From a virus, in the IMG/VR virus record IMGVR_UViG_3300037515_000188, positions 32,001-96,000 of that record: a stretch of 64,000 nucleotides of DNA; one strand, 5' to 3'. The translations under genes and the position numbers were made by a program. This document shows positions 1 through 64,000 of this stretch, piece by piece. Below the pieces are notes generated by a model. It was not told the DNA's origin. It was given only the letters and a program-made list of their open reading frames with translations, and made no database searches. The stretch's first letter is position 1, and each line of letters starts with the position of its first letter.

Positions 1-194
1 TTTTAGAATATAAATATACTTCTAGCGAAGGATATACTGGATGTATTGATGGGGAACTTGTATCAGTTACTATTGCTGCAAATATGGCCAGAAGATTATT
101 AATAGCAGCTAAATCTAATAGCCTCGGTGGGTGCTTGCTTTGCAAGAATTAATATGGTATAATATTCAATTATATTTCTAACTTCGAGATAACA

Positions 195-824
195 GTGAAA
201 GATAAGGGAAGTATTGTTAGAAAGCTTGACAAAAATGGTTTAATTAAAGGTATCAAACCATTTGCGGTCAATACCCATTATGAAGTCATAATGGGATCAT
301 TCGCATATGGCGTATCTAATACTACGTCCGACATGGATGTATACGGAGTATTTACTCCACCGATTGAATATATTTTTCCACATATTGCTGGTTTTATTCG
401 AGGATTCGGAGAACCTGCTCCAGTTTATGATACATACCAGAAACATCATATTCAACATAATGAAAAGGAATATGATCTTGCATTATACAGTATAGTGAAA
501 TATTTCAATTTATGTGCGGATAATAATCCAAACATGATTGATTCTTTATTTGTTCCTTCACGGTGTATCATTCATTCTGATACAGTAGGAGATATTATTC
601 GGGAAAATCGAAAAATGTTTCTGCATAAGGGAATTCAAAAAAGATTTACCGGATATGCTTATTCTCAATTGAATAAATTGAAAACAAAGAAATTAACACC
701 ATGTATGAAAAAATTGGAAGATTTTGAAAGTTTGCATAACATATTAAATTCACCTACCATAAATACTTTAGAAAAAGAATTAAAAACTAGAGGATTATGG
801 AATGAAAGGAAAAATAACGAGTAA
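195..824 (+). CDS. DNA pol beta-superfamily (RlaP/NrdC.11-like) nucleotidyltransferase, N-terminal part of split gene
   Basis: GSFAYG..SDMDVYG catalytic motif, NNPN, GYAYSQL motifs. Confidence 0.8.
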   Translation: MKDKGSIVRKLDKNGLIKGIKPFAVNTHYEVIMGSFAYGVSNTTSDMDVYGVFTPPIEYIFPHIAGFIRGFGEPAPVYDTYQKHHIQHNEKEYDLALYSIVKYFNLCADNNPNMIDSLFVPSRCIIHSDTVGDIIRENRKMFLHKGIQKRFTGYAYSQLNKLKTKKLTPCMKKLEDFESLHNILNSPTINTLEKELKTRGLWNERKNNE

Positions 825-1734
825 TAAAGATATAACAAATGAAAGATTTGGAAAATTAATAGCTATAAAACCAACAAATGAAAGAAATAGAAAATCTATT
901 CTTTGGGAATGTAAATGTGATTGTGGAAATATTATAAAAAGATCAATTGGAGATTTAAATTCTGGTAAAAAGAGCGGAGCAAATCAATCATGTAATGAAT
1001 GTAAACAATCATTAAATTTAACAGGAAAAAAATATGGTAATTTAACTGCTATAAAACAAACAAAAAAAATTAAAGGAAAGGGATGGTATTGGATATTTAG
1101 ATGTGATTGTGGTAATAGTGTAGAAAAAATTGGTTCTCAAGTTTATAGAAAGGAAGGAAAATTAAATTGTGGATGTATAAAAAGAAAATTTACAAATAAA
1201 ATTGATTTAATGGGAAAACGGTTCGGTAAATTAAAAGTCATTTCAGAAAATGGATTATCAAACAAGCAACAAGCATTATGGAAATGTAAATGTGATTGTG
1301 GTAATATTATTTTAACTAGATCACATTACTTAATACAAGGAAGAAAAACACATTGCGGATGTATTAAAAAGAAATATAATAATCGAAAAATAATATTCTT
1401 AAATAATACTAAAATTAGTTATAGTTTTTGGAAAGGACTTAAATATGGCGCAAAATATAGAAATTTTGAATTTAATATAACTCCAGAATATATATGGAAG
1501 TTATTTAAAAATCAAAAAGAATTATGTGCATTAACAGGAAATGAAATATATCTTCTTCCATATTATACTAGAACTGCATCATTAGATAGAATTAATAGTA
1601 ATATTGGTTATGTTGAAGGAAATTTACAATGGGTTCATGTTAAAGTTAATATGCTAAAAATGAATTTTTCAGAAGATGATTTAATACATTGGTGTAAAAA
1701 AATATATGAGCATAACATTAAAAAATTTAAATGA
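802..1734 (+). mobile_element. Free-standing HNH-type homing endonuclease inserted in the nucleotidyltransferase gene
   Basis: Three FGKL..W.CxCDCGN repeats plus C-terminal SLDRINSNIGYVEGNLQWVH..N His-Me finger; overlaps both flanking ORFs. Confidence 0.8.
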
Positions 1735-2161
1735 TAATGAATTATTAGAATATTATTCATTATATTCTATTTTAACTGTAAGAGAAAGAGATAGACATGT
1801 AAATAAAATAGATACTAAATTTTCTACTCATATAGTTCGCTTAATCCTAGAATGTGAAATGGTAATGGTTCTTCATGATCTCGATCTTGAAGCCCATAGA
1901 GAGATTCTAAAGAGTGTTCGTCGTGGAGACTGGACCTTAGAAGAAATTGAAAATTGGTTTAAACGGAAAGAAGCAGAATTAGAGACTCTTTACATTGAAA
2001 GTACCTTGCCATATTCCCCTGATTATGGTAAACTAAAGAAATTGCTAATGAATTGTCTTGAGGCTCATTTTGGTTCACTTGCAGCGTATTTTAACATGGA
2101 AGGTAGTAGCAAGGTGATGCAAGATAAATTGAATCGTATTAGATCAGTATTAGAGGAATAA
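1706..2161 (+). CDS. Nucleotidyltransferase C-terminal part
   Basis: DTKFSTHIVRL..E..DLDL..LKSVRRGDWTLE..LPYSPD, the usual C-terminal helical half of this family. Confidence 0.75.
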   Translation: MSITLKNLNDNELLEYYSLYSILTVRERDRHVNKIDTKFSTHIVRLILECEMVMVLHDLDLEAHREILKSVRRGDWTLEEIENWFKRKEAELETLYIESTLPYSPDYGKLKKLLMNCLEAHFGSLAAYFNMEGSSKVMQDKLNRIRSVLEE

Positions 2162-3775
2162 TGATGAATGAATTAAATCATGATAAATTAGTTCGTGCAT
2201 ATGTTGAAACATGTGTAGAAAATATGGATATTGCTGATTTGATTACATATGCAACTGAATGCATGACAGAAAGATTATATGATATTTCACAAGAAGAATT
2301 AATTAATGAAATAACAAAATTTCTTCCCGAGTTACTTGATGAATTTAATTTAGAGAAATAATGATGAATAAATTAACTCACCTAGTTAATTTTCCTGATA
2401 TTTATCTTATCAGATCAACATCAGAAATTGATGATGAGACTAGTGCATCCTTATTTTGGTCAGTTCATATAGGATGGGTATCGATTCAGGATGCTACTAT
2501 TTTTTTAAAATCAGAGATAGCCACTTTTGCATATTTTCCGCTCGGCAGTGAAATTATTTGTTATAAATATGAGGTAGAATAAAAAATGTATTTATATTTT
2601 AACCAATTGGATGAGGATGATAATAATAGATTGAATGATATTTATAATGATGTTATTAATTCTGATCCATATTTACAAATATCAAAAAATGATGTGAAAT
2701 TTATGCTTAAAATTATTGAAATACTTGATAATGAAATTAATATTCTTTTAGATAGAATATAGAGGTTAAATAAATGAATACATCAGAATATCAATGGATA
2801 AAGATTCGTTATAAATGGGCGCATGGATTTGGACAATGGTTTTATATTTATGTAAGTAAAAAACTTTTAAAAGATGTTTATAAAAATAAAATAGATGATC
2901 TTTTTGAAGATAATAATTTCATAGAAGATTATTCATGGTCAGATAAATATCGTGAATATGAATTTAAATTAGTATCGCCATCTAAAGTTCCATTAAAAGT
3001 TTTGAAATCTTACATAAGACGATATGAATCTGATATGGATATTGCGCGTGATCAATTATTATATCTGAGGACTTTAGATGCCTACCGTACATGAAAATCA
3101 TATTATAGAGGTAGCCACGGCATTAGGATTGAAATTATGCGTAGGTTGTGATGGATTTTTCGATACAGCTACTACTATATTTGAAGTAGATGAAGATAAT
3201 TACGGTAAAGAAATTTGTTCCGGGTGTCGTGAATTTAAGGAACTTAACGAGGAAATTATGGAAAAAGAAAATCAACTTGAATTTCTTGTAGACGGTTTGA
3301 AACATTTATTAAATGGAGTAGAATCATTTGACTAAATACGGTATTGATGATATAATTCAATTGTAAAATTCATTGTGCGTTGAAAGATAGATTACTCAAC
3401 TATTGCAAAATCTGGATAAGGATGAGGATAAAACAAACCCCAGACACATGAATTTTAATACATTAATCTAAATACTTTTAATAGGGATTATAAATGAAAA
3501 TTTATTGTATTTTAAGTAATTATCAAGCAAATTTATCCTGTAGTGCATTTTATAATGAAAATAAAGCTATAAAAGAATTTCGTGAATTGGTATTAACAGA
3601 TATTAAAGATTGTACTAATTATGAAAATGAATTTGATATTAATTCATCATTTATAAGTAAAACAGAAGATGTTTTTTATTTTGCTGATTCTTCATATACT
3701 CATATAGATAGTGAACCATATGATATAGTATTGGAGGCAATAGAAGTAAATACAGAAGATGTAATTTAATATTAT

Positions 3776-3853
3776 GGGACGGTAGCACAACTGGTTAAGT
3801 GCAATCCCCTCATAAGGGATAGGTTACAGGTTCGAGTCCTGTCCGTCCCACCA
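3776..3853 (+). tRNA. tRNA with CAT anticodon (elongator Met or Ile2)
   Basis: Acceptor GGGACGG/CCGTCCC, anticodon arm ATCCC-CTCATAA-GGGAT, GGTTCGAGTCC T arm, encoded CCA; G1:C72 pair argues against initiator. Confidence 0.93.
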
Positions 3854-4000
3854 TAATTTAAAGACAATCAACAAATGGTACAGAAAAATAACAAAATATG
3901 TTTGACTTTATAAATAATTGTGTTATAATATAATTGTTTGTGGTACTTGGGGTAAGCGGCAAATTGCATGTAAGCATTGTCACACTGCCCCCTTTTTTCA

Positions 4001-4077
4001 GGATCGTTAGCTCAATTTGGTAGAGCAGCGGACTTTTAATCCGGTGGTTATAGGTTCGATCCCTATACGATCCACCA
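4001..4077 (+). tRNA. tRNA-Lys(TTT)
   Basis: GGATCGT/ACGATCC acceptor, CTTTTAA loop, GGTTCGATCC, CCA. Confidence 0.95.
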
Positions 4078-5192
4078 TATTATAAATGAGACCCATTATT
4101 CATGGATAAAAACATTTCAGAAGATACCAAGACACGGGAACCATGTGAATATTGTGGTAGTCATGGGAAAATTATGGGTTATTTTGAAAAGTTAATAGAT
4201 TGTCCTATGTGTGATGGCTGGGGATGGACAGTTTATAAAAAAGAGGAATATATCAATGAGCAAAAATAATACAAAAAAAGTTAGTATGACAATTTATGAA
4301 GAACTTTATCCTGAACTCGTTGCGGAAATAGTTGATCTTGAACGTAAGTTAATTGAAGCATGTAAACCGGCAGTATGTAATGTATGTGGAGGGTTCCCAT
4401 TATCAAATGATAGAAAGTGTATTTGCGACGGTATTGGTACGGAGCAAGCTGAACTTGTTGGATTGCGTAAAGAAATATTTAAAAGTGATCAAGCAAATAA
4501 TGAAATATTAAAAATTTGCACTGAAAAAGATTATTATGAATTTAAAGATGAAACAGAGCAATGCATTTATTATAGAGGATGTTTGATAGCTATTGAAAGT
4601 ATTATACACAATATTCTTAACTATGAGAGATAATATAATGAAAACAATTTTATGGATGATATTAAGATTTTTAATGCTGTGGGCATGCGTATTTTTAGCT
4701 TTGGCGGGTATACTAAGTATCAGCTATGGAATTTTTTTCATTGGTAATTTAATTCTTGAATTTTTAGGTCCCGGAGCCACTGCGTTACTTGGTGTATCAT
4801 TTATAACAGCTTTAGGTATAGCTGTCATAGAAGGATTGACGATATTAAAATAATTTTTAATATACCTAATTTTTAAATATAGGAGATATCTTTCATGAAA
4901 TATTTTATTGTTATACTTGCACTATTTTTACTTACCGGATGCGCGGATAATCCAACATATGTGATTAATGAATCTAATGTTCATGTCTATGGATTTTTTG
5001 GTGGATTTTGGCATGGAATGATCATTGTTTTTAATCTAATTGCCATGATCTTTTCTGATAATGTAGCCATTTATGCCCCAAGTAATTCCGGTGGTTGGTA
5101 TGCATTCGGGTTCTGGTTAGGATCATTGTTTCCATTAACATTAACAGGCAAAATAAAATATTGACAACTGTAACTAAATATGATACTATATT

Positions 5193-5300
5193 TGAATGAT
5201 GGCTAGCATCTAGCATCATTTCAGTGAACTCCGTTCTCCGCAGGCGTAATCGGTGCCGGACATTCAGGCACAGTTGGCAGATACCTAGAAACTGCCATAA
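5193..5300 (+). ncRNA. Candidate structured RNA or leader
   Basis: TTGACA-17-TACTAT promoter at 5161-5189; hairpins 5195-5220, 5253-5271, 5275-5297; GC-rich, no ORF. Confidence 0.45.
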
Positions 5301-7604
5301 TTATATTTTTTAATACGGAATATATATTATGATTATAAAATTAAAACCTAAACAACCTGATAAGAATCTAACAAATTCTATTGAAATAAATAATCATGAC
5401 TTAGGGGTTTTTAGCGGAATGACTATATCAGATATTTTTATTGCGATAAAAAAATATTTAAAATCTTTAAATTATACTGATGAAGAATTAACATATTTGA
5501 AATATGATGATATAAAAGTTTACCTTAAATATTCGGCTACTATAACTTTTATGTTTGATATACCAATATCAAAAGTCAATTATGATTCACAAGTTGAAAA
5601 ATTTAATACCAAGATGAAAAATTATAACAAATGGTATAATGAAAATAAAGATAAAATTGAACTTGAACTTGAAAATAGGACAAAGAGAAATAACGAAAGA
5701 AAAATTATTAACAAACATATATATGAATTAAAATCACAACTTAATCAATTAAATTGAGATGAATAATATGTTAAAGAAAATTGAAGAAATTATTCGTTGG
5801 GCAATTGTAATAATTATGGCAACCTTTATAATTAGTTTATATCTTTGATAAATATCTTAAAGAGGATATTATCATGGCTAGACCGAGTAAACCTAAAACA
5901 TTTGCCAGAACTAAACAACGTAAAAATGCAAAATCAGGCATTAATAAACTTAGTGATGTCTTATATAGTGCTAATAAATTACTAAGAGATGTTAATGCTT
6001 TAGAGAAGGGTAAAGTTATAGATCGTATTGAACGTAGAGTTCTAGGTAAATTGGCATCTAAAGGTTTATCTTCAAACTTACTTAAAATTTTCAGAAAGCA
6101 TTGACATTCATTCAATATTCATATATAATTATGGTATGACGGATCAAAATTCATATAACACCGATGAATTCATATGGACACAAACAAACATAGAAAAAAC
6201 TAAAAAATTGCTTTATCCAGAATTAAATAAATTAATATATGTATTGAATGAATTAAATAATTCTAAGTCTGAATATCATAATGAGATATCATCCAGAATA
6301 TTTGTTATCATAGGTAGATTATATTCTTATTGCGAGATTCTTAATAATATACAATTAGAAAAATTATTAGCTACTTTACAAAGTCAAATATCAATATTGT
6401 TAAATGGTATTAATGATCCCGGTTCGTTAATCGATATCATGGATAGTAAAAATAACATTATAGAATTTATTAATAAAACATAAAAATGGATAGATTAAAA
6501 TATCAATTATGGGAAATGCTTACAGGAATTTCATTAATTCTTGATGGTGTAATCAGTCTAATAACATTTGGTTTTTGTAATACCACGTCTCGAATGATAA
6601 TTTTACAATATCGAACTACTGGAAAATTCTTTAATCCAATGCTAATTGATGATAAAATAGACTGGATAAATAGTCAAGATATTGGAGCAAATTGTAATTT
6701 TTTTATAGGAGAAAAAAATGAGTAATTACGCAAATCGTTTACGTGCAGCACAATTACGAGGTAATACATCACCAAAGGAGTTATATCTATTAGAGGAAGT
6801 TGCCGAACATATTGACCAACTGGAATCAAAGATGGAATGGAATAAATTTGATTATGAAGATGCATCTACATTACCTGATGAATCATTAATTGTAATATGG
6901 AATATAGATGGACAAATGTATGCCAAACATTTTACATATGAAGATAATGATATTAAGGATATTGTAGCATGGCGTAAAATTTTACCATCGGATATTCCAC
7001 CATGGTTTAAATAATGTTTACATTATTTCAACATAACAATATATTGTATTATGGTTCTAATGGTATTACCGCAGAAAATTTTGGTAAGGCAGATCAACCA
7101 AATGGATGTGTCTGGTTTTGGAAAGATGCTCCTGAATCCATAAAAAAAGAATATAAAGAATCACATCCAGATTTTTTTGCAAATGCTCCTTATGGTGTAA
7201 TAAAAGAATGGATTGATAACCATATTATAAAATTAGGCATTAAATTATAAATGATATTAAAATATTTAATACTTAAATAATTTTATATAACATTACTTTG
7301 CACGATAACATAGGTAATGTTATCGTGCAAAGTAATGTTAACGTAACTATAAGAAATATTAATTTTATGCATCCTTTACAACAAGTCATTATACGTACAT
7401 TTAATCCACGTTCTGGAATATCAGGCATGTCCCGTATTAAATTTAGAGATTTACCAAATATACTTAAACGAAATTGCGAACGTGGTATAAAGACAACGGC
7501 ATATGAAAATGGTGATATAGATGGCATAATTATTGGTGTCGTATGGCATGATGATATAGAAGGATGGAAATGGTATTGTGAACCAGTAGAACAAATTTAA
7601 GACG

Positions 7605-8081
7605 ATGCATGAATTCAACCCAAGTTTTGTTAAAGTAACTACAGCATATGAATGTGCTGATATAATTAATTCATATCATGAAGATTATCCACAACGAGTA
7701 TATTCCACTTATGAAATAATTAATAATTGTTTGGATATGAACATGGTATCAATAAATGAATTTGAATGCAAAGGGTTTCATAGTTACATTATGAATGACT
7801 TGGTACCCCAATATAGAGGACAATGGAGGAATACTTATGTCACCATAGGTGGATATCAACCGTGCGCTCCTTGGATGATACAGGGCGAAATAGAAGAAGC
7901 TAATTTATTTCCATTTGAATTTTCTTCAATAATTGACGAGTCTGATATTATTAGATGGTATAGACAATTTGAAATCATCCATCCATTTATTGATGGTAAT
8001 GGCAGAGTGGGGGGAGTGATTGCAGCAATTGCGTCTTATTGGTTTTCCAAGGGTGAATATTTACTTGCTCCGGGGCAATGA
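7605..8081 (+). CDS. Fic/Doc family protein
   Basis: HPFIDGNGRVG Fic motif. Confidence 0.9.
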   Translation: MHEFNPSFVKVTTAYECADIINSYHEDYPQRVYSTYEIINNCLDMNMVSINEFECKGFHSYIMNDLVPQYRGQWRNTYVTIGGYQPCAPWMIQGEIEEANLFPFEFSSIIDESDIIRWYRQFEIIHPFIDGNGRVGGVIAAIASYWFSKGEYLLAPGQ

Positions 8082-8650
8082 TTATGTTATCATATTATCA
8101 TCATAATATAGTTTGGAGTAAATGTTATGAATGATGTACTGTATGTACTTTCCAGATGTAAATCAAAGACTGGCATAGAACGTTACAATACCACGCATTT
8201 TGGAACAGAACATGAAACCTTGTGTGGTAAAAAGGTTAATGAAATGTGGTGGATTGAAACTGATAACATACCAGTTACATGTAGAAAATGTATATCTAAA
8301 TATTGTGAACCATAAATTAATTACTCTTAATGGAATTTAATCATGAGATCAAGTTTTAATTATAAAGTAAAACAGATACCATCAATAGGTGATGTTGTAG
8401 TTATTGTAGATCGGTCTACAGATGATGATAATTACATGTCAGTAACTAATGATGCAGAAAATGTAGTAGAACATATTGTTCACGATATAGAATATATACC
8501 AGATAGATTTGTATATTGCGATACAATGAATACATGGAGTGAATTAGAAGTTGAAACAGATGGTAAATTTTGTGGATTTTTACCATTAGGAGAAGATTTT
8601 TCGTTTGACATTTTGAAAAATTATTGTTATAATGAAGTCTGATAAATAAG

Positions 8651-8900
8651 GATAGGAATGACATATAACAGAGATGTACCTGTTAGTGGAGAAGGTAATT
8701 CCTTAGAGGAAAAACTTCGCTGAAGCTTAGATGTTATGTATGATGAACAGTCTGTTGCCGGGACTTGAATGGTTCGACCTATCAGCGCAATTAGATCAAT
8801 GATGGGTTAATAGATAGACGTATCGACGGAACTGTTGACTATAGAGCGGGATGGCAACCCGGTCATACATAGACGGAATAATACACCGTCCATTCCTATC
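8651..8900 (+). ncRNA. Candidate 250-nt structured RNA
   Basis: Perfect 10-bp terminal helix GATAGGAATG/CATTCCTATC plus several internal helices; ATAAATA late-promoter motif at 8642-8648. Confidence 0.6.
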
Positions 8901-10351
8901 ATTATTTTTAATATTTCATAATTTATAATAGGTTATAAATATGGACACCTTAGAACTTATATTAACCAATCCGTTATTGTATATTGCCGGGTCTTTATTG
9001 TGTATTGTTCTTGTAATAGAATATGGAAGAGAAAATGATAATTTTCCTTTATGGTGTTCTTTCACTATATTTATTTCCCTATTGTTAATTTTTATTGCTT
9101 CATCTAAAATATTATGATATAATTATACCTCAATAAAACCATATACCTTAATGTCAACGTGAAGTATTAATTGGAACCTGAACATGAAAACATTAGAAGA
9201 ATGTAAAGCAGCAATAGATGAAATCTCGGAAATATGCAAAAAGCATGGAATACTCCTTGTAGGAACATGCAATAACGAAGGTATATACGGAGAAATTACT
9301 ATTGAAGATATTGATGATGTATTTGATATTTCAGTTCGTAAAGCGGACAATATTCTTAGATTTGAATATGAGAATTATGTAATTACTGGAATTAATCCTT
9401 ATTTTGATACTGCTAGAGAAGATAATACATGAATAATCCAAATGATTACAAAACAGAATTAGATAATATTCTTTTTCTTATCCGATCAGTGCATCCTGAC
9501 CCTGAATTTTCAGGAACCGCATATGATGGAGTGAACTGGTTACAACAGGAATATTTAAAGGAAATATTTTCTGATGACCATCCTGATATAGAAGTGATGG
9601 ATGATCTTGGAAATGAGCACACGATTCATTGGGAATATGGAGATGCATCTGTGGGTATTCAAAGTGGATATGTAATAGATGGCATGGTTGTTATTGATGA
9701 AATGAGAACCGAATAATCACTAAATAATAGTCGAAAATCCAAACGATTTTTCAGTTTTCGTTTTCAAAACCCTAATTGTTTTTTGACTTTTTGTGCTTAA
9801 TAGGATAAGATAATATCATGCCAGCAAAGTTGTTAACAAAAGAATATCGTTACTTATCTGAATTTGATGATGAGACGATATCATTTCTTGCCAGTGTCTT
9901 ATCATACAATAATATTACTGGGTCTGGTCTAACATATAAATTAATGGTGTGTCTCGAATATTTGAATAGGTTGTTTAATCATAATGTATATGATAATGAT
10001 ACTGGAGATAACATATTAAAAACCTTTCATGAACGATATGGTGTCACAATGGAAACATTTGTTATTCTCGGGTTAGATGATGATATTAATAAAGTGTTAA
10101 ATAGGGGAAACCTATTTTCTTCGGTTTATAAAGGTTGAATAATTTAAGTATATTTTATCTAAATTATAATTTAAGAACATGATGTAAGTTTATGTCAATG
10201 ATGAAAATGTATTAATGATCTATCAATCTTATTCTTTATTATTTGCAATTTAAAACTCCATTATAATTCCATTGGGAATTTTTAATGATTTTTTAGCCTA
10301 CCCCGCCCGATAATATTCCATTTGATTATATTGAAAAAGTCTAATATAACC

Positions 10352-10414
10352 AAAAGTTATATAACATAATTTTAACATAATTTTAACATAATTTTAACAT
10401 AATCAAAAGTTATA
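10352..10414. repeat. Tandem 11-bp repeat TAACATAATTT (4 copies, last partial) flanked by two CAAAAGTTAT
   Basis: Direct reading; inside a ~600-bp ORF-poor region. Confidence 0.8.
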
Positions 10415-12853
10415 ATCTCCCATAGCAAGCCATAGGCATAATTTACGCATTATGCGCACCGTCTTATATAATATCATAAAACAATATAAAATGTAAGGGG
10501 TTGACAAGCTTGATTTATTATGGTATTATATAGATAATGGGAGATGTGAGTTTCCTAAAAGTTAAAAGTACGGATTTCCGCCTGCTCATGGCCTTCTCTC
10601 CGATGCTTCGCAGTCCTATTGTTTATTGTTGGGAGCGGATTGCTTCTTCTTCGATTTCAAAATCATTATATCATAATAAGTAAAAAAATACAAGGGTTTT
10701 ATTCATGATAACATTTTTCATTGACCATATAGGAAAAAAATGTTATACTTGGCTAATTAATGGAATTATTCAGGAAAATTAAATAATGAACAAGCCTTGT
10801 TATGTATCTGAATTAGATAGTGATCGACTTGAATATATTTATACATCTGCTAACCCTACGGATTTTTATAAGGAACGAGTACCAGTATTATCAGATGAAA
10901 ATTTCAGAATATTAGTAGATGCATATAATGAATTAGTTCAACTATATTATCGCGGAGAAGTAGAATGAAGAAATTAGTGATAGAAGATCATGAAGAAATT
11001 GATGTTAATGATACTACGTTAGGTAATTTGATTTTTTTATTGGAAGAATATCGTACAAAATACGGTGAAGATGCATATTTTTCAATGGATGCTGAATATG
11101 ATGATTATGATAGGATACGATGTTTCCGTACACGTATATTGTTTCAACGGAATGAAACGGATATCGAATATGACAAGCGGGTAAAAACATTGAAAATAAA
11201 GCGTGAACAAAGAAAAGCTGCCAAATTGACAACGGAAGAATATGAACGTAAATTGTTACAAAAATTGAAAGAGAAATACGAAAAGTAGACATTATTTTAC
11301 TTGACCTAATGGTGGAATCATGTTAAAATGGTTCCACCATTCAACAATACAGGAAAGAAAAATGTCTCTTACCTTTGCTGAAATTTTTGAAAAAGCTTGT
11401 AAAGCCGCGCAAGAAAGTAGCGATTATGCAGAAGCTACTACAGATCATTGGTATCCTTGCGGTTTCGCATGGATCAATATCAAACCTGCCCGTGGACCCT
11501 TCATTTCATGGTGTCGGAAAAATGCTATCGGTGGAAAAGCATATGAAGGTGGTTGGAATATTACTTCTTATGCGGTGTGCCGACAAACTGCTACATGGTC
11601 TCAGAGCATGGTTGTAAAAAGTGCTGGTGTAGATGCCGCCGTTAGAGTGTTGCGCGAAAATGGTATCAATGCCTACCCATGTAACCGCATGGATTAATCT
11701 AACAAGCTGGGAAAGGTTAGATACCTTTTCCGACTTTACTGTCTTAAAATGGAATATACACTAATGCCCGATGTAACAGAAAATAATTGTACTCATGAAA
11801 ATTTTACAACGATTAAAAATGTAGGATATGATGCTGATCCTACCGGAGAAGAAAACCAACATATAGACAATTGTTTGGATTGCGGATGTTGCCGCTGGCG
11901 TATCGAAAGGTTACAAAATTTTACAGATTATCATCTAATACTCGGAGAATGGGGTAGTAATTGGTACTGGGTTTAATAAAAATATATCTTGAAAATAGTT
12001 GATTATTATGGTATGATATGCCATATCAAATGACCTAGTAAGGAAAATCAATCATGTATATTGTTTATGACATAGAGACTACAAAAATTGTAAAATCCTA
12101 TGATCTGGAACGGACAGCAAAAGCATTAGTCACCAGATTAAACAATGAAGCAACGTTCGCCGTTATTGCCTATACGGATGAAGATAATTATTATGCCAAT
12201 ATCGAAAAAATGATAGAACGCACTAATCTCATGACTGGTAAAAAATTTCTTGAAAGTGTAAATGTTCCTTATTGTTGTTCGCCATCATCTGAAACTTATT
12301 GGAGTTCATAATAAATATTCCTTGAAAATATCTGATTATTATGGTATGATATACCATATCAGATGACCTATAAAGGGAATCGGACATGAACGACACTAAA
12401 AGCTGGAAAACAATTGCCTATACCATTGAACGCACATTATTCTGGATTCTGTTAGTGGTGTCACTTTCATTCAACATCCTCGGATGGAATGATTATACTA
12501 CTATGGAATCACAAGTTAAATACATGAAAATGGAATTTGTTGATGATGTAGTAGGATATAATTATTGCGATAGAGAAGATAATATTTAAAAACTTCTGTA
12601 CAATGGTTTAGCAATATGATATAATGATTACATCATTTAAGGAATAACTTTAATGACTACTGATCCCGATTTTTTCAAAAAGCTGTATCTTTATAAAACT
12701 GCATTTTCGCCTTTGCATGATAGATATGTCGGTATTAAAAAGGTGCAAAGAGATGCATTTGGCGGCTATTGGATTACTGCTCATGTTACTGGATATCCTG
12801 AATACGAAACTTATTTATTCCGTCCGTTTGAATTGACAATGTATTGTCTCTGA

Positions 12854-13213
12854 TTGGAGTATAAGTTAATGGCTTACATGACTACAGAAAATGCCAAGCG
12901 TATCCGCACGGAATTGAAGAAATCTTTTCCAGAATTTAAATTTTCTGTAAAGAAAGGTTCTGGTAATTTGAGCATTGATGTAACCATTCTATCCGGTCCC
13001 GTAATTTTTGATTCGGAACGTCCCGATCATTCAGATTTAAATCCCTATTATCTGAATAAGTATGAACATTCAGAAATTCTTGAAAGAATGATTGCTATTA
13101 TCAATAATGGTAACTGGGATAAATCCGACATCATGACAGACTATTTCAATGTCGGATGGTACGTACATTTTCATCAAGGGAAATGGGACAAGCCTTATAT
13201 TCTTACACAATAA
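12854..13213 (+). CDS. LPD29-like domain protein
   Basis: AKRIRTELKKSFPEFKFSV..SIDVTILSGP pattern. Confidence 0.55.
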   Translation: MEYKLMAYMTTENAKRIRTELKKSFPEFKFSVKKGSGNLSIDVTILSGPVIFDSERPDHSDLNPYYLNKYEHSEILERMIAIINNGNWDKSDIMTDYFNVGWYVHFHQGKWDKPYILTQ

Positions 13214-13292
13214 TACAAAAATGTATTGACAATAAATCCATAATTTGATATAATCGTTACACGATTTAAAGACAAGACGGAGAAATAAGTTC

Positions 13293-14006
13293 ATGTCTAT
13301 TCGTAAATTGATTACCGACCTTAATGGTAATTCAGTATGGGCTACTGAAAAACAATGTAATGCCATTGATGTATTGAAAGAGACCAATGCCGGTGGAATT
13401 GCCGGTATAAATGGTTATATACCGACTACTAATTATACTACGCCACCTGTTCAGAACATGCAGATCATTACCCGCTTCAACTATGAAAAGCTGCTACAGC
13501 GCCGTTTAAATGCCTATGCAGGAATTTCTTTTGACGATGTTAAACCTTATATTACAGGTAAATTAGTATCCCTTCCAGAAACAGGACAGCGTACCTTGTT
13601 TTTCCAGCGGTTACAGCAGGAAATTGATTCCGCTACCAAAACGATTGACGGAGATCGTTCAGACTCGCATCGTCAAGGACATGACCGCTGCTATGTACGC
13701 TTTACGGAAGGTATCAGCGCCCATCTAGTGACTGAAAAAGGTTCGGATGGTCTGATGCATCCTGTATTGTCTGATGGGTATCCTACCGTTGATTCTATCA
13801 TGGTATCATTCCTTGAACTGAATAGGACAATTGTAAAACAGGGAGTTCGCAAAATTATTAATAGTGGTCCCAGTGTTTTGATGAAGAATGCCATTGATAA
13901 AGTATTGAATCAGCGTAGCGTAGGGATTCGCAAAATTTCCCTGAAGGAAAATAACTTCGATAGTCTGAATATCAGCAAGAATAGTATAGTACCGGATAAT
14001 ATTTAA
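13293..14006 (+). CDS. Hypothetical phage early protein
   Basis: 237-aa ORF with own promoter and RBS. Confidence 0.7.
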   Translation: MSIRKLITDLNGNSVWATEKQCNAIDVLKETNAGGIAGINGYIPTTNYTTPPVQNMQIITRFNYEKLLQRRLNAYAGISFDDVKPYITGKLVSLPETGQRTLFFQRLQQEIDSATKTIDGDRSDSHRQGHDRCYVRFTEGISAHLVTEKGSDGLMHPVLSDGYPTVDSIMVSFLELNRTIVKQGVRKIINSGPSVLMKNAIDKVLNQRSVGIRKISLKENNFDSLNISKNSIVPDNI

Positions 14007-14024
14007 CAGACTAGGAAAAATATC

Positions 14025-14219
14025 ATGAATGCTAAGACAAATTCTGAAGATATGTTGGATTGTCCATTTTGTAAATCTAAACCAGTATTGCTAAGACCAA
14101 AAGAATTTACTTTTACTGTATCATGTGTGAATTGCAAGTGTAATGGAAATAATCCATACTCTTATGCAGGAACTAAAAAGGCTGCAATTAATAAGTGGAA
14201 TACACGATCATCGGAGTAG
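14025..14219 (+). CDS. Lar-family restriction alleviation-like zinc ribbon
   Basis: CPFC...CxxC...AINKWNTR. Confidence 0.7.
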   Translation: MNAKTNSEDMLDCPFCKSKPVLLRPKEFTFTVSCVNCKCNGNNPYSYAGTKKAAINKWNTRSSE

Positions 14220-14459
14220 GAAAAACATCATGTTTATAATTCATTGCTCAGATAATAAAGGAATAACATTATGCGGTGATGCTGATTCTATCATTCATTT
14301 AGCATATTTATTTGAACAAAACAAGATAGAATTTACTGTATCCGATAAATTTGGAACAATGGATCAAGATCAATTTGGATTCAGTGATTTTAAATTTTGG
14401 ATGATTAAAAAAAATTATTAATACTTGACAAAATAATTGAATTATAGTATTATTATAAA

Positions 14460-14770
14460 TGAAAGTGAAAGAGTAAGATAAATAGGAAAGTGGAAAAGTA
14501 AGATAAATTGGAGAAGTAAGATAAATAGGAAAGTGGAAAAGTAAGATAAATTGGAAAGAAAGTGTAAGAGAATTGCTGATGTGATTTTGCATTAGGAGCC
14601 AGTGGGTACACCAGTGAACAGAAATCGTAGCCGCGACTGGCATTTTTTTTAAAATGAAATAGTGGTTTAGAGAGGATTGACAAAAATCTATTGATGCCAC
14701 TTAATGGATTACAAATCAATCGACCGTGGCAAGGTAAATCGGAACCGATAGGAACCGGGCCACTTTTTCA
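14460..14770 (+). ncRNA. Candidate sRNA(s): purine-rich repeats followed by hairpins with U-tails
   Basis: Promoter TTGACA-17-TATTAT 14425-14453; AGTAAGATAAATWGGA x4; GCCAGT/ACTGGC+T8; GTGGC/GCCAC+T-run. Confidence 0.5.
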
Positions 14771-15512
14771 TTTATAATCAAACAAAGGATTTATTCATGA
14801 TTAAAATAATTATAATTTGTATGATATTTGGCTTACTTGCGGGATGTAATGAATATTATTCAGAATGGCAAAATGCTCCAACATGTTATACTTGTACTGA
14901 AGCAGAAATGAATAGAGTACAAAATGAAGCAAAATGGTGTAAGGAAAATACTACTTATAAAGATACTTATTGCTTCGGTTCAGCCATTATGAGAATATGT
15001 CAAAAAAGGAATGTGAACCGATAATAGATATAATCAGAGATTAAAAATGTCTAAATATACATTTATTAAAGAATTTTCTTTCGATCATCCAGATGTAAAA
15101 AGAACTATTCGCATCGAGATATGGCAGGATAACGAGCAAGATTATACATTCGCCGTTGATTCCATATTCTTAGATAAAAGTAAAACATTTTTTAACCCAT
15201 TCAACGGAGAGTGTGAAGTTATAGACGTTAGCCTTCCGGCACAATAATTTTATAACATAATATCATGCTATCAGAAGGAAAGACAAGGGAAAAGGCTCGT
15301 AAACTTTCGATAGAAGGTAATTGTATAGTATACGTTACTGAAAAACAATATACTGGTGGAAGAATAGATTATAATTATTGCGGAGCCGATGCGTTTCATT
15401 CTTTAAATACATGGTTTGAAGATGAAACCATAATTGCAACATACAAAAACGGTATAGAACAAAGAGATTAAAATTCTTGACAATCTACCATGATCCGTGC
15501 TATAATATTCCA

Positions 15513-15637
15513 TATTCAATAGATTTAGTGTAACGGTAGCACGACCTGCAATGGCAGGTAGCAGGCAGTTCGATTCTGCAATAGGGATTGGTTCCGGCTG
15601 ACAACTAAGAATGGTTCGACTCCATAGCTATTGAATA
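15513..15637 (+). ncRNA. tRNA-like RNA with one D-arm and two T-arms
   Basis: 10-bp closing stem; TAGTGTAACGGTAGCAC D arm; GCAG-TTCGATT-CTGC and ATGG-TTCGACT-CCAT; promoter 15477-15506. Confidence 0.55.
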
Positions 15638-15664
15638 CAAATTTCTGTTAATACGGAACAGATA

Positions 15665-16126
15665 ATGAATAAAATTAATGTAAATGATAAATTCAAGATA
15701 ATGGAATTAGCATCTAAGTATCTGTTAGATGAATTAAAAACAAATACAGATGTTTTATCATCGCCAGAAATAGTAAAAATATTCTTGCACACTCATATGT
15801 ACGGAAAAAAGAATGAGTGTTTTTGTGTTCTTTTTCTAACCTCGCAACATAATTTAATTGCATTTGAAGAATTGTTTCATGGTTCAATAAATAGTTCAGC
15901 AGTTTATCCTCGGGTAGTAGCTATGCGAGCATTAGAATTAAATGCAAGTGCCGTTATTTTTGCGCATAATCATCCGGGGGGAATAGCTAATCCAAGCCTT
16001 GAAGATAAAAATATTACAAAGGTATTAACCAAAGCCCTAGAACTATTTGAGATTAAAGTATTGGATCATCTAATTATAGGAAACGGAAATAATACTACAA
16101 GTATGAAGGAACAAGGAATGATTTGA
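15665..16126 (+). CDS. RadC-like JAB/MPN domain protein
   Basis: E..AHNHPGG..PSLED..VLDHLIIG. Confidence 0.9.
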   Translation: MNKINVNDKFKIMELASKYLLDELKTNTDVLSSPEIVKIFLHTHMYGKKNECFCVLFLTSQHNLIAFEELFHGSINSSAVYPRVVAMRALELNASAVIFAHNHPGGIANPSLEDKNITKVLTKALELFEIKVLDHLIIGNGNNTTSMKEQGMI

Positions 16127-16197
16127 AACAATGATCTAAATGTGCTATACTATGTTCCATAGTTGATATAAATTTTAAGAAAAATAGAGAAATAATC

Positions 16198-16551
16198 ATG
16201 AGTACAAAAACAATTAGTAATTGTGATGATATTATCGATTCGAGAGATATTATAGAACGTATAAGTGATCTTGAAGATTTGCGTGATAATAATATCATTA
16301 ATGATGAAGAAAGTAATGAACTTGCCAGTCTAAAAACATTACAAGAAGAAGTTAAAAGCTTTTCATCGGAATGGGAATATGGAGTTACGCTAATCCACAA
16401 TAACTATTTCACAGAATATGCCATAGATGAACTTGGGAATTTACCGAAAGACCATATCGTCATAGATAAAGAAGCCATCGCGTATAATATTCAAGAGGAT
16501 TATACATCGGTGGAGTTTAATGGTTCTACATATTGGATACTTTCATCCTGA
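16198..16551 (+). CDS. Acidic protein resembling the ArdA antirestriction C-terminus
   Basis: Highly acidic; IDKEAIAYNIQEDY..F.G..Y pattern. Confidence 0.35.
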   Translation: MSTKTISNCDDIIDSRDIIERISDLEDLRDNNIINDEESNELASLKTLQEEVKSFSSEWEYGVTLIHNNYFTEYAIDELGNLPKDHIVIDKEAIAYNIQEDYTSVEFNGSTYWILSS

Positions 16552-19287
16552 TAGGAGTAATTAATATGCCTATTATCTTAATGATTATGGCTACTATCAT
16601 TGTATTAATAGCTACTCATCTTATAGGACATGATCGACAAATTTTGTAATACATCATTATCGGAGTAAATGCTATGAAGCGTTTATTTGTTGGTATCACA
16701 CCATCTGCATCGCGTGAAGTATTTCAATCGTTTATAACACCTACAGCAGATACGCATGGTGAAAAATATCTAGCATGCATTGGTCCCTTTCGTACTCGTA
16801 AAGCTGCTAATTTTATGTCTACTCATGGTAGAAATAATCCACATCTGCAAACGGTTGCGGATGCTGAACGCATAGTAAAACTTTTAAATTAACTTGATAT
16901 AATCCTAACATTATAATATAATATTCCATATTGAATAAGTAATTTAAAGGAAGAATATCATGAACTATACCTATGTAATCGACTATTCGGACTACGGATG
17001 GTATGTTGAATGGTATACGGATTCTGATAATGGATCAGGATTAGGGGACAATCCTAAAGTTCAATACTGGTATGGAACACGGGATGAATGCTATGACCGG
17101 GTTATGGAAGCGCCATGCGAAGATGCATGGTTTGATATGTAAAATAATCAAAAGGTATAAACTATGAAGGATTTATTTAATGTATTTTTTGATAAACCAG
17201 ATGCATTGGATCGTTTAATAGAATGGATCAATCAGGAACCTGAAGATAAGCTTTTTCAGTTTAATCGTGAAGTATTATCCATTATACGTGACTGGACCAA
17301 GGATCGTCAACGTATCGCAGACTTGGAAGATGCATTAAGACCATTCGCACATCCTGATTTGTGCAAGATGTTAAGCGGTAATGTTAAAGGTGATGCAAGT
17401 ATTGTTTTTCAAAGAGATAATGCTTTCTTGAGGATCGGAGATTTTGCACGAGCACAAAAGCTTTTAGCTAACGATTAATAAATATCTTTATGATTAATTC
17501 TCATTGTCTCATATCATTTGATCCTAATCGTCATGAAATGGATCGTGTATATTTTAATCCAAATTTTGATGCGGTGGACTGGGTAGAAGAATCTTTTAAA
17601 ATCGCCCCATCTGGTGGATACTTGTGCGGAGTGTTTAAAATAGTATTTCCTTCTACACTGTTATTGATTGATGTGAGATATGCTTAAATACATCTAAAGA
17701 GGAATAACATCATGACTACTATTAATGATCTTGAAACATATGTTACAAAATTAGAGGAACTTGTTTTACAGGGTGAAAGAATAGTAGAAGATTTCTTACC
17801 TAATATTGGAAAATGTGCATTACAAAATTACGCACAGCTTAATGAATTTTTAATTGCTGCCAGTTCATTGCGAAACAGTATTAAGGATCGAGTGAATTAA
17901 AAGCGGGTGTTCTTAGATAACGTTTGATATAATCCTGTCACTATACTATAATAGCGGAATGAATGATCGAATAAGTGATGAACGGATTACTGCGATTGAG
18001 GACATGCGCTTTAAAAATGTAATGGTTTCACCGCATCCGGCACGTTCAGATTTGGTAATGGAATTGATGAAGGCCCTTAAAGCCGAGCGCGCCCATGCTG
18101 TAGAATTGGAAAAACTCTTAAATAAATCTTGATATAATCCTGCCACTATGGTATACTAATATTTCAATAGGGAGATAAATTAATGAAGCCTACCTCTATC
18201 AGTTTTGAAAAAGAAAGTGTTGTTGACAATGAGAAGATACTCGCTATCCGATTGAAAGACAACATTGTTGAACTTGAATGCGGTAATAGCGTTTATCTTC
18301 ATGTTAATGACATTGATTGGATAGTTGATGTATTATCGCAACTAAATGATCCAATCTGAATAAGAATTGGTATAACAATCTAGGAACCAATTGTACACTC
18401 TGAAAGGAAACAACATAAAGCGCAGGAGTCTGATACCATGACTAGAGAAAAACTGCAAGATTACCAGAGAACAAAAACCGTGTATGAATGGGACTTTGAG
18501 GTAACTGACAAGTATGGTGACGTGATCGACCATAATCATATGGATCATCTACCAGTCAAGACTAATCTAACTGGTGAAAAAAACAACAAAGGTGATTTGG
18601 TCCTTATTCGTGATAGTGGCACGGATGCAGATGGTTTGCAGGATCGTCAGTGGGCTTACACCGAGCATGACGATGCTGGCTACCTGCAACTGCCATCGCA
18701 CTTTGATGGTGGATACAAAGTTCCGTCCAGATATCATACCGAACTGAAGAGATGGCAAGGAGATTAACACCATGACGAAAATCAAACGCACTGCAAAATG
18801 GATGAAGTATTTAACCATAGCAGAATTACGTCATATGAAAGATTGGCAGAAATCTTTAACGCTGAAAAGTTTTGTAGTTAACCGTGAGTATCAAACAAAA
18901 TCAAACGGGATAATTTGTTGGGAATGTAAAACGATTGAGAAAAAGTTATTGAAGGCTGGAGTACGATTGCCATTCAGCTTGACATAATCATCTTAATATG
19001 GTATAGTATTATTATGTCCTATATACTTAAACGAACGGATCAAAGTAGTGGCTATGTAGCCAAGTCTGGTTGCTCTCATAGTTATACAAACAAGATAGCA
19101 GAAGTTCTAAGGTTTGCTACCTATGAAGAGGCTAAGACAAATGCCTGCGGAAATGAAATTGTAGTTAATCTTGACCAAGCTGATCTAGTAATCTGAGCAT
19201 ATATCATAGACCGTAACATTAAAAAACAAGTTTGGAAAAAAATTAACTTTGTTTTAAAAGTACCCTTATATAATGGTGGGGGTGGAA

Positions 19288-19620
19288 CTCAGTTTTCAGG
19301 GTCTGTATATACTTATTTTTATATTTCATGAAAAATTTATATTAACCATATTTTTATATCTTTTAATAATAATTATATACTTATCTTTACATAAAATTTT
19401 ATATTAATATACTTTATACGTATTTTTATACCCTATTATATTATAAAAAATTAGCTCTGTTTTAAAATTACTCTTATATTATAATAGCGTAAATCTCAGT
19501 TTTCAGGGTCTGTATATACTTATCTTTACATTATATCTAAAATTAAACATTTCTAAAATTTCCATTTAATGTATCATATATAACGCATTAGACCCTTTAA
19601 TGTATTATATATAATACATT
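19288..19620. repeat. Non-coding convergence zone with 29-bp direct repeat and other short repeats
   Basis: CTCAGTTTTCAGGGTCTGTATATACTTAT at 19288-19316 and 19495-19523; TTTAATGTATYATATATAA twice near 19565 and 19596. Confidence 0.8.
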
Positions 19621-19628
19621 AACCAAAA

Positions 19629-22600
19629 CTATCTTATATTTTTTTTTAAAAAATTTTGATCCATTTCATCTTGCATTATCATTTTAATATCAGATAAATT
19701 ACTATCATAAACTAATTTACTGTATATCTTCCTACGGTAAGTAAAATGATCATAATATATCATGCGAGGATGTAATATCTTAAAATAACATTTATTAATA
19801 ATATGCATAATCTTAATTTATAAGTTTATCAATATTCAATAAAAAATTTTATTATTTTTTTAATTAACTATATATTAAAAATTTTTTTTACCAAAAAATT
19901 TCGATTTAATTCATTCTTTATCATCACTCTTATATCATTTAAATGAAATAATATATGATATAGATAATATGCTTTAGACTGATTATAATTTAATAGCGTA
20001 TGCTCAATATAAGCAATTGAATCATTATACCTATAAAAAATATCTTTAACAATATTCATCTTCTAATTCTTCCACTATTCGATCTATTAACTCCCCCAAA
20101 ATATCAGTAAAATATACAACATCATATAACAGAGAATCATCATAATTCAATGGTAAACGTATTTTATAATAAAAATCTACATCAAGTTGTTTATATATTG
20201 GTTTCATACTAAATTTATCCTCTAATAATTAATTACAAATTTGTCAATTTTACTAGAAAATTCAATAAATCTTATATATAATTTTTATTCTTATTTCATG
20301 ATTTATTATATTCTTTATTATATTTAAATCATTATCATACATTATTTTACTATACATTTTTCTCATACTAAGACTCCGAGGGGATAAGATATTAAAAATT
20401 AAAGTATCTTTAATGATTTTCATTTTTTCATTCTAATAATAATATCTTGCAAAAAATAATCAATAACATTTATCATCATCCATAATTTTATATCATTTTC
20501 AGATGGATATATCTCTTTAAAATCGTGCATCATTAATGCCAATTCAATATTAATTTTTAATGTGTTATAAATTAATTTCATCAAATTTCAGACTAATATT
20601 AATTTACTTGTAATTATATTCATATACTTCTATTTCTTTTAATATTATATCCCTAATATTCTGATTAAATAATACTTTATCATACAATAAAACCCAATAG
20701 TCCGGATATAAGTTATATAACCTTAATGGTAGTTCAATTACTTGTTTATAAATTATTTTCATCCATCGCATTCTTTATTATCATATTCTTTATTATATTC
20801 AAATCATTATCATATAAGAATCTATGATATAAATAATTTCCTTTAAAATTGAAATCATTATCAATATAAACAAATAAATCGTTATATCTATAAAAAATAT
20901 CTTCAATAATTTTCATCTTTTCCATTTTCCAATTATATAATCTATTACATAATCTTCTATTAATTCTTCTAATACTATATTTACTGGTTCCCATATAATA
21001 TTATTAAAATATATACCATCATATAAAAATAATGTTGTATTATAATTATTATCAATTAACATTAAACGTATTCTATTAAATACATCCATAGAAATTTTTT
21101 TATAAATCAGATTCATAAAATATATAATCCAATTCTTCCAATACTACATCCAACAAAAATTCTTGATCCCCCAAATCATACATCTGTAATAGTTCTGAAG
21201 AATAATAACCTCCATCATATAATGCCTGACTAATAATATCAATATTAAACTGTTGATAAATCAGGTTCATAAAACATATAATCCAATTCTTCTAATATAA
21301 TATCAATTAATGAGTCTTCTTGAATCCTCCACTCAATTAATGAGTCTTTAATCCTCCACAATAAATCATACATCTGTATTTTTTGATAATAATCATTATC
21401 AAATATAGATTGTTCAATAACATTAATATTAAATTTTTTATAAATCAATTTCATATATTTTTTTTCTTAGTTCATGATTTATCATATGCTTTATTATATT
21501 CAACTCGTTATTATATATTAATGTATGATATTTGGTATAAATAATTTCATCCAGATCAAACATATAATGTTCAAATGCATTAAATGATTTACCCTTTAAG
21601 AATATTATTTTTCCAATAGTTTTCATAAATTTTTTAATGATTCCAATATAGCACTCTTTAAACGTATTATATTCATCATAATAGTAAAATATATTACCTC
21701 TTCTATTTTTGCATACTTTTTTTCATGCGTCAGTATATACCTGCCATCACCATCCCATTGTATTTGTTTATATATTAGTTTCATATATTTTCAATTCATC
21801 CAATATGATATCGATCATTGATTCTGAGTCATGCCATATAATATTCTGTTGTACATAATTCCATGTAATATTTTGTTTCCTATTCATAAAATCATGTATC
21901 TGAAATATTTCTGAATGATACTCGGTAACGAATAACATGTATACCTTATCTACGATACTAGCAAATTGGACATGAATTTGTTTCATAATTGCAATTCATC
22001 CAATAATACTGTTCTTATACCCGTAAGTCCGGGAATATAGATTATACGATTTATTTTTATGCTTTTAGCATATAATAATGTATAGAATAAATTTCCATCA
22101 AATTTATTTAATTGTTTATATATTAGTTTCATATATTTTCAATTCATCCAATATGATATCGATCATTGATTCTGAATTATACCATATAATATAATCCCAT
22201 GTAATACTTTGTTGCTTGTTTATGAAATCATGTATCTGTAATACTTCCGGATGATACTCGTGACATAATAATATATAAATAGTTGGTCTTATTTTAACTA
22301 ATTGTTTATTAATTATTTTCATATAATTCATCCAACATATCATCCACTACTTCTAATGTAATTCTAAATCGAGTAATATTATATACACTATCCATATAGT
22401 GAGATAAATACATCATTGCATCATAATGATTTTCACTTAATGATGAATATATTTTATCAAATACATTTTCTTCAAATTGTTTATAAATTAATTTCATTTT
22501 TTATTTGTTCTTTGATAACACTTAATATAGTTACAATATCAACCGAATATAATGGTAGAGTATAATAAAAATGAGTTTTTATTAACATCCAATGTATAGA

Positions 22601-25548
22601 ACCGAATACATTTTCTTCAAATTTGTTATAAATTAATTTCATATATTATACGCACCATATCATTAAAAAATAATTCATCTAATAATAAATTCTGAACCAA
22701 CACCAAATGCATGATTCTATAATGTTTTAACGGCTGCTTTATAACGTAAATTATTATCTATATTAAATTTAAACCCATTTAATTCATTATATACAATATT
22801 CATTATTTTAATTTGCCAATTCATTCAAAATAAATAATCTTAATAATTTTGTTGGATTATCAACATACCAACATATATTTGTTTCATCCGTTCCGGAAAT
22901 TTCGTTCCATAATGTAATACCCATTGCTTTTAATACAGTCTTTTTATATACCAACTTATGGAGTAATTTACCATTAGCAGTAAATTCATTTAATGAGTTA
23001 TAAATAATTTTCATCATAATTTATCCATTATAATATCCATTATGATATCATGTATTGCATCTACCCTTAATAATTTTTCTATTATTATTGGTTTGGAAAT
23101 ACACCAACATTTAGATATTTCATTTTCCGTTGCCGTGAAATACATTATACCCGACATATTTCCACGAAATAATATATAAGTTATTTTAACTAATTGTTTA
23201 TTAATTATTTTCATCTAAATTGGATTAATTCATCTATTATTAATTCCATCATAATTATTTCTAAAGTATTAAATTTAAATGTATGATAATACTTGTTATA
23301 CTCATTTATACATATTGAATTATATACGTCAGTAAGTATAATTGATTCAAATTGTTCATAAATCAATTTCATGAATTTATTTTCTTATAACTTATACAAA
23401 TCATATAACGTGTATAATATAAAATCTTTCATATGCAATCCAACATCTTCTCGTATAATAACTGGTTGTTCATGTTGGTAATAATACTTACAATAAATTC
23501 CCCGCCTGATTTGTTGTTCCCTAAATTTCATTTGGTTATAAATGAATTTCATTAATTTGTTCCATGATTGATAATTTTAATAATGAAGGGCTTTCACGAT
23601 TACTTAAAAAAACATTTGGCCCATTATGTAAAATTAAATTATACATTATCACTGGTTTAATTTTAACTAAAATAAATAGCATGTTTAATCTCCATTAAAA
23701 TAAATTGTATTAATGTTCTTGGAGTATTATTAATATTCCAAAATCTAGTTTTTACCATATCATTATTATAACATAATAATTTAAATAATAAGGGTTTTAT
23801 TTGAGATAATTGGTTATTAATTGTTTTCATACAGTATTGTAACATTATGTAAATTCAATTGTTTATAACTTAATTTCGTAATTCTTCCATTAGTTTATTT
23901 CGTATATCTAATATACTTTCAAAATAAAATGACAATAATAGTTTTGGATAATAATGAATACCCAATATTTTCCAATATATGTTATCAAATATATTTTCAT
24001 CAAATTGGTCATAAATTAATTTCATAAATTTGATCCCATATCAATATTTTAATTAAATTTAAATGCCCCAATATATTATAGGCAAATTATGCTTTTTACG
24101 ATATTCATGTATTAATATATTAATGATAAATGCATTTAATTGATTATAAATTAATTTCATCTTCGATATACTCATTATCATCTATTTCATCAACTATGGC
24201 ATCTGTAATAGTCCATAAAATATTATCATTTATAATATAGTCAATACAATCATAAGATTCTTCGCTTAATATAACTTTAAACTTACCAATTAATTCTGAT
24301 TCCAATTTTTTACAAATTATATTCATTTTTTATTTCTTCTTTTATTCTTAGTAATGGAACAAATACATTATTTGTAGGAGAATTAATCACTATATTTTGA
24401 TCATATGTTAATATTTTATTAAATTCATAATTATAATAAACTATAAGAATAGCTATTATATTAATTATAATTTCATTTAATTCTTTATAAATTAATTTCA
24501 TCTTCTAAATACTCATATACTCATATTCATTTATTTCATTAATTATAGTAGTAATAATCAATAAAATATTATCATGAATATATATTGCATCATAATATTC
24601 TTCACTTAATGGCAAATATAATTTATCTGTAAATATTAAATATAATTCTTTATAGATTATAATCATTATAGTATCTAATGTAATATTTCATAAAAAATGT
24701 AATCTTGTATTATTCTAATTAAATTAAATGATCTATGTGTAGTATGATATAATTGATTTACAATGCCTGAATGATCTATAACCATTTTACGAGGTTTCTC
24801 ATGGACACGAAGATCAAATAATTTGTTTTTAATAATTTTCATAAACTTGATCCAATATCAAATATACTGCCGCATGTCCAATCTGCGTTCTTATCATAAT
24901 CTGCATTCTTATCATACCAGTTAATTGATATATTCTATTTGATATAACATTATTATAAATATAATTTACATTATTCCTATCGTGCAATCGGTAATTTAAT
25001 AATTGTTTATAAATATTTTTCAATTTTTTTTCTTATGGATGCATCTAATCATCTGTATTTATTTTCGAGGAAAATGTATAACATTCTATTAACAAGTTTC
25101 TTACCATAACTGTAAAATTAATTTTAAGTAATTCTTTAAATAATAATTTTCTTTTTTCTTTAAATTTATGTTTTAAGACAACCTGCATGACAAATACATC
25201 TAAATTTATTTTAATATTGTTCATAAATTATTTTCCATGCATTTTTTTCATCAATTAATTGTTCTTTTATTAATAATCGTATAGATAGTAAATCATTATA
25301 ATAATATGATAATGATCCAATTATTATTTTTGATTTATTAGAATTTAATTCATTGCTATAAATTATATCATATATTGGTCGAAATATCAATGCTCTATTT
25401 ATAATAGTTTTCATAAATTATCAAGTTCGTGAATTATAAACATTTTTATATTATTAAAAATCAATAACATATAAATTTTATAATAATCTGAATATGCTAT
25501 TAAATCAAATATATATGTTATTTTTAATTTGTCGTTAATTAATTTCAT
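19629..25548 (-). other. Tandem array of about 36 paralogous mini-ORFs (45-70 aa, MK(L/I)I(Y/N)K.. start), several degenerate
   Basis: Manual translation; starts approx. at 25548, 25414, 25023, 24842, 24667, 24501, 24326, 24160, 24025, 23830, 23682, 23552, 23372, 23214, 23014, 22803, 22642, 22497, 22322, 22132, 21986, 21784, 21626, 21454, 21270, 21116, 20916, 20762, 20581, 20423, 20207, 20059, 19808 plus degenerate units. Confidence 0.85.
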
Positions 25549-25557
25549 AACTATTGT

Positions 25558-25592
25558 ATTATACATTGTTTTTTTATTAATATCAATAAATA
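25558..25592. promoter_or_regulatory. Back-to-back promoters: sigma70 (minus, array) and late ATAAATA (plus, kinases)
   Basis: Minus TTGATA(25581-86)-17-TATAAT(25558-63); plus ATAAATA 25586-25592. Confidence 0.65.
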
Positions 25593-25597
25593 CGTCT

Positions 25598-26245
25598 ATG
25601 AAATTGAATGAAATAATAGATTTTAAACATGAGATAAAATCAGCATCCGATCTTAAACCCGGAGTATTACAGGGTAGAGGATTTTTTTCAAAGGTATATA
25701 CCGATCAGGATGATCCACACATGGTTATAAAACAATCTAAATTTTCCGACCAACTTGATACAAGTGATGGGTATTACAAATATATTGAAGCAACCATTAA
25801 AAATGGAATGAATGGGGTTAATCCATATGTACCTAGAGTTTATAAAATAAATGCGATTGATACTGGTATGCAACTTATGAAAGGAGTAAATTCTTATAAT
25901 CATGAAGTTCAAATAGAAAAATTAAATGTGGTGTATGATCTTGATATTAAAGATATTGAATTTATTTTGTCGAAAATTTTTCCAGAAGATTTAGTATCTT
26001 CATTATTATCAAAGGAATCACCAAATGAAATATTTGAATCCGTATCTGATATATTATTTAAAATATTAAAAGGTACATATACAATTAAGAAAACCTTATC
26101 CAAGGATTTAAATCAAGTATTGGAATTAATTAAAAAATTATATGATGATAAAATAATTACAGAAATTGATTTAAAACCAGCAAACTTAATGATTCGTAGA
26201 AGTCCATATGGTCCACAACTTGTTATTACCGATCCGGCGGCATAA
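25598..26245 (+). CDS. T7 gp0.7-like protein kinase 1
   Basis: GRGFFSKVY, VIK, PRVY, DLKPANLM, ITDP. Confidence 0.8.
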   Translation: MKLNEIIDFKHEIKSASDLKPGVLQGRGFFSKVYTDQDDPHMVIKQSKFSDQLDTSDGYYKYIEATIKNGMNGVNPYVPRVYKINAIDTGMQLMKGVNSYNHEVQIEKLNVVYDLDIKDIEFILSKIFPEDLVSSLLSKESPNEIFESVSDILFKILKGTYTIKKTLSKDLNQVLELIKKLYDDKIITEIDLKPANLMIRRSPYGPQLVITDPAA

Positions 26246-26246
26246 T

Positions 26247-26858
26247 ATGAAATTAAATGAAATTATAGACTTCAGACATGATAAAATTGATATGTCTTCC
26301 ATAAAACGTGGGGAACGAATGGGTTCAGGATTCTATTCAACTGTGTATGCGGATAATGATGATCCACACATGGTTATAAAGGATATGGAACGCCATGGGG
26401 GTGATAAACCAAGAGATGGATTTTCCAGCTATATAGAAGCAATTATTGAAAATGGAATGAATGGAGTAAATCCTTATGTTCCTAGAGTGTATAAATTAAA
26501 TTCCTCTAAAACCAAAGATAATGAATATAAACATACTTATCAAATTGAAAAATTAAATGATCTTGAACATTTAGATAAAAAAGATTTTGAATTTATATTT
26601 TCAAAACTTCTTTCTGAAGATAAGATTAAAGAATATACAGATCATTCTGTTCGTTTAGCATGGGCTTTGGCTTCTTATATTGATGATTTAGTACATGGAT
26701 ATGAACCATTGTCAAAATCCAAGAAATTAAATGAAGTTATAGAACTTATCAGACAATTATATCAGAGAGGACTTTCCTATGATATAAAACCTGAAAATAT
26801 GATGTATCGTTCAACACCATATGGGGCACAATTGGTTATTAGTGATCCATTATATTAA
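26247..26858 (+). CDS. T7 gp0.7-like protein kinase 2
   Basis: GSGFYSTVY, VIK, DIKPENMM, ISDP; close paralogue of kinase 1. Confidence 0.8.
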   Translation: MKLNEIIDFRHDKIDMSSIKRGERMGSGFYSTVYADNDDPHMVIKDMERHGGDKPRDGFSSYIEAIIENGMNGVNPYVPRVYKLNSSKTKDNEYKHTYQIEKLNDLEHLDKKDFEFIFSKLLSEDKIKEYTDHSVRLAWALASYIDDLVHGYEPLSKSKKLNEVIELIRQLYQRGLSYDIKPENMMYRSTPYGAQLVISDPLY

Positions 26859-26869
26859 TAAATATATTT

Positions 26870-27493
26870 ATGAAATTAAATGAAATAATACAATCGGAAG
26901 TATCTATTCATGATACAAAAGATTATAATCCATTACAGATGGGAGATCATATAGGAACCGGAACATATTATACAAGTTATGAAAATCCTGATGATCCTCA
27001 TACAATTCATAAATTCTCAAGACAACCAACAATATCCCATGATGGATTTAAAATTTATGCTGATTACATTATAAAATATAATTTAGCATCGAAAAATCCT
27101 TATTTTCCAAGAATATATAAACATCGAACTAATATAGAACCTCCATCTGATTTATCATATGAATTTGAAATAGAAAAATTATTATTATATTATGATATAA
27201 GAATAAAAGAATTTCGTCCCATACTTGAATTATTATTTAATGACTCTGAAGTTGAAGAAATTATGAACATACATAGTAATGAAGGAATTACAATTAAAAT
27301 TGCTAGAAAAATACGATTGATGATAACACAAAATATAAAAAGTAAATCAAAATTATTAAATCAGGCATTTTTTATTATACAAAAGATAATACGTGATAAT
27401 TCTGATATATATATTGATATACATGAAGATAATATCATGTTTAGAAGAACTAATTCTGGCATTCAATTAGTTATTAATGATCCATTAGTTTAA
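26870..27493 (+). CDS. T7 gp0.7-like protein kinase 3
   Basis: GTGTYYTSY, IHK, PRIY, DIHEDNIM, INDP. Confidence 0.8.
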   Translation: MKLNEIIQSEVSIHDTKDYNPLQMGDHIGTGTYYTSYENPDDPHTIHKFSRQPTISHDGFKIYADYIIKYNLASKNPYFPRIYKHRTNIEPPSDLSYEFEIEKLLLYYDIRIKEFRPILELLFNDSEVEEIMNIHSNEGITIKIARKIRLMITQNIKSKSKLLNQAFFIIQKIIRDNSDIYIDIHEDNIMFRRTNSGIQLVINDPLV

Positions 27494-27741
27494 AACTCAG
27501 GTAATGAAAATATACAATAATTTTCATCCAATCCATATTTTCCACCATAAAAAATATATTGTATTTCAAAGGGATCAAGTTTTCTTCCAGTGTATACACC
27601 ATTAACGGTTTCTTCAAGATAAATCATATCATATTTTTTAAACTCGCGATCATTAAAACGTAATTCAAATTTTTTATCCCCGCGTTCTATTGCTTGATAA
27701 TATTCTGTTTCAGTTTTTAAATGATGATGTTGCCTGCTCAT
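27490..27741 (-). CDS. ASCH/DUF3850 domain protein
   Basis: HLK..EYYQAI..GDKKFELRFNDR. Confidence 0.85.
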   Translation of the reverse strand: MSRQHHHLKTETEYYQAIERGDKKFELRFNDREFKKYDMIYLEETVNGVYTGRKLDPFEIQYIFYGGKYGLDENYCIFSLPEF

Positions 27742-27761
27742 AATTTATTCTCCAATTATTT

Positions 27762-28037
27762 TTAAGATATTGAAAAGATACAATAATCTTCATGTATTCC
27801 ATTTATATTATCACCATATAAAATATGTTTTATTTCAAATGATGGATATATTCTACCAGTTCTTGTTCCATTGACGGTCTCTTCAAAATAAATCATATCA
27901 TATAATTTAATGTTATTAGAATTTTCTCGTAATTCAAATTTTTTAACCTTGCGTTCTAAATCTTGAAATTCTTTTGTTTCCAAATCTAAATGATGATGTT
28001 CTCGGCATCTACCATAATATCCAGTTTGTATAACCAT
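27762..28037 (-). CDS. ASCH/DUF3850 paralogue (diverged)
   Basis: KKFELR..YDMIYFEETVNG..TGR shared with neighbour. Confidence 0.75.
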   Translation of the reverse strand: MVIQTGYYGRCREHHHLDLETKEFQDLERKVKKFELRENSNNIKLYDMIYFEETVNGTRTGRIYPSFEIKHILYGDNINGIHEDYCIFSIS

Positions 28038-29615
28038 AATTTTCTCCAGTTTATATCTAATCTTTTTTCAATATATCTAACTTTTTCCAATATATCTAAT
28101 AATTTTATGAAAAATACCAATAATATAAATTATTTTTATTCATTTTATTGTTCTAGTCCTTCATCAATTATTTTTTCTAATTCATCTAATGATATCTCTA
28201 AAGTTTTTTTAGCAACAGTATCCCAATGTCTCATAAATGATTTTGGAATTTTAATATTTCTTTGACGTGTAATTTCATCTTTTACTTTTTGTAAATATTT
28301 TTTTTCTATTTTATTTTCCATAATTATGTACCTTTAAATTAAATAATTTTATGAGAAATACCAATTAAAAAATGTGCCATATATTGCTACAATAAATGAT
28401 AATAATGTTATTATTGATATTACGGCTCCCGGAGTTTTATAATGATCTACCATAAATTTATGAATTTTCGACCCTATTACACCAAATATGAATACCCCGC
28501 TAATGAGTATGATAGATATTATAAATATTTCCAAAAATGTAAACAACATCATTAATCCTCGTCAATTATAATTGATAATAATTCTACAATATAATTATGA
28601 TATGAAATTACTTCTTCTTCCGGTGTGTATCGTTCTAACTTATTGTAAAAAATCCTAATTTCTTTTAATTTATCAGCAGCTTGTAAAGCTAATCCAACGG
28701 GAACTCTAATTTCTTGTTCCATATGTGGAAAATTATCATCATCATATTCATATGATTCTAATTTGTTGATTAATTTATCTATATTCATAAATTATAATAT
28801 ATTATATTAATTTATAAATGTCAAGGAATAAAAAATTATAATAAATATGATTATATGCTTGAAAATAATAAAATTATACATTGGAATGATTTATATGTCA
28901 CTATTAAAGTGAATGAAATTAATCGTGATATGAATAATATTCCAAATTTAATAAAATTTGAAATATATCCGCAAATATTTGATGTTTCATCTGGTGTATT
29001 CCATGAACACGAAATAAAATATAATAAAAGTAATACTGAATTGGTTGATACTATTAATAATGCAAACCCGTATTTTATAGTTTACATTTCATCTGTGAAT
29101 AATAATTTAAAAACATTAGAAGATAAAATGGATGACAATTGGGAGAATGTTGGTATGATGTATAATTTCATACCCTTAAACGATGTTAAATTTGTTTTAC
29201 AACGATGTTGTGAAATATTTGATTATTCACAAATTGAAAAACATTCTTATAATATGTTAATATTATATAATAAAAATTATACATTTAATATTAAATAATT
29301 ATAAATAATTATATTATGAATATAAATGCTAATATTAATACACAACTTGGGTCGGGAGTGGTAGTATCTGGAGTCCCGCATGTGATCACATTTCCTATAC
29401 AAACAAAAATAGTTTCATTTGCCGTAAAACCATCATCAGGAAATATCATGAATATAAAATATAATCTTGATGAAAACGCTGATGTTATATTATGGATAGA
29501 ATGGACATATGGTGAAGTTAATGATACTCAAGTATGGTCTGCTGCTTTTAATGGTGGGTTTAGACAATTTGAGGTTAGTGGAGACGGAAATTATAGTTAT
29601 TCATGGGATTAAGTC

Positions 29616-29888
29616 ATGGCAATACAATTACCTATACAATTACCTATACAATTACCTATACAAGCAGTAATACAAATATTACCAACACCAACACCATCTC
29701 CTACTATATCGTTAACTCCCACACCAACAATAACTCCAACAATAACGCCAACCATAACAATCACGATATTAAATTCGGTTGGGGGGTCATTTATGGTTCC
29801 ACTAGAGATATTAAATTCATCTGGTGAAAATTTTAACGTAATAAATGAAATCCGTAATTCTGATGGTGATATATTCTTTGTATCGTAA
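29616..29888 (+). CDS. Small protein with IQLP x3 and Thr-Pro repeat
   Basis: Translation. Confidence 0.55.
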   Translation: MAIQLPIQLPIQLPIQAVIQILPTPTPSPTISLTPTPTITPTITPTITITILNSVGGSFMVPLEILNSSGENFNVINEIRNSDGDIFFVS

Positions 29889-30249
29889 TTATTGACTTTT
29901 AATTTATTTTATGATATTATAGTATTTTAAATTATGAGGAATTTTTTTTATGTATAAATTATTGATTTTTATGTTATTTCCAATTATGTTATTCGCTGGA
30001 GAGCCTGTATCAAATAGTGCAAAATCTGCACAGCTTGCAATTTCTGTTACTGTTATACATGGAAATAGTACAGATCAATCTTATGTTTCATATTCTAAAA
30101 TGGAATGTAAAATTGTGGATAATATTGAATATTGTACTCCTATAGATACACAATCAGATTCTACACTAGAAAATGATTCTATTTGTTCAGAATCGGAAGA
30201 AAATATAACTTGTTGGTATTGAAAACTAGATAATATTTTATAAAATATA

Positions 30250-30290
30250 ATCTCCTTTTTCTATATTTAATAAATATAGAAAAAGGAGAT
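30250..30290 (+). promoter_or_regulatory. RBS-occluding hairpin containing a late promoter
   Basis: 20-bp inverted repeat covering AAGGAG; ATAAATA at the apex. Confidence 0.7.
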
Positions 30291-30294
30291 ATAA

Positions 30295-30747
30295 ATGCCG
30301 CAAAGAGAAGTTATTGTTTTATCTGAAGAAAACTCTAGATTAGAAGTTCCGCAATCAGGAGATACCTATTTAATGCCCCGCGATGTTTCTATTGTGGGAG
30401 ATGCAACAGTATCTGGAACAATTAATGGGCAAGATATTACTCAATTTATATATACTGGAGATATAGATTTTGCAGAAGATAAAGATTATATATTATGGTT
30501 TTCTGCTCCATTTAATGGAACTATAACAAGAGTATATACTAAATCAGAACTAGGAACAGCTACATTTACTATAAAAATAAATGATGTCGCATCTGGTGGA
30601 ACGCCTAATAATGTAAGTACAATTTCGGAAGAACAAATTCATTCTTCAGATAATGAATTTGTAACTGAGGATAAATTATCATTTACACTTGCATCTGTTG
30701 TTGATTGCGAAAATGTATCCTTTATTGTTTATGGTGTCCGTACATGA
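30295..30747 (+). CDS. Putative virion structural/fibre-associated protein
   Basis: Late promoter, beta-rich, coupled to DUF285 gene. Confidence 0.5.
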   Translation: MPQREVIVLSEENSRLEVPQSGDTYLMPRDVSIVGDATVSGTINGQDITQFIYTGDIDFAEDKDYILWFSAPFNGTITRVYTKSELGTATFTIKINDVASGGTPNNVSTISEEQIHSSDNEFVTEDKLSFTLASVVDCENVSFIVYGVRT

Positions 30748-32441
30748 GTTTTAATAAATCATTTACCCGTGATTTATCCGTAGCCGAGGAATGGGTTCGT
30801 AATCCTGAATGGGTGACATTACCAACAGTTACCACGGGCGATAACACTTTTGTTGGGTTGTATGCCATTCACCCGGACATTCCGAATCATTGCGCCTTAC
30901 GTGCTTCCGGAAATTACACGGTGGATTGGGGAGATGGAACCGCTCCGGAAAATGTAAATTCTGCCGTTACGGCAGAGCATACTTATAATTACGATGATGT
31001 TGACTTATTAGGTACTACTGTAGGTGCTGTGGATGCAGTTGACTGTACATTTCAGGATACTGAAGATACAGTTACGGTAACTGATCATCTATTTCAAAAC
31101 GGACACATTATCCAGTTTGCCACTATTAACAGCACAACAGGGATCAGTATTGATACCAAATACTATGTACGTGACCGAACTGTCAATACATTTAAAGTTT
31201 CGGCTACTAGAGGCGGGGATGCTCTGACTCTGACTACAGATGGCACCGGTACAGTCTATGCACCAATGTATCGGCAGGCAGTTATTGTAATCACTATGCA
31301 ATCAGCACAAACATTTACTAGTATTAGTTTGGACTTTTCGCATTCGGCAACATCAACTATTAATTTTAGTGGTTTACCATGGCTAGATATAATCATATGT
31401 GGTGCATCATTAACCATAATTGATCTCAATATGGGCTATAATCGGCGTCTTTCACGGCTGGAACAAGTCACTATTATTGATCACTCTATGATAAATATGG
31501 CTAACATGTTTATTAAATGCTTCGCTTTGCAATCCGTGCCATTATTTAATACAGCATCCGTAACGAACATGTCAAGCATGTTTAATAGTTGCAGCGCTTT
31601 GCAATCCGTGCCATTGTTTAATACAGCATCCGTAACGAACATGTCAAGCATGTTTAATGGCTGCGGCGCTTTGCAATCAGTGCCATTGTTTAATACGACA
31701 GAAGTAATAGGTATGAGTAGTATGTTTAACTTATGTTACTCCCTACAATCAGTACCATTGTTTGATACGGCAAAGGTAACGTCCATGAACAGCATGTTTA
31801 ATAATTGTACCTCTTTGCAATCAGTGCCATTATTTAATACAGCGGCAGTAACAACTATGTCCAGCATGTTTGCTAGTTGTAGCTCTTTGCAATCAGTGCC
31901 ATTATTTAATACGACATTGGTAGATATTATGAGTAATATGTTTAATGTATGCTACTCCCTACAATCAGTACCATTGTTTAATACAGCGGCAGTAACAACT
32001 ATGGCCAGCATGTTCCAATCTTGCCTCTCTTTGCAATCAGTACCATTGTTTGATACGGCAAATGTAACGGCCATGAACAGCATGTTTAATGCATGCTACA
32101 CTCTACAATCAGTACCATTATTTAATACAGCGGCAGTAACAACTATGGCCAGCATGTTCGGTAACTGCTATAGTTTACGCGAACTTCCGGCTCTTAATTT
32201 TTCCGCAGCTACCAATACAACAAGTGCATTTGTATCAGCGACCAGTATTTCTAGAATCCCAATAACACCACCCGCAATATCATTTAGTGTTACCGGACTC
32301 AATCTTGATGCAAATGCATTAAATGAATTATATACTAATTTACCCAATGCAACAGCTACGCTTACAGTAACTAATTGCCCCGGCATTGCTGCTGATGATC
32401 CTACTATTGCAACTGCCAAGGGATGGACGGTGGTATCATGA
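30744..32441 (+). CDS. DUF285/BspA-like leucine-rich-repeat protein (likely fibre/adhesin)
   Basis: About 11 x 22-aa repeats LQSVPLFNTxxVTxMxSMFxxCx; VDWGDG and ATAKGWTV motifs. Confidence 0.85.
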   Translation: MSFNKSFTRDLSVAEEWVRNPEWVTLPTVTTGDNTFVGLYAIHPDIPNHCALRASGNYTVDWGDGTAPENVNSAVTAEHTYNYDDVDLLGTTVGAVDAVDCTFQDTEDTVTVTDHLFQNGHIIQFATINSTTGISIDTKYYVRDRTVNTFKVSATRGGDALTLTTDGTGTVYAPMYRQAVIVITMQSAQTFTSISLDFSHSATSTINFSGLPWLDIIICGASLTIIDLNMGYNRRLSRLEQVTIIDHSMINMANMFIKCFALQSVPLFNTASVTNMSSMFNSCSALQSVPLFNTASVTNMSSMFNGCGALQSVPLFNTTEVIGMSSMFNLCYSLQSVPLFDTAKVTSMNSMFNNCTSLQSVPLFNTAAVTTMSSMFASCSSLQSVPLFNTTLVDIMSNMFNVCYSLQSVPLFNTAAVTTMASMFQSCLSLQSVPLFDTANVTAMNSMFNACYTLQSVPLFNTAAVTTMASMFGNCYSLRELPALNFSAATNTTSAFVSATSISRIPITPPAISFSVTGLNLDANALNELYTNLPNATATLTVTNCPGIAADDPTIATAKGWTVVS

Positions 32442-32881
32442 GTGGAATATTGGCAAAAGTAATAGACGGGAACTTAATTATAGGGAAAAATGCTATATAT
32501 TCTCCGGAATATACTATTTTTATTAATGAACAAAATATAGAAGGTGAAATTCAAGATGGATGGTATTATTATAAAGATGATTTAGATTTAGAAGATTTTA
32601 TTATTTCATGGGATAATAATAAAAGTTATAATGTTGGAGATATTGCCTTATATAATAATATTATATATGCTTCTATTGAAGATAATAATAATTCCTTACC
32701 AAATAATATAACATGGATTATAATTCCAGATGATATACAATCATGGGATTATTCTAATATTTATTCTAAAAATGACATAGTTTTGCATGAAGATATTATA
32801 TGGAAATCATTAATAGATAATAATACAACTGAGCCGGGTATAAATTATTGGAAGAAAACAGCATTATATTCCCCATCATAA
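32438..32881 (+). CDS. Protein with two CBM5/12-like repeats
   Basis: W....Y..GD....YN..Y....NN...P....W twice. Confidence 0.6.
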   Translation: MSGILAKVIDGNLIIGKNAIYSPEYTIFINEQNIEGEIQDGWYYYKDDLDLEDFIISWDNNKSYNVGDIALYNNIIYASIEDNNNSLPNNITWIIIPDDIQSWDYSNIYSKNDIVLHEDIIWKSLIDNNTTEPGINYWKKTALYSPS

Positions 32882-33346
32882 ATGATTATAATTGACTATA
32901 TCGTAAAATATCCTTCTCTAGAATTATCGTGGCTTCCCAATAGTATGCTTAAAGGATTATCCACACCAATAATAACTTACATATCAAATTCAGATTATGG
33001 TGGCAGTTATAATCCAATTGATAATTATTATGATGATATAATTGATGTTAGAAAAAGACCAGTCATACAAATAGATGCAGATTCAATACCTGATATTTCT
33101 TCTGGAATTGCTCATGAATTTAGACATCATTGGCAACTTTATACATATGGATGGGGAAATAAAGAATATTGGACTGCATATGATGAAAATATTTCATACG
33201 ATGAATATATATTAAATTATTATTTAGGTGATAGATATGAATTAGATGCATTAATATTTGAATGTAAATATGCTCCGAATGATAATAATTTATCATGGTT
33301 GGAATTAGTTGTGAAATATATGGAAATTAAATGTAAAATTATGTAA
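32882..33346 (+). CDS. HExxH zinc metallopeptidase-like protein
   Basis: AHEFRHHWQ and downstream YELDA. Confidence 0.6.
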   Translation: MIIIDYIVKYPSLELSWLPNSMLKGLSTPIITYISNSDYGGSYNPIDNYYDDIIDVRKRPVIQIDADSIPDISSGIAHEFRHHWQLYTYGWGNKEYWTAYDENISYDEYILNYYLGDRYELDALIFECKYAPNDNNLSWLELVVKYMEIKCKIM

Positions 33347-33721
33347 ATATCATTTATTTTTATATATAAATAATGTATTCGGTGCTCATGCCCAAGATGT
33401 AATTTTGTACAATTTTAAATTATAAATTAAAATTTTGACGTATAGAATCCATTTTTTTACGTCTACGTTCTATATATTTTTCAGGTTTTCTTAACTCTTC
33501 ATGACCTTTTGCATATGTAGCTGGACGAATTTCTAATTCATAGGCATTTCCATCACTACCCCTAAAAAACACAGTAAACCCATCATGCATAGCCTTAACA
33601 TCTAATAATTTTTCAACAAACTCTAGTTTTTTAAGTTCAGTTATTAAATCCATCATTTTAGTGGATCGTTCTTCGATTAATTTCATTATCATTCCAATAT
33701 TAATATTTGATAAATATATTT

Positions 33722-34345
33722 ATGAAATTATTTAAAAATTTAATATTAATAGAAACTGAAAAACAGGCACATAGAGAAGTTTTATATGCTATACGTTCTA
33801 TTAATCAAACATATAATGAATGGCGAAAGAGATTAAAAAATAGAAGAAAAAATGCGGTAAATTTAACTACATTCTCTATTAATAAAATTGCAACTATATC
33901 TCCAGAAAGTTTAGATTATATAAATGAAGAAATAAAACAAAAATTATCCATTATAATTATGCGATGTTTATCAATACCATCATGGTCAAATATTAATAAT
34001 AAAAAATCGGCATATAGAAAATTATATCCTTATATAACAAGATTAGAAAAGATTAATCCCAATACTGGAACAGGAGGTACATTAGGTGAAATTATAATGA
34101 CACGATTTAGTGCGCCAGTTTGTTTACAAAGTAGATATCCTCAAGTATTTGTAGCTTATGAACCATTATTACCTAAAGAATATCTGAATTATTTATTTAG
34201 TAAAGAAAAGAAACCTACAAAAACATATAGAATGCAAAATCTGCCACTTCCAGAAGATTTTAATGATTTAATGGATATTTTAAAAATAAATCATGAAAAA
34301 GGGATTAATCTATATTTAAAAAATAAAACGTCGTCATATAAATAG
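33722..34345 (+). CDS. Hypothetical late protein (MKL..E leader)
   Basis: ATAAATA just upstream. Confidence 0.55.
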   Translation: MKLFKNLILIETEKQAHREVLYAIRSINQTYNEWRKRLKNRRKNAVNLTTFSINKIATISPESLDYINEEIKQKLSIIIMRCLSIPSWSNINNKKSAYRKLYPYITRLEKINPNTGTGGTLGEIIMTRFSAPVCLQSRYPQVFVAYEPLLPKEYLNYLFSKEKKPTKTYRMQNLPLPEDFNDLMDILKINHEKGINLYLKNKTSSYK

Positions 34346-34369
34346 TTAGTACACTAGAGAGATAATATA

Positions 34370-35065
34370 ATGTATAGTTTTGGTAGAATAGAATCACATG
34401 ATGTTAGAGATACACAGTATTCTATAGCTCCTTTATTATTCTATGCACCTAATATAACAGAAAAATTTTGGTGGGATGATGGCTGGTGGGGGGATCAAGG
34501 AGATGATCCATTTTGTGTCGCATTTTCTTGGATGCATTGGTTAGAAGATGGACCAGTTATTCAAGATAGTATTTTAGGACGGCAAAAACCATTATTTGAT
34601 GTTTATACATTTTATAAAACCTGTCAAAAAATTGATGGGTTTGACGGGGATAATTATGCAGGAACTACAGTTAGAGCAGGGGCTAAAATATTAAAAAAAT
34701 TAGGCTTGATTACTGAATATAGATGGGGATTTAGTATAGATGAAATTATAATTTCATTATTAACATTAGGTCCAATGGTTATTGGTACCAAATGGACAGA
34801 TCGAATGAATATTCCAAATAATAAAGGATTAATTAAATCAAAAGGAAGGATAATAGGAGGGCATGCTTATATTATAAATGGAATAGATGTCAATAGAGAA
34901 TATTTTCGTATAAAAAATTCTTGGGGATATGATTGGGGTGATAAAGGACATGCTTATATATCATTTTCAGATTTTGAAAAATTATTTAATGATGAAGGAG
35001 AAGCATGTATTGCATCTGAAATTAAAATACGAGAAATACCATCATTAGGATGGATTAAAAAATAA
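34370..35065 (+). CDS. Papain-like (C1) cysteine peptidase
   Basis: DQG..PFCVAFS, GGHA, NSWG..WGDKG. Confidence 0.88.
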   Translation: MYSFGRIESHDVRDTQYSIAPLLFYAPNITEKFWWDDGWWGDQGDDPFCVAFSWMHWLEDGPVIQDSILGRQKPLFDVYTFYKTCQKIDGFDGDNYAGTTVRAGAKILKKLGLITEYRWGFSIDEIIISLLTLGPMVIGTKWTDRMNIPNNKGLIKSKGRIIGGHAYIINGIDVNREYFRIKNSWGYDWGDKGHAYISFSDFEKLFNDEGEACIASEIKIREIPSLGWIKK

Positions 35066-36070
35066 TTTTAATATTATATCAATTTTTTTATATTTATTGT
35101 TTAGCTGTATCAACGGGATTAAACGTCTCTATTCCATTGTATGTTGTCATTATCTGATTCTCTATCCCTAATTCTCCACAACGATATATAATATCTTCTG
35201 TGATAACATTTTTTAATATTGTTATTTTTGGTTCACCACATTCTTTTATAAATTTATTATCATTATCTTGTATTCCAATTATTATATAATTAATAGGCTC
35301 CGAATTATTGGATACCCAAAAATTAAATAATGTAGATACTGAAAAAAATATAATTAAAATAACAATAAATAATATTGTAAAAATATAACTTATTTTTTTA
35401 AGTGTATTGGTTTTATTGTATCTCTTCATTTATTAATAAATATTTTCCATATATCTATATGTATATCATTTATAACAGACAATAATGATTCACGTAATTT
35501 GACATCATTACATGCTTTAATAATATTTTCCATCCTATGTAAATCATACTCAATATTCTCAAAAACTTTCATAATATTTTCATTATCTGTATTAATTAGA
35601 ATTATATTTTCTAATACTTCTTTTATAATATAAATATTTTCATGATCTATTTTATATCTAAACTCCAATAAATATAATAATCTATCATAAAGTTCATTAC
35701 TTATATAATATTGTATTTCATTATCTGTTAATTTTCCCATATATTTTTTTCCTTTGATGCTGTTGTATCAATAATCATATAAGGTAAAGAATTATATTCA
35801 TCTAACAATATAATTAACGGTTTATCACAATATAATCCCATAAAAGATTCATTATATGATTGAATAATTATATCTCTAACATTTTTATTTTCACAATATC
35901 CCATAATATAAAGATGTTTAAAATATTGTTGGTTATTTATTTTTAATTTTTTTTCAACAGTGTATTGTAATTTATAATCTATTTCAGGGCGAGTAGTAAA
36001 AAATGGTATGGTAATACATATGCCTAATAAAATTCCAAATAAAATTAACATTATGTGTTTCATAATTAAA

Positions 36071-37292
36071 CGGTGCTCATGCCGCCACCTTAACAACCAC
36101 TGCCGCACGAGCACAAAATGCGCTGCTCGGCGGTGATCTTAAAGGTAAAAGCTCGTTCCCGCAAACGGACGCCGACAACTCGGCGCGACGGAGGATATTT
36201 CGAGCCGCATTCACGTCTCGATCATGTGACTCACCACAGTCGCTGCAATCCCACTGTCTTACAATCAACCCGTCCATTCCATGAGGTCCAGTTAACGAAC
36301 CACATGAGGAACAGGTGACGCTGGTGTTCTTTTCATTAATGACTTCAACAGACCTACCGGCGTACTCGCCCTTATATTGTAACATCTGTCTGAACATGCC
36401 CCAACCTGAATCATAAACGGATTTTGCTATCCGTGTTTTAACTAGTTTTGGACTGCTCACATCACCAATGATTATTTTCTGGTATTTATCTATAATTTTC
36501 CGTGAAAATTTGTGCAACGCATCAGCGCGTTGTCTTTTTATTTTCCGGTGAATCCGTGCAATTTGTTTCTTATGTCCTCTCCGTTGCGCATTTGCCAATT
36601 TATCGGCTGAATTATGGGTCCATTTTCCAGCTTCCAGAACATCTCCATCACTGGTTGTGGCAATGGATTTCAATCCCAGATCAATTCCCACGGATTCATA
36701 TGGTGCGATAGCCAATTCTACCTGCACTTCAACTGGCAAACAGAGCCACCAATCACCAACCGCATCTTGTGCAAAACATCCCGCTTTCCATTTTACGCCA
36801 TCAAGTCGTGAGGACTCGAATACACGAAATGTCTTACCAGCAAATCGTAAATATTTTCCTTTACGTTTTATACTTAATGCCTTGAACGGAATCCAACCCA
36901 AAGAACGATTCCAGCCTCCACTCTTGCGCCAGCGCAATCTTAGTTTTTTGGCAGCACTTCTTTTTTGTTCATAATGAATGCAAATCGATTGAATGGTGTG
37001 TGAACCGATTTTATCAAAATATTCCATGGCACCTGCCGTTAGCTTGCATAGATCAAATCCACTCATCCATTTACGGTTTTTATCCGTTCTTATAGATGCC
37101 TTAAAACTTGTCTCATTGCAAAAATTAAAAACCTGATTGACTTCAATGGCTGCGGCATTCAACCATGGATATGCCTCACGCTTAATTTTAAGGCGTAATG
37201 TTTTCATAAATAAATGCGGCATGATCAAATTGTTATTCATTATTAATTCCTCTGCTCCGGTTTCACTGCGCGACCGTCTTATGGGGTCGAAA
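36071..37292 (-). mobile_element. tnpB: tnpB-only IS200/IS605-type element (TnpB 36077..37240)
   Basis: [28 protein letters not shown]; GC-rich; ends GATG|TTT ... GGCATGAGCACCG. Confidence 0.92.
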
Positions 37293-37570
37293 CATCCCTG
37301 TTTCTACAGTATAATTCCATGTCCATAGTGTTTCCATATTCTTTATATGCTAAAACACATCTGGTTCCATTTCTAGTTAAAAATTCAACAATTTTTACTG
37401 GCGTTTTAATTCCTGAAATACGTATATCAAATTCATTAATGGATTGATTGTGACCAAATGTTTTAATATTATTATCATTATTATCAGCCATTGTTACGTT
37501 AATTGTAATAAACACAATTAAAAAACATATAATTCCTATCATTACACTTATTGAATTATTTTTATTCATA

Positions 37571-38137
37571 TTAATCTCCTAATTTTTTTACATTTAAAAT
37601 ATATGGTAAGAATTTTACCATATTTTTAACATCATTTATAGCTCTATGCGGAATACCATCAAAATTTTCTTTAATAATGTTTAATCCCTTTCTAACACCA
37701 TATTGCTTTTTTCGATTTATGGATTGCGAAAATAATGATTTTAAATTTACATGATTTGAAAATGGGTATAATACATCTTTATTTTTTGTTTCTCGTAATA
37801 ATATATCTCTATCAAAATTTCCCCATGACGAAAACACATAATCATTATTAAAATTATTCAACCAGTTTCTAAAAATATTAAATGCATCTTTAAACATAAG
37901 TGCAGTATCAACATCTGATTGTGTTATGCTAGTCAGATTTATACAAAATTCTGTTAAGGTTGGAAACATAATTGGTTTAATAAATATATCAAATTCTGAT
38001 ATAATATTTATATCATTTTTGTTTATCATAATTGCTCCAATTTCTATTATTTCCATTTTTTCACGCGGTACACTACCATCATTAGAACAAGTAGCTTCCA
38101 CATCAATAATTAAAATATTTTTTTTATCTAAAATCAT
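37571..38137 (-). CDS. DEDDh 3'-5' exonuclease (KapD/ERI1-like)
   Basis: IDVEATC, EIIEIGA, SWGNFD, HRAIND. Confidence 0.9.
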   Translation of the reverse strand: MILDKKNILIIDVEATCSNDGSVPREKMEIIEIGAIMINKNDINIISEFDIFIKPIMFPTLTEFCINLTSITQSDVDTALMFKDAFNIFRNWLNNFNNDYVFSSWGNFDRDILLRETKNKDVLYPFSNHVNLKSLFSQSINRKKQYGVRKGLNIIKENFDGIPHRAINDVKNMVKFLPYILNVKKLGD

Positions 38138-38138
38138 T

Positions 38139-38810
38139 TTAAAAAGTTTTTACTCCAACTGTATTATGCATAAAGTTATCTTTCCACTTAACATAATTTC
38201 TTTCCGTATCAAACTCTACTCCTAATTCATCAGCGGTTAATGACATTGGAGTATTATCATAATCATCAAATAATAATTCGCCATATATGGTAAATCCGTA
38301 TATGAATTTTTCTACATCATTAATATTAAAATATGGAACATCCATTCTTATATGTAATCCAATGCCATATCTATAAGTTTCATCAATTTCTATATTCCAT
38401 GGGGCAATACTTATTTCTTTAGAATTTAATAATTTAATAGTTTCTTCTGCAATTAATTTAGAACGAGCTTTACTTAATTCTGGTGTTGGATCAATAAGTT
38501 CATAATATTTTGTTCCCTTTATTTTTTTAAACATATTATCAAGATCAATTTCTGATGGATATTTGTCATATCCTATATCCATTGCCTTTCCTTCTACGGT
38601 ATCATAATAATCTCCCCTAGAAGTACTTAATGTTGAATTCCATACTACAGATTCATCATTATATTCTCCAATAAATAAAAAATCCACATATCCAGAATTA
38701 TAAATAATTTGATGGGATGTGAAATTTGGATATTCATCTTTTGAAATTCGTTTTTTAACATTTTTTACATATGATTTCATTTTAATATTTTTTATAAATT
38801 TCTTTATCAT
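38139..38810 (-). CDS. Hypothetical protein
   Basis: 223-aa ORF in operon with ligase. Confidence 0.7.
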   Translation of the reverse strand: MIKKFIKNIKMKSYVKNVKKRISKDEYPNFTSHQIIYNSGYVDFLFIGEYNDESVVWNSTLSTSRGDYYDTVEGKAMDIGYDKYPSEIDLDNMFKKIKGTKYYELIDPTPELSKARSKLIAEETIKLLNSKEISIAPWNIEIDETYRYGIGLHIRMDVPYFNINDVEKFIYGFTIYGELLFDDYDNTPMSLTADELGVEFDTERNYVKWKDNFMHNTVGVKTF

Positions 38811-40126
38811 TTTATTTTCTCCGTTGTATCAGCAATAGTTTTATCTTCTCTTAATTCTATGAATCTAGGAGAGAATAAACTATCAATATCATCTCTATGT
38901 TGATCCTTTATTCGACAATTATATTTAATTGTTACAATGCGTCCCATCCATCCATTAATATTATTAAAAATTTCTTCCCTTAATTCTTCCGTAAATCCAC
39001 TAATTGAGGTAATAACCTTCTTATCAGACGATGCACAAATTAATGATCCCAATTTATTTTCCCATTTAGTTCCTTCTTTACCGGGATTCCACCCAATTAC
39101 TTCTAGATCACAGTCATTTTCAGCCTTGAATTTTAATAAATGTTCAGACCTTTTGTTTTCCCATTTATGAGAAATATTTTTAACAATGATTCCCTCTTCT
39201 CCTCTCGATATTGCATCATTATAATGATCAAGAGATTCTTCTAACGAATTAACTATTTTATGCTCTATTAACATTAATTTATTAGATTGCACTTCTATAA
39301 TAAAATCTTGTAATGTCTCCCATCTTATATCATATGTGGGAAAATATGTTGGCGCTTTTTTATAACTAGATAAAAAATGATCTAATAAAATAAAATCCCA
39401 TCCAATAAATTTTACACATGATGCTTCATTTTCCGATATTGTTCCTCGTATAGCCTTATTTAAAATTCCATTTCCCACTTTACGGTCCAATATATTATTA
39501 TTTTCATCAACTACAACTAATTCGCCATCTAATACATAATTATTAAAATAATTATTAAGAAAATCAAAATTATTAAATAAATCTATTATTTTTCCTGATC
39601 GACCACGTATTATAATATTATTATTTTCATTTATTATATTAGCCCGCATGCCATCCGCTTTTAATTGTGAATATGCCGGAAATTTTATTTTCTTAACCGC
39701 CTTATCCGAATATGCAGTTGCCTTCAGGCATGGATGCGAGGGTATTAAATTAGGAATAGCTTTATTAATTGATGCTTCATTCATCCCCAACTTCAAATTT
39801 TTTCTAATTATTCGTGATGCAATATCATATTCATCTTCAGATAAACCCGATAATAATTCTAATAATTTATCTTTAGCTGCATTACCTGTTAATTCTCTAT
39901 TTTCAAATAAATATAATGAATCTATAAAATCTTTTAATGTTAATGTTTCAGAAAAGTTTGTAACTAATGGAATATGTTTTAAATAAAATGTTCTATATGG
40001 ATTTAATCCGGCATCTAATATTTTTTTAAGTAATTCATCATTTCTATATTCTTTTAAAATAGAAATTTTAGAATTACTGCTATTAGTTTCTTCCAATTTT
40101 TTAAATATGTCTACTATATTTTCCAT
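38807..40126 (-). CDS. ATP-dependent DNA ligase (T4 gp30-like)
   Basis: KADG motif I, LDGEL, EGIIVK, KFK, OB domain with PRF..R.DK. Confidence 0.95.
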   Translation of the reverse strand: MENIVDIFKKLEETNSSNSKISILKEYRNDELLKKILDAGLNPYRTFYLKHIPLVTNFSETLTLKDFIDSLYLFENRELTGNAAKDKLLELLSGLSEDEYDIASRIIRKNLKLGMNEASINKAIPNLIPSHPCLKATAYSDKAVKKIKFPAYSQLKADGMRANIINENNNIIIRGRSGKIIDLFNNFDFLNNYFNNYVLDGELVVVDENNNILDRKVGNGILNKAIRGTISENEASCVKFIGWDFILLDHFLSSYKKAPTYFPTYDIRWETLQDFIIEVQSNKLMLIEHKIVNSLEESLDHYNDAISRGEEGIIVKNISHKWENKRSEHLLKFKAENDCDLEVIGWNPGKEGTKWENKLGSLICASSDKKVITSISGFTEELREEIFNNINGWMGRIVTIKYNCRIKDQHRDDIDSLFSPRFIELREDKTIADTTEKIK

Positions 40127-40135
40127 ATGAGTTCC

Positions 40136-40432
40136 TTATCGTTTTCTTTTATATTTTCGGCATATTGAATCTTTAGTTGTTGCATAAAATTCTATTTCCT
40201 TTTTACTAATCCATTCAATAAATTTTATCATATCTGAATGACTTTTTATTCGTTCTATGGTATGATAATATTTTGCCAATTCATTTTCAGTCCACAAACT
40301 ATGAATTTTATTATGACATATTTTATGAACTAATATAACTTCTTTTCCACCTTTACTTTTTGGAATTAAATGATGTCTATTACATGTTAATAATTCGTCT
40401 GGTAATGGTCTACCGCATATATCACATATCAT
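40136..40432 (-). CDS. Small HNH endonuclease-like protein
   Basis: CDIC..HHLIPKSKGG..HKICHNKIH. Confidence 0.8.
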   Translation of the reverse strand: MICDICGRPLPDELLTCNRHHLIPKSKGGKEVILVHKICHNKIHSLWTENELAKYYHTIERIKSHSDMIKFIEWISKKEIEFYATTKDSICRKYKRKR

Positions 40433-40983
40433 TTATTAATTATATCATATGAAAAAATATTTTGCAACTAAATATTCATATGAATATTATAACCATAAAT
40501 AATAATGATGGCAATGTTATTGATATTATTTATACAATAAATTCAACGGTTTGCAGACATGAATATAAAAGATATAAATGTTTTTGCTTTATAGAGTCTA
40601 TAAATGATTATGCGTTCATGTTTGTAGTACAACTTGCCCTTTTGAGACATAAGAGAAAATTAAATAATGACAAATCCAATTATAGTACCCAAAAAAATTA
40701 CTACAGAAGATAATAAAAAAAATAAATTTGGAATAGATGAAAATAAATTTAAAGTAATTATAAAAGAAATTTATGATCTAATGTTACACTATTCAACTGC
40801 TAGAAATATTTTATTAGTAAAAAATAATCCTATTAGAATTGGTGGAATATTATTTTGGTTTGAAACTGATAAAAAAACAGGAGAATCTTATTTAAAATAT
40901 AATCAACCTCCTTCTCAATGGAAAGAGGATGAAATTATATATGATATAGATACTCATCTATACAATTTATACGGCGGTTAAAA

Positions 40984-41349
40984 TTAATGTGAATTTTGTA
41001 TTTGACTATTTCTGGGAGGCACAAATATACTTCCAGTCTGTCTAGCATATTGTTCAATTAATTGTACTGGCGGATCAATAGATAATAAAATTGTAGTAAA
41101 ATATAATTGAACATTAACTGCTCCATCTGACGATTCATTCATTGCAAAGGGGGTAATTGGAGCTAATTCAATATGAATTCTCTTTTCAATTTGGCTAGCA
41201 TGAATGCCATATGCCTTTTCAATATCGTAATATCCATTTTCTATTTTTTTAACTTTTCCTAATATTTCCATACCAGTTATTAACATAAATGATTTAATAT
41301 CACCTTCTTCAATTTTACTCATTATAATCTCCTTTAATTTTTTCTTCAT
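40984..41349 (-). CDS. Sm-like fold phage protein (tentative)
   Basis: LITGMEILGKV..LAP..Y...GSI..P pattern. Confidence 0.4.
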   Translation of the reverse strand: MKKKLKEIIMSKIEEGDIKSFMLITGMEILGKVKKIENGYYDIEKAYGIHASQIEKRIHIELAPITPFAMNESSDGAVNVQLYFTTILLSIDPPVQLIEQYARQTGSIFVPPRNSQIQNSH

Positions 41350-42445
41350 ATTGTATCAAACTTGTATTTAATTGTTTATTAACTCTTATAAAACGAGTAC
41401 ATTTTGAAATTTCTTTTAATTCCATTGCTCCAATATACATCATGCTGCTACGAATACCACCTAATATTTCCTGAATAGTTTTTTCAACTGGTCCACGATA
41501 GGGTATTCTAAGAACTCGTCCTTCACTTGCTTTATAATCAGCCATACCACCACTGTATTTTTCCATTGCTATATCTGATGACATCCCATAAAATTCTACA
41601 TATTTTGGAATTTTATCATGTTTCGCCAATTTACTATTATTAGGCAAGTTTACAACAAATTCATAAATTATTTTTCCTCCACTTTCATCATGTCCTGCCA
41701 ACATACTACCTAACATTACAAAATCCGCACCCGCACCAATGGCTTTTGATATATCTCCGGGAATAACACATCCCCCATCAGAACATATTAATCCATTTAA
41801 GCCATGGGCAGCATTAGCACATTCTATAATAGCTGATAATTGTGGTCTACCTACCCCTGTAACATGACGTGTACTGCATGCTGCCCCATTTCCAATACCT
41901 ATCTTGGCACATGATGCTCCAGCATTAAGTAATGCATATGTGGCATCTCCAGTAACAACATTTCCTGCCATTATGAATGATTCTGGTGCTAATTCTCTAA
42001 CAGTAGAAATAAAAGGTGTAAAATGTGGCATATAACCATTAGCAACATCTATACAAATATTTTTAGGAATTTTATATTTTTCTTTAAACGTGCAAAGTTT
42101 TTCAAGTGAATTATCAGTTAATCCCATAGTAAAAAATAATAAATGTTCATTTTGTTCATTTTCTTTATAAAATTTTACTAGATCATCAACAGAATAATGT
42201 TTATGTAGTGCAGTACAACAATTATATGTTATTAAAACTTTCGCCATTTCAAATGTTCCAACTGTATCCATATTAGCAGCTATAATTGGAATCCCCGTCC
42301 AATTATAATATCTATAAGATTCCGGGCGGTTAATAAATGTACGCTCTAAAATAACATTATTTCTAGAAGTTGCATTTTTTCTAGCTAATTGTGGAAGCAT
42401 TAAAACATCTTCAAAATCTAATTCTATTTGAGTATCCAATAACAT
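41315..42445 (-). CDS. guaC: GMP reductase
   Basis: LDFEDVL, AANMDTVG, IDVANGY, GNVVT, SDGGC, FYGMSS, ASEG. Confidence 0.92.
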   Translation of the reverse strand: MLLDTQIELDFEDVLMLPQLARKNATSRNNVILERTFINRPESYRYYNWTGIPIIAANMDTVGTFEMAKVLITYNCCTALHKHYSVDDLVKFYKENEQNEHLLFFTMGLTDNSLEKLCTFKEKYKIPKNICIDVANGYMPHFTPFISTVRELAPESFIMAGNVVTGDATYALLNAGASCAKIGIGNGAACSTRHVTGVGRPQLSAIIECANAAHGLNGLICSDGGCVIPGDISKAIGAGADFVMLGSMLAGHDESGGKIIYEFVVNLPNNSKLAKHDKIPKYVEFYGMSSDIAMEKYSGGMADYKASEGRVLRIPYRGPVEKTIQEILGGIRSSMMYIGAMELKEISKCTRFIRVNKQLNTSLIQYEEKIKGDYNE

Positions 42446-42457
42446 GTAATATCCTTA

Positions 42458-42928
42458 TTATAAAGCTAAATCAAATTCTGTTAAAAAGTTATAAAAGTTT
42501 AATTCCAATGCATTTGACATTGTTTCTATGGGATAGGAATATTCATATTCTTTATGAGTATATTCAAAATCAAATATAAATGATGGTATAATACCAGCAA
42601 ATGCAGTATACATCCTATTCATGGTTTCTTTATCTTCTCTAAATATTGCATGTGGTAAATCAAATAATTTACAAAATTTCTTAAATTCTGAATAGTTATT
42701 TTTAATTTCATTATTAAATCCACAATCTAAAAAAATGAGAGTTTTATAATTTTTTGACCAATCTGTTAGAATTTCTAATTCTGGACCATCAAGTTTAATA
42801 TATTTATTATATAATTCAATAAGCGCATGTGATCCTTGTACACCTTTTTGAATAGATGATAAGGCTTTATTTACAAATACATAGCCTTTATAACTGTTTG
42901 TATATTGTGATATGGTTTCCTTTGACAT
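42458..42928 (-). CDS. Phage Pth2-like protein (tentative)
   Basis: QKGVQGSHA..W..KTLIFL..FRED..T pattern. Confidence 0.45.
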   Translation of the reverse strand: MSKETISQYTNSYKGYVFVNKALSSIQKGVQGSHALIELYNKYIKLDGPELEILTDWSKNYKTLIFLDCGFNNEIKNNYSEFKKFCKLFDLPHAIFREDKETMNRMYTAFAGIIPSFIFDFEYTHKEYEYSYPIETMSNALELNFYNFLTEFDLAL

Positions 42929-43032
42929 AATAAAATAATCCTATGGAAAAATAATTATATAAGTTTTTTCTGCAAATGTCAATAATTATTATAAATAGTT
43001 TATGTAATAAAATATCTTTCGGGAGATTGTAA

Positions 43033-43563
43033 ATGAAACTGTTAAAAGAATTATTTTCATTTGATGAAAAAAACTTTAATTTTGATAATGATGAAGATGA
43101 AGATGAAGATGAAGATGAATATAAAAAAGATAAAGATAATGAATTTGATTTTAATTTTGGTAATGATGATGAATCAAATGATGATGAATTAAATGATGAT
43201 GAATTAGATTTTGAAAATAAAAGTTATTCTCAATTTGATGATAATAATGATGATCAACTTAATAGATTCGTTTCTGACGAAGAAGAATATGAAGAATTTG
43301 GTGCCGAAGAAGATTATCCAGAAAGATTAAGTGATATGCCACATGATGATTTTGATGATGAAGATGAGTTTGAAGATGATTTTAATATTGATGATTTAGA
43401 TTCTGAAGATGATCTAGATATTGATGATTTAGATTCTGAAGATGATCTAGATGTTGATGGTAAAACCGATAGAGAGGAAATAAAAGATATTGAACACGAA
43501 ATACAAGATTTACATGCTAGATTGGGGAAATTAGCTGCAAAAGGAGATTTAACTTTTTATTAA
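43033..43563 (+). CDS. Extremely Asp/Glu-rich late protein
   Basis: Composition; IDDLDSEDDLD duplicated; TATAAATA upstream. Confidence 0.7.
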   Translation: MKLLKELFSFDEKNFNFDNDEDEDEDEDEYKKDKDNEFDFNFGNDDESNDDELNDDELDFENKSYSQFDDNNDDQLNRFVSDEEEYEEFGAEEDYPERLSDMPHDDFDDEDEFEDDFNIDDLDSEDDLDIDDLDSEDDLDVDGKTDREEIKDIEHEIQDLHARLGKLAAKGDLTFY

Positions 43564-44114
43564 AATCGTCGTTCATTACTATTTAATTTAGATTTAGCCT
43601 TGATAAGATTACAAGTTATAGAATTTGTTAATTCTGAATCAATATTTTCTTTACATGTTCGCATAATAATATTACTTGCATTTTCTTCATTAATGTTTTC
43701 TAATTTTACGGCACAAGATTGTTTATCATTATAATCAGTTAATATCATTATTTTATCAATTTCAATTTTTATTTCTATATTTAATTCTTCCATTTGTTTT
43801 TGTAACATATTAATATCATCTAGATTTCTTTCTCCCTCTAAAAGTAATTGAGCAGATTTATTTTTCTCCTCCATTGAAAATAATATATCATATTCTAATT
43901 TTAAATTTTTAATTCGTTGTTTTAATGTATCCTGCATTTTATAATTTAATTGTTGTTTACCATATATACGTTCTACATTTATACTTATATCACTTATTTT
44001 AATTACATTTGTAGCACATTTAAAATCTATATCTGGTAAAGATGTATCTGGTGATGGTTCATCAATTACTGATTGAGTCATTAACAATATTGATAATAAT
44101 ACTAGATTAATCAT
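43560..44114 (-). CDS. Coiled-coil protein with N-terminal signal-like segment
   Basis: Hydrophobic N-terminus, heptad-rich middle. Confidence 0.55.
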   Translation of the reverse strand: MINLVLLSILLMTQSVIDEPSPDTSLPDIDFKCATNVIKISDISINVERIYGKQQLNYKMQDTLKQRIKNLKLEYDILFSMEEKNKSAQLLLEGERNLDDINMLQKQMEELNIEIKIEIDKIMILTDYNDKQSCAVKLENINEENASNIIMRTCKENIDSELTNSITCNLIKAKSKLNSNERRF

Positions 44115-44133
44115 AACACTCCTTCAAATTTCA

Positions 44134-44162
44134 AATTCAGGGGGAACTTTCCCCCTGAATTT
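44134..44162. terminator. Intrinsic terminator-like hairpin
   Basis: AATTCAGGGGGAA-CT-TTCCCCCTGAATT. Confidence 0.7.
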
Positions 44163-44179
44163 CTCATATACTAAACTAT

Positions 44180-44623
44180 TTATAGGGAAATATTAGTGAA
44201 ATGAGTATTTCTTGGATTTCCGTCCACATATCTTACATTAGGGGACGAAGATCGACTTCCCAAATATCCCCGCGCAACCAACGTAGCCACGGAAACTGTA
44301 ACTCTCTTGCCTCCGCTATTCTTAATACGCACAACGGGTTGTCCATCAGTTAAACGAACACGGGACGAAATGAAATTATCACTAATCGGATTATATACCG
44401 TACCATCTGGTAATATTAAATAATCAGGGAATCCATATGCCCTAACAGGACTAGGTACATGATTCCATGTATTATTATTAAGAATATTATAAATGGTTTT
44501 AGTGGAAACACCATATGCATCAGATAATTCTGAAACACTAATTCCACGCATTCCCATTAACCTAATGGATGCTACAGAGGAATCATTCAAACTAGATTGA
44601 GTAGAACCTTTTCTATATGTCAT
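44180..44623 (-). CDS. HTH plus degenerate NUMOD4/HNH domain protein
   Basis: ELSDAYGVSTKTIYNI; YLILPDGTVY..V..LVA..YVDGNPRN...N. Confidence 0.6.
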   Translation of the reverse strand: MTYRKGSTQSSLNDSSVASIRLMGMRGISVSELSDAYGVSTKTIYNILNNNTWNHVPSPVRAYGFPDYLILPDGTVYNPISDNFISSRVRLTDGQPVVRIKNSGGKRVTVSVATLVARGYLGSRSSSPNVRYVDGNPRNTHFTNISL

Positions 44624-44704
44624 TTTTTAAATCTCCTTTAATAATGTTATAATATTACAGGATTAAAAATGACTTGTCAACTATTTTTTTAAAAATATAT
44701 TATT

Positions 44705-44779
44705 TGGAGCGGGGGAGGGGTATCGAACCCCTAACCTCTTGGTTGGCAACCAAGTGTTCTACCATTGAACTACCCCCGC
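44705..44779 (-). tRNA. tRNA-Gly(GCC)
   Basis: GCGGGGG acceptor, CTTGG-TTGCCAA-CCAAG, GGTTCGATACC, TCCA end. Confidence 0.95.
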
Positions 44780-44814
44780 ATTTAAAACTATTATATTCTA
44801 TTATATTTATAAAA

Positions 44815-45252
44815 TCAACCATTTAACCATCTGTCTGCTAATCTTTTAGCTCGTGGTGGGACATCAATCTTTGCCCATTTACTATCTAACATTTCGTTAT
44901 ATACTTTTCTAACATCTTGATTATTAAGACCTTTTTTCATTTCATTAAATCCTGAAAAAGTTCTAGGACCCATATTAAACATCATATTTACTAACACCCG
45001 TTTTCTGTTATCATTCCAATAATCAAATGTAGATACTTGATTTCTAACATGATAAATCGAAGAATTTATATCTTGAATAAATGTTACGATAACTTTTTGT
45101 GGAGTCCATATAATATTAGAAAAGGCTGGATTTTTACCTAATAAATGTCCTATTCCAATAGTCCAATTACCCTTGGTATCAGAATATGATTTTAATTCAA
45201 ATCCTTCATCTAATATTAATTCACTTATTAATATATCATCAAAGTAATACAT
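44815..45252 (-). CDS. T4-type (GH24) lysozyme
   Basis: DEG..Y.D..G.WTIGIGH; NMMFNMG; DSKWA..RAKR. Confidence 0.9.
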   Translation of the reverse strand: MYYFDDILISELILDEGFELKSYSDTKGNWTIGIGHLLGKNPAFSNIIWTPQKVIVTFIQDINSSIYHVRNQVSTFDYWNDNRKRVLVNMMFNMGPRTFSGFNEMKKGLNNQDVRKVYNEMLDSKWAKIDVPPRAKRLADRWLNG

Positions 45253-45253
45253 A

Positions 45254-45952
45254 TTAATCTTCCTCCAATATTGGATCGCCAGTTTCATCTAATATTAAGT
45301 CATCATTTTCATCTAATATTGCGTTAGGTATACCAGATGGTGTAACTGTCATTGTTGGTGTAACTGTCATAGTAGGTGTAACGGTTGGGGTCACAGTTGG
45401 GGTTACCGTTGTAGTTGGAGTAACCGTTAGAGTTGGAGTTACAGTTGGGGTTACTGTCATAGTAGGTGTGACAGTTGGAGTTACGGTAACAGTTGGAGTT
45501 ACCGTTGTAGTTGGAGTAACTGTTAGAGTTGGAGTTACAGTTGGAGTTGCTGTCATAGTAGGTGTAACAGTTGGAGTTACGGTAACAGTTGGAGTTACTG
45601 TAACTGTCATAGTAGGTGTAACTGTTGGAGTAGGAGTCGGATTTATTACTTCGTCACCACAACCACAATTTTCATTTGTGTAAAATAAGATATTACAAAA
45701 TCCAGTATATTCTTCAGAAAAATAAATTTTTAGAGTGTTTAAATCTTCAATTATTATTTCATTGGGAATAATTAATTCGTTATTAACAAATACTTGTATA
45801 TTAATAGAATCCGTAGCATATGGATGGACTATAGTCCAAACATCAGATAAAGTATTAATAGTATATTGTTCAAACTGGACACATATCTTATAAGATTTGC
45901 TTATAACATATTCTCCAGTTTTAGTGTCTATAAAAAGTTTACCTAATTCCAT
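45254..45952 (-). CDS. Late structural protein with Thr-Pro repeat region
   Basis: W.I.H domain then about 100 aa of TPT(V/M/L). Confidence 0.7.
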   Translation of the reverse strand: MELGKLFIDTKTGEYVISKSYKICVQFEQYTINTLSDVWTIVHPYATDSINIQVFVNNELIIPNEIIIEDLNTLKIYFSEEYTGFCNILFYTNENCGCGDEVINPTPTPTVTPTMTVTVTPTVTVTPTVTPTMTATPTVTPTLTVTPTTTVTPTVTVTPTVTPTMTVTPTVTPTLTVTPTTTVTPTVTPTVTPTMTVTPTMTVTPSGIPNAILDENDDLILDETGDPILEED

Positions 45953-45956
45953 AATA

Positions 45957-46943
45957 TTATCCCGATAATGTTGGTGTTATTGTTGGAGTTATTGTTGGAG
46001 TTATTGTAACTGTTGGAGTCACGGTAACTGTAGGAGTTATAGTTAATGTTGGTGTAACTGTTGGTGTCACTGTCATAGTAGGTGTAACTGTTGGAGTCAC
46101 TGTAACAGTTGGAGTCACTGTAACTGTAGGAGTTACCGTTAATGTTGGGGTTACAGTTGGAGTTACCGTTAATGTTGGGGTTACAGTTGGAGTTACTGTC
46201 ATCGTTGGAGTAACAGTAGGAGTAACAGTAGGAGTAATTGTTGTTGTTGCCGTTACTGTAGGAGTAATCGAAATAGTTGGAGTTACTGATGGATTTGGTG
46301 TAACGGTTGGAGTTACAGCAGCAGTAGCCGTTGGAGTTATAGTTGGAGTTATAGTAACTGTTGCAGTAACTGTTGGAGTTATAGAAATAGTTGGAGTAAC
46401 CGTCGAAGTAATAGTCGGGGTAATAGAAATAGTGGGGGTAACAGTTGGGGTAACAGTCGATGTTGGGGTATTTGTTGGAGTATTACTAGGCGTTGTTACC
46501 GGGGTTCTAGTTGGAGTAGCAGTTAATGGCGGAGTTCTGGTTGGTGTAACAGTTGGAGTAACAGTATTTGTTGGAGTAACCGTAATTGTTGGAGTTGGTG
46601 TGAGAAATGGTGCCAGACTAATATATTCATACCCACATACATAAATTATTGTAAATCTTACCTTATTACCAAATTTTATTTTCTTTCCAAATTCAATAGA
46701 AATTAAATTACCATTATATGATATTTTTTCAGGTATAATTAATTTTATTTGATCTTCATCATATTCATAAATTTGAGTCAATGCTACATCAACTGCTCTA
46801 GGCAATTCAATTATATGATTTATTTCTGGTGATATAACTGTAGTTGTAAATCCTATACAGCTACAATCCTTACCTTCTTTTATTACAATTTCACCAGTTA
46901 TACTATCATATTGTAATTCTTTAAATGTTGAAATGAAATCCAT
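45957..46943 (-). CDS. Late structural protein with long Thr-Pro tail
   Basis: Over 200 aa of TPT(V/I), ends TPTLSG. Confidence 0.7.
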
Positions 46944-47044
46944 CTATAAATCCTATTATAGATGTATTTATTAAAAGATTTAAAATGTCTATGGTTATAA
47001 TTTTATTATTTTAAGTATGGAGATTATGAAGTTTATTAAAAATA

Positions 47045-47791
47045 TTAAATAATTTCAGCCATATAATAAGTCATTGCATTATTCATTTGAGTTACACTCA
47101 ATTGATAATTAAAAAGCACGAAGTTATCAATCATAAAATTTGCACTTCCAGCACTGGACATTGATCCTCCGATAGTAAGATAGCTGCCAGCACTAGTATA
47201 AACGGTGGCAGTTCCAATATTTGTAGTACCCAATGATGAAGCATCCTTAAAACGTCTCCATATTGATCCTCCAAATGTTGCACCATAAACATGAACATCA
47301 GTATCATTATTCGTTTGTGTATTTTCAAAATCGGTGCCAGAACTATTGGAACATCCGAGAACAACTCCTGTTCCGCTAGAAAATTGAGACCAAGATGCAG
47401 TAACAGAAGTGGAATTGTTAGTACGCCATCCAAGAAATTTAGAATATGATCCAGCAAGAGTTGGACGTTTTAGAGAAAATAAATAACTCCATGCCGTTTG
47501 TCCATGAACAAATCCTGTAACTAAGTTAGTATTATCGCCCCAGCCATTACTTGACGATCCAACTGATGCCATATTAGCCGATTTTGTTGTAGTTGTTCTA
47601 AAGGCTGCACCGGCTGAAATATTACTGACTCCAAATCTAGCTATATGTCTTGCATTTCCGCTGGAATCCGTTAAATTAGTTCCAGTATTATAATTTACAT
47701 CCTGAAATTTAAACCAAATAACAGGTGATAAAGATGCTATATAAGCATCATACGGAATATTACTCTGTAACACACCGGGAGGAACAAACAT
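47045..47791 (-). CDS. LamG/concanavalin-like domain protein
   Basis: PVIWFKF..DSSGNARH..IDNFVLFNYQLS. Confidence 0.7.
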   Translation of the reverse strand: MFVPPGVLQSNIPYDAYIASLSPVIWFKFQDVNYNTGTNLTDSSGNARHIARFGVSNISAGAAFRTTTTKSANMASVGSSSNGWGDNTNLVTGFVHGQTAWSYLFSLKRPTLAGSYSKFLGWRTNNSTSVTASWSQFSSGTGVVLGCSNSSGTDFENTQTNNDTDVHVYGATFGGSIWRRFKDASSLGTTNIGTATVYTSAGSYLTIGGSMSSAGSANFMIDNFVLFNYQLSVTQMNNAMTYYMAEII

Positions 47792-48510
47792 TATGTCGTC
47801 CCACCAATTACAACCCATTCCGTGGCAGCCCGTTTCCATAAGCTAATCATTTTATATTGACCAGAAATTTTTGGAGCGCCTCGTAATGTATTGCTAGTAA
47901 TTGTAATAGTGGTCTGCCCTGCGCCAAATTGAACTACATCAATACGAGTATTTATTGGAAAGGGAATTGCAACATTAGCAGGAATATTAAGTGTGTTAGC
48001 TGATCCGTTATTCATCTCCACAATTTTCCCAGCATCAGCGAGTACTAATTCATAACTGGTTCCGGTTTGAAGATTTTGACCGATATATGAAGTCCATATA
48101 CCTATCATATAATATGAATGCCATGTACTATTTGCATCATCCCAGATAAATTCCCATCTACCAGAATTTATATCAATAACTACATCTTGTGCCAATCCAT
48201 CAATATTATTTCCATTTCTATCAATAGTGATATTATTTACACTGGAATTATTACCGGCATCGATCACACTTATAAAATTTCCATCTGTTGGAGTGGCTGG
48301 AAGTGTTATAATGCTTGGAATTGTTGTAGTATTGACTAACACTCGATCCTTATGGGCTGCCGTATAATTTCCTTCTTTTAATATTGGATTAAATGCAAAT
48401 TGACTTATCTCAGATGGTGTTATTACCACATTTCCACCCGATTGAACGGAAATTAATAATTCTGCACCAGTTAATGCTGCCGCTGATGAATAGGTGCTAA
48501 TTTTTGCCAT
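47791..48510 (-). CDS. Tail fibre/adhesin-like protein, copy A (intact)
   Basis: ITLPATP.DG..DAG..NNITIDRNG domain; C-terminal YELVLADAGK..WVVIG domain. Confidence 0.7.
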   Translation of the reverse strand: MAKISTYSSAAALTGAELLISVQSGGNVVITPSEISQFAFNPILKEGNYTAAHKDRVLVNTTTIPSIITLPATPTDGNFISVIDAGNNSSVNNITIDRNGNNIDGLAQDVVIDINSGRWEFIWDDANSTWHSYYMIGIWTSYIGQNLQTGTSYELVLADAGKIVEMNNGSANTLNIPANVAIPFPINTRIDVVQFGAGQTTITITSNTLRGAPKISGQYKMISLWKRAATEWVVIGGTT

Positions 48511-48585
48511 TTGTATTCCAATAAATAAAGATCATGTTTATATTTATTGGAAATATAAAAATGAAAGAATAAAAATATTAAATAT
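48121..48585 (-). repeat. 465-bp inverted repeat, copy 1 (partner 55077..55541)
   Basis: Near-identical, gap-free, includes upstream region and first 130 codons. Confidence 0.9.
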
Positions 48586-49812
48586 TTAACCAGATATAGT
48601 TGGTGTTATAGTTGGTGTTATAGTTGGTGTTATAGTTGGTGTTATAGTTGGTGTTGCTGTAACGGTTGGAGTCACAGTTGTAGTCTGAGTTATTGTTGGC
48701 GTTACCGTAATAGTTGGAGTTACCGTAATAGTTGGAGTAACTGTTGGAGTTACTGTTAATGTTACAGTTGGAGTAGATGTTATAGTTGGAGTAATTGTAC
48801 TCGTTGGTGTTACAGTAGCAGTAGGAGTTACTTCTGGTGTTACTGTTGGTGTTATGGTTGGGGGTGGTTCAATGTTACTTAATACATAAATTTTTTCCTG
48901 TATATTAATTAATATTATTTGGGGTGATATAATTTTAGCAATTATTTGAGAACTTACCTCATTAGAAATTATTGGAGTCAATTCACCATTCAATCCAACA
49001 AATAAATTTTTATTTACATTTTCACTCCAATTCCAATCATTTCTATTTTCTAAAAACCCAGAAGTTATTATATTAACCTTTTCACCAATTAAATATGTTT
49101 TATCCGTTAATCCAATAATTGGTTTTTCATTATTATAAGAACCATGATAAATTAACCCATCATCTTCAATAATAATACATTTATGTTTTTCTAGATTTTC
49201 TCCAGCAAATACATTTAATTGTAATCTATTAAAACCAATATTATGTACATTTGAATTTATGTTATCTAATGATTTTCCATCTATAGAAAAATATTTAAAA
49301 TTTCCATCATAACTAAAAACAGGATTATCATTTCTGTCAAATAATATACTTCCAGCTTTTCTCTTACCTCGTAGATTAACTTGAGATACTAATCCATATT
49401 CATTTAAAATTCCATTTTGTAATTTTGCTGCAAATAATCTTATTGTCTCAACCCATTTTGATCCATTATAAATTTTCATCTTATTAACTGTTCTATCAAA
49501 AAAATGATCATTTATTTCTGGTGATAACGGTAATGTATCACCATATATAAATGAATTAGTTGTTCCATATAATAAATTTCCAGTATTTTGATCAATTTCC
49601 CAATATAACAAAATATTTTCATTTATATCAGAAAGTATCCACGCATTTTCTACATCATCATTTATCTCATGTATATAATCTCTTGGTCCATGCGCAAATG
49701 TTAATATTATTGATATTATACTTCCACGTATAGAAACATTATTATTATCAATATATAACATTGATGGTAATATTGGTTTTGAAATTATTCCTTGTCTATA
49801 ATTAATAATCAT
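48586..49812 (-). CDS. Virion structural protein with Thr-Pro tail; paralogue of 57041 N-terminus
   Basis: Shared QGI..HG..Y..AW..LYW..TG..YG..LP..HFF..NKMK..W..IR.FA. Confidence 0.7.
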   Translation of the reverse strand: MIINYRQGIISKPILPSMLYIDNNNVSIRGSIISIILTFAHGPRDYIHEINDDVENAWILSDINENILLYWEIDQNTGNLLYGTTNSFIYGDTLPLSPEINDHFFDRTVNKMKIYNGSKWVETIRLFAAKLQNGILNEYGLVSQVNLRGKRKAGSILFDRNDNPVFSYDGNFKYFSIDGKSLDNINSNVHNIGFNRLQLNVFAGENLEKHKCIIIEDDGLIYHGSYNNEKPIIGLTDKTYLIGEKVNIITSGFLENRNDWNWSENVNKNLFVGLNGELTPIISNEVSSQIIAKIISPQIILINIQEKIYVLSNIEPPPTITPTVTPEVTPTATVTPTSTITPTITSTPTVTLTVTPTVTPTITVTPTITVTPTITQTTTVTPTVTATPTITPTITPTITPTITPTISG

Positions 49813-49821
49813 TTTATATAT

Positions 49822-51282
49822 TTAGCCTGATAAAGTAGGAGTTATAGTTGGTGTTAATGATATAGTTGGTGCAAGAGTTGGATCAGGAGTAACGGTATTC
49901 GTCGGAGTTGGAGTTAATGTTGGATTGGGCGTTACGGTAACAGTTGGAGTTATATTCGGAGTAGCTGTCAATGTAGGAGTTATTGTCGGGGTTACTGTTG
50001 GTGTAGGAGTTAATGTTGGATTCGGTGTAACTGTTTGTGTACTAGTAAATGTAGGAGTAACTGTAGGAGATGCCCCTGTACTTGGAGTAATAGTCATGGT
50101 AGGAGTTAATGTCGGAGTAATAGTTGGGGTAATAGTAATTGTAGGAGTAATAGATATTGTTGGGGATATTGTTGGTGTCAATGATGCAATAGGGGTTGGC
50201 GATGGTATTGGTGCTGATATTACTGGAGTAACAGGAATAATATTTACTATAGTTTCTCCCAATGCATTTTTAATATCAGGATATGTATTTTCTCTATTTG
50301 TAGAATTTGTATGTATTTCATTATCTTTAAATGTAAAATATGAAAATTCTGTATTAATCATTTCTCCGACATCAACTAATTTATTCCTAATTTTATCCGC
50401 AGAAGAATATGGGTATTGTGATAATAAAATAAATAATCCTCTACTTGGTATGATTCTCCATATTTCATCCCCATAATCTATTCTTAAAATTTTAAAAATT
50501 GTTCCATTTGAAATATTATTTTCAGAAATAATAACATCACTAAATGTTCTTAAATTAGATAATTTTTTTGCTTTTAGATTATAATGTCTTCTATTTCTTA
50601 TTAATATACGGTTCCAATTAATCCATGCGGTTCCACCTATATCATCATCTAATTCTTCAAAACATATTATTGGCTCTTGATTTGGTTTTACAGTTTCCGT
50701 TTCTATTATTATAGTTTTATTTTTTGTATTAAATGGAGATTCTTGTTCTGGATTATCTGTTTTTATTATTAATTCAGGAACGGCAAATACAATATAATCC
50801 TCAAATGAAACTTGTATTGGATTATCTATTGGAGTTAATAATTTAGGTTTTTGTGGTATGGATGAACGAGCCAGACAATGCGCAACCCCCTCTATAGGGA
50901 CATCAAAACTTATAGTTATTTCATTTTTATCTATTATTGATATAGTATATTCATCTTGGTCTAATTCTATAAACGTGTTATCTATTTTTTTATAAACACT
51001 TATAGATGGAAATGATGATAGATTATGATATACTTTCCATTTTTTAGATGCTACTATTTGTTTATGTTCAAAAAATGATTTACGAGGAATATAATCTGTT
51101 AAACCTTCTTTTGGGGGAGGAAATGATTCTCGTATATTAATTGGGTCTCGACTTATTTTATATAAATTTCCTTTGCAACCATCTGTAATAATACATTTTG
51201 AAAATACTGTTAATCCAAAAATATTTTCTATTTTTCTTATTACTCTTTTACAAACATTACATTTATATGTTACTGTTGACAT
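49822..51282 (-). CDS. Virion structural protein with Thr-Pro tail
   Basis: YKC.VCKR..C.IT.GC.G N-terminus, W...HNL domain, TP tail ending LSG. Confidence 0.7.
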   Translation of the reverse strand: MSTVTYKCNVCKRVIRKIENIFGLTVFSKCIITDGCKGNLYKISRDPINIRESFPPPKEGLTDYIPRKSFFEHKQIVASKKWKVYHNLSSFPSISVYKKIDNTFIELDQDEYTISIIDKNEITISFDVPIEGVAHCLARSSIPQKPKLLTPIDNPIQVSFEDYIVFAVPELIIKTDNPEQESPFNTKNKTIIIETETVKPNQEPIICFEELDDDIGGTAWINWNRILIRNRRHYNLKAKKLSNLRTFSDVIISENNISNGTIFKILRIDYGDEIWRIIPSRGLFILLSQYPYSSADKIRNKLVDVGEMINTEFSYFTFKDNEIHTNSTNRENTYPDIKNALGETIVNIIPVTPVISAPIPSPTPIASLTPTISPTISITPTITITPTITPTLTPTMTITPSTGASPTVTPTFTSTQTVTPNPTLTPTPTVTPTITPTLTATPNITPTVTVTPNPTLTPTPTNTVTPDPTLAPTISLTPTITPTLSG

Positions 51283-51285
51283 TAA

Positions 51286-51325
51286 AAACCCCACCTGAAT
51301 ACATATATTTATACAGGTGGGGTTT
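51286..51325 (-). promoter_or_regulatory. Hairpin with internal TATAAATA late promoter over the RBS of 51282 (may also terminate)
   Basis: AAACCCCACCTG/CAGGTGGGGTTT. Confidence 0.6.
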
Positions 51326-51769
51326 ATATTAATTACTGATTATTATGATAAAGAATCAATAAGTTCTTTTGCTTTTTTAATTTCTTCCGCTGCCAAAATA
51401 GCCGGTCCTCGTTCGATATCATTAAGCAAATGTGCAAAATCAATTTGAGCATTATATAATGTCAAATTAGTATCTTGCGGTAATACAGATTTTAAAGTTT
51501 TTAAATCACGTAAAATATAAGTAACCGCACCTTTATTAGATTGCTTATATTTATTACATGCAACAGAAAATGCAGAGCGTAAAAATTTAACGCTATACGC
51601 AATTTGAGCCGCACTTAATGCTACTTCTTCTACTATATTATCATTTTCGAACATTTAATGTCTCCAAAAAACAACGAATTACCCATCGAATTCGCATCGA
51701 TGTAATTACCAAATTAGTAATTACGTTGACTAGTATATCAAAAAAATAAAATATTGTCAAGCTTTATAC

Positions 51770-52202
51770 CGGTGCTCATGTCGCCACCTTTACAACCACT
51801 ATCCCTGCCTCACGAGCGCGAGATGCGGCGCTGCTCGGTGGTGATCATAAATATGACAACTCGTTCCCGCAAACGGACGCCGACGCCTCGGCGCGACGGA
51901 GAATGTTTCGAGCCGCATTCACGTCTCGATCATGCGACTCACCACAGTTGCTGCAATCCCACTGTCTTACAATCAACCGATCCATTCAGTTAACGAACCA
52001 CATGAGGAACAGGTGACGCTGGTGTTTCTTTCATCAGTGACTTCAACAGACCTACCGGCGTACTCGCCCTTATACTGTAGCATCTATTTAAACATATTAT
52101 ACACGTATTTTGTCATTTGTCAAGCAATACATGATTAAATTGTTATTCACCGTTCATTCTACTGCTCGGTTTTACTACGCAACCACATTAACAGAGTTGA
52201 AA
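51770..52202 (-). mobile_element. Non-autonomous tnpB derivative with internal sigma70 promoter
   Basis: Both ends homologous to 36071..37292; only 3' ~310 nt of tnpB kept; TTGACA(52118-23)-16-TATAAT(52096-101). Confidence 0.85.
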
Positions 52203-52207
52203 CATCG

Positions 52208-53404
52208 CTATTTCCAATATTTTTTTATTCCGGGAATATTAATTTCATGTGGTCTAGGTGGACCATGAAAACATATTATTCTAGCATTTTCAGGTATATG
52301 CAATTCATTATGTCGATTTATACAATCTTTTTTATAAGAAACAATTTCACCATTATATAAATCTTGAATATAATCATAAGATTTTATTGATTTTTCAATA
52401 AATTCTTGATCACCATATAAATGATTTTTTATATTACTTTCACAGGATTCCATAAATTTTTCATAAATTTGGTATACTTTTGGATTATAATTTTTCCACA
52501 TCATAATACCACTTCCAAGCCCAAATTGATTATAAAAATTTCTAAGAGCTAAAAATTTCCCACTATATGAAAGTATATGATCTATATTTTTAATTATTAA
52601 AGTATCCAAATCCAAATAAAATATTTTATCGGTTCCAAATTTACCCGGTGAAAATAATTCAATTTTTCCCCACCATTTAGGAAAATTATGATCAAATGGA
52701 ATTATAGAATGTACATTTTTTGAATATCCTTCAAAATGATCTGTCATACATATAAATTTATAAGGTATATTCACATTTTCTTTTATACTATTGGCAATAT
52801 GATTTACATATGAAACATCATATACTCCACCAATTTTAAATACAGTAACAATAGAAAGACTTTCTTTATTATTATTATTTAAAATAGGTTTTTTATTATT
52901 TGGAAAACATTTAATAATTAAATTTACTTCATAATTATTATTAACTATAATTTGCCGAGCTTGTGTTATTTCATTAATATTTTCATTTATGAAATTTTTA
53001 ATTATTTTATTATTTCCGCTATTTGATTTTTTATCAAACATGGAAAAATAAATGGTCGCTCCAAATGACATTAATGGATATATTATTTTTAATATTTCGT
53101 CTATATTATAATTAGGATGAACGGTATCAATAAAAGCAAATGATATTTCTTTTATATTTAAATTATCAAAGTTATCTAACGATGGAATTATATTAAATTT
53201 ATATTCTTCTATTTTAGAATTTAAATCATTATTCCAATTATTATAAAATCCATATATTTTTTTATTATGTTTTTCAAATCCATTTATAAGAATTTTAAAT
53301 ATGGATAAATCATTTAATCCAAATTGTACAACATCTCCAGATATTTTTTGGATATCAACAATATAATTTTGTAGTTTTGGAACATTTAATTTTTTAACTT
53401 TCAT
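52208..53404 (-). CDS. Glycosyltransferase (GT-A, DxD) with N-terminal methyltransferase-like domain
   Basis: WWGKIELF, YLDLD, GDQEFI, ICFHGPPRP; N-terminal GDVVQFG..FAFID. Confidence 0.75.
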   Translation of the reverse strand: MKVKKLNVPKLQNYIVDIQKISGDVVQFGLNDLSIFKILINGFEKHNKKIYGFYNNWNNDLNSKIEEYKFNIIPSLDNFDNLNIKEISFAFIDTVHPNYNIDEILKIIYPLMSFGATIYFSMFDKKSNSGNNKIIKNFINENINEITQARQIIVNNNYEVNLIIKCFPNNKKPILNNNNKESLSIVTVFKIGGVYDVSYVNHIANSIKENVNIPYKFICMTDHFEGYSKNVHSIIPFDHNFPKWWGKIELFSPGKFGTDKIFYLDLDTLIIKNIDHILSYSGKFLALRNFYNQFGLGSGIMMWKNYNPKVYQIYEKFMESCESNIKNHLYGDQEFIEKSIKSYDYIQDLYNGEIVSYKKDCINRHNELHIPENARIICFHGPPRPHEINIPGIKKYWK

Positions 53405-54051
53405 AACATTAATTCTGAAATTATTTTTTTGGGGAAACATGGTATTGCACTGGTCTTAGAACAATTTATTATTTCCAGTGTGGGGTATAATTTTCTTACC
53501 TCTTTAGCTAAGGATATAATAGATGGTATAAATTGAGTTTTGTATATTTCAGGTTTTACAACTAAAATATGATTATTATGAAAATGAGTTTCTCCCCGTT
53601 TTTCTGGATTATCCCGCATATCAAATCCTATTAAGTATATTTTTTTGGGTTTAGTATTAACCACTAGATTTAATGCTTCTGTTCCACTATTATTTCCTCG
53701 CACATTATCAATAAGTGGATCATATCCATATTCTCCGGTGTTTAATAATACAGTGGCTCCACCGAATGTTTTAATATCATTTTTTATATGTCCTGATCCA
53801 TATGTTTTAGAGACAAATCTAAGGTCCGATTTATGATTTTTAAATTTATGATAATTTCTTGCAGCCCATGACTCATCACACCAAAATAATGCAGTAGCAT
53901 TTGGAAAACGATCAAATGCATCATTTATCGCAATTACATTTTTATCATATAAATAATCTATATTAATGGATTTAACACTATAACCACCGCCAATAATGAA
54001 TATATCTTGACCGAAAAATTTATTATATAATTCTTGTAAATGTAGTCTCAT
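53401..54051 (-). CDS. Maf/MptE-like Rossmann glycosyltransferase-like protein
   Basis: IIGGGYS, VIAIND, NSG..A, IYLIGFDM, INCS..S.I..FPK. Confidence 0.65.
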   Translation of the reverse strand: MRLHLQELYNKFFGQDIFIIGGGYSVKSINIDYLYDKNVIAINDAFDRFPNATALFWCDESWAARNYHKFKNHKSDLRFVSKTYGSGHIKNDIKTFGGATVLLNTGEYGYDPLIDNVRGNNSGTEALNLVVNTKPKKIYLIGFDMRDNPEKRGETHFHNNHILVVKPEIYKTQFIPSIISLAKEVRKLYPTLEIINCSKTSAIPCFPKKIISELML

Positions 54052-54092
54052 ATTGTTATCTCGTTATTAATATTATTTATGGAAATTTTTTA

Positions 54093-54590
54093 ATGATACT
54101 ACCAACGATAAAAAAGGAATGTTCAGATTTTTTAAATGAATCGAATGGTGAATATATTGTAAAAAATCTACCTAAAAATTATGACGGTTTTGCTAAGGTT
54201 AAAGTTAGATTGGGGAAAAAATCTACTAAATTTTCAAAAAATTTTAATACTGCATTTAGAGATAAAATGTCAAAACTATATCAACGGGCTATTTTTACAT
54301 ATACAGATATTTCTAAATTGGAATCTATAATTATAGAAGAACCATTTTTTATTTTTCCAATAAATGGATATAAATATATTTTTAATCCAGAAATTGAAGA
54401 TTCAAAAAAAGATTATAATGAATTAAATATAAATGACATTTTAATAGCAGAATTATTAGAACTCTCTTATCAAAATAATAATTTAAATGAGGCATTTAAT
54501 TATAAATGCGAAATAATTTTTTATAATATCTCATATTATTATGCAATTAGAGCAAGTATAGTGGAAGATTACAAATTATTTTTTAAATAA
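54093..54590 (+). CDS. Hypothetical phage protein
   Basis: 165-aa ORF. Confidence 0.6.
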   Translation: MILPTIKKECSDFLNESNGEYIVKNLPKNYDGFAKVKVRLGKKSTKFSKNFNTAFRDKMSKLYQRAIFTYTDISKLESIIIEEPFFIFPINGYKYIFNPEIEDSKKDYNELNINDILIAELLELSYQNNNLNEAFNYKCEIIFYNISYYYAIRASIVEDYKLFFK

Positions 54591-54640
54591 TTTTCAGTTT
54601 TAATTTTCATAAATATAATTAATAACTAATTAGGAATAAG

Positions 54641-55084
54641 ATGAAATTATCTGATATTATTAATTCATATAATTTAATAACTGAAATGCCTCGGAGTGAT
54701 ATTAAAGAGGCTACAATGATATTAAAACATATTTTTATGAAACATATGGGATTAATATTTGAATTTTCCGACCATGCTAAAGATCATTTATTAAGTGATT
54801 TTGATACTCAATATACTGAGAAAGGTAGAGAATCAGATATAACAAAGGAAGATATATATTATATTTTAAAAGAATTAATTAAACGATATAAAGATAATAT
54901 ATTAAATTACCAAAATAATAAAAAAGAATTTTTAGGTGTAATTATAAATAAATCTAATAATATTAATATTGTTTTTAAAATTGATTTCCAAAATAAGAAA
55001 AAACATAATATTATTAGAATAATCACTATTATGCGTAAAAAAGGTTTTGTATCTAAAGAAATAGATAGAGTATTTTATATTTAA
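54641..55084 (+). CDS. Late protein with MKLSDI leader, possible RelE/DUF4258-like fold
   Basis: FSDHAK..R..IT..DI..IITIM pattern; ATAAATA upstream. Confidence 0.4.
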   Translation: MKLSDIINSYNLITEMPRSDIKEATMILKHIFMKHMGLIFEFSDHAKDHLLSDFDTQYTEKGRESDITKEDIYYILKELIKRYKDNILNYQNNKKEFLGVIINKSNNINIVFKIDFQNKKKHNIIRIITIMRKKGFVSKEIDRVFYI

Positions 55085-55151
55085 TATTTCTATTCTTTCA
55101 TTTTTATATTTCCAATAAATATAAACATGATCTTTATTCATTGGAATTTAA

Positions 55152-56138
55152 ATGGCAAAAATTAGCACTTATTCATCAGCGGCCGCATTAACTGGTGCAG
55201 AATTATTAATTTCCGTTCAATCGGGTGGAAATGTAGTAATAACACCGTCAGAACTAAGTCAATTTGCGTTTAATCCAATATTAATAGAAGGAAATTATAC
55301 GGCAGCCCATAAGGATCGAGTGTTAGTCAATACCAGCACAATTGCAAGCATTATAACACTTCCAGCCACTCCAACAGATGGAAATTTTATAAGTGTGATC
55401 GATGCCGGTAATAATTCCAGTGTAAATAATATCACTATTGATAGAAATGGAAATAATATTGATGGATTGGCACAAGATGTAATTATTGATATAAATTCTG
55501 GGAGATGAGAATTTATCTGGGATGATGCAAATAGTACATGGGTTGGATCATATGTAACAGTCGGCGGATTAAATCAGACACAGGTCGATGCACGAGTGGT
55601 GGCGGTTGCGAGTGGTACGAAAACTCAATGGGTGCCAATAACTGAAATGCAACCCGGTGGGACTAGTATACCAGCCAATCAAGTAATGTACGGTAATGCA
55701 GGCTCTGCGGGGCAAATTGCTGGAAGAGCATTTGACCCATCAAGTGATGAAGTTATGTTGTTTTCTTGGGTTGTTCCGAAAAATTATTTATCGTCTAATG
55801 GGATATCTTTTATCCCATATTGGGCACCAACTACTACCAATATAAGTGGTGATGTACAGTGGGAAATCCGGTGTTTGAACCTCATTGATGGCGATGCTAT
55901 TGACCAAACTGTTCCGGGTGGTTCAATGATTTCTCAAGATACTCCTAATGGCACAGTAAATGATCTTCATATTGGACCAGAAACGACACCCAAAAAATAT
56001 TTAAACTCATTCATACCCGGATCGATAGTCGTGATGCGCGTACAGCGGAGGGCTGCAACACCAGATGATTATACTGGAGATGCGGCATTATTTGGTGTAG
56101 TATTGCTCTGGACAACCAATTCGCCAATTGAAGACTAA
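55152..56138 (+). pseudogene. Tail fibre/adhesin copy B with in-frame TGA at a Trp codon
   Basis: TGA 55506-55508 aligns with TGG in copy A and in the 60047 fragment; frame stays open to 56138. Confidence 0.8.
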
Positions 56139-56141
56139 TTT

Positions 56142-56921
56142 ATGACTAGACTTCTCTCAGACTTAGCAAATGTTGGCTCATCCGATGCCACTGCTCTACA
56201 ACATCATATAACGGCAGGAAAAACTGCTTATATTGTTAATGGTAAAGTATCAGGCACTTATGGACTATCTAATGGTCTATTGGTCGATCAACTTAATGTT
56301 ATTGATAACGCAATAGGAAATTTTAATCCTGATAGCGATGATAATTTAATTTTTTTGCATCCGTCTGCCGTTAATGCTGGTTCATCTATTGATTGGGATA
56401 GGGATGTTGACGGTTATGCATGGCATGATACGTTGAATCCAGCAATATTTATAGATATAACATCAATACCTGCACAACAAGCTAATGTGCGGAAATATGA
56501 ACTTTTCGGAAAATGGGTGGGAAGAAGTAACGATCATGGATTCAAATTATTCTTTAATGTCGCCAATCCAACAACCAACCATTGGTATATTTCAATTTTT
56601 TGGTTTGCATCTAATGGAACTTTTAGATTGGAGTTGCATGAAGTAACTAGTAGTATAGATACACTCAGAGCATCAGTGAATGAAAATGCCAGTATGGATG
56701 TACCGTGTCAATTTCACTTGATTGTCTATGATCAAGGTGATGATATCATTTGTCATTTTGGAATGTATGAAACTGACTCAATTATTGATCGAGAGGCAGT
56801 ATCTATCAACTATAATGCAGTAGGTCGTCCAAATAAAACAGCAACTGGTTTTCGTGTTACTCGTTTTGGAGCAACCGGTAGTGAAGGTCGTATTAGAGGA
56901 TGTCGAGTTACGGATTTATAA
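56142..56921 (+). CDS. Fibre-associated beta-rich protein
   Basis: DATA..I.AGKTAY.NG.V.GT motif. Confidence 0.6.
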   Translation: MTRLLSDLANVGSSDATALQHHITAGKTAYIVNGKVSGTYGLSNGLLVDQLNVIDNAIGNFNPDSDDNLIFLHPSAVNAGSSIDWDRDVDGYAWHDTLNPAIFIDITSIPAQQANVRKYELFGKWVGRSNDHGFKLFFNVANPTTNHWYISIFWFASNGTFRLELHEVTSSIDTLRASVNENASMDVPCQFHLIVYDQGDDIICHFGMYETDSIIDREAVSINYNAVGRPNKTATGFRVTRFGATGSEGRIRGCRVTDL

Positions 56922-57040
56922 CTAAATGATGTCTATAAAATATATTTATAATAGAATTCATAGATGAATTTCATTTACAATTACATTATTCGCATCTTCA
57001 ATTAAATAAATATTTTATAAATATTAGAAAGGATTAATAA

Positions 57041-60028
57041 ATGTTAATAGAATTTATTCAAGGTATTTATAAACAACAAGAAACCAGACCATTTTTAACA
57101 TTAACAGATAATGGTGTGGATTTAAATGTTGATGATTTTCCTACTATTATTACTATGACACATGGTAAAAGTAATTATTTATTTACTGAAGATAAATCTA
57201 TATTAACGGCATGGAAAGGACCATTTTCAAGAAAAAAAAATTCATGGTTATATTGGAATATTAATACATCTACAGGTAAACGAACATTTGGATATACTAC
57301 AATAGACCCATATTTAAATAAAGGATATGGTGACACACTCCCATCCAGACCAACAAAAGGACAACATTTCTTTTTAATTCCTGAAAATAAAATGAAATAT
57401 TTTTCAGGAAAATCATGGAAAACAGTTATAAGAGTATTTGCCGGAGTTGTAAAAGATAATGGAAAATTAGAAATATATCCTAATGGCAGTCAGATAAATC
57501 GTAATATATATACAAATGCTGGACATATTTTATTTGATTATAATAATATCCCTGTTAAAAAATCTGGTAAATTTAATAAAACTGAATTTGTAACAACTGA
57601 AACATTTTTTTCCCCACAAGATGATTTAAATAATAATTATAAAATAGAAAATATTCAAATAAATGCTAGAGCAATAGAACCTATAGCAAAATATCATTGT
57701 ATTAATTTTAAAGGTCCAAAGAAATATGGAATGGCATCCAGATTAAATCCAAAAGAGCCATGTATAGGCATAGCAGTTGAAAAGTTTGATAAAGATAAAA
57801 TAGGTAAAGTATTAACTTATGGTATAATTCAAAATAGAGATTTTTGGAATTTTAAAGAACCATACGGTACTAGTATTTGGGTTGGTGATCATGGTGAAAT
57901 AACTACCATTATTCCTAAAGATACATCTATACAAAATATAGGATATGTAGTTAATAATACTACAGTTTTTATAGATATAAGATATGTAATACAAATGATA
58001 AGACATGATGAAGATTGTATTATACCATCTCCTACTCCAACAACAACTATGACACCTACTCCTACTATAACAACTACTGCGGTTCCTACTCCAACTCCTA
58101 GTCAAACATCTGAAATAACTCCTACACCAACTATTACTTCAACAATTACCTCAATTGTAACTCCAACTGTTACTCTTACAACTACTATAACTCCAACAAT
58201 TACTAATACTATAACTCCAACATTAACAGTCACTCCAACAATTACTAATACAATAACCCCAACAATAACCCCAACAATAACGCCAACTGTAAGTGAAACT
58301 ATAGGATTTCTTTCTGATGATTATATTGTATTCAGGGCAAGTAATGGAGATATTCACTATATGCATGTTGATATTACTTCTGGAATTATAACATTTTTTG
58401 GCGATCCATTTGTTGGTCCTGTAAATAGGACTTTATCATCTGATGGAGAATTTATATTTGTTCCTAGAGGAAATGGTGAAATTTATCAATATGCATGGAA
58501 TGGATCAAATTTAAGTAATAGATTTGGCATAGGAAATCCGGTAATAACAGGAGATCAATATGAAGTTTCTTATGTTATGCCAAATAATATTGGAAATCTT
58601 TTACATGTAGATGAAGATGCTGGGGATGGGTTATCAATATTTTCATATGAAACAGCGCCTCCATATTCATATGGTATTCCAGAAACTTTTAATACAGGAA
58701 ATTCCTTTTGGACAGTTATAATGGACTTTAGAGTCGGATTTGAGGGAATTCCAACATATGGAGATACTATAGTTGTTGGTGGGCAATTTGGAAGCCAAGA
58801 TATCAGATCATTTACAGCTTCTGGAACAACATTAATTGCACATGATGATATAAATATAGGAAGTGTACGTGTAAATATGCATAATATAGCATGGGATAGA
58901 GATACCGGACTTATAGCTAGTTTTAATGATAGTTCAACAATAACTTTTGTACAATTAAATATGACTACAAGAGAACTTTCTAGTTTGGGAACAGGAAATA
59001 CATTAGATACAATTAAAGCAGCAGCATTTACTAATGGGTATCTTTTAACAGTGGAAGAGGTAATAACTGGTGATATACTATTAAACACATATTCAATTTC
59101 TGGAATAACATTGACTCCAATAGATTCATTAAATTATTCCGCAGAACTTACATCAATTGGGGCTAATACTATAATGTTGACAAGTCCATTTACTGATGCG
59201 GTATTTTTAATTCCTAATCAAAGTGATTCTTATATATTTACAGTAGATGATATGGGAAGTATAACAGAAATTGCTAAAGCAGACGTTGGTGGTGTCTCAA
59301 TTGATTATGGAAATCCTGTTGCATTTATAGGTGGGGAATTACCAATAGTACCATCAACACTATTAGATGGATTAATATCGTTTTGGAATTTAGATGAAAT
59401 TTCTGGAACACGAATTGATTCTCATACAAATAATTACGATTTAATTGAAAATGGCACCGTTGGACAAGAAAGTGGAGTTGCTAGTATAAGATTTTCAAGT
59501 TCTACTATTGGTGGGTCTTCAGATCATTTATCAATTTTACAATCTTCTGCTCCGTTATTGTTCCCAACTGATTCAGATTTTACTATATCAGCATGGATAT
59601 ATTTAGACCCGGAGCCAACAACTTTAGATACTGGAATTATATCAAATTGGGATTCGGGGAGCGGTTTTAAAGTGTGGATTCCTCCTGCTTCTTATGAAAT
59701 ACAATGGTTAGTTAATGGATCATTTGTATCGTTCCCGGTTTCATCTGTTTTTATTGCATCTTCATGGAGACATTTCATATTTTATCATGATTCAATTAAT
59801 GATGAAATTGGTATAATATATAATACTGGAACACCGGATGTTGTAGCTCATGCAACTGGTATAAATTCTCCGGGAAGCGCAATACCATTTAAACTTCATC
59901 AATATGGTAGCGGCACATTAAGTTTTGGTGGTCGGTTAGATGATGTTGGTGTTTGGAACCGGTTATTAACTTCAGATGAAATAGAGGAACTGTATCATAA
60001 TGGTGGAAGTTTACCATATCCCGGATAA
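57041..60028 (+). CDS. Large virion protein: conserved N domain, Thr-Pro linker, propeller-like middle, C-terminal LamG
   Basis: FTISAWI..WRH..LDDVGVWNRLLT..EI..LY. Confidence 0.75.
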   Translation: MLIEFIQGIYKQQETRPFLTLTDNGVDLNVDDFPTIITMTHGKSNYLFTEDKSILTAWKGPFSRKKNSWLYWNINTSTGKRTFGYTTIDPYLNKGYGDTLPSRPTKGQHFFLIPENKMKYFSGKSWKTVIRVFAGVVKDNGKLEIYPNGSQINRNIYTNAGHILFDYNNIPVKKSGKFNKTEFVTTETFFSPQDDLNNNYKIENIQINARAIEPIAKYHCINFKGPKKYGMASRLNPKEPCIGIAVEKFDKDKIGKVLTYGIIQNRDFWNFKEPYGTSIWVGDHGEITTIIPKDTSIQNIGYVVNNTTVFIDIRYVIQMIRHDEDCIIPSPTPTTTMTPTPTITTTAVPTPTPSQTSEITPTPTITSTITSIVTPTVTLTTTITPTITNTITPTLTVTPTITNTITPTITPTITPTVSETIGFLSDDYIVFRASNGDIHYMHVDITSGIITFFGDPFVGPVNRTLSSDGEFIFVPRGNGEIYQYAWNGSNLSNRFGIGNPVITGDQYEVSYVMPNNIGNLLHVDEDAGDGLSIFSYETAPPYSYGIPETFNTGNSFWTVIMDFRVGFEGIPTYGDTIVVGGQFGSQDIRSFTASGTTLIAHDDINIGSVRVNMHNIAWDRDTGLIASFNDSSTITFVQLNMTTRELSSLGTGNTLDTIKAAAFTNGYLLTVEEVITGDILLNTYSISGITLTPIDSLNYSAELTSIGANTIMLTSPFTDAVFLIPNQSDSYIFTVDDMGSITEIAKADVGGVSIDYGNPVAFIGGELPIVPSTLLDGLISFWNLDEISGTRIDSHTNNYDLIENGTVGQESGVASIRFSSSTIGGSSDHLSILQSSAPLLFPTDSDFTISAWIYLDPEPTTLDTGIISNWDSGSGFKVWIPPASYEIQWLVNGSFVSFPVSSVFIASSWRHFIFYHDSINDEIGIIYNTGTPDVVAHATGINSPGSAIPFKLHQYGSGTLSFGGRLDDVGVWNRLLTSDEIEELYHNGGSLPYPG

Positions 60029-60044
60029 TTATTTATATTAGTTT

Positions 60045-60510
60045 TTGATATAAATTCTGGTAGATGGGAATTTATATGGGATGATGCGAATAGTACATGG
60101 GTTGAATCGTATGTGACCGTTGGCAGTTGAATGAGACACAAGTTGATGCGCGGACGAATGGTAATCAACAATGGTTTTTAAGATCAGATGCAGAACTAAA
60201 CGGAGTATTTGCAATCTCTCCGACAAGAAGTTATTTGAACTTAGCTTCTGGTGCTGGACAATTACTTGTCTATAATTTGGTTAATTCTTGAGGAATATTT
60301 TCATATAAAAATTTAGCATCTAATTTTGAACTAAAATATATTGGAGATGATACATTCGGAGATGTATGTCATAGTTATATCAGTGAATTTACATATCATA
60401 ATAAATAATTATCAGCATACAAAATACAACAAATATTTGAATCCGGATTTCCAAATTATAATGATTCATATTTAGGCACAACTTTATTATTTTTACCTCG
60501 TCCACCATAA
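60045..60510 (+). pseudogene. Third, start-less fibre cassette remnant
   Basis: DINSGRWEFIWDDANSTWVESYVTVG, 1-nt frameshift, LNETQVDAR, then a different decayed tail. Confidence 0.7.
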
Positions 60511-60574
60511 ATAATAATATTATATTATAAATACAATAAAAGAGATAATATAAATACTATGAAGAACATAGATG

Positions 60575-61770
60575 TTTAGATTCCATTGAGATGAACACAT
60601 ATAAGAGGAACTATGGAAATAAATAATACGCTTTCATTCGTCCGCACGTTTCGTTTCAAAATAAGGCGGGAAGCATATCCGTGGCTGAATTCTGCGGCTA
60701 TGGAAGTGAATAATGTCTGGAATTGGGCTGCCGAAACAAGTAAAAAGGCGGGAAGACCATTTTATGGCAAGACGAAATGGTTGGGTGAATTCGACTTGAA
60801 TAACCTTTCGGCTGGAGCATCGGGGTGTTTCGAACGGATCAATGCTGCTGTGATTCAGCGAATTAATGGTGAATATGATAAGAATCGTCGGGATGCAAAG
60901 AAATTAAAATTGCGCTGGCGTGTAAGCCATGGAAGCGGTAGGTCATTGGGTTGGATTCCATTCAAGACATTAAGTCTAAAACGTAAGGGAAAATATTTAC
61001 GCTTTGCAGGCAAGACATTTCGAGTATTTGAAGCTGAACGGTTAAATGGTATTAAATGGAAAAGTGGTTGTTTTGCACAAGATTCCGTTGGGGATTGGTG
61101 GTTAAATTTATCAGTTGAAATGCAAGTCGAACAAGATATTGCCACAAATGAAATTGTGGGAATTGATTTAGGACTGAAATCCATTGCTACAACCAGTGAC
61201 GGAGATAAATTGGAGGCAGGGAAGTGGACATATAGTTCAGCCGATAAATTGGCAAATGCACAACGGAGAGGGCATAAGAAACAAGCAAAACGGATTCAAC
61301 GGAAAACAGCAAGGCAACGCAAGGATGCCTTGCATAAATTTTCACGGAAGATCGTAAATAATTATCAAAATATAATCGTGGGTGACGTGAGCAGCACAAA
61401 ATTGGTGAAAACACGGATGGCAAAATCCGTGTTGGATTCAGGATGGGGCATGTTCAAGAATTTTCTGGAATATAAGAGCCAGCAGGCAGCCAGATCATTT
61501 TCAATTATCAACGAGAGCTACACAACAAAAGTATGCAACGGCTGTGGAGCCTTAACGGGACCTACAGGTCTGGACATGCTTTCTGTAAGAGCATGGATAT
61601 GCAGTGACTGCGGTGTAGGTCATGATCGGGATGTGAATTCAGCCCTGAATATCCTAGCTCGCGCCGAGTTGTCGGCGTCCGTTTGCGGGAACGAGTCAGT
61701 TGGCTCATCTGTTTCATATCGCCGCCAAGAGGCGGGGATAGAAACGGTGAGACAGGAGGCATGGGCATCG
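60575..61770 (+). mobile_element. tnpB: tnpB-only element (TnpB 60613..61773) inserted at codon 6 of a late gene
   Basis: GIDLG, CNGC..CSDC, DRDVNSALNI; removal restores MKNIDVRVGG. Confidence 0.92.
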
Positions 61771-62546
61771 TGAGAGTAGGTGGTGTACGATTAGAAGATG
61801 GTAAAATTATAGACCTTGTTATAGGAATATTGGATGAGCCTCCTTTATTTGATGCTGTAAATATAGGTAATTTTACATTTAGTTTAAGTGATAAAGTTTT
61901 AAGATTTAATACTGGAGAAAATTTAGTAGCTTTAAATACTTCTATCACAGAAAATCCAAATTTAAAATCTTCATTGGGTAGCAATTGGTTAAATGATGAT
62001 TTATCATTTAATCCCGTTCCATTTAATAATCTTCCAAATATAATTGGATTAGATTCTACAGATAGTTTATTTAATGTAATTGAACAAATTACTGATTTAA
62101 TTGATAATATTAATAATGTTACATTAGAAGATATAAATTTAGAAGATATTATTACCCCGGATATGAGTATATTAGCCTATTTAAGTGGTGATTTAATATT
62201 CGTATCAATAGAACAAGTATTAGAGGGTAGTATAATAAGTCTCGATTTTGATAATTTAGAAGGGTTTAATATAACTGATACTACTACGGGAAACATGATA
62301 ATATTTCAAAATGAAGAATTAATATCAAAAAAAGTTCATTTTAGATATGAAAATTTATCTACTAATGTGGGACATCTGGTAACACATAATTTAAATTCAG
62401 AATATTGTTCTGTGTTTTGTATTAATCCGGCGACCAAATTAAGTATTGTTCCTAGCAGTATAGAATTCGTAAGTACAAATGAATTACTTATTAATTTATC
62501 ATCCGCACAACCATTAATAGCTCTTGTTACTAATTTTAATGTTTAA
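61761..62546 (+). CDS. Late structural protein, restarted from an ATG in the element end
   Basis: Original start 60559 after TATAAATA; C-terminal VTHNL domain. Confidence 0.65.
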   Translation: MGIVRVGGVRLEDGKIIDLVIGILDEPPLFDAVNIGNFTFSLSDKVLRFNTGENLVALNTSITENPNLKSSLGSNWLNDDLSFNPVPFNNLPNIIGLDSTDSLFNVIEQITDLIDNINNVTLEDINLEDIITPDMSILAYLSGDLIFVSIEQVLEGSIISLDFDNLEGFNITDTTTGNMIIFQNEELISKKVHFRYENLSTNVGHLVTHNLNSEYCSVFCINPATKLSIVPSSIEFVSTNELLINLSSAQPLIALVTNFNV

Positions 62547-63415
62547 GCTGCAAATGGAAATTTAATTTCCGGGTGATGTTGATAATTAATTAATTCAAAA
62601 TCATTTACTGTTACCCATGTTTCCAAATCATTTAAATTTTTAATATTTTCATTTATTTTAATTTTTGGCGGATTAAATGATTGACGCAATATTTGTTCCT
62701 TTATTAAATCATATTGATCTTCATAAATATGGGTATCCCCCATAAAATGCGTAAATTTTCCGGGTAAATGATTGGTTATACGAGACATTAAAAGTAATAA
62801 TAATGAATAACTTGCTATATTCATTGGAATTCCTAATGGAACATCATTTGATCTTTGATACATACTTAAATTTAATTTATTGTTAATTAAATGAAATTGG
62901 TAAAAATCATGACAAGGTGGTAATGCCATTTCATCTAATTCTCCCGGATTCCAATGAGTTACAATAAGACGACGATCATCTATATTATTTTCAAGTTTAT
63001 CAATAATTATTTTTAATTGATCTATAATCTCTCCAGAAGGACTAATCCAATTTCTTGCTTGTACTCCATATATACGTCCAAGATCATCTGTTCCTTTTCT
63101 ATTAGGATTATTAATCCAATCTATCGATTCATTAGCATTAGCATTCCAGAAGTTGCAATTTAATTTTCTAAAATCTTTTGCATTATCATAACCTCTTATA
63201 AACCCCAATAATTCACCTACCATGGATTTAAACATTAATTTTTTTGTAGTTATAGCGGGGAAATATCCAGATGATAAATCATATTCACATTTTTCTCCGC
63301 TAATTGTTAAACATTTTTTACCTGTTCTTTCATTTTTAATCCAATACCCATCTATTAATATTTTTTTTATTAATGAATGATATTCATTATCAAATAAGTT
63401 TATATTATTTTCCAT
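62543..63415 (-). CDS. thyA: Thymidylate synthase (frame open up to 63580)
   Basis: ERTG, PPCH, YQRSND, NIASY, DTHIYE. Confidence 0.95.
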   Translation of the reverse strand: MENNINLFDNEYHSLIKKILIDGYWIKNERTGKKCLTISGEKCEYDLSSGYFPAITTKKLMFKSMVGELLGFIRGYDNAKDFRKLNCNFWNANANESIDWINNPNRKGTDDLGRIYGVQARNWISPSGEIIDQLKIIIDKLENNIDDRRLIVTHWNPGELDEMALPPCHDFYQFHLINNKLNLSMYQRSNDVPLGIPMNIASYSLLLLLMSRITNHLPGKFTHFMGDTHIYEDQYDLIKEQILRQSFNPPKIKINENIKNLNDLETWVTVNDFELINYQHHPEIKFPFAA

Positions 63416-63831
63416 TTTGTATCCTTTAAAATTATAATTTTCCCTCCCAACTAAATAATAATCCATTTGAGATAAATGTTCAAGACATTTTTCATTTAAA
63501 TCAGGGCAATGTTTTTTAACTATTGAAATACAATCTTCTGAATTATCAGGACATATTTTATTTAAAAAATCATTTTTCATAATTATTTTAAATCAGTATA
63601 ATTATCCTTATTTAAAAAACTAGCTACAAAATTAACAAATGCAGTAAATCTATCTGGAAAATATATTGCCGAAAAAATTGCTAAAGCACTTCCTATTAAA
63701 ATACCAAGAAATATCATAATAATTACTCCTATATTGTATAATATATTTATAATTGATTTTATCATGTGTTATTTTTTCTTATAAATATTTAAGTATAAAA
63801 TAATAAATATATAAAGATTAGGAGTATATTA

Positions 63832-64000
63832 ATGAAAGATACAATGGAAATATCAATGATTGGTCATATAATAATAAAAGATGAGACAAATAATAAAATT
63901 ATAACCGACCAATATAATGCCATACATCCACAAAATATGTCTAGAATTTTAGCCAGAGCATTATCTAATGAACAAAATTCTTACATAAGAAGAATGGCTT
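63832..64000 (+). CDS. Partial late structural protein
   Basis: AGGAG RBS, ATAAATA upstream, open to window end. Confidence 0.6.
   Translation, partial: MKDTMEISMIGHIIIKDETNNKIITDQYNAIHPQNMSRILARALSNEQNSYIRRMA

Follow-up and report, generated by a model that had tools for sequence, protein, structure and literature searches.

Organisation and coding status of the array

The locus lies on a 109,848-bp contig of a large T4-like sediment phage that has not been cultured, within an analysed window of 64,000 nucleotides (positions 32,001 to 96,000 of IMG/VR record IMGVR_UViG_3300037515_000188). The contig was estimated by CheckV to be 47% complete, implying a genome of roughly 230 kb whose ends were not seen, and it carries rIIA, rIIB, RnlA-like and Rnl2-like RNA ligases and a T4-type DNA ligase, which place the array in an accessory region of T4-like type. 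ORF calling, a family profile and ORF statistics delimited 35 head-to-tail small ORF units of one family at positions 19629–25548 on the minus strand, with 25548 as the 5' end, approximately 30 of them intact (45–72 aa) and four or five degenerate, together taking up 96% of the 5.9 kb. This count agrees with a preliminary description of the sequence, in which about 36 units were proposed. Next to the array head, and oriented away from it, are three relatives of the T7 gp0.7-type take-over kinase in tandem, and two other micro-gene arrays in this genome hold about 45–55 more genes.

All units are encoded on the minus strand. At the head, unit 1 (25411–25548; 45 aa, MKLINDK...HELDNL) shares an ATGA overlap with unit 2 (25211–25414; 67 aa, subfamily B), whose C-terminal WKIIYEQY is the remnant of a lost unit start. 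These are followed by unit 3 (25045–25224; 59 aa, lysine-rich and atypical, MNNIKINL...), unit 4 (24829–25023; 64 aa, starting with TTG, LKNIYKQL), unit 5 (24675–24842; 55 aa, basic), unit 6 (24505–24666; 53 aa, acidic), unit 7 (24310–24501; 63 aa, with the exact consensus start) and unit 8 (24144–24326; 60 aa, net charge -12, tail ...EINL*). Unit 9 (24059–24160) is truncated to 33 aa, and between unit 10 (23870–24025; 51 aa) and unit 11 (23663–23830; 55 aa, subfamily C, MKTINNQL..IKP) motif matching and the sequence itself indicate a unit-start remnant at 23831–23879 in which ACG replaces ATG (ACGAAATTAAGTTATAAA). Unit 12 (23536–23682; 48 aa) has a subfamily C body without the canonical N-terminus, and is succeeded by unit 13 (23385–23552; 55 aa), unit 14 (23211–23372; 53 aa), unit 15 (23014–23214; 66 aa, subfamily C) and unit 16 (22808–23014; 68 aa). 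By ORF calling and alignment, units 17 (22717–22803) and 18 (22626–22712; ...LLLDEL...EINL*) are the N- and C-terminal halves, of 28 aa each, of one split unit.

The second half of the array begins with unit 19 (22481–22642; 53 aa) and unit 20 (22309–22497; 62 aa, exact consensus start), followed by unit 21 (22116–22322; 68 aa, subfamily C), unit 22 (21983–22132; 49 aa), unit 23 (21768–21986; 72 aa, a paralog of unit 21), unit 24 (21623–21784), unit 25 (21438–21626; 62 aa, subfamily B), unit 26 (21245–21454; 69 aa), unit 27 (21100–21270; 56 aa, net charge -12), unit 28 (20913–21116; 67 aa), unit 29 (20746–20916; 56 aa, subfamily B), unit 30 (20604–20762; 52 aa), unit 31 (20420–20581) and unit 32 (20262–20423; 53 aa, subfamily B, net charge +6). 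The array closes with unit 33 (20046–20207; 53 aa, acidic, with a Shine-Dalgarno-like GAGG after a 54-nt gap), unit 34 (19868–20059; 63 aa, subfamily B) and unit 35 (19629–19808; 59 aa, subfamily B). Units 24 and 31 had been listed among the frameshifted or truncated copies, and both proved to be intact 53-aa ORFs; the damage reported for unit 9 was evident, and to the sites named near 23878 and 25237 correspond the ACG remnant at 23879 and the WKIIYEQY remnant ending unit 2. Most units fall under the usual length cut-offs, which bears on small-gene calling.

The array stretch has a G+C content of 21% and is strongly asymmetric in coding potential, the array strand holding 31 ATG-to-stop ORFs that reach 45 aa or more and cover 89% of it, and the opposite strand one; 500 Markov-1 randomisations gave a mean of 1.3 such ORFs and a maximum of 7. 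There are no in-frame stops in the 1951 codons of the units, whereas the two other frames have 13–16% stops per codon, and G makes up 19% of codon position 1 and 7.5% of position 2. Paralogs differ at 20–60% of sites (mean column identity 20%, best pair 65%), and under simulated neutral change the proportion of units still open fell to 8% at 20% change and 3% at 30%, compared with about 30 of 35 observed. The units are thus real genes, a tandem family of about 35 maintained by selection. The dN/dS of the closest pairs was 0.6–0.8, an estimate that is unreliable at 21% G+C but implies weak constraint on residues, and selection is therefore argued from the intact reading frames rather than from this ratio, which does not stand clearly apart from the value near 1 named in the preliminary description as the mark of a neutrally decayed repeat.

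The same ratio would suit an explanation in which the array is weakly selected filler: headful packaging into an enlarged capsid would permit or even favour repeated tandem duplication, and the copies, with no specific function of their own, would drift apart. Several decaying units point the same way, as does the dispensability and cost in culture of the S-PM2 ORFanage (PMC4503421), and jumbo-phage genomes have been proposed to grow through tandem duplication (Hua et al. 2017, PMC5646251). This explanation is nevertheless unlikely, given the open frames retained at such divergence, the codon periodicity, the in-frame 12-nt indel between the close paralogs units 21 and 23, and the fact that every subfamily retains the conserved N-terminus and C-terminal helix around variable middles.

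Junctions, translation and array growth

The junction motif, ATGAAATTAATTTATAAA, is the family's own N-terminal coding sequence, ATG AAA TTA ATT TAT AAA (MKLIYK), and each of the two alternative frames meets a stop codon within it (TGA at bases 2–4 and TAA at 15–17, with TAA/TGA within 12–17), so that an upstream gene in either of those frames ends inside the next start. The out-of-frame stops account for the "(Y/N)EINL*" tails and for the overlaps at 23 of the 34 junctions (17 nt, ...EINL*, n=10; ATGA, n=6; 14 nt, n=4; 20, 26 and 1 nt, n=1 each); the remaining 11 are gapped by 3–59 nt. Allowing up to 3 mismatches, the motif occurs 25 times in the window against 3.8 expected, with 19 of the 25 at array starts. 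Both the conserved MKLIYK start with the EINL* tail of the preceding unit and the translational chaining noted in the preliminary description are therefore well founded. Stops in both other frames within the first 20 nt are a feature of 30 of 35 units compared with 42% of large genes, and conservation extends to synonymous sites, isoleucine being encoded by ATT in 37 of 50 junction codons versus 94 of 257 in gene bodies.

Shine-Dalgarno-like motifs precede only 2 of the 35 units, compared with 22 of 60 large ORFs and approximately 9% of random positions, and the cistrons that lack them would be translated by termination-reinitiation coupling along an A+U-rich mRNA with little secondary structure. 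Predicted folding inside the array is weak (mean -8.2 kcal/mol), and neither a site scan nor folding of the array strand found terminator-like sites inside the array. Directly after the last stop codon, folding predicts a long hairpin at 19555–19632 on the minus strand (-24.8 kcal/mol, z -7.7); no other 80-nt window in 19100–26000 is as stable, and the hairpin is a candidate terminator or processing site. At the array head, sequence inspection and a promoter scan identified a promoter-like TTGATA-17-TATAAT (25558–25586, minus strand; 11/12 matches), and since its -10 box ends 9 nt ahead of the first ATG, the first cistron would be nearly leaderless. The earlier suggestion of a single sigma70 promoter heading the array holds as far as the presence of this site, which is indistinguishable from chance: a second 11/12 site lies within the array, and sigma-70-like sites in the 21% G+C stretch number 97 against 96 expected in shuffles. 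With promoter-like sites at chance frequency, operon boundaries and early timing are not established. It is fairly likely that the array forms one translationally coupled operon running from the promoter-like site at 25586–25558 to the hairpin at 19632–19555.

Sequence comparison among units shows that the array expanded by segmental duplication, frequently of two units at a time, and that the copies then diverged strongly. The subfamily pairs singled out in the preliminary description are borne out, with amino acid identities of 65% for 22322/21986 (units 21 and 23), 54% for 21454/21270 (units 26 and 27), 45% for 20916/20059 and approximately 40–43% for 24025/22642/22497, and the block duplications are units 21+22 versus 23+24 and units 28+29 versus 33+34. 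Sequence has also been homogenised across junctions, as an 84-nt junction-crossing tract is 95% identical compared with 79% in the gene bodies upstream; this tract and the ATT bias of the junction isoleucine codons provide some evidence for the recombination at the junction that had been proposed. Members have been lost through truncation and fusion, the degenerate copies being the truncated 24160, the two 28-aa halves at 22803 and 22712, and 23682 with its missing N-terminus. A birth-and-death process is thereby supported, with duplication as birth and truncation as death. Contigs from four sediment runs carry the same array sequence except for one 1-nt poly-A length variant at 19639, which alters the last residues of unit 35, and no structural variants of the array were found among these four samples; the hypervariability described previously is hence a property of comparisons between paralogs, not between samples.

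A tentative extension of these observations, to which we give a low probability, is that the 17–18-nt start/stop junction is a functional gene-cassette joint. Such a joint would start one gene and stop whichever frame arrives from upstream, and unequal recombination between any two junctions would add, remove or reorder whole genes with translation unbroken. If true, the joint would be a self-repairing, integrase-free route to a library of small helical binders, and roughly 15% of the sequenced contig (three arrays) would be devoted to such libraries.

The protein family and its possible role

A profile built from the units recovered 34 sense-strand array ORFs at E<=0.002 from the six frames of the genome, with no match outside the array better than E=0.01. 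Searched by profile, 1.84 billion protein representatives contained no homologs beyond this phage's own proteins, the best hit being unit 20, a self match, and the family has been found only in this phage lineage as far as such searches extend. Neither Pfam nor PHROGs yielded a credible family for the units (Pfam matches seen for one unit each, at E 4.6e-4 and 7e-3, were judged chance), there was no structural match in BFVD or PDB, and no homology to a characterised anti-defence inhibitor or associated regulator was found in Pfam, PHROG, BFVD or PDB. AlphaFold models of two units, one of them unit 33, are all-helical (pLDDT 69 and 74, pTM 0.34–0.40), one a three-helix form and the other a single long helix; being of modest confidence and built from alignments of the paralogs alone, these models do not establish a common tertiary fold. 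No transmembrane-grade hydrophobic segments were found in the array proteins, whose net charge spans -12 to +6, and they are small and soluble, with a predicted all-helical structure. The earlier view of a single diverged family of small helical proteins is supported by both the profile and the models.

A rival reading starts from the N-terminus. T4 IPII and IPIII start MKTYQEFIAE and IPI MKTFKEF, similar with a one-residue offset to the array's MKLIYKQF(E/D)E, and if the units were likewise capsid-targeted internal proteins, entering the cell together with the DNA and blocking nucleases of the host, this would suit a T4-like phage and account for a conserved N-terminus on variable bodies of any charge. 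Packed in the head in this manner, the units would make up a larger arsenal of this kind than any yet known. This reading is rather improbable, as the match covers only 7–8 residues and needs a gap, the T4-type protease site [LIVFM]xE follows the leader (residues 5–20) in only 14 of 35 units, and the density of such sites behind the leader is 0.027 per residue versus 0.044 elsewhere in the array proteins. The T4-type late-promoter word TATAAATA, which precedes several structural-type genes, occurs once on the array strand, and the conserved C-terminal helix would be left unexplained. Further, a second micro-gene family of this genome, unrelated to the array, also starts MKIL, which speaks against capsid targeting and suggests that the MK.. 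start may reflect initiation on A+T-rich mRNA.

The conserved 5' and 3' ends around variable middles, together with the homogenised junction tracts, might also recall a silent cassette store donating to one expressed gene in the manner of pilS/vls. This is very improbable, given that every unit has its own start, stop and open frame, that no longer expressed homolog was found in the 110-kb contig or in protein databases, that no recombinase is adjacent, and that the four sediment samples gave no structural variants. A non-coding decayed repeat or RNA array, to which the very low G+C and repeated 18-nt motif might point, is contradicted by the ORF statistics and periodicity, has no Rfam match and would sit on a strand that folds weakly, and can effectively be dismissed.

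The best overall explanation, with a probability of roughly 0.55, combines a selected tandem family and a single coupled operon with host-directed binders, the last being the weakly supported part. By analogy, the array proteins might be diversified intracellular small binders for host take-over or counter-defence, a set that would be comparable to the small early proteins encoded by accessory genes in T4-type phages (small accessory genes and counter-defence amplification in these phages: PMC2839356, PMC4122927, PMC9391042, PMC13096335). The interpretation offered in the preliminary description is partly supported, its early timing and its anti-defence or decoy role being no more than possible. 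Should the proteins be host-directed binders, individual copies may each point to a separate target or defence system of the host, and the array would provide a ready-made screening panel. Large phages hold most of virology's unexplained genes, and long arrays of tiny paralogous genes have received only passing mention in the literature; the present array is a clean example, as its 35 members belong to a family that no other genome searched contains and its junction sequence accounts both for the translational chaining and for the harmless gain and loss of copies.

Comparison with known systems

The preliminary description knew of no described system with this layout, but jumbo phages G and 121Q carry tandem arrays of >30 similar genes (Hua et al. 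2017, mBio, PMC5646251). In both cases a long head-to-tail array of one family, with >30 copies (here 35), lies in a large tailed phage and is read as tandem duplication; the G/121Q genome class is at least 200 kb, compared with the size of roughly 230 kb implied here from a 47%-complete contig with unseen ends. However, the G/121Q copies are described as "very similar" whereas mean column identity here is 20% and the best pair 65%, and there is no sequence relationship to the G/121Q arrays, which were compared by description.

PeSL-mediated shuffling in the hyperplastic regions of T4-type phages (Arbiol et al. 2010, PMC2839356; Comeau et al. 2014, PMC4122927) and the "ORFanage" of cyanophage S-PM2, 33 contiguous ORFans at one locus that are absent from relatives (Puxty et al. 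2015, PMC4503421), are close precedents. As in the PeSL systems, the array is a variable block of small ORFan genes, non-essential in the PeSL case, in a T4-like genome, with a short conserved intergene motif that seemingly acts as a recombination point. A PeSL, however, is an early promoter plus terminator stem-loop between unrelated genes, whereas the junction here is a coding start/stop overlap between paralogs, in an array with promoter-like sites at chance level and no internal terminator-like site. Like the ORFanage, the array is an uninterrupted run of ORFans at a single T4-like phage locus, but the S-PM2 ORFans are not described as one paralogous family and are read as independent acquisitions, in contrast to the internal duplication that gave rise to the array.

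The T-even internal proteins IPI, IPII and IPIII carry a capsid-targeting sequence (Repoila et al. 1994, as cited in PMC3012670) and likewise join a short conserved N-terminus to a highly diverse small protein, with the pattern MK.(.)Y(Q/K)(E/Q)F alike in both, although MKLIYKQF is offset by one residue from the targeting type MKT(Y/F)(Q/K)EF and the match is too short for statistics. Unlike these proteins, which occur in few copies, the array comprises 35 tandem copies that are helical with a conserved C-terminal helix, and it has a single late-promoter word on its strand and no conserved protease site, a comparison made with the T4-type (L/I)xE as this phage's own protease is absent from the contig. 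Finally, T4-type phages undergo segmental "accordion" amplification of counter-defence genes (Srikant et al. 2022, PMC9391042; PMC13096335), in which a small accessory gene is similarly multiplied in tandem by recombination between short homologies, and this type of amplification is a plausible origin for the array. Accordion amplifications are nonetheless recent and consist of identical repeats that raise gene dosage, whereas the array is old and diverged, with every copy different.

Reading frames and kinship of the array units

The minus strand between window positions 25548 and 19629 is tiled to 96% by 35 small ORF units lying head to tail, numbered here from the head of the array at 25548. 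With ORFs counted from ATG to stop and a minimum length of 45 aa, the array strand has 31, which cover 89% of it, and the opposite strand has one, compared with a mean of 1.3 and a maximum of 7 in composition-matched random sequences (n=500). The units contain no in-frame stop in 1951 codons, against one stop per 6-8 codons in the other two frames, and their base composition shows codon-position periodicity. When the contig was translated in all six frames and searched with a profile of the units, 34 array ORFs on the sense strand were recovered at E<=0.002, matches that are self hits and show specificity rather than significance, and nothing outside the array scored better than E=0.01. The array of mini-proteins recognised in the preliminary description is thus borne out by ORF counts, stop-free frames, codon periodicity and the family profile. 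An alternative genetic code was rejected: under table 11 the large genes read intact, and since the frame changes at most junctions, read-through could not fuse the units.

The family is defined by the N-terminus MK(L/I)IY(K/N)Q(L/F), a mid-protein Tyr and a C-terminal I..(I/L)..EL helix, with a mean column identity across the family of only 20%. At least three subfamilies are interspersed along the array: subfamily A (MKLIYKQ...), often acidic, subfamily B (MKII(K/E)D...Y.K..YDNDLNIIKN), mostly basic, and subfamily C (MKIINKQLVKI(R/K)P...), with unit net charges ranging from -12 to +6; units 8, 27 and 33 are examples of acidic members and units 32 and 35 of basic ones. On paralog-only alignments, AlphaFold modelled unit 33 as three helices (pLDDT 69) and unit 25 as a single long helix (pLDDT 74). 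Membrane peptides were excluded, 33 units having a 19-residue Kyte-Doolittle mean of 1.5 or below and only units 7 and 12 reaching 1.6-1.8, with a convincing membrane segment in no unit. The units are small, soluble, predicted helical proteins in which the N-terminus and C-terminal helix are conserved and the middle changes freely.

Searching all 1.84 billion cluster representatives with a profile gave 14 hits, 13 of which are letter-for-letter proteins of this array and the fourteenth, database protein P0012, is unit 35 (19629..19808) with a poly-A variant. Pfam and PHROG yielded no credible family for the units, two single-unit Pfam matches (E 4.6e-4 and 7e-3) being taken as chance; Rfam gave 0 matches, Foldseek against BFVD and PDB gave no hit at E<=0.001, and the top ESM Atlas score of 0.76 was below the level reached by shuffled proteins. 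The family itself is new. Two further micro-gene arrays lie on the same contig before the window, at contig positions 600-8800 (minus strand) and 10300-12200 (plus strand), together comprising approximately 45-55 micro-genes with starts such as MKIL(N/K)(T/S)LIYN... and MKILKF.... These appear to form a different family, with no detectable homology to the 35-unit family (hhalign probability 1%); the cross-family signals consist of weak cross-profile hits and a 17-residue BLASTP match (E 0.001) chosen post hoc, and a 17-residue stretch is common to subfamily B and some members of the other family.

Junctions and expression

The junction motif ATGAAATTAATTTATAAA, matched 25 times against 3.8 expected, marks unit starts and in its own frame reads MKLIYK. 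Shifted by one base it gives TGA immediately, and shifted by two bases it reads GAA ATT AAT TTA TAA, i.e. EINL-stop, so that there are three junction classes according to the frame in which the upstream gene arrives, all of which are present. Arrival in the two-base-shifted frame produced ten 17-nt overlaps, as well as four 14-nt overlaps at the variant MKIINK with its earlier TAA; arrival in the one-base-shifted frame produced six ATGA overlaps; and same-frame arrival or an earlier stop left eleven short gaps. Where Gln occupies position 6, which is so in one unit only (TAT CAA, no stop), the upstream neighbour extends into a 26-nt overlap. Stops in both other frames within the first 20 nt were found in 30 of the 35 units, compared with 42% of the large genes of the contig. 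The (Y/N)EINL* tails noted earlier as frequent unit ends do occur at junctions; they are, however, a by-product of the stops that the next gene's start holds in its shifted frames, rather than a conserved C-terminal motif. Conservation of the junction extends to synonymous sites, with Ile encoded by ATT in 37/50 cases in codons 2-7 versus 94/257 in unit bodies.

A pattern search of IMG/VR for two junction motifs 125-155 nt apart gave no match. Fifteen JGI metagenome contigs (L011-L025) matching the two-junction pattern were rejected as array relatives, as they carry an unrelated MITE-like element of approximately 300 nt that is bounded by the inverted ends GTATCCTCTCAAAA...TTTTGAGAGGATAC and has the direct repeat CTGATGAAAATAATTTATAAT inside.

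At the array head, a promoter-like site (TTGATA-17-TATAAT, 25586-25558, minus strand) ends 9 nt before the first ATG, where it would leave the first cistron almost leaderless. Promoter-like sites show no excess in the array region (97 versus 96 in shuffled sequence), and the site is plausible as a promoter by position only. Directly 3' of the last stop codon lies a long hairpin of 78 nt (19555-19632, minus strand; -24.8 kcal/mol, z -7.7); no other 80-nt window from 19100 to 26000 is as stable, and the array interior folds weakly. Shine-Dalgarno-like motifs precede 2/35 units versus 22/60 large ORFs. The head site, end hairpin and scarcity of Shine-Dalgarno-like motifs fit with a single polycistronic mRNA, and the array is likely, judging from these sequence features, to be transcribed as one such message and translated by termination-reinitiation coupling. 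The convergent gap below the array also contains an exact 22-nt repeat, TATACAGACCCTGAAAACTGAG, in two copies (19288-19309 and 19495-19516, minus strand), for which the chance expectation is none.

Divergence, exchange and constraint

The closest unit pairs are 65%, 54% and 45-47% identical. Block duplications were observed in which units 21+22 match units 23+24, two units away, and units 28+29 match units 33+34, five units away, and over the array as a whole similarity does not track the distance between units (Spearman 0.02). Between unit 21 (22116..22322) and unit 23, identity reaches 95% over an 84-nt tract that takes in the C-terminal helix, the junction and codons 1-7 of the following gene, compared with 79% for the upstream body, and the similarity ends abruptly past the junction motif, a pattern that fits an exchange or conversion ending at the junction. 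Decay is seen in one unit that is truncated, another that is split into two 28-aa halves and a third whose N-terminus is overwritten, and in two start remnants.

Nei-Gojobori dN/dS for the closest pairs was 0.6-0.8, a poor estimate at this base composition, and would correspond to weak constraint. Frame integrity is the stronger argument for selection on the units: under simulated neutral substitution at 10%, 20% and 30% change, 24%, 8% and 3% of units were still open. Across contigs of four sediment runs, at a depth of 2-8x and with rare variants dropped from contigs, no rearrangement of the array was seen, and it was invariant except for a 1-nt poly-A length variant at window position 19639, which two of these runs showed in their contigs. 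This variant alters the end of unit 35 (...NFLKKI* instead of ...NFLKKNIR*), in agreement with P0012. The structural and evolutionary reading of the array as a diverged paralogous family is well supported.

Genomic setting, candidate functions and known systems

The window corresponds to positions 32001-96000 of the contig. The contig, an IMG/VR virus record of 109,848 bp with a CheckV completeness of 47%, is present in at least 7 sediment metagenome runs among public sequencing runs (DNA), and no RNA run containing the stretch is listed among them. Its G+C content is approximately 29% overall, falling to 21% over the array. It encodes the T4-type genes rIIA, rIIB, an RnlA-type ligase/tail-fibre attachment protein, a second RNA ligase and a T4-type ATP-dependent DNA ligase, along with glycosyltransferases, homing endonucleases, three tRNAs and two TnpB (OrfB_IS605/Cas12f-like) genes at window positions 36077-37240 (minus strand) and 60613-61773 (plus strand). 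The former TnpB has relatives, at 55-71% aa identity, in peat and soil MAGs of Steroidobacteraceae and other Gammaproteobacteria, a weak hint at the host. The array head is divergent from three tandem T7 gp0.7-like protein kinase paralogs (PHROG 15752; 25601-27493, plus strand; 33-49% identical to one another), and its end is convergent with a block of small plus-strand genes. No close relative of this phage was found in the phage collection or IMG/VR: near-identity DNA searches of the collection, for which the array and a 15-kb part of the window served as queries, gave 0 matches, and scans of IMG/VR and JGI metagenomes queried with a single unit, rIIA, the kinase-like gene beside the array and the three kinase paralogs in alignment yielded no relative.

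Homology gives no indication of unit function, and an anti-defence or host take-over role is a plausible candidate. The array leader MKLIYKQF resembles the starts of the T4 internal proteins IPII and IPIII (MKTYQEFIAE) and IPI (MKTFKEF), by which analogy the units might be counterparts of T-even internal proteins with the leader as a targeting signal. However, the T4-type protease motif shows no enrichment behind the unit leader, the T4 late-promoter word is nearly absent on the array strand, and the second micro-gene family, not detectably related, also starts MKIL, leaving this an improbable reading. The MKIL start of the second family suggests a preference of the initiation region rather than a targeting signal. 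The late-promoter word, TATAAATA, precedes several large structural-type genes by 25-33 nt (e.g. window 57041, 51294 and 34370), and over the whole contig it is no more frequent than control words.

The preliminary statement that no described system has this layout was too strong, given precedents in jumbo, T4-type and S-PM2 phages. These comprise more than 30 similar genes in tandem arrays in jumbo phages G and 121Q (Hua et al. 2017; PMC5646251), small non-essential ORFans in hyperplastic regions of T4-type phages with PeSL motifs as shuffling points (PMC2839356, PMC4122927), 33 contiguous ORFans lost in culture in cyanophage S-PM2 (PMC4503421), and tandem amplification of small counter-defence genes under selection in T4-type phages (PMC9391042, PMC13096335). 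The T-even internal proteins offer a more specific analogy than these four. The array differs from each of the four: its copies have diverged instead of staying near-identical, its members are paralogous instead of being unrelated ORFans, and coding overlaps, not promoter-terminator cassettes, connect its units.
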